A stretch of DNA of 63,870 bases, the filler included, from Stramenopiles sp. TOSAG23-2 (lineage: Eukaryota), in assembly GCA_900128395.1 (NCBI GenBank). It is 10 parts of 10 records of this genome, joined end to end, with 100 filler letters (N's around TTAATTAATTAA, not from the genome) between each part and the next. Parts side by side here need not be neighbours in the genome. Positions count along the whole stretch, not along the records: positions 38,414 to 44,711 come from LT650487.1; 9 more parts are not named here. One strand, written 5' to 3'. This document shows positions 1 through 63,870 of the stretch, in pieces. The position numbers and the translations under genes were made by a program. The stretch's first letter is position 1. Each line of letters starts with the position of its first letter. The notes beneath the pieces are model-generated. The model ran no database searches and was not told the DNA's origin. It was given only the letters and a program-made list of their open reading frames with translations.

Positions 1-3000
1 CGTATCACACCATTCCAACATTTAGAACGTTTAAAGAAAACAGTTGCACAAGAAACGAAAGCATTTGCTGCACCAGCACGTAATTATATGAAACAATTAC
101 ATTCCAAACGAGTATCAGATAAAATTGCTAGGAAAGAAAGAGAAGCAAGACAGCGTAAGCAAGATGTGGATCAGAAGAAAGCACAAATCAATGCACAACA
201 ATCGAAAAACGAGGCAAAATTATTGCGCAAGTTACTTGGTATTGGCCGTGCAGAGCGAAAAGAAGCACATGTACTATGGGAAAAGCGACAAAAAGAAAAA
301 CGTAATATTAAAAATAAAAAAGATTTGCTACAATTGAAAAATCAACGCTACAATGACAAAATTGATTCATATTTTACTACATTTATTGAGGAAAGCAATG
401 TAAAATTTGACGAGCGGAAAGAAGAGGAAGCAAAAGAACGAACCAAATTGCGTATCGCACGTGAGGAAAGATCACTCGCAAAAACACGTGAACGGACTGG
501 ATGGGTTAAAGATTTTGTCAAGCAACTTGTTGGCGTTGCATTAATAGTAGTAAAAGAACATGAACGTAATGCTAGTATAGGTCGAGAACCTGTCATCGGT
601 GCAAAAGAATGGAGATTGTTACGCTTTGATTTTATTCGAAATAAATTATCTCGCGATCAATTATTAGGACTTGATGAAGCGATCTTGAATGGTATTGATA
701 TTACAACAGAGCATCAATTAGATTTTGCTGATTATGATGATTATACAACATCAAAACGTGAATGGAATATTGGCGATATAGCTTCGGATGAAAAAGTAGG
801 GGAGGAGGAAGAAAAAATATCTGAGACGGCTGTTGAGAAAATATCTAAAGTATTGAACGCATTATCTGGAAAACCAATGTTACCAACACCAATTACAAAT
901 TTAGGTCCATCTGTTATTGGCATTTCATTGTTAGGTGCTCCATTATTAGGAAAAACACGTTTAGCAACAAAATTAGCGCAAAAATTTCGTATGGGAATTG
1001 TATCCATTCCAACTACTTTAAAATTAGCTTTGGAATATGCTAAATCAAATACAGCAGAACCAGTGTCGCAAAAAGACATTTGGATGAAAAAATTAGGAGA
1101 TGAAATAATTGAAATGGAAGCAGCAGATGCAGAGGCTGAGGAGGAGGAAGAAGAAGGAAAAGAGCCTTTGTACATGCGTATAGCTAGAAGTCGAAACTTA
1201 ACATTTGCATTAGTAGAACAAATTGTTGAGTATGATTTGAAAAAATATAATGAATGTGGTGGATGGATATGCGATGGTTGGCCATGTAATAATGAACAAG
1301 TAATGTTACTTGAATTTAGACTACGTGGTCCTATATGCGATGGAGTATTAGATCAAGATCCAGAAAGCTTTTTAGATTCATTATCAAAAAAATTCAAGCC
1401 ACCACCACCTCCACAAGAGGATGGCACAGGCGCACCTAGTGTACTTAATGCAATTATTACTTTAATGCCAGAGGACGATGAAGAGGAAGAAGAAGCTGAA
1501 GAGAAAGAGGGAGATGCCGAAGAAGAAGAAGAGGAATTAGAAAAAATAGGCAATAAATTGCAACGCGCAAGAGCTGAAAATTTATATATAAAAACAGCAA
1601 CTGGTGTTCCACGTGCTTCTGTAGAATCATCAAGCAAAGATGTATCATTATATCCATTTAAAACACTTATGGAAAGTTACGAAGAGCAATATGAGAAAAT
1701 AATTGAAATGTACGAAGGTAGATGCTTAAATGAAATGCTTGATGTTGATCCAACTGATATTGAAGATGAATCCATACCAATGTGCCCAACACGCCAAGGT
1801 TTAATCGCAAGAGACTTAGTAGTGAAAGCATATGGTGCAACTTGCAATCGTTTACCTGTTGAAGTAGCGGAAGGAGAAAAAGAACAAGTGGAAGAAGGAA
1901 AAGCAGAGCAGAAAGAAGTTGAAGCAAACGAGAAGACAAGTGAAGCGGTTGAAAGTGACGAAGCGCGATTATGGAGACTGGAACGCGAATCTATGGAACA
2001 AGCTGTTAAAGATGGCAATACTGCAATGAGTGGTAGAAAGATTGATATTGATGAAATCAATGAAGTATCGAAAATGACGACTGTATTAGATATACGCTTC
2101 CAAGAAGGTGCATTTATCGCATTGAAGCAATTACGAGAACTAAATTCTACAATGAAAAGATTCTGGTCTGATACGCGTCAAGCCTATCGTTCATATTTAG
2201 AAAGCAATAAATCACAAAAGCGTTTGGTCACAAAAATAACTAAAAAATTAAAAAGTATCGGTGATTTGAATTCCTTATCGGCAAATCAATATCAAAAAAT
2301 TGTAGAACAATTAAGAGGTTTCGCAGCAGATGCAATTGATGCATTGTATTTGTTAACAACTGAAAAGCAAGACGATGCGGAAGATAAAATAAACGATGTG
2401 AAAAACTCCAAATGGGATAAAAATTTCTTAGCAACAGCAGAAGCAGCTTTCACTATGTTATTAGATTGCGAAAACAAACGCTTCATAGATCGAACAATGT
2501 TATGTTCTGCATATAAGATGCAAATTGAAGGTCCATATACAAATGTGGATACAATGATGATGGGTCAGAGCAATGCTGGAAAAAATGAGAATGGTAATGC
2601 TATTTCTGAAGCTATGGAACAATTCAGAAGCTTGATACATACTATGCCAAAAACATATGCCAAATTCAATGAACTATTAAATAATCTAAATTCAGTATCT
2701 GATAAAAATGAATTTACAGATGAAATAGTAGCTCAAACTCGTGTAAATATCCATCAAATCGCATTTCATGCGCAAAGACGCGGCGAGATGATTTTAAATG
2801 GTGGCATGTCTAATTTAGCAACCATGGAAAAATGGATGGGAGAAATAATTGACATTGAAAGTCAATCGATTGCTTATTTCTCAACATTAGTTCGCAATGC
2901 TGTAGATCGATTAACCAGGGGAGAATCTTTACCATTATTAGAATTTTCATTTACACAACCAATCAAAGATAGTGAAATATCACCCACTGTATTAGATTCA

Positions 3001-3900
3001 AGAGGCACCGATGTAACAAATACACCACTAGCAATACCATCTGAGCGATTGAGTGCTCTCATAAGGGCATTGCGAGAAGCAGCAACACCAAAAGGCAAAA
3101 ATCCACTGGGAGCAGCTCCTACTTTGCCAATAGCGAAATTTGTAGAAACAATAATGCTTGTTGCAAGTGCGGATTCATTAACCCCTGCATGGAAACAATT
3201 ATCAAATGAACAAGTAACTAAAATAGCCAAAGCATTGGATCCAGATAATAGTGGGATCATCTACTGGAGAGAATTCATACAATCTTTATTAACTGCATTG
3301 ATACCTGCGACTTGCTTACCAACTCCAAGAGAATTGTGTAATATGTATAGCGATTTTAAAGCGGAAGATGCTGCGAGTCCAACAGTCAGCTCATCTGATA
3401 TTGTTGAATGGACAGAATATACAAATGTTGATTTGTGGTTTGAACGATATAGTGATGAAAGTAGAATTGCTCTTACATTATCACAAAGTCTTAGAGATTT
3501 ATATTGGTACACATGGGTTGGACCAGGTGGTTCCTCTGGAGTCTTGGATTATCCATTATTTTTATTTCATTTATGTTTAGATCCAAATGTAGGTCCAGGA
3601 GAGGGAAGGGCACTAGGTTTACATAAGGCATGGGTATTAATGTGTGAAATGAAAGGTGTGAAAAATTTAAAGTTAAGCAGCCCGGCCATATCAGGAATGA
3701 TGTCAATGGAGTGCTTTAATCCTAGATTCCCCAAATCTAGTCGATTGTTTACAGTGGAGGAAATACAAGAAAATATAGCGATTGATTTTCAAACATTTTT
3801 AAGCCGTGGAAAAGAATTGGGTTGGTTTAATGATGAAGGATTATATCCATTTAAATTGAAAAATATTTATGATGGTATAATCGATCAGGATCTCGTTTAA
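1..3900 (+). CDS. SPEF2: Sperm flagellar protein 2 / CPC1-like central-pair protein (5' partial)
   Basis: Frame is open from base 1. N-terminal coiled coil, adenylate-kinase-like domain (LLGAPLLGKT...GWICDGWP..EQ..LLE) and C-terminal EF-hand (LDPDNSGIIYWREF) match the SPEF2 architecture. Confidence 0.75.
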   Translation, partial: RITPFQHLERLKKTVAQETKAFAAPARNYMKQLHSKRVSDKIARKEREARQRKQDVDQKKAQINAQQSKNEAKLLRKLLGIGRAERKEAHVLWEKRQKEKRNIKNKKDLLQLKNQRYNDKIDSYFTTFIEESNVKFDERKEEEAKERTKLRIAREERSLAKTRERTGWVKDFVKQLVGVALIVVKEHERNASIGREPVIGAKEWRLLRFDFIRNKLSRDQLLGLDEAILNGIDITTEHQLDFADYDDYTTSKREWNIGDIASDEKVGEEEEKISETAVEKISKVLNALSGKPMLPTPITNLGPSVIGISLLGAPLLGKTRLATKLAQKFRMGIVSIPTTLKLALEYAKSNTAEPVSQKDIWMKKLGDEIIEMEAADAEAEEEEEEGKEPLYMRIARSRNLTFALVEQIVEYDLKKYNECGGWICDGWPCNNEQVMLLEFRLRGPICDGVLDQDPESFLDSLSKKFKPPPPPQEDGTGAPSVLNAIITLMPEDDEEEEEAEEKEGDAEEEEEELEKIGNKLQRARAENLYIKTATGVPRASVESSSKDVSLYPFKTLMESYEEQYEKIIEMYEGRCLNEMLDVDPTDIEDESIPMCPTRQGLIARDLVVKAYGATCNRLPVEVAEGEKEQVEEGKAEQKEVEANEKTSEAVESDEARLWRLERESMEQAVKDGNTAMSGRKIDIDEINEVSKMTTVLDIRFQEGAFIALKQLRELNSTMKRFWSDTRQAYRSYLESNKSQKRLVTKITKKLKSIGDLNSLSANQYQKIVEQLRGFAADAIDALYLLTTEKQDDAEDKINDVKNSKWDKNFLATAEAAFTMLLDCENKRFIDRTMLCSAYKMQIEGPYTNVDTMMMGQSNAGKNENGNAISEAMEQFRSLIHTMPKTYAKFNELLNNLNSVSDKNEFTDEIVAQTRVNIHQIAFHAQRRGEMILNGGMSNLATMEKWMGEIIDIESQSIAYFSTLVRNAVDRLTRGESLPLLEFSFTQPIKDSEISPTVLDSRGTDVTNTPLAIPSERLSALIRALREAATPKGKNPLGAAPTLPIAKFVETIMLVASADSLTPAWKQLSNEQVTKIAKALDPDNSGIIYWREFIQSLLTALIPATCLPTPRELCNMYSDFKAEDAASPTVSSSDIVEWTEYTNVDLWFERYSDESRIALTLSQSLRDLYWYTWVGPGGSSGVLDYPLFLFHLCLDPNVGPGEGRALGLHKAWVLMCEMKGVKNLKLSSPAISGMMSMECFNPRFPKSSRLFTVEEIQENIAIDFQTFLSRGKELGWFNDEGLYPFKLKNIYDGIIDQDLV

Positions 3901-3935
3901 AAACGGAGTTTTTTACTTCGTATATAATATAAATC

Positions 3936-4245
3936 GATGGTTAAAATCTAAGTTATACTCGTAATAATTTTACACTTCCCGTGTTAAGTAAAATATGATG
4001 CTCAATACTCAATCGGAAGAATAATATTCTATCCTACTATTCTATAGTAAAGCTCCAATGCACCTCTGCAAACTAATACTCGTACTCTACAAGCACAAGT
4101 AGGTTTCTATCCTTCCGTGCACACTCGTTGAACTCGCTGGACGTCCGGGTCATTCGAAAACGGTGAGGTTGTCGAAGTGAAAGATCCTGTTGTGAACAAC
4201 AACCGGTAACTATCCGGATAAAGATCTTTAAGTGCACGGTTGTGG
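3936..4245 (+). mobile_element. Dispersed repeat family A, full-length copy (~310 bp, structured right half)
   Basis: Aligns by eye with 44906-45280 end to end; partial copies at 4283, 12809, 18421, 18655 and 22838. Confidence 0.8.
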
Positions 4246-4282
4246 TATATATAGTGTATAATTAATGCATATACGTTTTTTC

Positions 4283-4325
4283 TAGCACGGGAAGTGAAAT
4301 TATCATAACTTAGATTTTAACCATC
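4283..4325 (-). repeat. Family A left-end fragment (inverted)
   Basis: Reverse complement reads gatggttaaaatctaagttatgataatttcacttcccgtgcta, matching 3936-3985. Confidence 0.8.
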
Positions 4326-4485
4326 ATATATTTTCGTTATAAATAAGTTATGCATTAATTATATAATATATATTAATACTAATATATAATATATATGAGT
4401 AAGAGAAATAATATATATCATACGAGTATTCGTTAAAATAATATAACGATACGAATACGATAATTTCCTTGTACTTCGTATTTTA

Positions 4486-6304
4486 TTACAAAGGCTTAAA
4501 TGTTGCTACTGGTAGATACATTTGCTTCTCATTTAATAACATTGGTTTGATTTTAATTTGTTCAAATGGGCCAAATAATTCTCCATCTATCAACACCATA
4601 AATTTATTATTGATCTTCCTATTTGCAAGTCTAACACGACCAGTTCGTTCCTGTTTTTTCATTTTTATAATACATTCATGTATCAACATAGTCTCTCCTC
4701 CTTCATTTAAAGCTTGATCTATTGTATCTACGTCTTCTTGATTTATACAACCATTATTAGCCCCTGCACGTTTCGATATTGTAGATAATACATTTGGTAT
4801 TTTAATACCAGATTTGCCAGTATGGGTAAATAATTCTAAATTAGGAGAAAGTGGAGATGATCCTAAATCAACGCCATTCATTTCATCGGCATAACGACCT
4901 ACATTGGATAACGTTATGTTATAAAATGATTTCTCATGATGAGCTTTAGTTACATTTAAATTTTCTCCATTTGGACCTATCGCTTTATATTTCACTTTTA
5001 TATTATTTAGTAAAAGACCAGAATTATTATTACTTTTGGTATTCATTTCACTTAGAAATTCATTTGAAACCATGACTTCTTCGTCTGATAATGTACTAAA
5101 TAGTTTCTTATTATTGTTGCCTTTATCCGGGGAACTTTTTGAAGTACCGAAATATGTCGATTTGGTTGCAGTTGATATTGGCGATGTTCTACGATTTTTT
5201 CCCTGTATTTGACGTAATTGTTCCTCCTCCTTAAACATCATCATTCTTTTAAATCGGTCACTAGTAGCCCGTACGCCTACTTCAACACTCGAGCAAAATG
5301 GTATAATAAATGATTTCCCTTTACCAGCTACATTCACGCTTTCCCAACATTCACATTGATAGATACAAACTGGCAAAATATATTTACCATATCTTACATA
5401 ATCTTCCATCAAGTCAATTAATATTGATTGTGGAGTCAAGCGAGTACGTAAACCTTCTCTCATTTCTTTCACGATATTTTCACATGTAATGCATACAACA
5501 TCTTTTAACGTCTTCCCCGGGACCATTTCATCATCGTACACAATCCTTTCATTTGGTAATCGTTCCATTTCCATGTATAAACGGAGAAGTGACGTTGTGA
5601 TGCCATCTTTTTCTGCTCTTTTCCAAATGGTAGGTCCTAAATCATCATCGTTTAAACCTTTGCCTTCGATTATTTGCATACGTATCCATTGAATTGTGTT
5701 TTCCATGTTTAAATTAGCACCGTTTTTTTGATTACTAGAATATGGAAATCCAAACGTTGGGCTACTTAATGGAGTGTAAATATGACGGCGATACCACGCA
5801 TCTTTACTTGCTATATAAGTGGCAAGACGATTTTTTCTTTTTGATGTTGGCGCTACAAATATTCTTACACTTAATTTTGATAATTTCTCGTGAAACTCTT
5901 GCATGGTGACTACATAATTGCACAAGATACGATGCAAAGTGCTGTCGTTACCTAATGCACAAATACGCAACACTGAGGAACTCTTGAAGAACTCAATGTC
6001 ATTTTGTGTTCCATTATAAACAATATTACCGCCGCCAAGTAATCCCGCAGATGCAATTTTCCGATAATCATCATTTTTCCAACTGGACAACATGTGTTGT
6101 CGAGACCTTGAAAACGTACGTTGTAATGTTTCACTTCTTGAACGAGATTTCCGGGTAGAGGAAAATGATAATGTTTGCGATTCAATTAGATCACTGTAAG
6201 TATCTTCCTCCTCCTCCTCCTCCTTATCATTATTGTTATTGTTGCCAATCTTTTTCCTCAACGTCTTGTTCCCTTGACTTTTTGTACCATGACCTCCATA
6301 ATCA
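4486..6304 (-). CDS. PIK3R5/p101-like (PACS/p101 C-terminal fold) protein, 5' end lost at contig edge
   Basis: Motifs LRICALGND.TLHR, IFVAP, LATYIASKDAWYRR, DYVRYG..ILPVCIYQ and terminal LPVATF resemble the p101 C-terminal region. Confidence 0.5.
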
Positions 6305-6404
6305 NNNNNNNNNNNNNNNNNNNNNNNNNNNNNNNNNNNNNNNNNNNNTTAATTAATTAANNNNNNNNNNNNNNNNNNNNNNNNNNNNNNNNNNNNNNNN
6401 NNNN
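6305..6404. other. Artificial contig linker (also 12709-12808, 19112-19211, 25513-25612, 31914-32013, 38314-38413, 44712-44811, 51100-51199, 57486-57585)
   Basis: Identical 100-bp N44-TTAATTAATTAA-N44 spacer (stops in all six frames) every ~6.4 kb. Confidence 0.98.
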
Positions 6405-6572
6405 GTTGGAAACGCAAATGAATTAAAACCAAGTACTACTGATGACAATGATACAAAACTAGAGGGAAAAATTCAACCAGAAGAGGATAAGGAAAAGACC
6501 GTAGAAGAAGAAGAGGATAACGAGGAACCATTACCAGATATCACTAGTAAAAAGTCTAACGAAAAAATAAAA

Positions 6573-9500
6573 TTGGAAGTTGAAAATAAAAATAGAATTT
6601 GGTTCAAAGGCAGAAAAGTTGCATTGATGGAGCACATCCATTTTCAAAATACCGGAAAGAGTCTACAAGAGCAAATATCTTCAATTTACAAATTAGTAAG
6701 GGAGCATGATGAAAAAGTATTTAATTTACAAGAAAGATCGGCAACTAGAGGTGACCTTGATGCCTTGGCAAGGACTAAAGCAGACAAAACAGTAATAGAT
6801 AAAGAAAGCGCAATATTTGCGGAACGAACTCAGAAACAACTTCGAGAAAAATGTGATTTAGAGTATGCGAAACAAAGATTAAAAACAAAAGTGGAGTGGG
6901 TTGGCCTAAAAGATGCTGTTTCGGGCTTTGTAAGGCCTATGATGTTTGAAATCATTGCACAGAAGTTACCAGAAGCAGTAGAGGAAACAAAAGCTGGCTT
7001 AGTTTTAATGATTCAACGAATGTTTGATATTGATCCATCTCAAAAAGCCGATATGGAAGCTGTTAAGGCTCTAAGACAAGAATGCGAAAGACTTCAAAAA
7101 CATGTTGCCGAATCAGATCGTGTGCACACAGAAGCCATTCGCAGTTTTACGGAGACTGTCGCTTTAGTACGCGCGGAAGTTCAAGAGAGTGCAGAGGAGC
7201 GATTACAGGAGCAAATAGATTTTTTAAATAAAGCATGTGATCAAAAATTAGATGATATGACAGAAAAAATGGAAGCGTTGATGGAAACAAGTCGGGAACG
7301 AGTGAAAAATAGCGTACAATCTTTAAAAGAGAAAAATGAAAGAATAATGCTGCGTCTGAAAGAGGAAGGGCTTGAAATTGTAAACGAATTTGCAGCGGAA
7401 TGCAAAAAAGAAAAGAAAAAGTTTGTAGCGGATGTTCAAGCAAAATATGCCACAGATATGAAAGAATTGCATAGCAGAGTTAAAGGATGTGAGCGAGTAT
7501 GCGCTGATGCAAATTTGGTTATTTCCACACTAAAGCAAAAAATGCGAGAACAAGATAATTTTGTAAAACAAACATTAAAGCGGGTAGACACTTGTGAAAA
7601 GCAACAAGTAGCCGTCTCAAATTCAATGAGTGAATTCGAGAAGGATTGTCAAGATTTACGGGAGACTGAAGTGCAAATGAAGCGCGATTTAAGCGCTGTG
7701 GAAAATGTATTTGAAAAGCTCAGTAAAAGTGTGGATATTACAAGCGATAAATTGGCTAATATGAAAGAGGAAGCGGAGGAAAACAAAAAAGAACTTATTA
7801 AAAAAATTGAAATGATGATAGAAAAAAACAAAGCATCTGGAGGAAAAATTCAAGGGCGCGTCCGCGCATTAGAAGATTTTGGAAAAAATGTACAAAGGAA
7901 AAACGATTTACGTTTACAAGATTTGGAAAGAACCATTTTTGACCGTTTGCACCTTGTAGGGCAATACCAACAACAAAATGTTAAAGATTTCCAAAAGAAC
8001 TTAGAAAAATTGCGTAAAGAAATGCTTGGTAAAGTTTTGAAAAACACGAAAGATATAGATAATACAAATAAAAATATAAAAAAACAAGGAAAGCTAGTCC
8101 ATAATGTTCAAGTCAGCTTTAAAGAAATACGGGTAGAGTTTCAGCGACTGCTGAAGACAGAAGATAAAGTCGAGAAATTATTGGCTTCAATGGAAAATGG
8201 ACCAAATGGAATTGCCATGGCTGCATTACAGAAAGCAGAGCATGTGCAAAAGCAATTAGATGAACAGTTACAACATGGTGTATTTGTAAGAAATGGCACT
8301 GGCGATCCTATGCAAAATCAAGCCTTTATGACACTAAAAGATGACCCACCACAAGAAGAATATGTAGATCCAATTATAGAACAATTAAGAGATTTACATG
8401 ACGAAAAAATTAATACCGAAGAGACGTTTAAAGATATAGACAACACGTTAAAATCTACGAAAACTGAAAGAAGGGAAATTGTAAAGCAGTTGCGAGAAGC
8501 AAAAAAGAAAAATGATAAAGTGACGGCATCCAAACTTGGCGAGCAACTAGATAGGTTAGATGAGGATATCGAAAAAATATCGGTTCAGCATGAAGACTCC
8601 AAGAAAGAACTGGACAGTGTGAATCAAAACGTTGAGGCATTGAAAAATGTTGCGATAGCAGGAGGGAAAACAGAGAAACAGTTAGCCAATATGATTGAAG
8701 AAACTGAAGAAACTGATTATCCTTTTGAAGATAGTGAAAGTGCTCCTCAACATGCTGGGCATTCTCGCCAAAGCAGTACTGGATCGTTAATGGTTTCATT
8801 ACCATCTGTGCCAAAATCCCGGGATCGATTATCGACAAGGACACCAAAATCAAGAGGTGGAACAGGGAGCAGAGGGAGCCAAATAGGCGGAATCGTTGGC
8901 ATTGAAATAGAAGCAATGCAAGTAGAAATAGAATCAGAACGCAATCTACGAATGGAATTAGAAACCGAAATAAAAGATACCCGCAGAACACAAGATGCCC
9001 TCTTACATACACAAGAACAATTAAGGGAGCAAATCCACGGTTTAAAAATCTTTTTAGAAACAGAAACTCAAAATTCAATATCCAAAGTAATGGAGCGAGT
9101 CGAAGCTTTGATGGAAACAAATCAACTAAAACAAATAGAGGACATGGAAAATCAAAGGCTTCGTTTAGAAAAAGCAAATACAGAGATGAGAAAGGACCAA
9201 GAAACACTTATTAAAAAGTTAAAAGATTCTAATTCTACTTTAAAGAAGCAACTTTTAAGTAGTGGCGTTGAATTCCACATGGATTCCATCGACGACCATG
9301 ATGATGTAAAAACCAGTGTTCACAACGAAAATTCAACGAGAAACATTCAACTGCAAGCAGAAGCGCAAGTCATGTTACAAGATATTCAAATTCAACATCG
9401 CGAGGAAATGGAGAAGATGAGAGAAGAATTTCTAGTGGCAAAGAAACATGTTGGGCAAGAAAAAATAAACGAATTGAACGATGTAATTGCAAATATGAGA

Positions 9501-11138
9501 AAAATGCACCAAGAGACACTCGCGCAACACCAAAAAGATATGGAAAGTATGAAAGCAAAAATTGCACAGCACAGTTTAAAAGTCGATTCTTACAAAGCTG
9601 TTGCAGAAGCTGACTTAGCTGAGACGAACCATGCCAAACGTTTGATGGAGGAACAAACTAGAATATTAGCAGAACTAGATGTCGATCAATTAGCAGCGCA
9701 ATTAAATGACAAAGTTGAAAAAGAATTTTTCGGCAATATGGAAATCAGGTTTAAAAGCGAAGTGAAACAATTAGAAGAAGTGTCAAAATTAGCACGAGAA
9801 CAACATTTAGAAGCTGTTGCGAAAGAGACCAAAAAGCATATCCATTCTTTAAAAGCAGCAAGCAAAGAAGTTCGAGAATCTCATGAAAAACATTTATCTG
9901 GTCATCGAGAAAATATATTAGAAATGGCTAATTCATTGCAAGAACAACACGAGAAACATATGGGAGAGGTACAAGGCGTCGTCTCCGAAGTTCATAAAAG
10001 TTTGTCAGACATTAATGAAAATTCAAAATATCATATGAAAAAATTTGGTATTCAATCACAACAGGTACAAATGAAAATATCTGATTTTGAGAAAATTCAT
10101 AAACGTGAAGAATCCAAGCAAGAATATAGACACATGTGCGAGATGCGTAAATTGCAAAATATGATGATGAAAGACAGAGAAAATATGGAAAAAGAGCTTC
10201 AAGTCGCTAAAACAGACGCGGAGAAAGAACATGAACAATTCATCAAATTCACCGCAAAGCTGAGTCACGAGACGGATAAAATGAAACGTAAATATGAACA
10301 ACAACTTGCAGATCTTCAAGTACGCATTCAAAACGGCTTTGTATCGAAGGAATTTGCAAAAAACAAAATGGCAATATACGCAGAACAAGAAACTTTAAGC
10401 CGCATACAAAACACTGGAATGAATCCTATTGATCCAGACCATATCCAGGAACTCCCGCAAGAGGCACATCAAGCAGGAGATCCTAAGTTGAAAATTCTTT
10501 CTGTCACAGATGCAATAGCCGTTGATTCTAGAGAAGCTTCACCAAATGTTTCTATTCCAAAATATTCCCGTCCAAATTCCGAGAAACGAGTTTCTTACTC
10601 ACCTGAAATGCCAACATCATATACAATGCCTAGTAGCAATTATGGCGAAAGTGAGAAGTGGGGCAAATCAAGAGATGGTGTCGGAAATACGCCAATGCTT
10701 TCTATAGACAATAATATCAGTAGCAGCGATCAAAATCGTTTAGTCGCAACTAGCCTTGAAGGACGAAACATTGATATGTTTATACATAAGACAGAATTTG
10801 GATTAAATAGCACAAAACAACTAATAGTAGCCGTCCATGAGCGTTTATCCAGCGAAATTGTTGCCTTACAAGACATTGTAAAGCGACTTTCAAAAGAAGG
10901 CGATGTGTCTCAGCGTTTGGAAGATTTCTGGTCTCAAGTAGGGGATTTAAAGAATTGGAAAGATAAAGTTGTAGATTTGACAGAAGAAAATAAAACTTTA
11001 TTATCAGAATTACGGCGTACAAGACAAGATCATTTAATATTGCAATCCCCAATTCGTACGTCCCCAAATAAATATAAAGTACGGAAAAGTAACAAGAAGA
11101 AAAATATGAATGAAAGGGTTATGCTACCAAATGTTTGA
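6573..11138 (+). CDS. Large coiled-coil protein, unknown function (probably 5' partial)
   Basis: 1521-aa intronless ORF, E/K/Q-rich heptads; the listed start is TTG and coding-like sequence continues toward the contig edge. Confidence 0.8.
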   Translation: MEVENKNRIWFKGRKVALMEHIHFQNTGKSLQEQISSIYKLVREHDEKVFNLQERSATRGDLDALARTKADKTVIDKESAIFAERTQKQLREKCDLEYAKQRLKTKVEWVGLKDAVSGFVRPMMFEIIAQKLPEAVEETKAGLVLMIQRMFDIDPSQKADMEAVKALRQECERLQKHVAESDRVHTEAIRSFTETVALVRAEVQESAEERLQEQIDFLNKACDQKLDDMTEKMEALMETSRERVKNSVQSLKEKNERIMLRLKEEGLEIVNEFAAECKKEKKKFVADVQAKYATDMKELHSRVKGCERVCADANLVISTLKQKMREQDNFVKQTLKRVDTCEKQQVAVSNSMSEFEKDCQDLRETEVQMKRDLSAVENVFEKLSKSVDITSDKLANMKEEAEENKKELIKKIEMMIEKNKASGGKIQGRVRALEDFGKNVQRKNDLRLQDLERTIFDRLHLVGQYQQQNVKDFQKNLEKLRKEMLGKVLKNTKDIDNTNKNIKKQGKLVHNVQVSFKEIRVEFQRLLKTEDKVEKLLASMENGPNGIAMAALQKAEHVQKQLDEQLQHGVFVRNGTGDPMQNQAFMTLKDDPPQEEYVDPIIEQLRDLHDEKINTEETFKDIDNTLKSTKTERREIVKQLREAKKKNDKVTASKLGEQLDRLDEDIEKISVQHEDSKKELDSVNQNVEALKNVAIAGGKTEKQLANMIEETEETDYPFEDSESAPQHAGHSRQSSTGSLMVSLPSVPKSRDRLSTRTPKSRGGTGSRGSQIGGIVGIEIEAMQVEIESERNLRMELETEIKDTRRTQDALLHTQEQLREQIHGLKIFLETETQNSISKVMERVEALMETNQLKQIEDMENQRLRLEKANTEMRKDQETLIKKLKDSNSTLKKQLLSSGVEFHMDSIDDHDDVKTSVHNENSTRNIQLQAEAQVMLQDIQIQHREEMEKMREEFLVAKKHVGQEKINELNDVIANMRKMHQETLAQHQKDMESMKAKIAQHSLKVDSYKAVAEADLAETNHAKRLMEEQTRILAELDVDQLAAQLNDKVEKEFFGNMEIRFKSEVKQLEEVSKLAREQHLEAVAKETKKHIHSLKAASKEVRESHEKHLSGHRENILEMANSLQEQHEKHMGEVQGVVSEVHKSLSDINENSKYHMKKFGIQSQQVQMKISDFEKIHKREESKQEYRHMCEMRKLQNMMMKDRENMEKELQVAKTDAEKEHEQFIKFTAKLSHETDKMKRKYEQQLADLQVRIQNGFVSKEFAKNKMAIYAEQETLSRIQNTGMNPIDPDHIQELPQEAHQAGDPKLKILSVTDAIAVDSREASPNVSIPKYSRPNSEKRVSYSPEMPTSYTMPSSNYGESEKWGKSRDGVGNTPMLSIDNNISSSDQNRLVATSLEGRNIDMFIHKTEFGLNSTKQLIVAVHERLSSEIVALQDIVKRLSKEGDVSQRLEDFWSQVGDLKNWKDKVVDLTEENKTLLSELRRTRQDHLILQSPIRTSPNKYKVRKSNKKKNMNERVMLPNV

Positions 11139-11264
11139 GATTTAAGTATAATTTATGTTTTGTGTACTGGTGTAAATAAATCAGTATTTTACAATGTGTA
11201 TTATTCGTAGTATTTATTTAGTAATAGGTGCATACTAGCATAATACAGCTATCCACTATCCTCC

Positions 11265-11392
11265 ACTAGAGCTAGCTCTAGCTAGCTAGCTCTACCGTAG
11301 TACGTGTGACTAGTGCTAGCTGGGCTAGCTCAAGCTAGCTCTATAGCCTGGCTAGAGCTTAGCTAGCTCTAGCTATACTAATACTCTAAGCT
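11265..11392. repeat. AGCT/CTAG-rich low-complexity palindromic tract
   Basis: About a dozen AGCT/CTAG units (ctagagctagctctagctagctagctct...). Confidence 0.7.
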
Positions 11393-11641
11393 CAGGAAAC
11401 CATGATAATGAGCAAAGAAAAATGAAACTACTACCTATCCTGATAAATAAGCATAACAACAAATATTTAATATACGGTATATATTTATATTTGCAGACAA
11501 ACTAATTTTCTTCTTGTGAAGCAGTACATTTTTGCCGTTTTCAACAGTACCCCTTGTTTGTTTGAACACAGGGCATTCTATAGCACAAATTTTGTACAAG
11601 GAGAAAGTAGAAGTATAATTAATTAAATATACAAAAGCATT

Positions 11642-12708
11642 ATGGAAACGAAAAAGAAAGTAACATTCATAACATCTCCACTAGGAGCAGAAGTAAAGAC
11701 TGGAGATATGGCAAAAGTATTTTACGAACCGTTAGTTTCAAATGAAAAACTTGTACCTCAAGCTTTCGTACCAAAATCGTACTTAACTCGCCTAGGAACC
11801 TCACCACCAAAAAGTGATGACGACAGGAACGCAGCAAATTCATTATATGCCAGTCCACTTCTTTCTATCCGGAAGAGTACTACCACTTTTAATGACCTCA
11901 AGAAAACTAATAAAGCTGTGTTTGCATCATCAGAAATTGTAAAACACGGTAGTAGTGGTAATAATAATAATAGTAATAATAGTAATAATAGTAAAAAAGT
12001 CTTAGAATCCAATACAAAAAATTTTACAAGAATAAGAAGAAATAGCGAAGATTTAACTAAAAGTTGGGGTAACCAATTTATGAAATTTACTGATTTTGAA
12101 AAATATGTCGCTTTAGAAAATTTATATAAGATGATTGACGAGAAACAACGTGACCGAATAATATCAATATTTTCAGATGATATAAATACATCTGGTATGG
12201 AACAAGATGACGATAAAGGCGCTGTAGTAATACACGAGGGAGCGTCTGTCAATGATAGCAGTTCATTTGATGACTCAAGGCGGATGTGGAGTGTTGATGG
12301 CGATAATTTCTTTAAAAAGTATAACAGCGAAGATGATGACAACGATGATTATCTTGGTATGTTGGATGGTACGTTGGAAGAAGTTAAAAAATCAATAAGA
12401 GAAGGGGATGTTAATAGCAACAAGGTGACTACACAGGAAGAGTTTAAAGGGAATATGAAAAAAGAATCCAGCAACTTTAAAGATCGTAGTATTCATAAAA
12501 AAACAGGGGCATTGAATAGCAACACGTACAATAACAATGCAAATGAAGCACAAATAGAAAAACAAGAGATAGAAAAATTGGACAATATTGAACGTAATAT
12601 CGATAATGAAAAAAATATGTCAGATACTGAAAAATTTTATAAAGATCCCATTTCATTTTTGTTAAAAAGTGTCAGTAAAAGTAGTGGAACAATACCTTGT
12701 TATGCTAT
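11642..12708 (+). CDS. Hypothetical low-complexity protein, 3' partial
   Basis: ATG-initiated ORF of more than 350 aa running into the linker. Confidence 0.7.
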
Positions 12709-12808
12709 NNNNNNNNNNNNNNNNNNNNNNNNNNNNNNNNNNNNNNNNNNNNTTAATTAATTAANNNNNNNNNNNNNNNNNNNNNNNNNNNNNNNNNNNN
12801 NNNNNNNN

Positions 12809-12859
12809 TATTACTTTAACACGAGAAGTGTAAAATTATTATAACTTAGATTTTAACCA
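12809..12859 (-). repeat. Family A left-end fragment (cut by contig edge)
   Basis: Reverse complement reads tggttaaaatctaagttataataattttacacttctcgtgttaaagtaata. Confidence 0.8.
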
Positions 12860-13145
12860 ATATCTATATATATAATAAATTATGCGTAAATTAAATTATA
12901 TTAATTATCCATATGGATACGAGTAAATTATACGAAAATATTTAAAATTATGTGTTTTAAATATGATATGCATACCTGTATATTTATAAAAAATCAAAAA
13001 AATAAATACGAGTATCATATCATACGAATTCGTATGATAAATTCTCGATCCAGATCTGATCGGCCCCGAATAAAAAAAAATGAAAAAAAATCTATTCGCA
13101 CACACACAATTATTTATTTAAAAATAAAAAACAAAATCATGCAGA

Positions 13146-14768
13146 TCATGCATCTACATCATCATCACTGCATTTATCACCATCGCTACGTTCTTGTAAA
13201 TTTTGGCCACTCATATCTGGTAAAAACATTGGTGCAATCGTACCTAATACCATAATCATACCGGAACTAAAAATTAACATGGTTGGGTTATTTATTAATT
13301 GAGCATTTACGATTTGACCTGCAATTGCACCAATACGTCCACTTGCAGATAAATAACCCATCACAGTACTTCGAACATCAGTAGGAAACGTTTCTGTTGA
13401 CATAATATCTAATGCATTCCAACTACTAGTTGCAAAAGCGTTAAATAAACAAGCTGTTAAAACTATAATAAATGAAATATTATCTGGGTAAGCATAACCA
13501 ACTTCAAATGCAAAACAAAATAACATTATAGACCCTAAGCCCATGGATAAAATCATAACTTTTCTCCCACCTAATGCATCCATGTAATATGCCGATAATA
13601 TATTTGCTGGTAATCCACCAGCAGCAAAGATTATACTATCTAAATACGGATCAGCTATTTTTATTGTTTTAAATATTGTCGTGATCCAAGTCATCAATCC
13701 ATAATTACTAAAGGATAAGAAAAACCATAACGATTGTAATAATAACATTAAATAAATTGATTTCTTATTGGAATAAATCTTCTTCGATTGTTCTATAAAT
13801 GTGACTTCATTATTTACTCCTTGAATATCGCCACCATCTTCAACGTTTAATCTATCTGGAACGTGAAAATTTTGCATTGTTAATTGTGGTGGAGTAGATG
13901 ATGATAAGGGATCATAATTATTGTGATCATCATCCTGCTTCACCATGAAATATTTCTTATAACTATTTATTTTATTTAATACACGTATTGTATCTTGATA
14001 TTTTTGACGTAGATACAAACGCCGTGGACTTTCTGGTATAAATATTAAAACGCAGAATACTGTCAAAGCAGATGGTAAAGCACATACAAATGCAAACAAT
14101 CTCCAAGATACATTCAATTTTGCCAATAAAATATAAGCTATAAAAGATGTGAAAAGGCTTCCGACCATCCAAAATGAAGCAACAAGTGTTAAAAAAAATC
14201 CACGTGTTTTTGTCGGTAGCATTTCTGCACTTAATGTGAAAATTAAAGGAACCGTACCGCCAACTCCAATGCCTGCTATGAAACGACATAAAGATAAGAA
14301 AAAAACCGATGATGTAAGAGCTGAAAGGACGCCTGAAATAGCATTTACACCAAGAGTTAGAAGCAATGCTTTGCGCCTTCCAATTGCATCACCCAAATAA
14401 CCAGCACAAATGCCGCCCAATAACATTCCAAAAAAAATAGCAGAGGTTAATACTTCCAAATGCAAACTATCACCAAAATCAAGTAAAAAATCATCTGAAG
14501 AAATGTAATAATTCATAGCAATAATTTCAGTCGCATCACTTGCATTACCAAGTCCCATCGTTAATGCTAATACATAATGAAAATTGTTTGCACCAATTTC
14601 GTTTAAATAGCTAGTGATGGTGTATTTCGTCGTAGCAGTAGTGCTGTTATTGTTATTATACAAAATATCATTTTCCTCCTCCATACTATTGTCTTGTTTT
14701 TTTCTAAACGAAGATGTTGGTGACAACTCTGCTTTTAACAATGCTTCTTTTTCATTCTGTTCTTCCAT
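13146..14768 (-). CDS. MFS transporter, SV2/SVOP-like
   Basis: MFS motif A (GYLGDAIGRR), EMLPTKTRG, PESPR, ETFPTDVRST; about 12 TM helices. Confidence 0.9.
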   Translation of the reverse strand: MEEQNEKEALLKAELSPTSSFRKKQDNSMEEENDILYNNNNSTTATTKYTITSYLNEIGANNFHYVLALTMGLGNASDATEIIAMNYYISSDDFLLDFGDSLHLEVLTSAIFFGMLLGGICAGYLGDAIGRRKALLLTLGVNAISGVLSALTSSVFFLSLCRFIAGIGVGGTVPLIFTLSAEMLPTKTRGFFLTLVASFWMVGSLFTSFIAYILLAKLNVSWRLFAFVCALPSALTVFCVLIFIPESPRRLYLRQKYQDTIRVLNKINSYKKYFMVKQDDDHNNYDPLSSSTPPQLTMQNFHVPDRLNVEDGGDIQGVNNEVTFIEQSKKIYSNKKSIYLMLLLQSLWFFLSFSNYGLMTWITTIFKTIKIADPYLDSIIFAAGGLPANILSAYYMDALGGRKVMILSMGLGSIMLFCFAFEVGYAYPDNISFIIVLTACLFNAFATSSWNALDIMSTETFPTDVRSTVMGYLSASGRIGAIAGQIVNAQLINNPTMLIFSSGMIMVLGTIAPMFLPDMSGQNLQERSDGDKCSDDDVDA

Positions 14769-15446
14769 TTTTTTTTAATGTATCTATATATATATAGATA
14801 TAGATATATATATTATTTTGTATGTTTTGATAATATAATCTCTTGCAATAATGATGACTAATAATACATATATTAACTAAAACAATGTAAATACATACAC
14901 GGTATAATAAGTATATACTGTATAATACAAAGCTCTGGAAAGGTGCAAAAAGAGAATACCTGCACACCTGGGAATACAAGTAATAATTTTAATTAAAAAA
15001 AAAAAGGCACACAAACCTTATTCTCTCTAAAAGGTGCAAAGCGCGGCGCAGCGAATTAAGGATGTAGATGGTTTTCTAAATTTTTTACACATAATCAAAT
15101 AATGTATGGGCTCCACAAGTATATATTTAGTATATCAATTTATGTATGTATGCATAGGGAGAGTTTATTTAATATTAGTATAAAATATGATGAAAAATCG
15201 AATGAAGAAAGAAAAAAAGGGAGAAAAAGTTGAATTAATCTAAATACACACAGATATATAGATCTATATAAAGACAACTGTATGCACAAAATATGAACGT
15301 AATATTAATCTTATAGATGACATATATATATATATATATATATATCAACATTTATGTTGTTTCTTCTATAAATTACTTTCCAATACAAAATTAACATTTC
15401 ACATACTTGTATAAAACATTTTAAGATATTTTTTAGTTTTAATAAA

Positions 15447-16517
15447 ATGGGGAAGAAAAATAGAAAAAAAAAATCGAAGAAAAGAGAAAGCAGTGGAAGT
15501 GGGGCTAATAGTAGTGGTAATGATAGGAGCAATCGAAGAAGTGAACTTCAAGCAATGAAATATCTACAGGAATCAGGAATTGCAGGTCAGGCAGGAAATT
15601 GGAGGCTATGTGCCGACAAATACATAGCATCTATTCAAATAGCACCTTACAATTGGCAATACCGATATAATAATTTTAGTGGATATTGTAGTATTGTAAA
15701 CACAGAGCGAAGATTTTCATTAAATGAAATAGAAAAGGATTTTAAAAATTTGAAGAAAGTTAGAGATGATGAAAACGAACACAAGTTATTAAGAGCTACA
15801 GCAAGCTTTCATTATGGTGTTCTTCGTTGGGATATGAATAAGAGAGAATCTGCAGCACGTTCATACCGAATTGGACTTGAAATAATTAATTCATTAACAG
15901 AATCAGAAAAAAACTCAATTCATTTCTTTTCAGATCCACTTACAATGACTATGAGAAACATGGCAACCAAATTAATAATAGAACAAAGAAATATAAAGAC
16001 TGACATAATAAAGAATTTGAGTATTTTAGAAAATCCATTAACACATTCACATACAATAAATACCAATCCTATATTTCGTGAAGATGGAACGCAAATCCCA
16101 CAAGAGCCTATTAGAGTGAACTATCAACCAACCGTAACAACAGATGTGAATACACTGACAAGTATTATAGAAAGAATGAAAGTAGGAGGCGATAAATGTG
16201 ATTGTTGTGGAAAACAAAATGTTAAACTTTTTACATGTGCCAGATGTAAAATGACGTATTATTGCTCACAAGAATGTCAAAAAACCAATTGGAAAAATGG
16301 ACATAATAAAGCATGTCGTAAAGCTGGACAAGTAAAGGTGGGGGATTATGTAAAATTAAGAGGTTTATCTCGTAAGCCTGAGTTAAATGGGAATATTGTT
16401 TTAGTTGAAGCAAAAATAGAAGATAAAGAGAACAGATGGAAGGTTAGTGATGAGGGTAAAGGTCTTTTATTGAGTGTTTCTGTTGATAATTTAGCACGCA
16501 TTCGTCCAGAAAAATAA
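15447..16517 (+). CDS. MYND zinc-finger protein with helical N-terminus and C-terminal SH3/KOW-like segment
   Basis: CDCC...CARC...YCSQECQ..NW..GH...C MYND signature; GL...PELNG motif follows. Confidence 0.85.
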   Translation: MGKKNRKKKSKKRESSGSGANSSGNDRSNRRSELQAMKYLQESGIAGQAGNWRLCADKYIASIQIAPYNWQYRYNNFSGYCSIVNTERRFSLNEIEKDFKNLKKVRDDENEHKLLRATASFHYGVLRWDMNKRESAARSYRIGLEIINSLTESEKNSIHFFSDPLTMTMRNMATKLIIEQRNIKTDIIKNLSILENPLTHSHTINTNPIFREDGTQIPQEPIRVNYQPTVTTDVNTLTSIIERMKVGGDKCDCCGKQNVKLFTCARCKMTYYCSQECQKTNWKNGHNKACRKAGQVKVGDYVKLRGLSRKPELNGNIVLVEAKIEDKENRWKVSDEGKGLLLSVSVDNLARIRPEK

Positions 16518-16953
16518 AAATGTATAATGTATGGAGCATGAAACTTTGTAAAATGAGATGTAGTGTACATATTATATATGTGGTGTGTTTATGATATTTG
16601 TGTGTTACTCCAATTTTCTCCTAGGCGTCGTGTGTTCCGACTACTCCAATTTTAGCGTCGTGTGTGTTCCGACTGTTATACTCCAATTTAAATTTTTTTA
16701 ATAATAAGTCCAACCACCCTATTATTTTAGAATTATTATATAACCCTGCCTGGCCTGCAATTTAAATTGTATAATAATAATAATTATAATATAATATTAT
16801 ATAATTGTTGAATGCATTCAGCTGCTCAGTTTTAATTACAAGACATAAGGAACTATTTAATAGAAATAATAATCATTATAATCTTTTCTTCGATTCATAA
16901 TTCATTTAAAAAAAAAGAGTTAAGAAAAAGAAAATACAACACAAGAAAATATC

Positions 16954-18354
16954 ATGTCAACGTCCAATAAAAATAATGTACCAATTGAATTTACAAAAGA
17001 AAATATTGCGTCAAAGACCATTAATTTAAGAAAAGAGGAAAGAATGTATGAAACTCATTGGTCTGCGGGGGAACCATATCGTTCTTTATATGAGCATAAT
17101 AAACATATTGGTGCTAAATATGGGTATGGATTGAATGCTTCAAATATCAAACGCAATGCTAAAACGGATGGGTTAGATTTAAACGACGAAAATTTATATT
17201 ACAATACTAATAATGCTATTAGTAAAAATTATTGGAAAAATATTCGTCTTCCACAACCAAATAAAGATTTAACTCAACTACGACAAGATTTAAAGACTTG
17301 GGGATATTGTTTGATTCAAGATGCATTGTCACCAGAGCAATTACATAAGTTAAGAACGCGTATTAAAGATCAAATGGAAGGAGAGAAATTAGCTGGTGTT
17401 GCCAGTTGGAATGGTGTCAAAGGTAAATCTCAATATGTCCATACGTTATTAAATAAAGGTGAACAATTTCGACAATGTGTTGCTCACGATCCTGCAGGTG
17501 TTCAAGCGGGTCCATTAATTGAACGTCTTATTACTGAAACAGTTGGTCCAGATTTTATCATGGAAAGTTTCTTAGCAATTACTGCATATAAAAATAATAT
17601 GCCGCAAGGATTGCATCAAGACAATGGTGTTGGTGGTATTCAAACGTTGAAAACTCCAGTATCACTCAATACAATGTATATTATGGATGATGTGAATCAT
17701 GTAAATGGTGGTACATTAGTCGTCCCAGGTTCACATTTAATTATAGCAAAATATGGTACAAGTGAAAAAGTTGAAGAAGCATTACCACCTGCTATTAACG
17801 TGGAAGCACCTGCTGGTACTGTTATGCTTTTTGAAGGAAGGCTATTACATGGAACTGGTGTCAATCGTACAAATAAACCACGAACTGTCATGGTAATGAA
17901 CTCAACTCCATATTGGTATCGAGCACAAGAAAATTTTATGTTATCTGCAGATCCATCATGGCTGAAAACAGCTTCGCCAAAATTATTGTATCGTATAGGT
18001 GCAGTTGCAGGGCAACGTATGCCATTAGGTTGGGTGGAAGGTGCATCGGGATATTTAGTACAGCAGCGTTTAGCGATTGAACGTGGAGAATATGTACGAA
18101 TTGGTGAGTTAGGGCCAAACAGTTCAAAGGAAGACTTAATGAAAGATTATACATTTCGCCATAGTGATAGTGGTAGAGAATTGTTGAAAAAACAAGTTGA
18201 TGCAATTGATGAAGTGAAAAAGATGTATGATGATAATAATGATAATGTACCAGATGAATTATATCCTGATGAATGGATAACACCGGAACGTTTACCTCTT
18301 ATCAAACCATTAGGCGATTTAAAAGACGTTTTAAAGAAAAAAAGCAAATTGTAA
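16954..18354 (+). CDS. Phytanoyl-CoA dioxygenase (PhyH) family 2OG-Fe(II) oxygenase with PTS1
   Basis: HQD, NGGT.VVPGSH and LLHGTG.N...PR motifs; C-terminal SKL. Confidence 0.85.
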   Translation: MSTSNKNNVPIEFTKENIASKTINLRKEERMYETHWSAGEPYRSLYEHNKHIGAKYGYGLNASNIKRNAKTDGLDLNDENLYYNTNNAISKNYWKNIRLPQPNKDLTQLRQDLKTWGYCLIQDALSPEQLHKLRTRIKDQMEGEKLAGVASWNGVKGKSQYVHTLLNKGEQFRQCVAHDPAGVQAGPLIERLITETVGPDFIMESFLAITAYKNNMPQGLHQDNGVGGIQTLKTPVSLNTMYIMDDVNHVNGGTLVVPGSHLIIAKYGTSEKVEEALPPAINVEAPAGTVMLFEGRLLHGTGVNRTNKPRTVMVMNSTPYWYRAQENFMLSADPSWLKTASPKLLYRIGAVAGQRMPLGWVEGASGYLVQQRLAIERGEYVRIGELGPNSSKEDLMKDYTFRHSDSGRELLKKQVDAIDEVKKMYDDNNDNVPDELYPDEWITPERLPLIKPLGDLKDVLKKKSKL

Positions 18355-18420
18355 AAAGATGTATATATATTATATATACGCGATTTTAACTATATATTAT
18401 ATATCCATAAGTGAACTAAT

Positions 18421-18534
18421 AGAGTATTTGCTTGCGGCGGCGCATGAGAGCTTTATTATAGTAGAAGGAAATCCTTTTCTTTAGAGATTTGAGTGGTATT
18501 GAAGCATTAATATTCTACAGGTAGGAGATTTTAA
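18421..18534 (-). repeat. Family A diverged partial copy
   Basis: cggcgcatgagagctttatt is the reverse complement of 22961-22980; the match extends to the aatactct motif. Confidence 0.65.
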
Positions 18535-18654
18535 AATTGTTATTTTTATACGAAATGTACGCGTATTAAAATATAATTTGAAAAAATATATCATCATACG
18601 GATCGTAACTTTTAAAGATTTTAAAACATCATTTTTAAAATATTGAGATAGTTA

Positions 18655-18805
18655 GTTAAAATCTAAAGTGTTATGATATGTACACATAATAATTTTACTT
18701 CCCGCCGTGCTAAGTAATATTGCTCAATATGATACTCAATCTCAAGAAATAATTAATTCTATCCTACTTTAAATAGTAATAGCTCTAATGCACCTCTGCA
18801 AACTA
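18655..18805 (+). repeat. Family A truncated copy
   Basis: gttaaaatcta...tgctcaata...agctctaatgcacctctgcaaacta matches the full copies. Confidence 0.8.
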
Positions 18806-18912
18806 TGCATACATCATTTTAACAAAAAAACAATTTCTCCGGTCTGTGTATTCTTTGACTAAATAACACAAAAAAACACATACAAAATTTTATTTTTTTT
18901 ATTTTTTTCTTC

Positions 18913-19056
18913 TTACTTTCTACTCTCTTTTTGCATTGGCATTCTCATTTCAAAACCATTATTTTCATTTGTATATGGTGGAGTATCTGGGAATAAATAA
19001 TTCATTGCACTTTCCCATGATTTTTTTGGGCCTCTATTATTATTATTTGCAGTAGA
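18913..19056 (-). CDS. 3' fragment of an unknown gene
   Basis: Open frame ...SWESAMNYLFPDTPPYTNENNGFEMRMPMQKESRK* near the contig end. Confidence 0.35.
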   Translation of the reverse strand, partial: STANNNNRGPKKSWESAMNYLFPDTPPYTNENNGFEMRMPMQKESRK

Positions 19057-19213
19057 AGATGATTTTTTACTTGATTTTGGTGATAGTTTGCATTTGGAAG
19101 TATTAACCTCTNNNNNNNNNNNNNNNNNNNNNNNNNNNNNNNNNNNNNNNNNNNNTTAATTAATTAANNNNNNNNNNNNNNNNNNNNNNNNNNNNNNNNN
19201 NNNNNNNNNNNAT

Positions 19214-19414
19214 AATAATAATATTACTGATGATAGTGGAATACAAAGTATTATTGATGGATTAAAAACAAACAATACATTAAATTACTTGTACCTATCT
19301 AATAATCGAAGACTTAGTCGTAATATGAAATCACAATTATATGCTATACAACAATACAAAAGAACTGGATCAAACGGGTATCAACAAGTGAAAGGGATGG
19401 ATATATATAAATAA
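19214..19414 (+). CDS. C-terminal fragment of an RNI-like leucine-rich repeat protein
   Basis: NNITDDSGIQSIIDGLKTNNTLNYLYLSNN fits the RI-like LRR consensus. Confidence 0.65.
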   Translation, partial: NNNITDDSGIQSIIDGLKTNNTLNYLYLSNNRRLSRNMKSQLYAIQQYKRTGSNGYQQVKGMDIYK

Positions 19415-19956
19415 AAAAATTTTACTTTAATAAACCATTTCGTTTTAAAAAAAAAAAATAATATTTCTTATTACTCACTCTCAATCCTCTTCTTCTAATT
19501 AAGGAGAAATCATTTCCCCCCTTCATCCCTTTCTACCAGCTAAAACGAATAACAAATCCATCCCGACACCTTCACCAATTCACACTTTTAAATCTCCTTA
19601 TGTCGAACACCAATGCTATATGCATACTAATCTACTTCACCGATCTACTATTTCCCCAGTTCTCTTTAACGACATTTCCAGCCTTAAATTTTCATCCAAT
19701 CCCAACCCTGCTTCAAAACGCTTTCTTCTTGGGGCAGGGGTCCTCGCCTTCCACGGCGTTTGTAACTTAATAAATATATGATGAATAATAATTTTGATAA
19801 TTTAAATTGATAGTAGGTACAATGGAAAATAGAAATATACACGCTTCGTATGTAGTAACATCTTGTAGATATATATAAACAGCGTATAGATAGTTTGTGT
19901 GTGTGTGTGTGTGTTTATGCGCGTGCGTGCAAGTATTCTAGAGAGAGAGAAAGAAG

Positions 19957-20862
19957 ATGAATAATAATAATAATAACAACAATAACCAATCGCAAGCACA
20001 ACCGTCCGCGACGGATGGGACCATATGTGGTTGTTGTTATAAACTACCAGTAGATACTGTAAAATTTTGGTTTCATTTTATTAGTATATTCAATGGTCTT
20101 TGTATTGCCTTTGTTGGTGTCATGGAAGTATGGGCATTTGGTTTGAATTGGACGGAGGATGATGCAAGCTGCAATGCTACGAAATGTTGTTTGAAGTGGA
20201 AGAGTTTTTCAAAAATTTTTCTACCACTTTATACAGTCGTTGCTGGATTATTATTAATTATTGCTGAAATGAGATTAAATATGTGTCATGAACGTCTTTC
20301 AGGTAACTGTGGCTTTTTGTTTAGTTATAACTTTCGTGTGTTATATATATTGCTATCAGGCACATTATGTTTTAGTATGGAATGCAGCCAATATGTTTAC
20401 GTCGGTTATATCGCTGGTAGTGTGAGTATTATGAATGCAATTTTTTCCTGTTTTATGATTTCAAATCATCCTGGTATGGTTCAACTTACTGGGCATGATG
20501 ATATTGATAATGCACGTTTATTATCAAATTATGGGATTGGTAATAATTATGGTCAAATGTCTAAAAATCCATATGCATATCAACAACAACATGACGTAGA
20601 ACAACAACAACAACAACAGCAAGAAGGTTGGGGTGCAAACTATAATAATAATAATACAAATGTACAACAACATGAATATAATCCATTCGAAAACCAACAA
20701 AATAATAATAATTTAAAAACACCATTAAACAAAAGTTCCAAAAATGATAATAATACACCAAAAGATGGTTTGTATAATAACAACAATGACAATAATAATA
20801 ATAGTAAAAAAGAAAAAGTTGATGAATATTTAAATCCATTTGCATCTGATAATACTTTTTAA
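19957..20862 (+). CDS. COPI-associated (Tvp15-like) membrane protein
   Basis: Four TM helices with Y..V.GLLLIIAE and GFLFSY..R.LYIL..GTL motifs; NPF motifs in the low-complexity tail. Confidence 0.7.
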   Translation: MNNNNNNNNNQSQAQPSATDGTICGCCYKLPVDTVKFWFHFISIFNGLCIAFVGVMEVWAFGLNWTEDDASCNATKCCLKWKSFSKIFLPLYTVVAGLLLIIAEMRLNMCHERLSGNCGFLFSYNFRVLYILLSGTLCFSMECSQYVYVGYIAGSVSIMNAIFSCFMISNHPGMVQLTGHDDIDNARLLSNYGIGNNYGQMSKNPYAYQQQHDVEQQQQQQQEGWGANYNNNNTNVQQHEYNPFENQQNNNNLKTPLNKSSKNDNNTPKDGLYNNNNDNNNNSKKEKVDEYLNPFASDNTF

Positions 20863-21396
20863 ACATATTTTTTGTAAAAAATACTATATATGGAAGATTC
20901 AGCCAGCTATCTATAGTAATAGATCTAGATCGAAGAGCTGTGTGACTGGACTGGATTAATAATATAATTGATGGGAGAGAGGTTCAGAGAGAGTGCTCGT
21001 ATTAAATATAATTTACCAAAACACCAAAAAATAATAATAAAAATTAAAAAAATGGCAAAAAAAAAATAAATTTGATAGAGAATAACCTACCTTTCAAGTA
21101 TAACAATACCTGGACATCATGGTAATTGGTAATTGATTGATTATTTGTCCTCGGATATTGTTGTGATTGTTAATGGTATAAATATACATACACTCTCTAT
21201 GATAATAATATCGATACCATAATACAACAAACAAGAAGAATAATATATATAAATGTATAAAAATACATCGTTTAAAGTTGTTTTTATTCATGCTGAGTAT
21301 AGCAAATTATAATCTATTATATATATATATATATATATACATACATGTTTTTGTACTAGGAACATAACATTTGTTTTTTTCTTTCAATTAATCAAG

Positions 21397-22047
21397 ATGA
21401 AATATTACACAACAATATTATTATTGACAATATGTATGGTTTGTATGTTGTTTGTTACAACCGAAGCAGGTGGACATCATGGCAATCATACATCACATGG
21501 AGATGAGCAGAAATATACATGCAAATGCATGGTATATTCTACAGATGGCAGTTGCCCTGCAACAGAACCAGCTGTAAAATGGAAACTTGCAGAAAAAAGT
21601 ATGTATGAAGATAAAAAAGGTAATAGGCGTCCACCTACAAAAGTATTTGAAGGTGACATAGGGTGTTGTCAATTTACCGTTCCCTTGTATGTGAAAAACA
21701 ATTCTGATACGAAATTTAAGGATAACTGTGATAAACATTTTACTTGTCCAGATTTTAAAGAGGAAACAAAATCAAATATGGAAAAGGCAGGTGCACAAAT
21801 TAAAACTAAAGCATATAGCTGTTCAAAAACAGAAATCGATGAGGAGAAATTATGTGCATGTTCCACTAAAGGCGAAATTCAGGCAGCAAAACGAAATGCT
21901 GAATATTTACTTTTGATTGTAGGTACTGTCGCCGCAATAATATTATGTACATTCTGTTGTTGCTTATGCTACTGTCGAAGGAGAATGAAGCGAAGTGGTG
22001 CACAAGGTGGTTCCAAAAAACCAACTTCAAATCCATATTTGAAATAA
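21397..22047 (+). CDS. Type I membrane protein with Cys-rich ectodomain
   Basis: Signal peptide, Cys-rich body, TM helix followed by a Cys cluster and basic tail. Confidence 0.75.
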   Translation: MKYYTTILLLTICMVCMLFVTTEAGGHHGNHTSHGDEQKYTCKCMVYSTDGSCPATEPAVKWKLAEKSMYEDKKGNRRPPTKVFEGDIGCCQFTVPLYVKNNSDTKFKDNCDKHFTCPDFKEETKSNMEKAGAQIKTKAYSCSKTEIDEEKLCACSTKGEIQAAKRNAEYLLLIVGTVAAIILCTFCCCLCYCRRRMKRSGAQGGSKKPTSNPYLK

Positions 22048-22426
22048 AATAACACATACATGGTATATGTGGCATGTGTTATATATTAAATATATATATA
22101 TTGACTTGATTAATTTGTTTTTTTGAGGATAGGAATTATCACGCGGAGTAGAAATAAAAAAAAGTAAAATACAGAGCGTGTACATGATATATAATAATTT
22201 TTTAAATAAGTTTTTACGAAAACGTAGTATGATATTCAATAATATATATATTATATTTTTTTTTTAATATTTTTTTTTTTAATATTTTTTTCACAAATTA
22301 CTGTTATTATTACATGTTAATATATATATTATTATAGAAAAGAACAATGATCTATATATGCATATAAGACAATAATAAACAAGGCCAACAAACTATAATA
22401 CTACAAAAATAGAAACAGAGATAATT

Positions 22427-22810
22427 ATGGATGAATCGAATTTTAACCGTAAAGCAGCTGCATTTTTTGGCTTTACCGGTGTTGCACTTGGTGCGTTTGG
22501 TGCACATGCATTGAAAGGTGTATTAGAAAGAAATAATACAGCCGACTCATGGAAAACGGCTGTCATGTACCAATTAATTCATGCATTAGCATTGTTGGCT
22601 GTCTCAACTAGAGAAGTCGATGTTAAATCATCTGTACCTTGGACAAGTATTTCAAATAGTTGGATTGCTGGGATTGTGTTATTTTCTGGTTCAATTTATG
22701 GCCTATGTTTAGGTGGTCCACGATTGCTGGGGCCCGTAACACCTATTGGCGGATTAAGTTTAATGACAGGTTGGGGTTTATTATTAATGGGGCTGGAATC
22801 GAACAAATAA
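22427..22810 (+). CDS. TMEM256: DUF423/TMEM256 family membrane protein
   Basis: GAFGAH, W.TAV.YQ..HALAL, LFSGSIY and LGPVTPIGG....GW signatures. Confidence 0.9.
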   Translation: MDESNFNRKAAAFFGFTGVALGAFGAHALKGVLERNNTADSWKTAVMYQLIHALALLAVSTREVDVKSSVPWTSISNSWIAGIVLFSGSIYGLCLGGPRLLGPVTPIGGLSLMTGWGLLLMGLESNK

Positions 22811-22837
22811 ATATTAAATACGGATATATTATATAAA

Positions 22838-22980
22838 GATGGTTAAAATCTAAGTTATAATAATTTTTTTACTTCCCGTGGTAAACACTACGCTCAATAC
22901 TCAATCTCAGGAATAACATTGTTAATCCTCCCAATCTAAGAAGGATTTACTCCTACTATTAATAAAGCTCTCATGCGCCG
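22838..22980 (+). repeat. Family A truncated copy
   Basis: gatggttaaaatctaagttata...acttcccgtg...gctcaatactcaatc. Confidence 0.8.
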
Positions 22981-23194
22981 TATATATTATATATATATAT
23001 TAGTATATGATATCATATGATATATATATGCCATATTTACGTTGCGACGTCGCGTGTAGCTCTATTAGAGAGAGATTGGTTGGAGAGGGTGTGAAGACAT
23101 TATCAGAGAAGAGAGAGAATTATAATAGAATTATCATATGGTGATAAACAATAAAAGCATCAACGACATACACATATTAATTTTACGAAGCGTA

Positions 23195-23232
<38 letters not shown>

Positions 23233-23290
23233 TTTTAAATGTATCATTACAAAAATAAATGATTCTCCTCAAATGAGACGTGTTATGATA

Positions 23291-24799
23291 TCATACATCT
23301 TTTGTTATCGCGTATTTTTCCATTGGGCGAAGCTCTTCGTCCTTTTTTTTCATAGCGGCATTTAAATCAACTGAACTGGAAGTTCCTTTTAAACCACCGA
23401 CAATTTTACTACCAAAGACTAATTTGCATTTTGTTATATCTGGTGTTGGGTTTAATTTATCCTGCAAGTTATCGGATGTTACTTTCTTCCATTTTAATGT
23501 ACAACGTAAACATGATGCATTATCTAATTTACCTTTACTAACCATATTTGTCCACTCTGGATCTTTAGCACGATATTCCTTACTAATATATTCTTGACAC
23601 AAAGCACGAAAAAAATGAGAATGACCGACTAGAACAATAACTTTATCATCTGGAGTAGCGTATCGTAAATAATTAAATAGATATTCCCATCGAGATTTAA
23701 TATCTGCAGGTTTTTCAGCAACTTCCAATCGAGTCCACCATTCATCCTTCGCATCATTAGGATCAATTTGTACCTTTGTTACTTTATTTATTTTCTCTGC
23801 ATCCATATCTTTACCATCTTCATGTAAACATTTTGATACGTGTGGTGCAATTTTATCACCACTAAATTGTCCTACAGTATCAAAGGAGCCTATATTTTTT
23901 TTCTCTCTTAAATGCCTCAAGAGTTTTAAACCATGTTTTTTCAAAGCCGGATGGCCTTCGCATGTAACAAGTGCAGTTTCAATTGCACGTGTCAATGGCG
24001 ATGAGAAAATTTTAGTTGCACTTAAAAAAGTATTTACATCTTCAACTTTGTTTTTATCCATATCTTTACTACTATTTTTTGCTGTTGCTTGATCCTTCTT
24101 CCATTTTTCATTAAATAAAGATGCTTGCTTTACACCTAAGCTAGTCAATTCATGGTCAAATTGTTTCAACAACCCACCAACATCCTTGCCACTTTGTGCT
24201 TGGTTCCATTTTGATTCGCCATGTCTAATTATAAATATTTCTTTTTTATCTTCGTATTCGTCGGCAATGCTTTCACGTATGTCTGCAGTTTTCCTAGAAA
24301 ATGTTTTTGCAGCTACTAATCGTACCGTTATTGTTACTGGTTTATTGTTTTTAGGCTTGGTTTTTGTTTTACTGTATATATTTACAGTGACTTCTTCATT
24401 ATTTGCTTTTAATAAGTTTTCATATAGAATTTCAGCATCGCCAATAAATTCATCTGAAATCCCAGGTATATCTTCATCAAAAATTTTAAGATACAAGACA
24501 TCAGTCGATTTAGGAACAAATGGAAAGTCTTTAAATGTATTAAAAATCGGATTTAAACTATTATTACATGTCAATGTTCGATAAGAAATATCACCAAGAG
24601 GTTTTGTTTTATGTGCACCATGCATACATTCACGAAAACTAAATGTCACAAATGCATCAGTTAAGGATACTATATCCATATTAGGCAAATTATTTGCCCG
24701 TACAATTTCAACAACACAACTACCTTTTTGCCTTGTCTCAAATATACGTTTATTTCCAGCAACAGCTTCTTTTTTATCCAATGATTGATTGCACCCCAT
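23291..24799 (-). CDS. C2 domain + histidine phosphatase (PGAM-like) protein, predicted N-acylated
   Basis: MGC N-terminus; C2 motif (A.NLP.MD....DAFV, LNP.FN, IFDED...DEFIG); RHGES, SSPLTRA.ET and VGHS phosphatase motifs. Confidence 0.85.
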   Translation of the reverse strand: MGCNQSLDKKEAVAGNKRIFETRQKGSCVVEIVRANNLPNMDIVSLTDAFVTFSFRECMHGAHKTKPLGDISYRTLTCNNSLNPIFNTFKDFPFVPKSTDVLYLKIFDEDIPGISDEFIGDAEILYENLLKANNEEVTVNIYSKTKTKPKNNKPVTITVRLVAAKTFSRKTADIRESIADEYEDKKEIFIIRHGESKWNQAQSGKDVGGLLKQFDHELTSLGVKQASLFNEKWKKDQATAKNSSKDMDKNKVEDVNTFLSATKIFSSPLTRAIETALVTCEGHPALKKHGLKLLRHLREKKNIGSFDTVGQFSGDKIAPHVSKCLHEDGKDMDAEKINKVTKVQIDPNDAKDEWWTRLEVAEKPADIKSRWEYLFNYLRYATPDDKVIVLVGHSHFFRALCQEYISKEYRAKDPEWTNMVSKGKLDNASCLRCTLKWKKVTSDNLQDKLNPTPDITKCKLVFGSKIVGGLKGTSSSVDLNAAMKKKDEELRPMEKYAITKDV

Positions 24800-27282
24800 A
24801 TTGTTTCTTCTTGGATTTATATTTGTGCGCTTCTATACAACTAGGTATAATTTACAGGTTAGAAAAGTCATTATGATACATAGATTAGTATGGGGATAAA
24901 GATTAGTATTCATATATTTATATATATATATAAGAAATGGAATTCATTTATTTATCTATCTACATAAATGATAAAACCTCTCAGTGAAACCACAGCTATA
25001 ATCTCTTCATGTTAAAAATAGAAGTTGTCAGTGCAGGATAATGTCTCCAAAATCCAAAAAACTTGCATCGTCATTGAGGTATTAAGGCACCGCCACGTTT
25101 GACGACGGTAGACCATATAAAGAAAAGCAAGAGTAATAAAATGAGAACGAATTATACTTACCCTTGATATGAATTATTTTACATTTAGTCATATATACAC
25201 TTTGTTGTCATGTATATGTTTGGTTTGTTCTTTTCGATATGCACATATAGATATATTTCTTTAACCATACAACAATTCATTGGTTATTCCCTGCCTCGTG
25301 ATCTATGGGTATCAAATTCTTTAAATTAAGTATATAAGTTCTTAAATATTTAAGTATAATATAACTTATTATAAATAGTATATTTTTTACTATCTAAATT
25401 AAAAATTCTATTACTCTATCTGATAGATCAAAGGGTTCACTAAAATTAATCGAAAAAAATCATTAGGAAAAGACGATAATTAGTATACGAAAAGTATAAC
25501 TGAAAATATAACNNNNNNNNNNNNNNNNNNNNNNNNNNNNNNNNNNNNNNNNNNNNTTAATTAATTAANNNNNNNNNNNNNNNNNNNNNNNNNNNNNNNN
25601 NNNNNNNNNNNNGGGGGGGGGGGGGGGGGTGGGGGTAGGGTGGGTGACGTAGGTTATTATCAATTAATGGTACAATATATATACATATATGTAAATAGTG
25701 TTTTACCAGTTTACAGTACTTTGAAAAGTCTAGGTGGTTTTTTACTACAGTGTTTTTTTTTTTTTATTATTGTATTAAGGTATTGCACTACTACTATTAT
25801 TAATATAATAATAATATTAAAAAAAACATTTTTTTGTCGATTTCCTATCAAGTTGTTAAAATTATAATATACTAGATTACGGAGGGGGTGTTGATTCCAG
25901 ATTAAGATCTGATCGACTATATATAAGTAGTTCCTTATAATAATATAAAAAACAACAAATAGCTTGGAAAGTTTACATTTGTGTTTTAGTGCTATTGCAT
26001 GCTAACCGATCTGGGCGTAAGTTTTACAAATCTGTTTCGGAACCCTTAAAAAAGTAGTCTTCAAAAAAGTACATGAACATAGCACTGTTTATTTAGCATA
26101 AGAATAGTATAGAGGGGAAGGTGAAAAATGGCTTAAGTGATCGATCTGGACAAAATCAGTTTTCAGCTAAAAGCTGAAAACTTGAGTACGCTCAAAACAA
26201 AAATATTCTAATGATGTTGGATAAAATTGTATTCTAATTAGTACATATGTTTTACCAAAATACCTATCATGAGTTGTCACTCATCATCATATAATAATAA
26301 AAAATACTCCTCAAAAATATATATCTCCATTAAAAGAATTAATTACTGCAAATTAAAAATGATTTTAGATGAAAAAAATGTATGATCCTCTAAAACATAA
26401 AGTTTTAAACAAAATGCGTTACTTTTTTTTTTCTTCGAAGGATCAGATGGGTGAGTAAAATAAATGGTAAATAAAATTCTATTATTTTAAGATCTTACAT
26501 AAATTATTTTTATTTTTATTTAAATTATTTTAAAATTATGCATCTTTCAGCTACTTTGGTAGGACTTATTTTCCGTGATTTTAACACAATCTTATAATTT
26601 CTATACTAATTCCGAAAAAAACACTTTAATCTCCCTCTCTTTGTTCCTATTCTATCTCCAGGGTTCAAAATATATCTAATACTTGTATATTTTCAATTCG
26701 AAAACAAATCAATAAAAACTTTTCTTTTTATTCAAAAAATAAACTTCTACCATTTCAACATCCATAATTACAAGAAACTAAGGACATTTTTCACCTCAAT
26801 TATGATCGAATATACCTGAAAAACATAATTTCAAAATTTTTTTTTTAAAATGTGAAGATATGTAAATTAGAGATCAATTTTTTCTAGGCACGTTTCAAAT
26901 GTATGTTGAATAGTAAATACGAAATTTCATTGCGAAACTAAACTATTAACATGTTATTTTCTATTCCTAATGATAAAAATTACCAATTTTACCCATTATC
27001 TCTAATATGCACACTTTTTTTCAACATAATGTAAATGAAGTCAATTATAATGAAATAATGCAGAAAAAGATGTTTTGAAAAATATCATAGAAAAATACAA
27101 AAATATTTAGATACAAATACAAAATTTGACGTGTTCTCTTCAATTGTAATAATAAACGTTGTTTGTGAGTTTCATGCACTAAGCAAAAGAATTAGATGCT
27201 TTTCAGAGAAAAATTGTAATAATTTTTAATAATTTTATCTTATGTTATTTTAATTTTATTTATTTTATTACGCACACATGTT

Positions 27283-28404
27283 TTAATAATCAAATGCAGT
27301 TGTAATTTCATTATTCATACCATTATTAACTTTAAAATTATTGAACAGTACAGATAATGATAGCAAATTTTGTCTTAATTTGTTATTATGCAAAGGCAAT
27401 TTCAAATGTAAACGCGGTAATTGAAATATATGCATTGCCCATTCGCTAATTTGACGCACTTGTCTCAAATTTTGGCCATGTTGCAAGTCTAGCACATTTC
27501 TCTCACTGAGTTTTATTAAACCGGGTACGTTGGCAAAAGCAGAATCACCAACAACATTTGTCCCAGCCTTTACCTTTTCATAAAGACCACCTATGCGTGC
27601 TGCTTGGCTATCATGCGTCGTTCCAAGAGCATTTAATATTGCAAATCGAAATACTCCCCTTGTATCTACAAGAAGGACATTTACCACAACATGGCTGTGC
27701 AACCAGCCATTGTAGTATGCTGCTTGCAGATTTGCATCTTTTGATGTTTCAATTGCAACTTTGCATCCATCAATAGCACCCCAAACATTATACCTTTCCA
27801 ACATTGGATATTTTCTATTTGTTCTTTCAATAAGATCTGCCATTTCTTCGTCAGTAGGCCATGAAACGCGTGCATCTGGATGATCTTTTAGTGCTTCAAC
27901 TAAAGTATTAATATCTCTGTTAATTGCTTGTGATATCCGATGCCTTGATATCCCAAAAAGTAGTCCCAAATATTTCATTTCACATGTGCTGTTAATATAA
28001 ATTAGTATCAGTCCAATTCTATCTTCTAAACAAAATTTGTTATTGCTGTAACTATTCTTTGCATTTGCATCATATACAATATTTGGTAATGATGCATTGC
28101 GTTGGGAAGGTTCATGTAAGTCAATATAATTTTTAAAAATAGATACTAACCTGTCAAAGACAACAAGATTTACTCCAAGGTACAACTTAAACTCGTTCGA
28201 GCTTTTGTTGTCCAGGAGTTTCCTCCATGGAGACCTCTTTAGCCCCAATCGATATGATTGTTTTTCTTCTTTTCTTGTATCATTTGAATTTATGATATTA
28301 GAAAATAGAAGGCTAGCAATTAGAGGTTCTTCCTCTAGTAGAGTATCAAAGTCTTCTCTCAGTTCGTTGTTTATTAATATTATTTTTGTTAAACTATTTC
28401 CCAT
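27283..28404 (-). mobile_element. PIF/Harbinger-IS5-like DDE transposase (DDE_Tnp_4-type); start re-set to MGNSL
   Basis: HTH-like LGLLFGISRHRIS, W.AIDG, YNGW.HSH...NVL, G..HDS, GDSAF and RQ.SEW motifs; DDE triad intact. Confidence 0.85.
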
Positions 28405-28566
28405 AACTTTGACTTTAATAATAATAATAATAATAGACAAGGAATGTATATATATATGTATATATATATAGTTGAAGTTATAGATTATTTCAACTTCAAT
28501 ATAGTATGATAAAAAAAAAACAATCGAGAAAATTTCAACTTGTTCAATAACTTTTATCTCTTTCTT

Positions 28567-28609
<43 letters not shown>

Positions 28610-29007
28610 ACATAAATATATATAATATATTTAGTCAATAATTTTAAAAAGGCTGTAAATTGATAAAAGGCTGTATAAATGATAAAAAGCTGGTACGATG
28701 GATCTAGTACAACGGTTCTATTTTAACATGGTTGTAGTATATATATATTTTCACAGCCACTCATCAATTTATCTTGGTGTACTTTTTTTTTTTTAAAGTT
28801 TCTTTTTTTTTATTCTTTTTTCAAAACAAACTTGATAGGCATGCAGGTGTGTTAGACTACACAATAATAATTTCAAAAACAAACATGATTTTTCACAACA
28901 AAAAAACACAAACGCATAGAAAAAAACATATATGTGTATGTATATGTACATAGACATACAGATAGATACATTAAAAAAAAACAAAAGACGCATCAAAAAG
29001 AACAAAT

Positions 29008-30072
29008 ATGCCACCAAAAAAAAGAAGAAAGCAACATTTTAAACAAAAAAATTTAAATAAAGCAGCAATGGACCTCAAACGCCAACGCGAAGAACGATTC
29101 GCCAACCGAGCTGCTCTTCAAGAAAGGTTGCAAAAAGCAGAAGAAGAAAAAAAGCGACAAGAACTTCTTGAAAATCGTAGTTCATCTACCATCACCACGC
29201 CTAGGCTTGATTCACCTAGACCTGCAGAAAAACGAAAGAAACTGTCAACACCAACAGTTTCGACTGAAAATGCAAATTCTGGCAGCAGCAATTCTATCGC
29301 AAATGTACCGCAAACACCAACGGTTTCAAATGCACCGATTGAATTTCAAGTGTTGCGTGTTCCAGCAATGCAATCTAATTCAAGATTGGTAAATGAGGTT
29401 TATAAAACTTTCCTTGACAAAATGTATTATGATTTTGATGATTTTGACAAAAAATTATTAAAACAATCAAAGAATGGAAGAGAAAACATAGCACAGATGG
29501 CGATGGATGAGCATGAGGATCAGATGCTTGTTACATCCTCTGTAAGCGGAATCACGCCAAAAAAGCTCCAAGCAAAGTTTATGAACGACGTGGCAAAAAG
29601 AATTCCAACAGGGGATCCGAATTGCCCACCGTTAGTAAGGCAAGCAAAGCGAATTTGGAGACGTATCCAAGAGGATAGTGTAAATTTGGCACTTGAAGAA
29701 GATGGATCTGTATCAGACAATGAAACTACTACAACAACAACTACTACTACAACTACCAGTGGAAGTAATAGCAGTTCGAGTAATAGCAATTCGAGTGTAA
29801 GATTTCATGTGCCATCAAGTCAAATGTCGAATATGGATGGCGGTAGTAGCAGTGGAAGCAGGAGTTCGAAAAAAAAATCAACATCAAAATCAACATCTAA
29901 TGCAACAACAAGAAAATGGGGTTCAAAAGATGGCATGGCGTTGATGGCCAAATATATGTTTGACTGCCCACCGTGCAAATGGGTACCGCCTCCACCTGGA
30001 ATGGTATGGGGAGTCTGCTCAAAATGTGGTGCTGGTTATAATTTCTCGACTGGAGAGAAACGTTACGATTAA
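29008..30072 (+). CDS. Putative transposon ORF2: NLS, disordered body, C-terminal C4 zinc ribbon
   Basis: Divergent from the transposase (~600 bp apart); PPKKRRK NLS; CPPC...CSKC. Confidence 0.6.
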   Translation: MPPKKRRKQHFKQKNLNKAAMDLKRQREERFANRAALQERLQKAEEEKKRQELLENRSSSTITTPRLDSPRPAEKRKKLSTPTVSTENANSGSSNSIANVPQTPTVSNAPIEFQVLRVPAMQSNSRLVNEVYKTFLDKMYYDFDDFDKKLLKQSKNGRENIAQMAMDEHEDQMLVTSSVSGITPKKLQAKFMNDVAKRIPTGDPNCPPLVRQAKRIWRRIQEDSVNLALEEDGSVSDNETTTTTTTTTTTSGSNSSSSNSNSSVRFHVPSSQMSNMDGGSSSGSRSSKKKSTSKSTSNATTRKWGSKDGMALMAKYMFDCPPCKWVPPPPGMVWGVCSKCGAGYNFSTGEKRYD

Positions 30073-31463
30073 GCAGCTCGACGTTCGTGACTTTTTTTTT
30101 TCTGAAGATTGACTAGATTTAGCATTTGTGGTGATTGTTAAATGTAGTAAAATATCTTTGGAAAATGATTGTATCATGTTCATATTTAAAAATAATTATT
30201 ATTGTGGTGGATAGTAATTATTAATTTAGAAGAGTATTTAGTTTTTAAAATATAAAATATTTTTTAAAGTATATATTGTTTTCTAAAATGCAAGTACGAT
30301 ATTTCAATAAATTTTAATTCGACACTGGTGCAAAGTTGCATATTGCTGCTAATGTTTTGTTTGTTCATTTATATAATTTATTTTTTTATGGGTAAAATTG
30401 AAATAGCGACTTGGACTTTTTATTTTGGAGAAGATGATGAGTGCGAAAAAGGATGGAGTTCCAATGCGGTCAATTATTCGTATTCTAACAAAACACGCCT
30501 ACCAATTGGCGAAAAAATACATGAAACTTATAAATTAAAATTAAAACGTATTTATAATGTATTCTTATAAAAAAATCGACCATTTTTAATTTTTGACACC
30601 TACTATTTTTCGTACTTAAACATTTTAAACCATATTTTCCTATCAAATATTCGTAATGTCAAAGTAAAAAAAAGGTCTAGAAGACAATCCAAGTTCTGTA
30701 AAGGTTTTCCAGTCCTCGTTCAAATCGTTTTAGGGCTTACATTTTTGTAACAAATAGGAGATTAAGTATGAATTTTCCATACTGTAGACAAGTGTATATG
30801 GCCTATAAAAAGGAAAAGTCTAAAAGTAAACTTTCCAAGCTAATACCAACACGAAACACATTATTGACACCGGTATGTTCATTGTTAATTATTGTTGTTG
30901 TTGTTGTGAATTCTTCTTATTATTGTTATTATTATTATAATTGCTTATTGTTGTTATTATATATTACGCTTGTACCCTTTTCGATTATGAACATAGATAT
31001 GAATATCTACTATTAGAACTATTATTACATATCTACAGGTATTACTCTCTCGTCTCTCGAAACATCTCGGGCCATTTCGCCTATGAAAGTTAAGTGTAAC
31101 TTTCTGTAGTCTTATCTTTACTATAGACATAGCAAAGAAAAGACAGACCAGCCTTCACCAAATTTTATATTTGTTAGTAGTGCTGTTCTTATACTAACAA
31201 GCATTACAGTGGTTCCTACAGGAATTTCTTGATATATTATATATAATTTAAATCGTGTTCGCGTAGGGGTGATTTTGGGGGAGTATACGATGGTCCTTAC
31301 TTAAACGGAATTCCCATATGGTCTTTTCCTATATGATTTCGGAGTCTAAGAAATCGTACCACTCCGTTCCTGAAGTCGGTTGCATTGGGGCACTGAGAGA
31401 ATGTCGAAAAAAATGTCAAAAAAAATTTTCCGTGTTGTGCCATCATATGTCAGGAGAGGATAC

Positions 31464-31909
31464 CATGTCCCACAGTTATGTGGTGAATGAAGAACTTTTT
31501 CCACCAAAATAGCGTTTTTTTGTAAATCGGGATGGTAGAGAAAATGTGTTTTACATACTTAAATCAGAGAAAATTAATATATTTTTGCATTGTTATTAGT
31601 GTTAAAAAAAGTTGTTTATATTTTTGCCGAGGATTTGGTAGTAAACGTAACAAAATGTTAATTATAAATGGTGTTATTTTTTAATTAAGGAGACATAAGA
31701 AAAGGTAGAAAAAAGTGGATAGAAATTAGAAAAAATACCAATATATTGAAATTACCGCAAGAAAGTGCATGTCCCACAGTTATGTGGTGAATGAAGAAAT
31801 TTTTCCACCAAAATAGCATTTTTTTGTAAATCGGGATGATAGAGAAAATGTGTTTTATATACTTAAATCGTCTAAAATTAACATATTTTTTCTTTGTTAA
31901 TAGTGTTAA
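31464..31909. repeat. ~140 bp direct repeat with 304 bp period
   Basis: catgtcccacagttatgtggtgaatgaagaa... at 31464 and 31768. Confidence 0.85.
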
Positions 31910-32162
31910 GACANNNNNNNNNNNNNNNNNNNNNNNNNNNNNNNNNNNNNNNNNNNNTTAATTAATTAANNNNNNNNNNNNNNNNNNNNNNNNNNNNNNN
32001 NNNNNNNNNNNNNAATAAATATTTGAAGATATATTAGTACCAATATTAAAATAAATAATAATTTAAAAAAAGAAGAGCTTCTTTATTTTTAATTTGATAT
32101 TTTATTATTACTGTACTGCACTACTGTACCAAAAAAAGCCCCGCCCTATATATAGCTATATC

Positions 32163-32234
32163 ACCAGTGGTATATACAACATAGTTTTCCTTTAGTGTAC
32201 TGGCAAGGAAAATCTCTGTGGGGTGTCCAGAGTA
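32163..32234 (+). promoter_or_regulatory. Palindromic upstream element C (copy 1)
   Basis: gtactggcaaggaaaatctctg...gtccagagta matches the reverse complement of 63031-63064. Confidence 0.55.
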
Positions 32235-32761
32235 AGAGAGTAAGCCAGTAAGCCCAAGTAAGCCCTATATATAGGACAAGTATTAGTATTTCAAGTATAA
32301 TCTGCACTATACTAATACGTACTATAATTATTACTTAGTATTAGACAGTAGGTTTTAAGGTGGCCTGTGTGGGCTTTGCTTTTGGGAGCCGCACATTTAC
32401 ATTATAACATATCAATCAAAAATCTCACAGTTTGATTTTTGATATTAATATCCTTGATAGATCTTCAGATCTTCAGCAAAACCTAAAGATTTTAAAAGGT
32501 TAAATATAGAAATATAACACTATTTAGCATTGAATCTAGACATAGACGAAAGACAGTTTTACTACCCTCAGCTTTAGCAGGTAAATACCACAGTAGTGAG
32601 ATGAAAAAAAAAAGATATTTTTAAAAAACTGAAACATATATATACCTTTAGATAGATATAGAAGATAGACAGAACATTCGATAGAAGAATTAAACAAAAC
32701 AAAACAAAACAAAACAAAACAAAACAACAAGAATAAAACAACAACAACAAAACAAATCATT

Positions 32762-33184
32762 ATGAAATTTGCAATCGCATTATTAGCATTATTAGCTGTT
32801 ACAGCATATGCAACTCCAGCAGTCAAAGTTGATTTATTACCAGGTCTTGAAAAAGCACTTTTGGGAAATATCAAAGCAAAAGCAACTTGTGAGTATGAAG
32901 ATCCATTTAAAACCGACAGCTGCCAAACTGGTGAAGCAAACGTAACCATCTCCGGTGTTCCAGGCGCTTTCTGCGCACCAAAATGTACCGCTTCAGGAGG
33001 ATGCCCAACTGATACATGCCCACTTACCGTTGCAAAACCACAATGTGTATTACAAGACCAATCTGGTGATAAATACTGCGCATTACTTTGCACTCCAGGT
33101 GGTTCAGGTGCACAATGTAGTCATGACGAACATATGGTTTGTACTGCTATCTCTGGTGTTGGCTTGTGCACATACTTATCATAA
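32762..33184 (+). CDS. Small secreted cysteine-rich protein
   Basis: Signal peptide; 12 Cys in the mature region (C.PKC...CPTD, C.LQD....YCAL.C). Confidence 0.85.
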   Translation: MKFAIALLALLAVTAYATPAVKVDLLPGLEKALLGNIKAKATCEYEDPFKTDSCQTGEANVTISGVPGAFCAPKCTASGGCPTDTCPLTVAKPQCVLQDQSGDKYCALLCTPGGSGAQCSHDEHMVCTAISGVGLCTYLS

Positions 33185-33989
33185 GTATATTGCAATTTGC
33201 AAAGCATTATATATGCATAAATTTTCGAGAATTAGAGCAAGTGCATATACCATATTATACACTTTTTGGTTCTCGCTTTTACATGAAATTTAGAAAGAAC
33301 AAAAACGAAAGAATCTTATATCGTTTTAACTTAGACATATTTTTTCTTACGACCAAAAGAAATATATTATTAGCAATACAAAATACTAATATATTTTGTT
33401 TTTTTATAAGTTAGTAGGATAGAATTTTATGTATATATTGCATGAATATATGGTTACATATTGTGATAATAAAGGAAGATTACTTTATTTAGCAATGTAT
33501 ATAATATATTTTACAACAAAACAATACGTATTTTACGTGTATATTATTGAAGAGTAAAAATTCATAAATTTGTTTATATTTTTTTACACTTTACACTCTT
33601 TATAAAAAAAAGTGCATGATACACAAAAATGTACCCTCGTACGTTCTCGTAAATATAATTTTTACACAAAAACATATTCTAGATTATACTCGTATTACAT
33701 ATCAGTATGTACATACTTCGTAGCAGAAAAGTGTCGTGCGCGTGATAGTGTGTATGTGTGCGTGTGTATTTTTTATATTTTTTTTTTGTATCATTATTAT
33801 GATATCATATGATACGTATGATATGCATATCATACGAGAAATATAGCTATCATATCATATTTATCATACATACACACACTTTTGTAAAAATACTCTCTCA
33901 AAATGTTTTGTTTTTTTCCAGAGATGTTACGCTTCTCGACGAGTATATTATATATATATATATATATATACGACGTAATATATATATCT

Positions 33990-36007
33990 TTACTGTTTTA
34001 CATATAATCCAGCATTGATTAAATTATTTAAACGTTCTTTTTCATCATCATCTTCTAGATCATTAAAAAAATCATCGTTGTTGATAAATTCATCAACCCC
34101 TTCTTGGTGTGAAGTGGTGGACGATGTCGTTGGACTTCGTGATGGTGATATTGGATTCCGCCTATTATCATTACTATTTGTTCCGTTCGTATTATTAACA
34201 TTTTTCGTTGGTAAATTGTAATCAAACAAATGTTCTTGCTCTTCATTTACTACTGATAATCCAGTATTATTATTGTCATCAATGCCCTTCAATGTTCCAA
34301 CATCCTCAGTATCATCATGATATCTTGGTGAATTTCCACACATTATATCCAATTTCGAGATTAATTCCAGCATTGCATTTTCTTGTGCTCTAAATCCGAC
34401 TGCGGTATGATCTTGTAAAAGTGATTCACAAACATTTATAACATGCTCTAACAATAAAATTGGAACATTTGATGGAAATTGTTGTAGTAATGTATTTGCT
34501 AATTCGAAACTTCCTATGCTTATGTATGCCAGCATTGTTATTATATACAATTCTGAGAAATGATATATAATATATATAAAGAGAGAGAAATTTTGTTGTA
34601 TGTTAGATTTAAAGTTTTTTCCAAAAAAAAAAAGTGCTAGCAGAAGGAACCAAAGAGAATATACGTACCATTTTTAACAACCATTTTTCTCCATCTCATG
34701 TTACTAATCATACCTATACATTTTTCTAACATACCAGCATTTAATAATGCTGAATTAATATTTTCCCATACAACTACAGGTACAGTAACATTTGCATCAC
34801 ACATATGATTGAATATGTCCAATGCTGGAACAATTTTTTTTTCACGGCAACATCGTAAGATAAGATGTTTGTACACACCTGGCAACTTCAATACCACCTT
34901 TCTTTGTATTAACCGATTAAATAAATGTATTGCGTAGTCTAATGAATCTAATATATAGTCTTCTCGCTCATCTAAGCATAATCGTATAATTTTTGCCGAA
35001 GTCCGATCAATTTGTGCTGTTGATAATGATGTAGAAGAAGAGGTTTTTTTATTTACAAGATCTTTTTTTTTATAATCATTCATCGATTTTTCATTATTTT
35101 TTTCAGGATCAATATATAATTTAACTTTCAGATTTGCATGTATAGTTGAACTTTGCGTTTCAGTATTATTACTATTATAATGCAAGCCTTTCGTGTTATT
35201 TATCCCAAAGTTATCATGATCATAATCATTATCATCATCATGTTCTGATAAAGCTGATGAAGAATCACTTTCCGAACCATCATCACGATCCCAAGCGGAT
35301 CTTCTACCTTCAAATGGGACTGGAGATTTCGGGCGTGGTGGACATCGATGATCTTCCGTTATATGACTTGCATTTTCATTAGTAACATTTATTTTTTTGC
35401 CATCTTGTCTAGGTGGCGATCGACCTTGTATCGAAAATTCGCGATTGTTAGATACGGCTGATATACCACCTTTGAATTTATATGTGTTACTACTAGCTGG
35501 CCTACGTGGTGGTCTTGGTTTTGGTTTATTTTTATTGTTATTCGGAGAAGATGATGATATCATATTGTTGTTGTTGTTGTTGTCATCACCTTTGTAAAAT
35601 TGATCTAATTGTAAATGTTTATATGCTCTATCTCTACGTTCTTTTGAGTCATTCCATGTTTGGTATACTGCTGGTACATGTTTCGAACGACGTGCTTTTG
35701 CTAATGGTGATGTTTGTATTTGAGATGTATCGTCGTTTTTATTATTATTTTGATTGCGACGGTTATTATTATTATTATTACTGCTTGTTTCTGATAATAA
35801 ATCATCTGGAGATATTTCAAAATCCATTAAATCAGATAAAGATGGCGTATGACTCATTCCTCTATCTGTACCGTCAACTGATATTAAATTAGCTTTAATT
35901 AAATCTGACAAGGATGGTTGCTTTTTAAAAGTATGTTTCTCTTTTCCACTTTCAAACGTGTACATATGTGTTGAATTTTTATTATTATCATTGATATTAT
36001 TCGCATG

Positions 36008-36038
<31 letters not shown>

Positions 36039-36112
36039 GGTTGTACAATTGCATGTTGTTGTTCGATATTAAATTGCCGACTTGGCGTTGGATTCGACGG
36101 CCTTCCTTCCAT
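33990..36112 (-). CDS. Pentatricopeptide-repeat-containing protein; two exons (36112-34669, 34552-33990)
   Basis: GTACGT...TTTCTCAG intron at 34668-34553 joins the two ORFs in frame (KN-E-LYII); PPR-like helices VYKHLILRCCRE...ALDIFNHM. Confidence 0.75.
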
Positions 36113-36579
36113 GTTTACGATTGTATATCTAATCTATATATATATATTACAAGGTTGACAGCAATATGTATTTGAATGATTAGTGTTTGGTTGGAATTGG
36201 TATTACTACATGTATATACACAATGTATTGTTTTATTTTTGTTTTTTGATGATTTTTGATTTTATTTTTTTTTTCATCTGGCAAGTTGCTCTGTGCAGTG
36301 TGGATGTGATTTAGTAGATTTAGATTTTAATTTAGATTTATTAATAGATTCCAATTTTTTTTACCTCCTGTATAATATTATACCATGATATTTACCTGGT
36401 GGTATATTTAATTTTTATAATTACGATACCTCTGGTAAATAATAATAATTGAAATAATACAACACCATTATTATAGCAGGACACAACATGAAGGACATAA
36501 TATCATCTCCTTTCTATTTCTCCGTATAGTCTCCCTCTCCAGTCTCTCCCGCTCTTTCGTTCCTCTCTTTCTTCTTTCT

Positions 36580-37575
36580 TTATACTACTGTGACAAAATC
36601 AACATCGATTAAATCATAGTTCACTTTGTAATATCCACTCGATTTATCCAATATTACTGCATTCTCCATACCGATTTCAAGTAAATCTTGTGCCATTACA
36701 CCTTTGTACAATGTTGTTGTATTCAAAAGACCATTTACATTCATATTACTATTATTTGAAATGGTATCATTGTATTGGAATGTGTAAACCGGTATACCCG
36801 AAGAAGATTCACCAATGCGTGTAATATTCAATTTTAATCGTTTGTCGGAAAGAAATAAGGCCTCAAAAAAATTGAAATTACCGTCAAATAAACTTGTATC
36901 ATGAAAATACATACCTTTAACATCAACATTATCACTTTCCATTACCCAATCAGTATCTTTGCTTGTTGGGTTACCAGTTTTATTGGTTGACGCAGCAAAA
37001 TTACATTTTGTAAGTGCCTCAACTTCTTTAAATATTGCTTTCCCTTCCTCGGATGCCAATAAGTTACAGGCAAATAAGTCAACTCTTCCACCTTCTATTG
37101 TAGCTTTCCCCAAAGCTTCCAAGACACGGCGCACGCAGTTGTTTGGGTCTTTCAGCTCATCTACACTTTTGATGGATATGTCCTTTGTTATCGCCCATTC
37201 AAAAGAAGTGTCGTCCGATGGTTTTGGACCATGATTTGCAAGTGCAATGCTTTCAAACCCTTTTCCGGATATAGATATTGAGGCCACCGAGTTTTCAATT
37301 AACTTGACCAACTCATCAGCATTCCCCGGGCTGTTGAAACTATACCCATATTTAGATACTTTTACCATATTCATGAAATCCACAATATCAGGTGTACGGT
37401 CGCTAAACAGTACCAAGCGATTCGATAAAGTGTTCACGGCAACTTGCCCATCTTTTCCCATTGTTATCCCTACCGTAGTAGCCCCATTGATCTTTATACG
37501 TGCCGTATTTTTGGCAACCAAAGGGACATTAATATCAATGGTATTGCCGTTTTCAACGCTTGCGCCCGCACCCAT
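36580..37575 (-). CDS. DUF4347 domain + peptidase S74 (intramolecular chaperone) fusion, predicted N-myristoylated
   Basis: MGAGAS start; ANHG, GRVDLFAC.L..SEEG and AAS...TG...DWVME (DUF4347); SDKRLK.NI..IG...GIPVY.FQY, GVMAQDL and YKVNY (S74). Confidence 0.8.
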   Translation of the reverse strand: MGAGASVENGNTIDINVPLVAKNTARIKINGATTVGITMGKDGQVAVNTLSNRLVLFSDRTPDIVDFMNMVKVSKYGYSFNSPGNADELVKLIENSVASISISGKGFESIALANHGPKPSDDTSFEWAITKDISIKSVDELKDPNNCVRRVLEALGKATIEGGRVDLFACNLLASEEGKAIFKEVEALTKCNFAASTNKTGNPTSKDTDWVMESDNVDVKGMYFHDTSLFDGNFNFFEALFLSDKRLKLNITRIGESSSGIPVYTFQYNDTISNNSNMNVNGLLNTTTLYKGVMAQDLLEIGMENAVILDKSSGYYKVNYDLIDVDFVTVV

Positions 37576-38646
37576 GTTTTGACTCTTTGCTTTCTTTTTT
37601 TTTGTAACGTGTATATATTTAAAATGCAATAACTCTCGCAATTACGCAGCAGATAAATTTATTTAAGTGATGGGAGTCTCTATTCGAAACCCTTATTTTG
37701 TTTTGCTGTGTTGGAAACAATCGGAAGAAATTTACAAATTACATGATATAATAATAATAGGTTATTAATTATTAAGAAGGTACTGTACAGTATACACGAC
37801 GTGAACTAATAATAGTTTTTTTTTTTTTTTTTTCAGTAGCTAGTAGTTCTACATAGTAGTATGTCATTAGGATAATTTAAAAATTTTACTCTCTTCCCTA
37901 TCTGCACTATATTCTAAATTCCCTACTCCGGATCTCGCCCCCATTTATTTCAATTATATTATAGCCAGCCTAAAAAATCCTTTCCTCACACTTGAACTAA
38001 TAAACACGAAAAAAATCATAGTATACTATTATTTATACTTATAATTTATTTACCCCTATCTAATCCAGATTTGCCTATCAAAAAATACATCACAGGAATA
38101 ATGATTAAACCACACAGCACGCAACATCAACTTGTCAACCAGCAAAAAGGGGCAATTTTTTACATAATTTTATACTTAAAGGGAAATTAGTATACGTTTT
38201 TTACGTGTTTTGTCAAATTGCATGCCAATTTAGAATCATCTATCTGGTTTGATTTCGTTTTGCTAATGCTATTTCTATGTTATGGCTTTCGAACCCCTCC
38301 TCTCCCAATACGCNNNNNNNNNNNNNNNNNNNNNNNNNNNNNNNNNNNNNNNNNNNNTTAATTAATTAANNNNNNNNNNNNNNNNNNNNNNNNNNNNNNN
38401 NNNNNNNNNNNNNAATTGATGAGAGATAGAAATGTGTTATCAATTAGTTTTTCTATTTTTTTATTTTTTAAATTATTTATTTTTATTAACTTATACCTTT
38501 TTTCAACAACAAAACAACAACAACAACAACAAAAGTTCAAAAATGATCTCGTACATACAGTATAATAGCCCAGCTAGTACAGGACTGTATAGTCTAATAG
38601 CTTTAAATATTTCCTCCGAGTCGCTAAACCGTCCACTATTGTGCTC

Positions 38647-38794
38647 CTGTACTGTACTCTGTACCAGGTACTGTAGCTTTTTGCAAAGTGTGGAGAAAAA
38701 ATCGTAGAATATACCAATGACTGTACTGTACTCTGTACCAGGTACTGTAGCTTTTTGCAAAGTGTGGAGAAAAAATCGTAGAATATACCAATGA
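38647..38794. repeat. Perfect 74-bp tandem duplication
   Basis: ctgtactgtactctgtaccagg...ataccaatga twice. Confidence 0.9.
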
Positions 38795-39067
38795 TTATAC
38801 TATAAGATGATAGGGAGTATAATATAATGCAATAAGGGGATAAAGGATTTTTTTAAGGGGATTTCATGGATTAAAAAAGGTGGTGTTTATAAAAATTCTG
38901 AAGAAAAAAAAAAAAGAATTTAAAAGGTGCGAAGATGAAGAAGATTTTATACCACACACACCTGCCAATCTCTACTGATATCTCTTATTTTCATGCGATT
39001 CATTTACCAACTGCAAATTATATCCCTTTTTTTGTCCGCGTCGTATTATAATGGGTTCATTTTTTTT

Positions 39068-40177
39068 TTACAACTTACTTGCAATGGCATTGGATGGTAA
39101 ATACAATTCTTCTAAACCATAATGTTCCATGATTTCTTTAAAATTTTTACGTTCATATTCTGTACATTGTGCTAAATGTGAACTTAATTTTTGTAATAAC
39201 ATTCGTCTACTTTTTTCAGTATAAGGACGATATAAATAACTAACATCTTCACCATAAACATTTGCAATAAATGCTTTACTTCCTTCTTCATGAGCTGTAC
39301 GACTACCTAATACAAAATTCTTAAATCCTTTAGACATCTCAGATAATATAGCACGTACATATGGTGATAAATTTGCTAATGTAATTTGATCTGGTGAACG
39401 TTTAATATTTATATTTGAACCAATTGCATTTCCAAATTCATCATGCCATTTTTGTACTAATTGAAAATCAGTGAACAATGTCTTTGGATATAAATCATGT
39501 AAAAAATGTGCCCTTAAACCACCCATCATTACACAATCAACTGCTGTTGGAGCATCACCAAATACAAATTTATGACCAGCTTTTAAATGTTCCTCAAACT
39601 CATAAAAAATTCGTACTATTTCATTTTCACATTCCCGCTTTTGTACATCACTACTAACGCCAAGCGCTTTAGCAGCACGTCTTCCCCAATTGATAACATT
39701 CTGTGCAGCTGCTTTTGCTTGTTTACCAGATATTCCTCTCCCTTCCATCATGCTCATTGCAGCATGTTGTGCACTTTCCTCCGTTGTACTCCAACGTGTA
39801 TGAATACACCAACGTGCACTCCATTCATCAAAATATTCTTCTAATACAGCAGTTAATGCACCAACAAGCCCGTCTGGATAAAATCGTTTTTGTGGCATAC
39901 GTGCATCCAATAATGTCAATAATGGTGTTGAATCTGCAATACACCAATTTTCTGGTGTTATTAAAACAGGTATTTGATGCGTTCCACTCCTCGATTCAAT
40001 CATTTTTGTATTGGAGTCATCTTTAAATATTAATTCATAATCATGTTGAAAATACCACTCCATGGCAGCTTGCATTTTTTGTGTAAAATAAGATTGTCGG
40101 GAACCATATAATTCATATTTTGCTATTACATTTGATGTATCACGTTGAGATTTTTTTTTTTCACCGTTGATACTCAT
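39068..40177 (-). CDS. Glutathione S-transferase-like protein with PTS1
   Basis: SYFTQK, QIPVL and DST motifs; F.FGD.PT.VD in the C-domain; C-terminal SKL. Confidence 0.85.
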   Translation of the reverse strand: MSINGEKKKSQRDTSNVIAKYELYGSRQSYFTQKMQAAMEWYFQHDYELIFKDDSNTKMIESRSGTHQIPVLITPENWCIADSTPLLTLLDARMPQKRFYPDGLVGALTAVLEEYFDEWSARWCIHTRWSTTEESAQHAAMSMMEGRGISGKQAKAAAQNVINWGRRAAKALGVSSDVQKRECENEIVRIFYEFEEHLKAGHKFVFGDAPTAVDCVMMGGLRAHFLHDLYPKTLFTDFQLVQKWHDEFGNAIGSNINIKRSPDQITLANLSPYVRAILSEMSKGFKNFVLGSRTAHEEGSKAFIANVYGEDVSYLYRPYTEKSRRMLLQKLSSHLAQCTEYERKNFKEIMEHYGLEELYLPSNAIASKL

Positions 40178-40193
40178 TGTGTTTTTGTTGTTG

Positions 40194-40421
40194 TTGTATA
40201 TATATGTAGTATTGAATGAATCAAGTAACTCTTTTTTTATTTTATCTGTTGTTTTCTTTTTTTCTCTCTATACGACACACTTCTATTCTTATTAAAAGAT
40301 ATTTTGTATATATGTGTAGTATTGAATGAATCAAGTAAATCTTTTTTTATTTTATCTGTTGTTTTCTTTTTTTTCTCTATACGACACACTTATATTCTTC
40401 TTAAAAGATATTTTGTATATA
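40194..40421. repeat. ~110 bp tandem duplication immediately upstream of the GST gene
   Basis: ttgtatatat.tgtagtattgaatgaatcaag... at 40194 and 40304. Confidence 0.85.
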
Positions 40422-41011
40422 TCATTTGCACATTTTTTAGGCACTTTTTGGCTCTGATTTATTTTGGATGAGACAGAGAAAAAAAACGACCTTAACCTTA
40501 TTAATATACAATAATATATTAGTACTATGCAGGTACAGTATAATATATAATAAATATACTGTAGCTATTAATAGTCGTTTAGGAGAGGTGTGTAAAGCAA
40601 CTAAATATACTACAACCCATGCCAAACACGACTGAATATTTTGTGTTGATGAAAAAATGTGCAATAGCTCTCCCAAAAACATTCTTGCGAATAGGTTCAC
40701 ACACTGTAACAAAACAGACAAATACTGTAACTTAAAAATAGAAAAAACGTTTCACATCAAAATGTAAAAAATGAGAAAACTTTTTTAGAAAACTTATACG
40801 AGCTCGTAAAAATTTACACACACATACACACACAAAACATTATAACTAGATTTCAAACTATAGCCTACAATCGCCTTTACTACGATCTTGCAACAATCGT
40901 CTTCGTCTTACATCATCGTCTGAGCTAGTCACTACATATTGCGTTCCTGTCAATACAATATGTTTGGAATATTTTTTATTCGTTTTATCTTTCAATGGCT
41001 AGGACTATTTT

Positions 41012-41593
41012 TCACCGTGGTTTTACCCGAATTAAACCAGTATCCAGCGCTGGTGCGAAAGCCCGTTCGCCGGTACCAGGCTTACAACAAGTACTCGAAC
41101 CAATATTAGAACCGCCAAATTTGCATTTGTTGCACTCTTTTGTGCCTCTTTTATTACTATACTTGCCCATGCTACACTCTTTGCATATGGTGCCTTCCCC
41201 AGCAGTTGGACTGTACTTCCCCAGTGAACATTTATTACATTTTTCTTCTAGACAATAACATGCATGAAGACGACTGCAATGTTTGTGTGACGATTTCAAC
41301 CTATTAAAATAAATCATGCTGTTGGAACTATACTTCCAACAACCATACGGCTCCTTATTATAACTAGTAGTCATTTTGAATACAGCCAGTGTGCTTTCTG
41401 CATATTGCTTGCACTGCAATTCAGTACTCATTGGATACTTACATTTACCGCTGGTTTTCCTGTATGCACCAACAATGTCAAGTCCATAACCAACTGAGCA
41501 GGAATTGCTATGGGATATATGTATTATCGAAATAAAAGACAATATAGTCAAAGTCAACGATATGTTTCCCTTATGTTCTAAATGCGACAACAT
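41012..41593 (-). CDS. Secreted Cys-rich protein with GCC2/GCC3 (ephrin-receptor-like) repeats; 3' end uncertain
   Basis: Hydrophobic N-terminus; C..C.LGKYS and C..C.MGKYS repeats. Confidence 0.7.
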   Translation of the reverse strand: MLSHLEHKGNISLTLTILSFISIIHISHSNSCSVGYGLDIVGAYRKTSGKCKYPMSTELQCKQYAESTLAVFKMTTSYNKEPYGCWKYSSNSMIYFNRLKSSHKHCSRLHACYCLEEKCNKCSLGKYSPTAGEGTICKECSMGKYSNKRGTKECNKCKFGGSNIGSSTCCKPGTGERAFAPALDTGLIRVKPR

Positions 41594-42070
41594 CTGTCTT
41601 TCGTCTTTTTAGTATTACAATTTTCAACTCCACAAATCAGGAATTGATTTTACTTCTGTAAATATAAATAAGATTGTTTCTTTATTTTAAAAGAAATCAA
41701 ATACGATTCAATTCTTAAACGTACAACAACATGTATAATATAATATCAAATCCTGAGTAAGAATCAACTTGATTATATCAATTGTTCTTTTCTTACTATA
41801 TAATATCTCTCTATTTCCAAAAAACGTATGCATTTCCATCTTTGCGACCTTTGCGATGATACAAAAAGATTCCCCCCCCGCGTGCCTTCTGTTTTTCCGC
41901 TGAAGAAGCGGTTTCCTCGTTTCCTCATTTAGAAGCACACACCAGCGTTGTAAAATAGCATTGGAATAGCACTGTCGGCAATAAAAGCCATTTTCTATCA
42001 AATGACATATAATTCATACTTGAATGGGAAATTAGAATACCATACTACGAAAATATTTGATTTTGCATTT

Positions 42071-42144
42071 TTTCTTTTCCTAAATACTATAGACACAGGC
42101 TGGAGAATTTCTTTTCCTAAATACTATAGACACAGGCTGGAGAA
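42071..42144. repeat. 37-bp tandem duplication upstream of RPS17
   Basis: tttcttttcctaaatactatagacacaggctggagaa twice. Confidence 0.9.
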
Positions 42145-42377
42145 TATGTTATGGCCAGTCAATCTTCGAACCAACTTGACCAAATCGATAATATCGGATT
42201 CTTGCATTTACCTCATAAAATAACACTACACAGTATTGATAAAAATATACAAATATATATATTGTTTAAAATAGAAAATACATATATGTATGTAAGAACA
42301 ACAAGTGTAGGAAGAGAAGTTATTTATAATCATCTTGAAACAAAGAAAAAAGAAAACAACAACAACATAAAACAAAA

Positions 42378-43193
42378 ATGGTAAGTTTATTATTATTCTT
42401 TATCCAATATAGTGGATTTGAAGACTGAGGCTGGAGTTCCTTTAGGAACGTACCCCTCCATGTACACGGAAGAGGCTGTGAGCGTGAATGATGTAAATGT
42501 ATATTGTATGTATATATATATATATATTTGTATTGTAGATTGGAAAAGTTAGTAAAAGGATTTTGATGTTACATCATGAATACTTTCTAACTTCAATTGA
42601 TACATACAATATATGTATATATACACACAATGTATATTTACAGAATACGCGTGGTCCCCTTTCGAGGCTGGAGCAACCAAAAGCCAATATGTTTGAAATA
42701 AAGCTTGTTGCGATCCCCTCCCGTAAAAAGTCTTTATAAACCTCTTAATACTAACATTATTTTACCTTTACTTAACAAACTACAGGGTCGCGTACGTACT
42801 AAAACTGTTAAAAGAACTGCTCGTCAAATCGTCGAGAAATACTATGCAAATCTTACTATGGATTTTGATATCAACAAACGTGTTTGTGATGAAGTAGCAA
42901 CCATTCCATCCAAAAGAATGCGCAATAAAATTGCAGGTTATGTAACTAAATTAATGAAACGTATTAGTCGTGGACCAGTTCGTGGTATTTCTCTTAAATT
43001 ACAAGAGGAAGAACGTGAACGTCGTCTTGACTTTGTACCAGAAGTTTCTGCAATTGACTTACCAGTAATTGAAGTAGATGAAGATACTAAAGCTATGCTT
43101 ACAGCTTTGAACTTAGGTAGATTGCCACGTGTACAAGTTGCTAGTGCAGGATCAAATAACTGGAACAGATCTAGCCGTGGACGTCATTATTAA
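42378..43193 (+). CDS. RPS17: 40S ribosomal protein eS17; exon 1 is ATG only (42378-42380), intron 42381-42785, exon 2 42786-43193
   Basis: ATG|GTAAGT donor, TACTAAC branch point at 42749 and TACAG acceptor give [10 protein letters not shown]...[15 protein letters not shown]. Confidence 0.97.
42427..42721 (+). ncRNA. Intronic array of three conserved hairpin motifs (putative regulatory RNA or small-RNA precursor)
   Basis: Three GAGGCTG(T)GAG...CCCCT units, each with a different but base-paired inner stem. Confidence 0.55.
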
Positions 43194-43430
43194 TTTATAT
43201 TTATTAAATATTGGATTTTTAGTTGTGTATGTGTGTGTTTTCTTAAAATGCCATATTTGCCAAGAAAACTTTTATAAAAAGCTTTTGAAGCAAATGTAAT
43301 ATAAGAGAAGATAAATATTCATATACATGTACATTCTCAAAATAATATAATTTTTATTACGAAATACCCCGCGACAGTGTAGTCTGTCTTTCGAATCTCC
43401 CTCTCCGCTCTCGTAATTCATTTTATATTT

Positions 43431-44210
43431 TCACATTATGACACATTTCTTCTTTTCTTTTCCATCACTACCATCATCAACAGTTGATGTATCATCTTTA
43501 GCTTTTCCTTCTTCTTTTTCTGCTACAACATATTTTGATTTAGGGCTACTAGAGTTATCTTTCGAAGATTTTTTGTTCATTGATTTTTTTTTAATAGATG
43601 TTATATCTGCTGCTTTCTTCTTTTCATTTTTTTCTTTATCATCAATAATAGCTTTGTTTTCCTCCGATGATTGCTGCTTCTTCTCTTCTTCTTCTTCTTC
43701 TTCATCATCATCTTCAATTACAATCAAATCATCATCACTACTATCATCACTGCTATAAAATGATTCTTTTTCAATTTTTAATTTAGGTATTGCAACTTTT
43801 AATTCTTCTTCAATTTTTTTAATCGCTTCATTTTTCGTATTTTCATTTCTCTTTGTAGTATTACGACGACGATTTGGCGATTCTTTCATTAAAAACTCAT
43901 CTAATTCCTCTTCAACTTTATCTTCAAAATTATATTCTTCCGTCATCTCTATATCATCTTTAAATTTTACAGTAGTACGTGGTGTATTTACTTTAATTTC
44001 ATTTTCTCTAATTTTTTCATCTTCTACTTCTAGAAAACCAGCATGTAAAAGATCTAATAACGACTGCCTTAAGCCACCAAAATATCTTTCAACATCACCT
44101 CCACAAAATTTATAACATGCCATAGCAACATTTATTGCAGCACTTCTTACATGATTATTTGGATGTTGTAAATGTTCAACTGTTCGTGACATGATATAAT
44201 CCAATGTCAT
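43431..44210 (-). CDS. HEAT/TOG-like helical repeat + acidic tail with CaaX box; likely last exon or a truncated gene
   Basis: LQHPNNHVRSAAI HEAT-like motif; C-terminal KKKCVIM prenylation signal. Confidence 0.65.
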   Translation of the reverse strand: MTLDYIMSRTVEHLQHPNNHVRSAAINVAMACYKFCGGDVERYFGGLRQSLLDLLHAGFLEVEDEKIRENEIKVNTPRTTVKFKDDIEMTEEYNFEDKVEEELDEFLMKESPNRRRNTTKRNENTKNEAIKKIEEELKVAIPKLKIEKESFYSSDDSSDDDLIVIEDDDEEEEEEEKKQQSSEENKAIIDDKEKNEKKKAADITSIKKKSMNKKSSKDNSSSPKSKYVVAEKEEGKAKDDTSTVDDGSDGKEKKKCVIM

Positions 44211-44905
44211 TGGTGGTTCATTGTTTTTTGTTTATTTTTTGTATTCTATTTTCGATGATGATGCGGGTAAAACAATACGAGATGTAACAATCGTTCGATC
44301 TATTTATATATACATATGATGCACTTGTATTGTTTATCTATCAGATTTGTATAAATCAATATACCATCATCATCATGCATTATATTTTCTATCACTAAAT
44401 ATTAAATGTGTACGCATGCCCGCGTCTATTTTTAACGCTTTTTTCATCATTTTTTCTTCACCAAAAATAATAATAAATCACATACCTATTTTTTTACAAC
44501 AGTAACTATAAGTAACAGTATGAGTAATTTTTACGAGGTACTAGTAGTATGGTACATATACGAGGCCAGAATTTGTTCCCTATCAATTCGACCTTAATAA
44601 CCACCTCCACCTGTTCTGTCTTTATGTAACAGTAACACAATGATCATGGTATACCAATAAAAAAGTTTCAGCTCAACTTTTCCATTTGCAACTTCTCCAC
44701 GAATAATACATNNNNNNNNNNNNNNNNNNNNNNNNNNNNNNNNNNNNNNNNNNNNTTAATTAATTAANNNNNNNNNNNNNNNNNNNNNNNNNNNNNNNNN
44801 NNNNNNNNNNNTAGATAGTATCAACTACTCATAATAGCTGATGGAAAACGGACATCATATATATATGTGTGTGTACGAAGTTCGTATGATATTAATAATG
44901 TGATC

Positions 44906-45280
44906 TGGTTAAAACCTACGAAAGTTGTTAATAATTTTACACTTCTCGTGTGAAGTAATATGCTCCAATACTTGTATTATGATATTTTATATTTTAAATA
45001 TATTTTATATATACTTCTTGTGTTAAAGTAATATATGCTCAATACTCAATCGCAAGAATAATACGAGTGTGTTATATCCTACTATTTGTAAAGCTCTAAT
45101 GCACCTCTGCAAACTAATACTCTACAAGCACAAGTAGGTTTCCATCCTTCCGTGCGCAATCGTTGAACGCGCTGGACGTCGGGTTCACTCGATAGCGGTG
45201 AGGCTGTCAAAGTGAAAGATCCTGTTGTGAACAACAATCGGCAACTAGTCAGATAAAGATCTTGAAGTGCACGGTTGTGG
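44906..45280 (+). mobile_element. Family A full-length copy with internal partial duplication
   Basis: Same ends as 3936-4245 (tggttaaaa... to ...gtgcacggttgtgg). Confidence 0.8.
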
Positions 45281-45828
45281 CAAAAAGCCGCGGTTTTAAT
45301 CACTTTAGCTTGTTGTAGATTATATATATATGAATTCGTACGATCCATTTCTGGTTGAAACTCTTTTTGTGTTTGTTTTAATTCACGTAACGTTGCACCT
45401 TGCTCAACTGCTTTTATAGGACATAAATCTAATGCATAGGATGATGCAACCTCGTTAAAAGCGCTTGAATCTACTAACATACTTTTTAATTCTTCTATAC
45501 GTTGATTTGCTGCACCTAAACAGTCCACAAAAAAGCTTAATTGTGCACGTTTTGCATCACCTTCACTTAAAACGGTTTTCAATCGACCAGAAACATCTTT
45601 CATTTCTTGTATTAATTTTCCTCTAGCTTCCTGTTCCAATGCACGTACTGCATCTAATGATCTAAAGAATGCTGACATGGATATAGAATCTTGATTCTGT
45701 TTCAATTGTTCTTGTGCAGCTTTTAATTTCATTTCCTCACGTACGGTTAATGATAATATTTGATCGATTCTATCTTCTATTGCTGGTTCATCCATAAAAC
45801 TATATAAACGTGTTTGGTTTAATTTTCC
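45082..45828 (-). pseudogene. Coiled-coil gene exon interrupted by or fused to family A element
   Basis: Coding-like sequence 45828-45281 follows a ttttacag acceptor; the last ~66 codons are antisense read-through of element A. Confidence 0.55.
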
Positions 45829-45994
45829 TGTAAAAAGTGATAAAATAATTCATATATGTTGTGTTAGCAATATAATGTTTGGAATATAATAAAAGAGGTA
45901 TTTAGTTGTGTTAAATATACATACCTATCATGACTTCTTTCATTATATTTACAGTTTTCCTACGTTTCATTTGCTCCCTTGCACGGTGCATACA

Positions 45995-46241
45995 TTCTTG
46001 ATATTTTGCATACGAACCCATGTTGTTTATACCGTTTGCCTTATTAAGATTCTATTATTAAATGCTTGTTATAAAATATATTTTCTACTTTCGATATATC
46101 TCTACGGATAAACAACTGTATTTCTTGATATTTTGCATACGAACCCATGTTGTTTATACCGTTTGCCTTATTAAGATTCGATTCTATTATTAATGCTTGT
46201 TATAGAATATATTTTCTACTTTCGATATATCTCTACAGATA
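45995..46241. repeat. ~127 bp tandem duplication
   Basis: ttcttgatattttgcatacgaacccatg... at 45995 and 46122. Confidence 0.85.
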
Positions 46242-46371
46242 ATCTCCTACTACTTGTTCTTGCGGCATAATAGGTTCGTACTTCTCAGCGCTTTACGACA
46301 CCGTGTTTATAATTTATTTGAGAAGTTGTACGTTTGTACCATTTTCCACCACCCTCTCCTTTTTCATTTTT

Positions 46372-47140
46372 TCAATAACACATCTTCGATGGCATTGAAA
46401 AAGTAGCAGTACTATTATCATCTCCAATTTGACACATCATATCCATAGTTGATTCACCGGTTGGTGGAACAAACGTTAATGTTACCATTTCCTTTGGTGA
46501 TCCTTGTACAACAACAGTGACATCCGAATCACTTGCAGTAGTAACTCTTTCCATACTAGCTTTACTAACACCAACCCATTTTTCTTTCACTTCACCTAAC
46601 AATGCCCAACCATTTGAAAATCGTTCTGCAAAATTATACAACACAAAATCATATATATGTATACATATATACATTATTTTCATTATGCATTAATTTACCA
46701 CCAAATGACTTTTTCGTTAATGCAGAAAGTGGTATTTGTTTCAACTGCAAAAAATTTTGCAACATCGAATCCAAGATCGTTTTAAATATGGATGATTGGA
46801 TACCCCAATTTTATTACATGGACATACGGGTCCTTTCGTCAATGTCAATACAGAAGCTTGAAGACGTGGATCTAGTTCAGTTGAATTATCACCCCATTTA
46901 TTACCTTTTTTTTTTGCACGGAGGGTGATCCAACAATAATCTTTGGATGGTGCACCACCAATAGCATATGCATAATTACCACTTGCACGAGCTTGCGTAA
47001 CAGCAAGTATTACCACCGTTGCTAACATATGACAACAATGTGACGTACAATAATGCATTGAAATGCCATTATTTGCAGCAGCTGTTCCCATTTGTTTCAA
47101 CCATGTTCGACCTGACGTAGCAGATGTAGTTAATGGTAAG
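46372..47140 (-). pseudogene. Degraded fragments of an uncharacterised glycoside-hydrolase-like gene
   Basis: Pieces WLKQMG.AA..NGI.MHYC, AVTQARAS, LTKGPV and NGWALLGE..KWV.VS..R are spread over different ORFs with apparent deletions. Confidence 0.5.
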
Positions 47141-47241
47141 AATAATCAACCAAATTCATCATCATCCACAGCCTGTCGACGTAGCAGATGTAGTTAATGG
47201 TAAGAACAATCAACCAAATTCATCACCATCCACAGCCTGTC
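47114..47241. repeat. 64-bp tandem duplication
   Basis: gacgtagcagatgtagttaatgg... at 47114 and 47178. Confidence 0.85.
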
Positions 47242-48906
47242 GTCTTGTTCATACTTTATAGTATATGTTTTGTTATTTTAATTTATTCTAGATTTATATT
47301 ACCTGGTAATGTGCTAATAACCCCTTTTTTATAATATCTGCATTTCAAAAATGTCGTTGATATTGGAGTTTACAACATACATTGTCATTTAGAAATCTTA
47401 ATCCATTTATAAGTATATCAATTTTTTTCCCTTTGAACTTGTTTTTTACAGTAAATGTCATATAACTTGGATCATAACTTTTCACTATCCAAATTCCATC
47501 ATTATCATTGAATTCAATACCTTTTAGTTCACCAGGTTCCACTAATGCTACTTGCTCTGTTAAAGATATATTTCCCGCTTGCTTCCATTTTGCATGTTCT
47601 AGTCTATAAAATTCCTTGTATTTTTCTATATCTAGACGATAACAATATTTTTGCTTGAATGATAACATTCAAATTCTGCAAATTATATAATTATCGGATA
47701 TCATAAAAAGGAAAGCAAACTGTAGTTGTCTAGTGGCATGGATGGTCACGAGCCTGAAGATATTGATTTTGGAGCAAGTAGGTATTCACCATTGGTAGAT
47801 GAAACAAAACAATAAAATCATCATTAGCAGTTACTAGATGTGCAACTACTTGTTTTGCAGTAACAGTATATTCTAGTAACATGGACATGTCACAAGTAAA
47901 AAAAATTTTAAGAAGTAAATAAAAAGTAATAGTTCATGTGTATAGCTAGATTATCAAAGTAATTCTATCCTATACTATCCCAACCTTCACCTTCCATCTA
48001 TCTATTAAGGAAACAGCTGTCCTATTAGTTAGAAAGTTAAAGGCATATAGCAAATTTTCAGATTCATTGTGTATTTTGTTCAGATTTTAGACAAATATAA
48101 TTTTCTTAAATTCTGCACAATATATATTTGTTGGTTCTCCAGCAAGCAAGTTTAGGCAAGTTTTTTTCTGTCATCATAGTATAGGGACACACAAAATGTA
48201 AATGTACGTGTTAGGATTAGGGTTTCTTATAGATGAATACCAGGAACACAACATTAACAATATAAAAAGATGCTACAATGATGTGCCACCGCATTGCCAA
48301 CCACCAGCCGGGCCAGCCAAAAAACAAAACCACAAATTAAAATAATAGAATAATTTTCATCTATTTCTTTAATAAGGTAGGATACTGCCTTGAAACATCC
48401 GAAAACAAGTTTTACAAATGAAAAATATTCGCGAAAAGGCCTCCAAAAGCAAGAAAATTATAAAATTCTGAAAATATAAATTTTTCCAAAATAATTATTT
48501 AAACATAATTTTCGATATTTTTCCTATCAATTTATACTAATATTGTATACTTTTATAATTATATATCATTAATGATAGAATTAGGTTTAAATTACCGTAA
48601 CCAGATAGAAAATAGTATTTATAATGGATAATAATGGGAGGATATAGTTCCATATTTTAAACATTTTCTAATAAAATAGTCAAAAACGTCATTTATTTTG
48701 GTACAGAATATCATTACATATTTAAAATATCCGAAATATGTGTCCCATATCGGTCCACACAGAGCCGGCTAATGCTATCTCACACTAAAGATAGACATTA
48801 GGGTATGGAAAATACCAAAAAAAGCTCCATATAGCAAGTACACAGCATGGTCCCAATGGCACATAAAATAGTTCGACAGCTTTTTAAGGTGATGTAGAGA
48901 GTTGAG

Positions 48907-49055
48907 AAGAAGTGCAAGACGGAAGTAGTAATAATACTAGTATATTATTAATTATACAAGGATGCATACCAGCATATCTTTTCAAGAAGTGCAAGACGGA
49001 AGTAGAGTAATATATATTATTAATTATACAAGGATGCATACCAGCATATCTTTTC
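48907..49055. repeat. ~77 bp tandem duplication
   Basis: aagaagtgcaagacggaagtag... at 48907 and 48984. Confidence 0.85.
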
Positions 49056-49410
49056 AGTATAGCAACACAAATATTTTATTTGCAACAATATGCATACTAT
49101 TCATGTTTGAAACCCATTGTTTTAATTTTATATATAAACATGTCAAACAACTATTACACCAAAAGTAGTAGCACGATCAAACAAGTAGGGTTTGTCTTGA
49201 CCTTTCGAAAGGAAAAAAAGAATAATATTCCATGGATGTTGGATTGCCAAGAAGATGAAATAAAATTAGAAGATTTTATCATCAACGAATCAAACTCCTT
49301 ATCTCCTAATGCTGATGATGGTGAAGTATTTTTCGTGGTAATGTATTATTGTTATATATATATAAAATGTTTATAAAATGTTCTCTTACTAATATCTTAT
49401 ATAAATTTCT

Positions 49411-50100
49411 TTTACTCCCGGACATTAACATCTCAAATCAAAAATGATTTAAATACTCATTTAAATATATATTAATATGTTAAAATGTATATATATATAT
49501 ATATGTATAAAAAATTCTCTTATTTATAAATGATATAATTTAAAGATTTTATTTACTCATAAATATATATAATATGCATATACATATATATATGTAAACA
49601 CTAAAAACTAATATATATATATATTTATTTATTTTTGTTATAAAAGCTTTTTTTTTTTTTTTTTTTTATAAAATATATTTTTAATTATTTAATACAACCA
49701 TTATAAATTAAAACATACGCTGTTTAAATTAGAAAATCAAACAAAATATATCAGCTTTTAAACATGCTTCTACATATCGAATTAATTGAAACATTACCGT
49801 GTGGAACCATTTCTAACAACGTATCAAAAACAAAGAACGACAAATAGATCTTCTAAATATTATTTTACTTTGATATGACGAAAATTTATTTTTGTACTAA
49901 ATGATAATTTCAAAAAAGCATTATCACTCAGTGACTTTCAAAATGTTATAAATATATAAATCATATCTACTAAACAATAAATATATACTCGCAGGAATAC
50001 TTGTACAAAACAAACTATCCCTTTGGTATATATTAATAAATATCCCTTCGTACCATCCAAATACGTTTTTTCTACATATAATGTGTGATAAATATAAATA
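49411..50100 (+). repeat. Dispersed repeat family B (longest copy)
   Basis: Segments recur at 57347-57389, 52146-52273, 52324-52376 (inverted), 59164-59530 and 57730-57790 (inverted). Confidence 0.75.
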
Positions 50101-51239
50101 CTGTATATATGTATGTATGTGTGTCTGTATCTTATCTATTTATCTTCATGTATATATATATATAGCTAGCTACTGTGTGTGACGACAACAATGGAAGAAG
50201 AAAATCTTTTAGGCAGAGGAGGAGAAGAGGACGACTAGCACACTGGCACATGGCACACCTGGCCTTAGCTGGCACACTATTATTTTATTATTACAACAAT
50301 CATTTTGCTTATTATTTCTGGATGCGGTGGTGGTACGTCCCTTCTAAATTCTGGATGCGGTGGTACTTCCCTGCTAAAGACATTACAGCCACACAGCACT
50401 AAATCGAAGTCTTTGATTTCTTTCATAAATTTAAGGATTTTTTTTGTGGTAATTTGTAATTTATAAACATTAGTCTTTACAATTGTTTAGAGTTATTATT
50501 TGAATTATGAAAATGGAAAAAAGTATATTTTTAATAAAATTGGAATAATTGACTTTTAAGAAATAGTAAATTGCCATTATATCATTTTTTCAAAACCTTC
50601 AAATGTAAGCAAAATTATTTTCAATCCGTTTAGTCTACAGCGACATACAAATTTTATCCCTATAAGAGTCAAAAAAATAAGAAAAAAAAAACTTTGGTTG
50701 AAAAAATTCTTATTTTAGATTTTGATACTGATAAAAGTTGTATATAGCAATATACTAAATTTTTGAAAAAAATTCTGCTGACATCAACAGTCTAATTCTA
50801 TGGCGAGTTTGGAAAAAACCAAGAAAAATTTCCGGATTTATTGTTTTATCTAGGGTTATTGTGTATAGTAAGAAGTATAAATAAGACAAATTTACACAAA
50901 TTTGAAAAAATCGTAGTATCATCTCTCAAGTACAAAAAATACCTAATCTGGCCTATCAAATATATCAAACACTACAAATCTACTGAGTATATGAAAAGGA
51001 CTACATTAAGTATAAATATGATAGGAAATGAAAAACAGAAAACATGGCAGAAAAACACAATTTTCAAGAGTAAAATGTTGAAAGGCCTGTGTCCATGCTN
51101 NNNNNNNNNNNNNNNNNNNNNNNNNNNNNNNNNNNNNNNNNNNTTAATTAATTAANNNNNNNNNNNNNNNNNNNNNNNNNNNNNNNNNNNNNNNNNNNNA
51201 CTACCTCTTTACTTTCATCCATAGTTTTATGTCGTTAAA

Positions 51240-51776
51240 ATGGAAGAATCAAGTAAATTTTTAAAAGACAGAGAATTAAGGCGAGGGAAAATATTAACTT
51301 ATTTTGATACACAGCCAAAAAAAATATCAATGGATTATGTTTATTGGAACAGGGCTATACTTAAGTTTGCTCAAGAATCTCCCTTTTATCAAACGAGGAT
51401 TCCATCCATTCCCACCCCTTTAAAATGTTCTAGCAAGGTCTCCAAAAAACGCAAACGTGGCGTGAAAGACTTACAAGATAGAATACGGAATTCTCATGCG
51501 GTAATCCCACGTAAACTTTTGAAAGTCGCTGGGTTTTTAAGAACTAACTCAACCTCCCTTGATATGAATGGAGGAGAAAATCTGTTCGATACTGCAGCGT
51601 TAGAAGATTTATTTCCAACTACTAGTCATGACAAAAATCGTTCTGATTCGTTTCAAGAAGGTCAAGAGGATATTGTCAATGCAAATAACCCGGATGAAGA
51701 TGGGGACGAAATTGATGTAGATGCTGGCGATTATACTAGAAACTATAATGAATCTGATGATGAAGGCGGTTCATAG
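51240..51776 (+). CDS. RNA polymerase III subunit RPC7/C31-like (possibly 5' partial)
   Basis: ESPFY motif and acidic C-terminus ending D.GDY..NY..SDDE. Confidence 0.5.
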   Translation: MEESSKFLKDRELRRGKILTYFDTQPKKISMDYVYWNRAILKFAQESPFYQTRIPSIPTPLKCSSKVSKKRKRGVKDLQDRIRNSHAVIPRKLLKVAGFLRTNSTSLDMNGGENLFDTAALEDLFPTTSHDKNRSDSFQEGQEDIVNANNPDEDGDEIDVDAGDYTRNYNESDDEGGS

Positions 51777-52417
51777 TGTGCGTCAACAATTATTTTTATT
51801 ATAGGCCTCAGTTATTGCATTCTTTTGAAGAGTAAGAATTATCATATATATATATATAATAAAGTGTGTAAAATTAAAAAATAAATGTTATGCTTAAATT
51901 TTGTTCTTTCACAGGGCTTTCCGGATTGGTTATGGTGATATATCTTTCCCTTTCACTTTATGACAATACTATAATACTATTATAATAATAGTATTCAACA
52001 TTTATGATATGATATGCATATGATATGATATGATAGTAGTCACTTACGATTATATTTTTATAAAAATACGAGTATAAAAAATTCTATTACTTATAAATTT
52101 AATACGAAGGCTTCGTATATATTTTATTATACACATTATATATAAAAATTTCTCTTATTTATAATTTAAAGACTTTATTTACTCATAAATATATATAATA
52201 CGTATATATATATACCATCATTATATACTTCGTATGATATTATATATGCATATATACATGTAAACACTAAAAACGATGAATATGATACTTATATAATATA
52301 TATATATGTGGTGTAATATGATACATTTATGAGTAAATAAAATCTTTAAAACACTATAAATATCATAAGAGAATTTCTTAAATTACACACACACATATAT
52401 ATATATGATATATATAT

Positions 52418-55336
52418 CTAATGTATGTGATAAAGTTTTTTTGCAGTAGCAAAATCTTGTGTTTCTCCATCGTGAAATAATGACGGTTGATATTTATCAT
52501 CCATAGTACGAATTTTTGAGTTAAATTGCCGTTTAATCATATTTCTCTTTCCCTGTTGATTTGCATAACAAACATCAACAACTTTTGCACTTCTAGATTG
52601 TTGAATAAGTGTTGCCCATGGTCGTCCATGATACATAGTATAAAAATCTTTCACTATGTCAACGCTCAAAAAGTTTATAAAACAGTATCCAACATTATAA
52701 TCTGTTTTAAAATCTACTGGTAAGTAAAAATAATCATATTTTCTTTTAAAATGAAGATCTAAAAATTCTAACATGTGTTTTTTTGTCAGGCGATTTGGTA
52801 TATTCTTCATGCACAAAGTGCAACGCGTATCTACACCGTTGTTAATGCTATTCAAAATCACTTTGTTGTTGTTTTTACCACCATTTTTCCCATTCTTTCT
52901 ATCATCATATTTGCCTTTTTTATCTTGAGATCTTTTATTTATATTGAAATTATGCCTTCCATGATGACGCGGTTTTCCGCTGGAAAGATTGTTTTTCCTA
53001 TTATTATTATTATAATTATTATAATTATTGTTCGTACCATTAGTAGTGTTATTTTGATAACGGTGATGATCTTTCATTCCATTTTCCAATTGGTGGTTGT
53101 AGTGAAGAGAATTAGCATAAACTTGTTGAGGATGAAAGTTTTGTTGGTGATAATTGTAGGTTGCATGCTGTTGCTGGTGATGGCTGTGGTGAGTATGTTG
53201 TTGTTGCTGCTGCTCGTGAAGGTGTCGACTTTTCCCTAAATTGCTTTCCTGTAAATTCAAGTTATATTTCAAAGCTGTTCCAGATAACGAGACGTTATTG
53301 AATGCAGCAGGATCAAAACAAGCTATTGATAGATTATCATTGTAACCCATCATTTGAAGGTTTGTACCATTTCCGATCATATGTACAGATGCAGCCGCTA
53401 CCGGTGTCATCTCATATGTATGCTGCTGGTTTAAGTTAGCACCAGTTATATCACAATGAGGATATTTTTGCCCAAAATAATTATTTTCAGATGGAAAGAA
53501 CTTTTTTGCAACGGTTGGGTTTTGATTTTTTATTGCAAAATTGGCTTCATTGGTATCGTCATTTGTATCAACTCCATAGGCATGATTCTTATTGCTATGT
53601 TTATCACTTGAGATGCTACTTCTACCATTTGTATTAGAGTTCTTGCCATCGTTATTTTGGTTACTTTTTTTTTTAAATTCTTTCTCACTACTGTCATCCG
53701 CGGAAATTTTTGCTCTTTGTAATTTATTAAGAGCAATTTGCTTTGTATCTGACCCAACAGCTTCCCTCGTATGATTATTAGTAATAGTGCTCCCTGTCGA
53801 TGGTAATGGTGCAATACCAGTTACTGATGTAGAGATATTCGAATCTTTACTTAATGTCGTGAAGTTACTATTAGGCGCGCGCGCTCCATGCATCGTATTT
53901 TCATAATTATCCGAATTTATTTCTTGCATTGCCGTTGTGCACCATTGTAACATAAATTCATCACTATTGCATTTTAATGACAGTTCCTCGACTAAATGGG
54001 TAAACAAAAACATCGTTTTCAATGATGTGGTGGTAGGGCGTACAAAATTACGACTTACAACTTTCATGTTCCCAATTAAAAACGGTATAAATGTCAAGGC
54101 GCGGTCTGCTGCTCTAGTATCGGTAAATTGTACTAAATATTGTTTTGTATCATTGAAAGATGGATCGTCTTCAAGCTCGGATGAATTTACTTTATGAACA
54201 CTTGTTTGCCGTTTTAATTCTTTAGGGAAACATGACATTGGGCCATAAATCGAAAATGCTTTGTGAAGCATTTGCTCTACACCATTAAATGTGCTGTTTG
54301 ATGCTTTCAATTTGACTGATATTGCCCCGTCATTCCACTCTTTATAAACTGCGTGCGTTGGAATGCATGAAAATGCAAACATTTCGCCGACAAACGAAGT
54401 GCAATCCAACACTCCACCATCCTGCCATCCTAAGCCTTTTCGTTTGATAGTACTCAACCCAGTTGACTTTGCCTTTCTAATGAAGTTGTGTCCATGTACT
54501 TGTTCTTGCATTTCCTTTGCGTGGGAAATGTCAAAATATGTTATTAAAACCATAGGACATTTTGGCAAGTAGCTTTTAAAACTTCGTATTGGAAAATTAT
54601 TGCATTTACTGAAAAATTGTAATAATTCATTTTTCGTGAAATTACGATTAAGATTACAAATTAAAATGCTGCGACTAGTTCCCTGTTTAAGTAAAAATTG
54701 ATATTTGGTAGGATGTACCGCTTGGTATGTCAATTTTTCCAAGTCGCTTTCAGCAATTTTTTCATAACTTTTTGAAAATGACATTAGAAGAGAATCACTT
54801 TTCACTTTATTTGTTTTGGACCCCGAAAAAGGTCCATTCTCTTCCACCCTAGGTTGTAAACTTTTACTATTTGACCATGCAATATGTGTACTCTGCTGCA
54901 AATCCCAATCGTTCCAAGTGCGATGGCGATTCCCCTTTTTTAAACTAATGCAATTTGGATCGGACGTCCCAGCAGTTATGGGTACTTTTCGAAGTATTGA
55001 CCCATCGAGTTGGGCACTTTCGCTGCTAGTATCCACATTGCCATCTTGGTTCTGGCCATTCTGGCCTGATCTTACTGTCGTGTTCGGTCCTTGCTCTATT
55101 ATTGTTATTGTTGGGTCACTTTTATTTATTTCTAATAGTTTTGTCACTTTACTAATAATTTTTTTCCTGTGAAATGAATTCTTAATTCCAAAGTCGAGCC
55201 ACTCTTGATCTTTCAGCTTAACTAACAAAGCTCCATCAAGATCTTCTTTTATGACTAGACCTGTATATTGCTCACAACCAATTGTAGAAAACCATTTTGC
55301 AACGTGTTCTGTCGTCCAATCTTGAATATGACTCAT
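52418..55336 (-). CDS. Mei2-like RNA-binding protein with N-terminal SAM domain
   Basis: SAM (W...VAKW...IG..QY......DG..L......LD.GI....HRKKI); degenerate RRMs; Mei2 RRM3 (D.R.TL.MKNIPN...YDYFYLP.DF....NVGY.FINF). Confidence 0.85.
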   Translation of the reverse strand: MSHIQDWTTEHVAKWFSTIGCEQYTGLVIKEDLDGALLVKLKDQEWLDFGIKNSFHRKKIISKVTKLLEINKSDPTITIIEQGPNTTVRSGQNGQNQDGNVDTSSESAQLDGSILRKVPITAGTSDPNCISLKKGNRHRTWNDWDLQQSTHIAWSNSKSLQPRVEENGPFSGSKTNKVKSDSLLMSFSKSYEKIAESDLEKLTYQAVHPTKYQFLLKQGTSRSILICNLNRNFTKNELLQFFSKCNNFPIRSFKSYLPKCPMVLITYFDISHAKEMQEQVHGHNFIRKAKSTGLSTIKRKGLGWQDGGVLDCTSFVGEMFAFSCIPTHAVYKEWNDGAISVKLKASNSTFNGVEQMLHKAFSIYGPMSCFPKELKRQTSVHKVNSSELEDDPSFNDTKQYLVQFTDTRAADRALTFIPFLIGNMKVVSRNFVRPTTTSLKTMFLFTHLVEELSLKCNSDEFMLQWCTTAMQEINSDNYENTMHGARAPNSNFTTLSKDSNISTSVTGIAPLPSTGSTITNNHTREAVGSDTKQIALNKLQRAKISADDSSEKEFKKKSNQNNDGKNSNTNGRSSISSDKHSNKNHAYGVDTNDDTNEANFAIKNQNPTVAKKFFPSENNYFGQKYPHCDITGANLNQQHTYEMTPVAAASVHMIGNGTNLQMMGYNDNLSIACFDPAAFNNVSLSGTALKYNLNLQESNLGKSRHLHEQQQQQHTHHSHHQQQHATYNYHQQNFHPQQVYANSLHYNHQLENGMKDHHRYQNNTTNGTNNNYNNYNNNNRKNNLSSGKPRHHGRHNFNINKRSQDKKGKYDDRKNGKNGGKNNNKVILNSINNGVDTRCTLCMKNIPNRLTKKHMLEFLDLHFKRKYDYFYLPVDFKTDYNVGYCFINFLSVDIVKDFYTMYHGRPWATLIQQSRSAKVVDVCYANQQGKRNMIKRQFNSKIRTMDDKYQPSLFHDGETQDFATAKKLYHIH

Positions 55337-56192
55337 ATTGGTTTCACTCTAATTCTGTCTCTTTCTCCTTCTATGCAATTATTGTTATTATTATTTGAAA
55401 AAAAAGTAGGAAAAGAGATTCAGTATGCCCCTCTTCACATAATTTATTACAAATGTTTTGACTAATAAATTAATACTTTGACCAATAGACATATATATAT
55501 TGTACACTACCAGGTATTTATATTACATGTAAATATTTATTGGATCCAAGCCGGCAAGCCCAGGCAAGCTGGCAAGCCTTACTGGTTAGCCCTGGTTAGC
55601 AAGGAGGAAGGAGCCCGGATTAGAGGATGATTATTAGATCGCATTCTGGCATTCTAATTCTCGCTTTGCACCTCTGTGCCGGGCTGGCACGCTGGCACCC
55701 CCCTCAAAACCGTGTCAACACTGCGCACTAACAAATTAACACTATTCACTATGGGAAATATATATATATATCATTTTCAAAATGCCAATTTTATTTTTCA
55801 TATATTTGTAAAAATAGCAAATATCCGAAAATATAGAAACAATGATGAATATTTCCCCACGTTTTTGATTTTTTCTCCCTTGCCTTTTACTTTAGCCGGC
55901 CAGATTTAATACCACCAGTATAGAGTGGTACATGTACTGTATGGTCACTCCAGCACTCCAGCACTCCAGCACTCTCCTCTCTCCTCTACAGTACAGTATA
56001 GGATATCCATGCAAGCCCTATATAATAAGGCAAGCCCAGCAAGCGCAGCAGAGTCTATAATACAGATTGTCCGGGTCTTATATATATATATATCTACTTT
56101 ATTTTTATCTGACGACTCCATGTACACGACTTTACCTTGTATCTATATCTACGTATATACTACAAACAGAGAAAAGATCTAAATATCTAATA

Positions 56193-56900
56193 ATGAAAAG
56201 GAAAATCAAGGATGTAGATACTATGATGGAAAGTCATGAAAAAATTGAAAATAATATAAGTACGAATACAAAAACAAATGTACATGACAATAATAATAAA
56301 GATAATGGGAATAGTAATAACAATGATAGTAATGGCGATGGAAAGAAATTGTCTAAAAAGAAGAAGAAACGTAAGAATACAATATTGCCACGAAATATAG
56401 AAGAATTAGAATCCTTCTCAAGGAAAGATTTGGGGAAATACTGCAAAGCATATATCAAAGCTATGCTTGAAAGATGGGAGAATGAGTTATTAGCTCGTCC
56501 ACCAGAGGTTAAAAACTCTGGACAGGGCCGTGCAGCTACTCGGCAGTTTAAAGAATGTAAAAATAGCATGAAACAATTTTTCAAAGGCTGTAAAGCTGAA
56601 TCCATACATATAGATGTTGTTGGGGGTGTCAGTAAAATAGTTCTTTTTTTGCAAACAAGAGAATATGTAAAAGCACATGATCAGTATATGTTAATGGCAA
56701 TTGGCAATGCACCATGGCCAATTGGAGTAACTGCTGTTGGTATTCACGATCGTACTGGTAGGGAAAGAATTGGATCAAATAAAATTGCACATATTATGGA
56801 TGATGAAGGGACAAGAAAATCTCTTAATGCTATAAAAAGAATTTTGACTTATTGCCAAAAAGTTTTTCCAACTGATCCGAGCAAAATGGTATTCAACTAA
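56193..56900 (+). CDS. PRPF18: Pre-mRNA splicing factor Prp18
   Basis: Y..MAIGNAPWPIGVT.VGIH.R.GRE.I....AH.M.DE..RK signature. Confidence 0.93.
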   Translation: MKRKIKDVDTMMESHEKIENNISTNTKTNVHDNNNKDNGNSNNNDSNGDGKKLSKKKKKRKNTILPRNIEELESFSRKDLGKYCKAYIKAMLERWENELLARPPEVKNSGQGRAATRQFKECKNSMKQFFKGCKAESIHIDVVGGVSKIVLFLQTREYVKAHDQYMLMAIGNAPWPIGVTAVGIHDRTGRERIGSNKIAHIMDDEGTRKSLNAIKRILTYCQKVFPTDPSKMVFN

Positions 56901-57585
56901 GAATATTTTCTCTCTATATTTTATGTGTCATACTTTATTTTTAAAATATGCATATGATATATATATATACGGTATATTAAAATATACATCATGATGACCC
57001 GGACAAATCAATATACTTGAGGGGGAAATACAGTGTGAACATAATTAAAAAATTAATATACGACTTCACCATTGTGTCATTTCACTTTCTGTTGATCAAA
57101 ATAAATATTATTTACGTATATATATGATGTGCGTATAAAATCACCATCGCAACCTTATAAAAATGACTCAATTCACACAGAGCGCGCGTTTATCGCATCT
57201 TGTTTGGTTTTTAATAAATTATTACGAACCGTATAATTTTAATTTTTATCATACGCGCATAATTTATTTTTTATCATATTTAATATGTACTCTTACACAT
57301 ATATGATATATGTTTTTTTCTCTTACTCATATGTTATATAAAATTTTTTTACTCCCGTTTATTAACATCTCAAATCAAAAATGATTTATAAATTTTAGTA
57401 AAAATTATTTAGTATTCAAAAGATGTTTCCTCTGTCTGTGATTCAGAGCTAAATGAAAGAGGTCCTCCTTCATAAAGTTGTAAATNNNNNNNNNNNNNNN
57501 NNNNNNNNNNNNNNNNNNNNNNNNNNNNNTTAATTAATTAANNNNNNNNNNNNNNNNNNNNNNNNNNNNNNNNNNNNNNNNNNNN

Positions 57586-59662
57586 CCCCCCCCACACTCA
57601 CGCACACGCACACGCATTTTTTTCATTTTTTTTTTACATTTTTCATTAAAATAACATAAAAATCAATAAAATATATATAAAATATATATATATAGATAGA
57701 TAGATAGATAGATACATATATATATATTTATATTTATATCACATCGTATTTAGAGAAACGTATTTGGATGGAACGAAGGGATATCTATTAAACATCTGAT
57801 ATAATAAAATAGTCATAAATTATACAAATAAAGAAGTATTATATAAAACGGTACATATAATCATTATCGATAGACAAACAGATCAACTACAAATTATCTC
57901 ATACAATTCAAAGCAAATAAAAATGGTATTTCCACCTACCAGAGCTGCATACGAGGCACTTATCAATGAAGTCAAATTACTAAAGGAAGAGAATAAACAA
58001 TTGCGAAATGAGATAAAAGAAACCAGTAGATCTACGCTAGAGGTTGAGTTAGAACCTAAAACGAGAGATCGTAAAGCAAGTCGCAACTCATGGGCAGCAA
58101 TCTACCACAACAAAACGGTTCGACGTAAAAGTTTGAAATTATTAGGTGAAGATGTTGTAATGGATGATTGGTTGGATTGGCGTGTAAAATGGGGACAGTG
58201 TGGGATAGGAGTTTCTTCTTTGATTTGGCTGATATGTTTTTTTCTTGGTAGAAAAAATGTTGGATTCCAAATTGCATTTATTGTATTCGGTGTTATTGCA
58301 ATAATATTTGGCGTAATATTGTATTATAAAAATGTATCATTAGTAATTATAAAACGATTATTAAAAGAACCAAATGTTGTTGTTATTGTTGTATTGACTA
58401 TTTGTAATTGTGTTATTGATATTGCACAACCATTATCTTCATTTACCCCAATATATGGATTAATATATCTGGTAGGAGTAAATATGTTTCTTTTTACGGA
58501 TGCAATAAAATTAAAAAGTCGTATATTTGTGATTATTTGTGGAAGTGTATTTACAGTGCTAAATTTGTGGAATATGTATAATAATACATTTGGAAGTTCA
58601 AATAATGGAGTAGTTCTATTTCGTTACACAATACAAAGTAAAGAATATACATTCATGAAACGTGCCACAAAACGATCTATTTTCCTTCAAATTTTGTTGT
58701 TTAGTATAAGTGGTATATACACAACATTTAAAGATAAAAAAATGGAATTTATGATATTTGCTACGGGGAATATTTATCGCGAAACAGGAACTGCATCGAA
58801 GGACGTTGAAGATAAAACATATTCAATGGAGATAATACGAGAAAAAAGAAGGTCAACAAATAAAGCGAGAGTGTAAAAATAATTATGATAAAAAATACGA
58901 GTACGAAATCTTTTTAGATCTCCCAATTATAAAAAAAATATATTTTTTATAGGAACGTATCTTCGTCATTTTTCATATGTGCAGGATGTAAGTGTATTAT
59001 TCCAAAATGATAATAATCTACGCGCGTAATATTACGAAAGGGTACATATAAGTCTTCTTTTGGGAAATATTTTTTATTATATAATTTTTATTTTATATTT
59101 TTTATTTTTAAAAATAAAAAAAATAAAATTTACAAAAATTTTATAAATTAAAAAATAAGCTGTTAGAATAGAAAAACAAAATATATCAGCTTTTAAACAC
59201 GCTTCTATTACGCATCCAATTAAAACATTATCTTTTAGTACCCTTCCTAACTATGCATCAAAAACAAAGAACGACAAATTGATCTTCCAATACAGTTTTA
59301 CGTTGATATGACTAAAATTTATTTAACTAATGATATTTTCAAAAAGCATATTCCCTCAGTGATTTTCAAAATGTTATAAATATATAAATCATATCTACTA
59401 AAAAACAAATATATACTTGCAGGAATACTTGTACAAAATAAACTATCCCTTTGGTATATATTAATAGATATCCCTTCGTTCCATCCAAATACGTTTCTCT
59501 AAATACGATGTGATATAAATATAAATATATATATATGTATCTATCTATCTATCTATCTATATATATATATTTTATATATATTTTATTGATTTTTATGTTA
59601 TTTTAATGAAAAATGTAAAAAAATGAAAAAAATGCGTGTGCGTGTGCGTGCGTGTGGGGGGG
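57586..59662. repeat. ~205 bp inverted repeats (57586-57790 / 59461-59662) flanking a gene
   Basis: Near-identical reverse complements including microsatellites; the left copy starts at the contig edge. Confidence 0.8.
57923..58876 (+). CDS. Multi-pass membrane protein with short N-terminal coiled coil, unknown family
   Basis: 317-aa ORF with about 6 hydrophobic helices. Confidence 0.8.
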   Translation: MVFPPTRAAYEALINEVKLLKEENKQLRNEIKETSRSTLEVELEPKTRDRKASRNSWAAIYHNKTVRRKSLKLLGEDVVMDDWLDWRVKWGQCGIGVSSLIWLICFFLGRKNVGFQIAFIVFGVIAIIFGVILYYKNVSLVIIKRLLKEPNVVVIVVLTICNCVIDIAQPLSSFTPIYGLIYLVGVNMFLFTDAIKLKSRIFVIICGSVFTVLNLWNMYNNTFGSSNNGVVLFRYTIQSKEYTFMKRATKRSIFLQILLFSISGIYTTFKDKKMEFMIFATGNIYRETGTASKDVEDKTYSMEIIREKRRSTNKARV

Positions 59663-60017
59663 GCACCGCCGGTTTTCGTGGATGATCTTTTTTGCAAGTT
59701 ATTGTACCACCGGTAAGGCTGGCCCAGCTGGCCAGGTTGGTATGAACGAAAGGAAGAGTTTCTTTTTTCAATATAATAGCATGTAAATAGCATGTGACGT
59801 AGATTATCATTTTAAAAAATAATAATAATATTTTTTTGTTGGCTGGTTGGATGATTGATATAAATCTATCTATATTCGAATTCAAATATCCCGTGTATAG
59901 CTTTACAGTAGACAAATATTCTAATCAAATAACGATCATCATATGTGTATGTGGCGATTTACCACACGTACATATATATATAGCAGATAAAAGGGAATAG
60001 AAGGAAAAAAAAAAAGA

Positions 60018-61457
60018 ATGGGAGCTTCCAAAAAGAAAAGAAATAATGTTACTAATAGTAATAAGTTGAAAAATGAATTTCAAACTTTTCAATTTCAATA
60101 TTTATTAGTTTATATATTAACAATGTTTGCGGATTGGTTACAAGGGACTCATATGTATGCCTTGTATGATGGTTATGCTACTAAAGACATACCAGAGGAT
60201 GTAAGTGAATATCACCCTAGTCGATACGGGAAAGTTGCGATTTCAACGCTGTTTATAACAGGCTTTGCTTGTAGTGGAATTTTTGGTACTTTTGTTGGAA
60301 GTTTAGCTGATCGATATGGACGGAAAGGTGGTGTTGCTTTATTTTGCCTTTTAGAAATAGCAATTAATTGCATGGAAGAAGTGGAAGACATGCGTGTATT
60401 GCTATTTGGTCGATTGTTAGGGGGCATCTCGACATCTTTATTATTTACCTCATTCGAAAGTTGGATGGTAGCGGAACATCGTAGTCGTGGTTATCCAGAA
60501 AAATGGTTATCTACAACATTTGGTTATTGCCAAGTTGGTAATGGGATAAGTGCAATAGTTGCTGGTTTTGTTGCTGAATATGCTGTTGGAATGTTTGGTA
60601 ACATTGGCCCATTTCGATTAGCAGTTTTGTTATCAGCAATTGTATTTTTCATTGTCATAACTACATGGACGGAAAATCGTGATACACAAGAAAATAAAAC
60701 TGTTTTAGGCTTGTTTCCAGTTGCGTGGGAGAAAATATGGAACGATCCTAGAATCATGTTAATTGGTTTTACAAATGCTTTATTTGAAGGTGCGATGTAT
60801 ACATTTGTATTTAATTGGGTACCATCTATTTACAACGTATGGACGAATCCACCATTAGGTAATGTTTTTTCCTCCTTCATGACATGCATAACACTTGGTG
60901 GCTTTCTTTATAACTATTTGTCTTCATCATCTGGAATGAACATGTCGAATGCTAATATCATGATTTATGTTTTATTATTCTCGTCACTATCATTAATATT
61001 ACCAGCAATAAATCCAAATGAGTTTTGGTTAGTATATGGTGGTTTTTTGCTTTTTGAAACATGTGTAGGCATTAGTTTTGCATGTGGGGGAGGACTACGA
61101 AGTGCTGTGATGCCAGAAGATTTACAAGCAACCATTATGAATATTTTTCGCATACCATTGAATATATTAGTAGTTATTGGGACTAGATTAGATTCATTTG
61201 CTACAACTCGACAAATATTTTTAGTGTGTGTCTCATGGTTAATCATTGCATTGATTTTACAAATTCAATTTTCCAAATATGACAAGGAAAAAAAAGATAC
61301 TACATTGTCAAAGACGAAAATAATAAATTCAAACAAGACTCCTAAAAAGACATTAACGAAGAAAAAATCTACCCCTCGTAGTAGTAGCAAGAAGGCAAGT
61401 ACTGGTAAAAGAAGTACAAGACAGAAAAGTTTGAATAAAAGAAAGAAGAAGAATTAA
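60018..61457 (+). CDS. MFSD5: Molybdate-anion transporter (MOT2/MFSD5 family)
   Basis: ADWLQG..Y.LY, GG.STSLLF..FESW..EH, LFEG.MY.FVF.W and IMN.FR.PLN signatures. Confidence 0.92.
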   Translation: MGASKKKRNNVTNSNKLKNEFQTFQFQYLLVYILTMFADWLQGTHMYALYDGYATKDIPEDVSEYHPSRYGKVAISTLFITGFACSGIFGTFVGSLADRYGRKGGVALFCLLEIAINCMEEVEDMRVLLFGRLLGGISTSLLFTSFESWMVAEHRSRGYPEKWLSTTFGYCQVGNGISAIVAGFVAEYAVGMFGNIGPFRLAVLLSAIVFFIVITTWTENRDTQENKTVLGLFPVAWEKIWNDPRIMLIGFTNALFEGAMYTFVFNWVPSIYNVWTNPPLGNVFSSFMTCITLGGFLYNYLSSSSGMNMSNANIMIYVLLFSSLSLILPAINPNEFWLVYGGFLLFETCVGISFACGGGLRSAVMPEDLQATIMNIFRIPLNILVVIGTRLDSFATTRQIFLVCVSWLIIALILQIQFSKYDKEKKDTTLSKTKIINSNKTPKKTLTKKKSTPRSSSKKASTGKRSTRQKSLNKRKKKN

Positions 61458-61673
61458 AGAGAGGAGAGAGAGACGTGCGTGTGTGTGTACAACGCACATA
61501 AATTTACAAATACACACACATCATATATTTTATATTTTTTTATATAAAAAATATTTTTAAATATTATAAAAAATTATATAAAAATCTAAATCTTTATATT
61601 AATGGTGGAATGATATTTTTATAATATATATAATATACATCGTGTATCTACTATTGACACGACGTAGAGATCT

Positions 61674-62699
61674 TTAAACATGGTGAATAGTAGTAGAACT
61701 ATTAGGTGTTCGTTGTTGAATTTGGATATTTTCATTTATATTGCCACCAATTTTATTGTTATTATTATTACGAAGACCAAGTTCTACAACATTCATATCA
61801 TCATCCACACTAATTTTATTATATTCATTCACTTTAGGTTTATATAGATATGGAAATAGCCATAAGATGTACCAAAAATTATTATTTTCTAAACCAAATC
61901 GTTTTTTCCAATTTTTAACAAAACCTAGATCTTTTTTGTTAATCCATCTTTTACCTTGTTTATATGCTCTCACTTTCGCTTGGCAATTAAATGCAAATTC
62001 AGGCGATGTTTGTGCAGTTCCTAATAAATATAAATGCCACAACATCATCCCCCCAACTGCTAGTGTTAATGTCAATGGCAAGACGGCACACAAAGATAAC
62101 ATTCCAGAGTCAATATGTTTTGGTTGAAATTTGGAAAAACGTTTATGACGATACGTTATAGTATAAAATGGTAGCACTGAAAAACTTGCAAGATAAAGAC
62201 AACCAATTGTTACGTAAAACAGAAATAAGAAGAAATATTTGTGATTTTCACGGCCAACACAATTCATGATCCATGGGCAATGGTGGTCTAAATCAGAAAC
62301 GCATTTACCACAAATAAAACAATGTTGTGTATCTTTCCCAGTAACAAACTTACAATGTTTGCAGTAATAATCGTCGTCACGGTCCACATTATGCAATGGT
62401 ACTTCTTTGCAACCAACATAACCAGGATTGCCAGGGGATACTGTAATACATCTGTAATAATTCAATAAAATTTGTGATACTATAAATACGCCGAATCCTG
62501 TGGAAATAAAAAAAAAGGCAGTATTTGGCGGACCATACATTGGCATAATTAAATCAAACCACTGATATACAGCACCTCCAGCAAGTCCACAAGCAACTAA
62601 TATAAATAGTGGTGATATTATTTTAAATGCTAATGGTAAACCATCTTTTCCAGCTTGCAATAATTGAGGCAAAAACGTTGGTGGTCCTATACCGTTCAT
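61674..62699 (-). CDS. DHHC palmitoyltransferase (ZDHHC16-like)
   Basis: HC..C.KCV..LDHHCPW..NCVG..NHKYFFLFL. Confidence 0.93.
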   Translation of the reverse strand: MNGIGPPTFLPQLLQAGKDGLPLAFKIISPLFILVACGLAGGAVYQWFDLIMPMYGPPNTAFFFISTGFGVFIVSQILLNYYRCITVSPGNPGYVGCKEVPLHNVDRDDDYYCKHCKFVTGKDTQHCFICGKCVSDLDHHCPWIMNCVGRENHKYFFLFLFYVTIGCLYLASFSVLPFYTITYRHKRFSKFQPKHIDSGMLSLCAVLPLTLTLAVGGMMLWHLYLLGTAQTSPEFAFNCQAKVRAYKQGKRWINKKDLGFVKNWKKRFGLENNNFWYILWLFPYLYKPKVNEYNKISVDDDMNVVELGLRNNNNNKIGGNINENIQIQQRTPNSSTTIHHV

Positions 62700-63030
62700 A
62701 TCTGTATTAATTTTACTTTTGTTTTCCTTTTGTATTTGCCTATCTACCCACGTGTGTCTTTAAGTGTGTGTGTGTGTGCGTGTGCGTGCGTGCGTGCGTG
62801 CGTGTATACATATACGTCTATCCTAATGTGTCATGTTCTTCTATTTCCTCCACATCTATGATGTGTGATAATAAAAACCACAACATACAAAAAATGCACA
62901 AAAAAATGCATCACAATTCATTCTATAAAAAATAATATTATAGCTCTGCTGGTGGTCTGGATGTGGGAGCATGCCAGCATGCCCAGCATGCTGGCATGGC
63001 ATGCTGGGCATGCCCGGCATGCCTTACGGG

Positions 63031-63091
63031 TACTCTGGACACCAGAGATTTTCCTTGCCAGTACCCTGACAAGGAAAACCTCTGGTCCAGA
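63031..63091 (-). promoter_or_regulatory. Palindromic upstream element C (copy 2)
   Basis: Strong hairpin: ctgg..accagag.ttttccttg / caaggaaaa.ctctggt.ccag. Confidence 0.55.
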
Positions 63092-63870
63092 ACGCCAACA
63101 TCCATTATGAATAGTGTTATTTTTTTCATATTTTTTAGTGTTTTTCCACTTTTTAAATAGGATCTTAGTCTTGGCAGTCTACAGAGCATTATTTTTGTTC
63201 TTATTGTAATTAGTATGGACACCTATCAAAATGAAATAATATTTAAGGATTCTCGTCTAAAATGCCATGAAAACATAAACGTTCAGAAAAACAACATATA
63301 TTTCAGATACAAACACATATACAAAAATATATATAGATACATAGACAGATATATTATAGAATAGTATTAATTTAAATTAGATACTCTATGAGATAATTGT
63401 TTATATCATGATTTTTATTATTAATATGTTATATATAATAATATAAATCCATTTATTGAAGACAACTGTTTATAAATTAAATAATACAAGATAAAATTGA
63501 ACAGTTGCAAATGTTATTTATAAGATATATATATACTGCTACTAATAATAATATATGTATAATTAGATGTTAATTATGAAAATGTAATTGATTATGTATT
63601 GTAAAAAGTTATTCAAACTGTCTCCAAATTATTGTTTCATTTGGTAGGAAATAATAAATCCTACCAAACAAGCTAAAAATTTCCAGACAGTTTGTACAAC
63701 TTGTTACAAACCATAATAAAGTCTGTGTGTATAAATCTACATTTAAAATTTTCATATCTATATATATACATCAATAAATATAAATACTGACATTCTTTGT
63801 CAATAAAATAGATATGTAAAAGTTTCTATTAGTGTTCAATGCTATTCCCATACTATTCGCATTCTCAATA

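Follow-up and report, generated by a model that had tools for sequence, protein, structure and literature searches.

Conserved structures in the introns of yeast RPL18B and RPS22B are reported to enable the cognate protein to inhibit splicing, and the introns of yeast RPL7B, RPL22 and RPS9 and of human RPS13 provide precedents of the same kind. Intronic autoregulatory structures are also found in RPL30 and RPS14B, and known autoregulatory sites are usually single rRNA mimics rather than arrays. To our knowledge, the documented cases of feedback through intron structures in ribosomal-protein genes come almost entirely from yeasts, plus a few animals. Among the 15 literature matches listed, of 772, none dealt with autoregulation by eS17. 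Arrays of protein-binding hairpins are represented by the IREs of the transferrin-receptor 3′ UTR and the two U1A sites of the U1A pre-mRNA. Finally, the yeast RPS17B (RP51B) intron contains a zipper stem, formed by distant segments, that is reported to promote splicing (PMC2536676).

Here, we describe a conserved RNA motif repeated in tandem within the eS17 intron of an uncultured marine protist. As in the autoregulatory introns of other ribosomal-protein genes, a conserved structure occupies the gene's own 5′-proximal intron between the 5′ splice site and the branch point; unlike them, eS17 carries one small module repeated two to three times in place of one larger fold. The two also differ in organism and are unrelated by sequence or Rfam family, and both the ligand and the effect of the eS17 array are candidate assignments. 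With the IRE and U1A arrays, the eS17 array shares copies of one small hairpin, a bulge or loop that would be read by protein, and free stems and tips, whereas the sequences, proteins and location are different, making the likeness an analogy of design.

The stretch of DNA analysed, 63,870 nucleotides from Stramenopiles sp. TOSAG23-2 (hereafter the window), has the composition of gene-dense eukaryotic DNA (~32% G+C, long open frames). It includes 792 N in runs (near 18.9-19.2, 25.6, 31.9 and 38.4 kb) and was read as a gapped scaffold. A single ribosomal-protein gene of the organism is visible in the window, identified as eS17 by PF00833 with 7386 homologues. The coding part of exon 1 comprises the start codon only (42378-42380, plus strand), followed directly by GTAAGT. 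The 405-nt intron (42381-42785) extends from GTAAGT (42381-42386) through a TACTAAC branch site (42749-42755) to CAG (42783-42785), and exon 2 (42786-43193) contributes 135 codons and a stop codon (43191-43193), its translation beginning GRVRTK and matching PF00833 homologues. In the window species, an intron directly after the start codon is indicated by these splice signals; in relatives, the same reading is supported because the protein records P0148 and P0143 start with MGRVRTK, that is, M joined to exon 2. Among the 120 matches listed, no organism-named eS17 homologue exceeded 76% identity, and the closest ones were marine records. Among 24 runs listed, 20 contain the stretch; 14 studies are represented, and most of the material is marine metagenomic. 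Word shares in RNA runs were 0.52-0.56, values by which spliced mRNA plus neighbouring transcripts and partial intron retention are inseparable.

Three units lie on the plus strand of this intron, each built from an outer helix (P1), a conserved loop (5′ strand CUGGA, 3′ strand G-N-N-CC), an inner helix (P2) and a variable tip. A preliminary description of this DNA had delineated the three units and the RPS17 intron, and every one of its coordinates and letters checks on direct reading. W1 (42427-42459) begins 46 nt past the 5′ splice site and reads GAGG / CUGGA / GUUCC-uuua-GGAAC / GUA-CC / CCUC. Its P1 pairs 42427-42430 with 42455-42458, the loop strands are CUGGA (42431-42435) and GUA-CC (42450-42454), and P2 pairs 42436-42440 with 42445-42449 beneath a tetraloop (42441-42444). 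A minus-strand open reading frame across W1 (42323-42568) had no homologue. W2 (42471-42662; 42472-42660 in the preliminary description) opens with the 5′ box GGCUGUGA and has a P1 of 5 bp, including one G-U (42471-42475 with 42658-42662), a 5′ loop strand CUGUGA (42476-42481) and a 3′ box ending in CCCC (42656-42659). Its P2 joins 42482-42486 to either 42646-42650 or 42648-42652: GCGUG can face UACGC, with a GUGGU linker, or equally CGCGU, and the latter gives a 3-nt linker, GGU, as in the other units. W3 (42664-42721; GAGG / CUGGA / GCAAC ... GUUGC / GAU-CC / CCUC) pairs 42664-42667 with 42717-42720 in P1 and 42673-42677 with 42707-42711 in P2, with loop strands CUGGA (42668-42672) and GAU-CC (42712-42716) and a tip at 42678-42706; the branch point follows 33 nt past it.

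To assess conservation, metagenome contigs were scanned with the lineage-specific C-terminal 55 residues of eS17, which yielded 38 loci. Two of these, L001 and L002, were 89% identical to the query and were counted as one relative because they are identical to each other across the gene; two species, the window species and L001, were thus compared. The L001 gene has its ATG at 716-718 and an intron at 719-988, with GTAAGT, ACTAAC and TAG, then exon 2, at the same position as in the window. The two proteins are identical at 115 of 135 residues and the exon 2 DNA at 72%, and four-fold sites agree at only 26 of 57, so that unconstrained sequence has largely diverged. Nevertheless, the L001 intron contains two full units and one decayed unit at places matching those of the window. 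R1 consists of GGCUGGA, ACGUC, ugu, GACGU, GAA and CCCCC, and R2 of GGCUGGA, GCGAU(U) ... (A)AUCGU, GAG and CCCC. In the intron alignment, the segment bounded by the W2 3′ box and the W3 5′ box, boxes included, corresponds to the segment spanning R1 to R2, so W2 is the counterpart of R1 and W3 of R2. At the place of W1, L001 has a hairpin and a near-complete 3′ box followed by TGTACA, and the 5′ box is gone; by its sequence we read this hairpin as a decayed unit. TGTACA stands right after the first intron hairpin in both species (window 42460-42466, L001 765-770). The longest exact words common to both introns are those of the 5′ box (10 and 9 nt), exceeding the splice and branch signals.

The other 36 loci showed 60-74% protein identity. 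Most of them match from or near the first residue, indicating that most have no intron after the ATG; a strict descriptor of the motif (defined below) was absent from all 36, which are accordingly uninformative on its conservation. The lineage-specific C-terminus had no relative among the prokaryote genomes and viral contigs scanned. Among the proteins collected, eS17 of this clade forms at least three more clusters at species level, namely P0004/P0137 (with JGI contigs of 8-9 kb), P0007/P0154, and P0011 and P0124. In a third species (P0004, P0141, P0144), an open reading frame runs 39 codons into the intron with the start MSLEPPF, and its E-P-P, encoded as GAR-CCN-CCN ~100 nt before the 3′ splice site, would be compatible with a 3′ box, a hint at most. 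Separately, gene callers appended 26-27 codons from the 3′ end of the intron to exon 2 in P0002, P0125, P0127, P0133 and P0135. The RSPP codons, which cover the W3 3′ box, were unchanged in five of five such records seen, and P0002 departs just past RSPP, with VNG in place of VKS.

Across the five units from two species, the invariant letters are GGCUG, GA, G and CCCC. The 5′ loop strand is the same in four of the five, W2 having one inserted U, and the 3′ loop strand differs only in its linker, at two positions in four of the five. In all five, the C residues of the 3′ box take part in P1 from the third onward, with 4, 5, 4, 7 and 2 contiguous pairs in W1, W2, W3, R2 and R1, respectively; the fourth pair is G-C in W1 and W3, G-U in W2 and A-U in R2. 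Folded alone with RNAfold, W1 and R2 each gave exactly P1, a 5x5 loop and P2. W3 alone paired the GG of the loop to the CC, leaving a CU bulge. The shortest form of the motif is ~33 nt (W1, R1), and the tip loops of W1, W2, W3, R1 and R2 measure 4, 159, 29, 3 and 33 nt. Because the tips vary from 3 to ~160 nt, as expected for a protein site, we place the function at the P1-loop-P2 base.

We then tabulated the P2 pairs by a script from the coordinates, as MAFFT could not bring the five 3′ arms into one alignment. The five P2 sequences are all different, and 25 of 25 cells are paired. When the 3′ arms were permuted among units, only the true arrangement, one of 120, reached 25, and the 44 derangements attained at most 16; sliding the 3′ arm by 1-3 bases left 3-13 paired cells. 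Moreover, unguided RNAalifold analysis of W3 with R2 recovered four P1 pairs, the 5x5 loop and five P2 pairs, with three of these nine pairs compensatory, one changed on one side and none broken. P1 and P2 have been kept by compensating changes between the two species. All units lie on the coding strand; W2 has G-U pairs in both of its helices and R2 has them in P2, and these work on the sense strand only. The preliminary description had noted that the inner stems differ from unit to unit and yet pair, and the second species bears this out, keeping the frame with different paired stems.

The units are adjacent and similar, and hairpins can be made and kept by template switching; these points speak for a tandem hairpin duplication of no function, its stems kept perfect by template switching in replication. 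However, the loop strands are constant between units while the stems differ, the reverse of the pattern of recent duplication. In addition, the frame has survived despite the divergence at four-fold sites, and template switching does not make G-U pairs. We regard an array of no function as highly improbable.

To gauge the rarity of the motif, we used a strict descriptor consisting of GGCTG.{0,1}GA, a 5-bp stem, a loop of 3-200, the complementary stem and G.{2,4}CCCC. It had three matches in the window, all on the plus strand and all in the eS17 intron, and none in 100 dinucleotide shuffles. Over 191,739 bases searched on both strands (the window and the 38 loci), it found W1-W3 and R1-R2 only. 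Covariance models built from W1 alone or from W1 and R1 recovered W1 and R1 only, missing the three long-tip units because of the insertion cost; their remaining matches (E 0.23-10) did not have the boxes. GAGGCTG occurs five times in the window, three of them in the eS17 intron, and the core AGGCTGGAG occurs four times against 0.09 expected, each time at the eS17 locus. Together, the descriptor and the second species support the reading that the three units exceed chance and form a sense-strand covarying RNA motif rather than a plain DNA site, in agreement with the preliminary description. The motif is apparently new to description; a search of published text for the 5′ box returned only unrelated oligonucleotides and the human 7SL sequence.

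The 5′ box also occurs outside the intron: two further AGGCTGGAG copies lie in an exact 37-bp tandem duplication (42071-42144, plus strand) ~235-305 bp upstream of the ATG. Each copy of the duplication ends in AGACACAGGCTGGAG, which represents the 5′ box without a stem and without a 3′ box. The promoter repeat and the lead-in of W1 aligned locally with a score above 2000 of 2000 shuffles. When the shared 9-mer was omitted, 135 of 2000 shuffles reached the score, so the likeness is significant only through AGAC..AGGCTGGAG. Five 5′ boxes in ~600 bp, in one orientation and with two upstream of the gene, would suit a DNA element, that is, transcription-factor sites with the core AGGCTGGAG around the eS17 promoter and first intron. 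Such an element, on the other hand, leaves the 3′ box, the paired arms, the compensating changes and the G-U pairs unexplained; furthermore, L001 has no counterpart of the promoter repeat and no copy upstream of its eS17 gene, and the two upstream copies represent one event. It had been proposed at the outset that a DNA site would reveal itself as a motif common in promoters, in both orientations and without paired stems. That pattern was not seen: in 63.9 kb, the 5′ box occurred six times on the plus strand and three times on the minus strand, and five of the six plus-strand copies were at the eS17 locus. Transcription-factor sites are therefore, in our view, a very unlikely account of the array.

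We next compared the units with known RNA classes. Searching the whole window against Rfam 15 gave no match at the gathering threshold, and at E up to 10 only weak unrelated matches appeared in the window (<=24 bits against thresholds of 50-100), none convincingly covering a unit; no family match emerged, and the known snoRNA that would have removed the novelty was not found. The window also contains no 18S rRNA of the organism, the molecule with which GCUGGA might pair. The architecture of a lower stem, an internal loop of ~5+5 nt and an upper stem within a ribosomal-protein intron is reminiscent of single-hairpin H/ACA guides, a role that the preliminary description had offered as one possibility. 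The ACA that it placed 14 nt after the upper stem of W1 is there, starting at the 15th base. However, W1 is the only one of the five units with an ACA at the H/ACA distance (~14-16 nt); in R2 it stands at +20, and W2, W3 and R1 have none within 30 nt of the upper stem. The guide role also fits poorly because the 5′ pocket strand is invariant, unlike that of guides for different targets. With these two features and no Rfam match against it, the guide reading is not supported. A C box (RUGAUGA/UGAUGA) is absent from both introns, and CUGA, the D box, occurs once in the window intron and is absent from that of L001.

A kink-turn comprises a 3-nt bulge and tandem sheared G-A/A-G pairs, with the partner G-A abutting the C-stem, and is bound by L7Ae/eL30-type proteins. 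Past the G-C pairs, the 5′ strand of the eS17 units fits this scheme in four of five cases (CUG, then GA at the inner helix), and all five units have a G on the 3′ strand right after the inner helix. In contrast, the 3′ strand has GA in three of five units and GU in two, with 1-3 extra bases before P1. Because the tandem sheared pairs beside a 3+0 bulge are absent on the eS17 3′ strand, the units are not kink-turns by this comparison.

In addition to the bases shared by all units, the tip of W2 contains a long TA/TG-rich hairpin (42487-42645, plus strand), whose minimum-energy fold has 82 pairs, 10 of them G-U, at -70.0 kcal/mol on the sense strand versus -54.7 kcal/mol on the antisense (z -9.5). 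The pairing of 42492-42506 with 42628-42642 noticed earlier is confirmed, with 13 Watson-Crick and two G-U pairs and zero mismatches. The z of -6.3 for the window intron comes from this insert. The short units showed no unusual stability (z -1.6 to +1.0), and the whole L001 intron folded no better than shuffles (-56.9 versus -55.7 +/- 4.4 kcal/mol). The insert is lineage-specific, without a counterpart in the relative, the loop of the orthologous R1 being 3 nt. It is best read as a tolerated expansion of a free tip, and such tolerance in turn points to the base of the unit as the site of function. Searching part of the insert (42483-42599) against the window gave only simple TA/TG repeat matches elsewhere; its candidacy as a mobile element was rejected, as this search found no second copy in the window.

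A separate likeness involved the 8-mers GGATTTTG and CATGAATA followed by CTAAC, which occur in the same order at 42558-42591 in the window and at 934-962 in L001. They lie in the tip of the W2 insert in the former and adjoin the real branch site in the latter. The local alignment was equalled by 195 of 1000 shuffles, and this candidate was dropped.

These observations bear on a further explanation, in which the units are precursors of small stable RNAs of a new class, snoRNA-like or of a Dicer type, and the boxes are signals for processing or assembly. Ribosomal-protein introns are reported to host snoRNAs often (PMC3511168); moreover, the units are tandem and discrete with stable bases, and the W2 insert is a long near-perfect hairpin. 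Yet this hairpin is not conserved, W1 and R1 are only ~33 nt long, and the constant part is the internal loop rather than a candidate guide. Considered with the lack of a convincing Rfam match, whether by gathering score or at E up to 10, of a C box in either intron and of a correctly spaced ACA in four of the five units, this evidence renders small-RNA precursors improbable.

One resemblance to a known RNA emerged in the SRP. Counted on the sequence in PMC9906624, nt 48-57 of human RN7SL1 are identical to the 10-nt 5′ box of W1 and W3, and nt 288-293, which face them across helix 5, read G-A-CCCC. The first asymmetric loop of helix 5 in SRP RNA (G57:A289) is described as the contact site for helix 3 and SRP9 (PMC4238359), and intronic Alu folds in primates are reported to bind SRP9/14 and change splicing (PMC10450188). 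The module could accordingly be imagined as a copy of this loop, whose surface docks a G-U helix and SRP9, with two to three decoys that bind SRP9/14 or fold by the same tertiary contact, tying eS17 splicing to the state of SRP and the translation machinery. The extra unpaired bases, however, lie on the 5′ strand of the Alu-domain loop in SRP RNA and on the 3′ strand in the eS17 units; furthermore, no Rfam SRP model matched, and the likeness is to the human sequence, the only one compared. The likeness may be due to chance, and we consider an SRP-derived module a very long shot.

The yeast RPS17B intron invites another account, in which the hairpins passively aid splicing by compacting the 373 nt that separate the 5′ splice site from the branch point, with no specific regulator involved. 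Both belong to the same gene family and are long introns near the 5′ end with structure between the 5′ splice site and the branch point, and in yeast the pairing is reported to promote splicing (PMC2536676). Closing all three P1 helices would shorten the route to the branch point from 373 to ~95 nt, and the structural distance in the minimum-energy fold is 30 nt. Nevertheless, 83 of 100 window shuffles were at or below 30 nt, and in L001, where the distance falls from 243 to 19 nt, 47 of 100 shuffles were as short. On this measure, a role in compaction alone gains no clear support, as shuffling leaves the introns about as compact. The yeast zipper also differs in that it pairs two distant segments without a motif, whereas the eS17 hairpins are local and their loop is invariant. 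Pairing alone would leave the invariant GGCUG, GA, G and CCCC of five units in two species unexplained. We consider passive compaction unlikely.

The reading that we tentatively favour, with somewhat less than even confidence, is that the tandem module array constitutes a multivalent protein-binding element acting on eS17 pre-mRNA splicing, with surplus eS17 as the likeliest ligand. The array consists of copies of one RNA module, read on the sense strand of the eS17 pre-mRNA. In each copy, the short outer helix P1 closes with G-G/C-C; next comes the conserved loop, CUGGA / G-N-N-C-C, where pairing of GG to CC can leave a bulged CU and a loop of A/GNN; and the inner helix P2, of 5-6 bp and free sequence, is capped by a tip of 3 to ~160 nt. 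Such an array could serve as a multivalent platform for a loop-recognising protein. Occupancy would hinder, or possibly help, spliceosome assembly, which would set eS17 output; because the array has the 5′ splice site on one side and the branch site on the other, it would act on intron removal and hence on the level of eS17 mRNA. We name eS17 as the first candidate ligand because several ribosomal-protein genes have documented intron structures to which their own protein binds, and surplus eS17 would then exert negative feedback as in those genes; of all parts of the model, the ligand's identity is the least secure. Several points count against this explanation, namely the loss of the W1 5′ box in the relative, the two contiguous P1 pairs of R1, the ordinary stability of the short units and of the whole L001 intron, the two stemless 5′ boxes in the promoter at the DNA level, the usual occurrence of autoregulatory sites as single rRNA mimics, and the restriction of the comparison to two species and one ribosomal-protein gene.

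The array nevertheless represents a compact candidate with sharp outlines, from a marine protist lineage that is abundant and uncultured. At ~33 nt in its shortest form, and with constant and variable positions easily told apart, the motif lends itself to straightforward binding and reporter tests, and the descriptor is usable at once on genomes of the clade. Should eS17 prove to be the ligand, one more ribosomal protein would join those known to autoregulate, and by a multivalent design; should other genes carry the module, they would form a new post-transcriptional regulon.

Several further features of the window were recorded. Three head-to-tail copies of TGCTGGAG (55948-55971, minus strand) occupy the spacer before the Prp18 gene (56061-56900). 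On the minus strand, a 479-aa open frame at 27283-28722 carries a DDE_Tnp_4 transposase domain (E 5e-13), which suggests a Harbinger/PIF-type element. A second minus-strand open frame, at 36580-37641, combines DUF4347 with a Peptidase_S74 (endosialidase chaperone) domain, a combination more usual in fibre proteins of phages and bacteria. Finally, a 976-aa open frame at 52418-55348, also on the minus strand, has an N-terminal SAM domain and a C-terminal RRM_2 domain of the Mei2 type.
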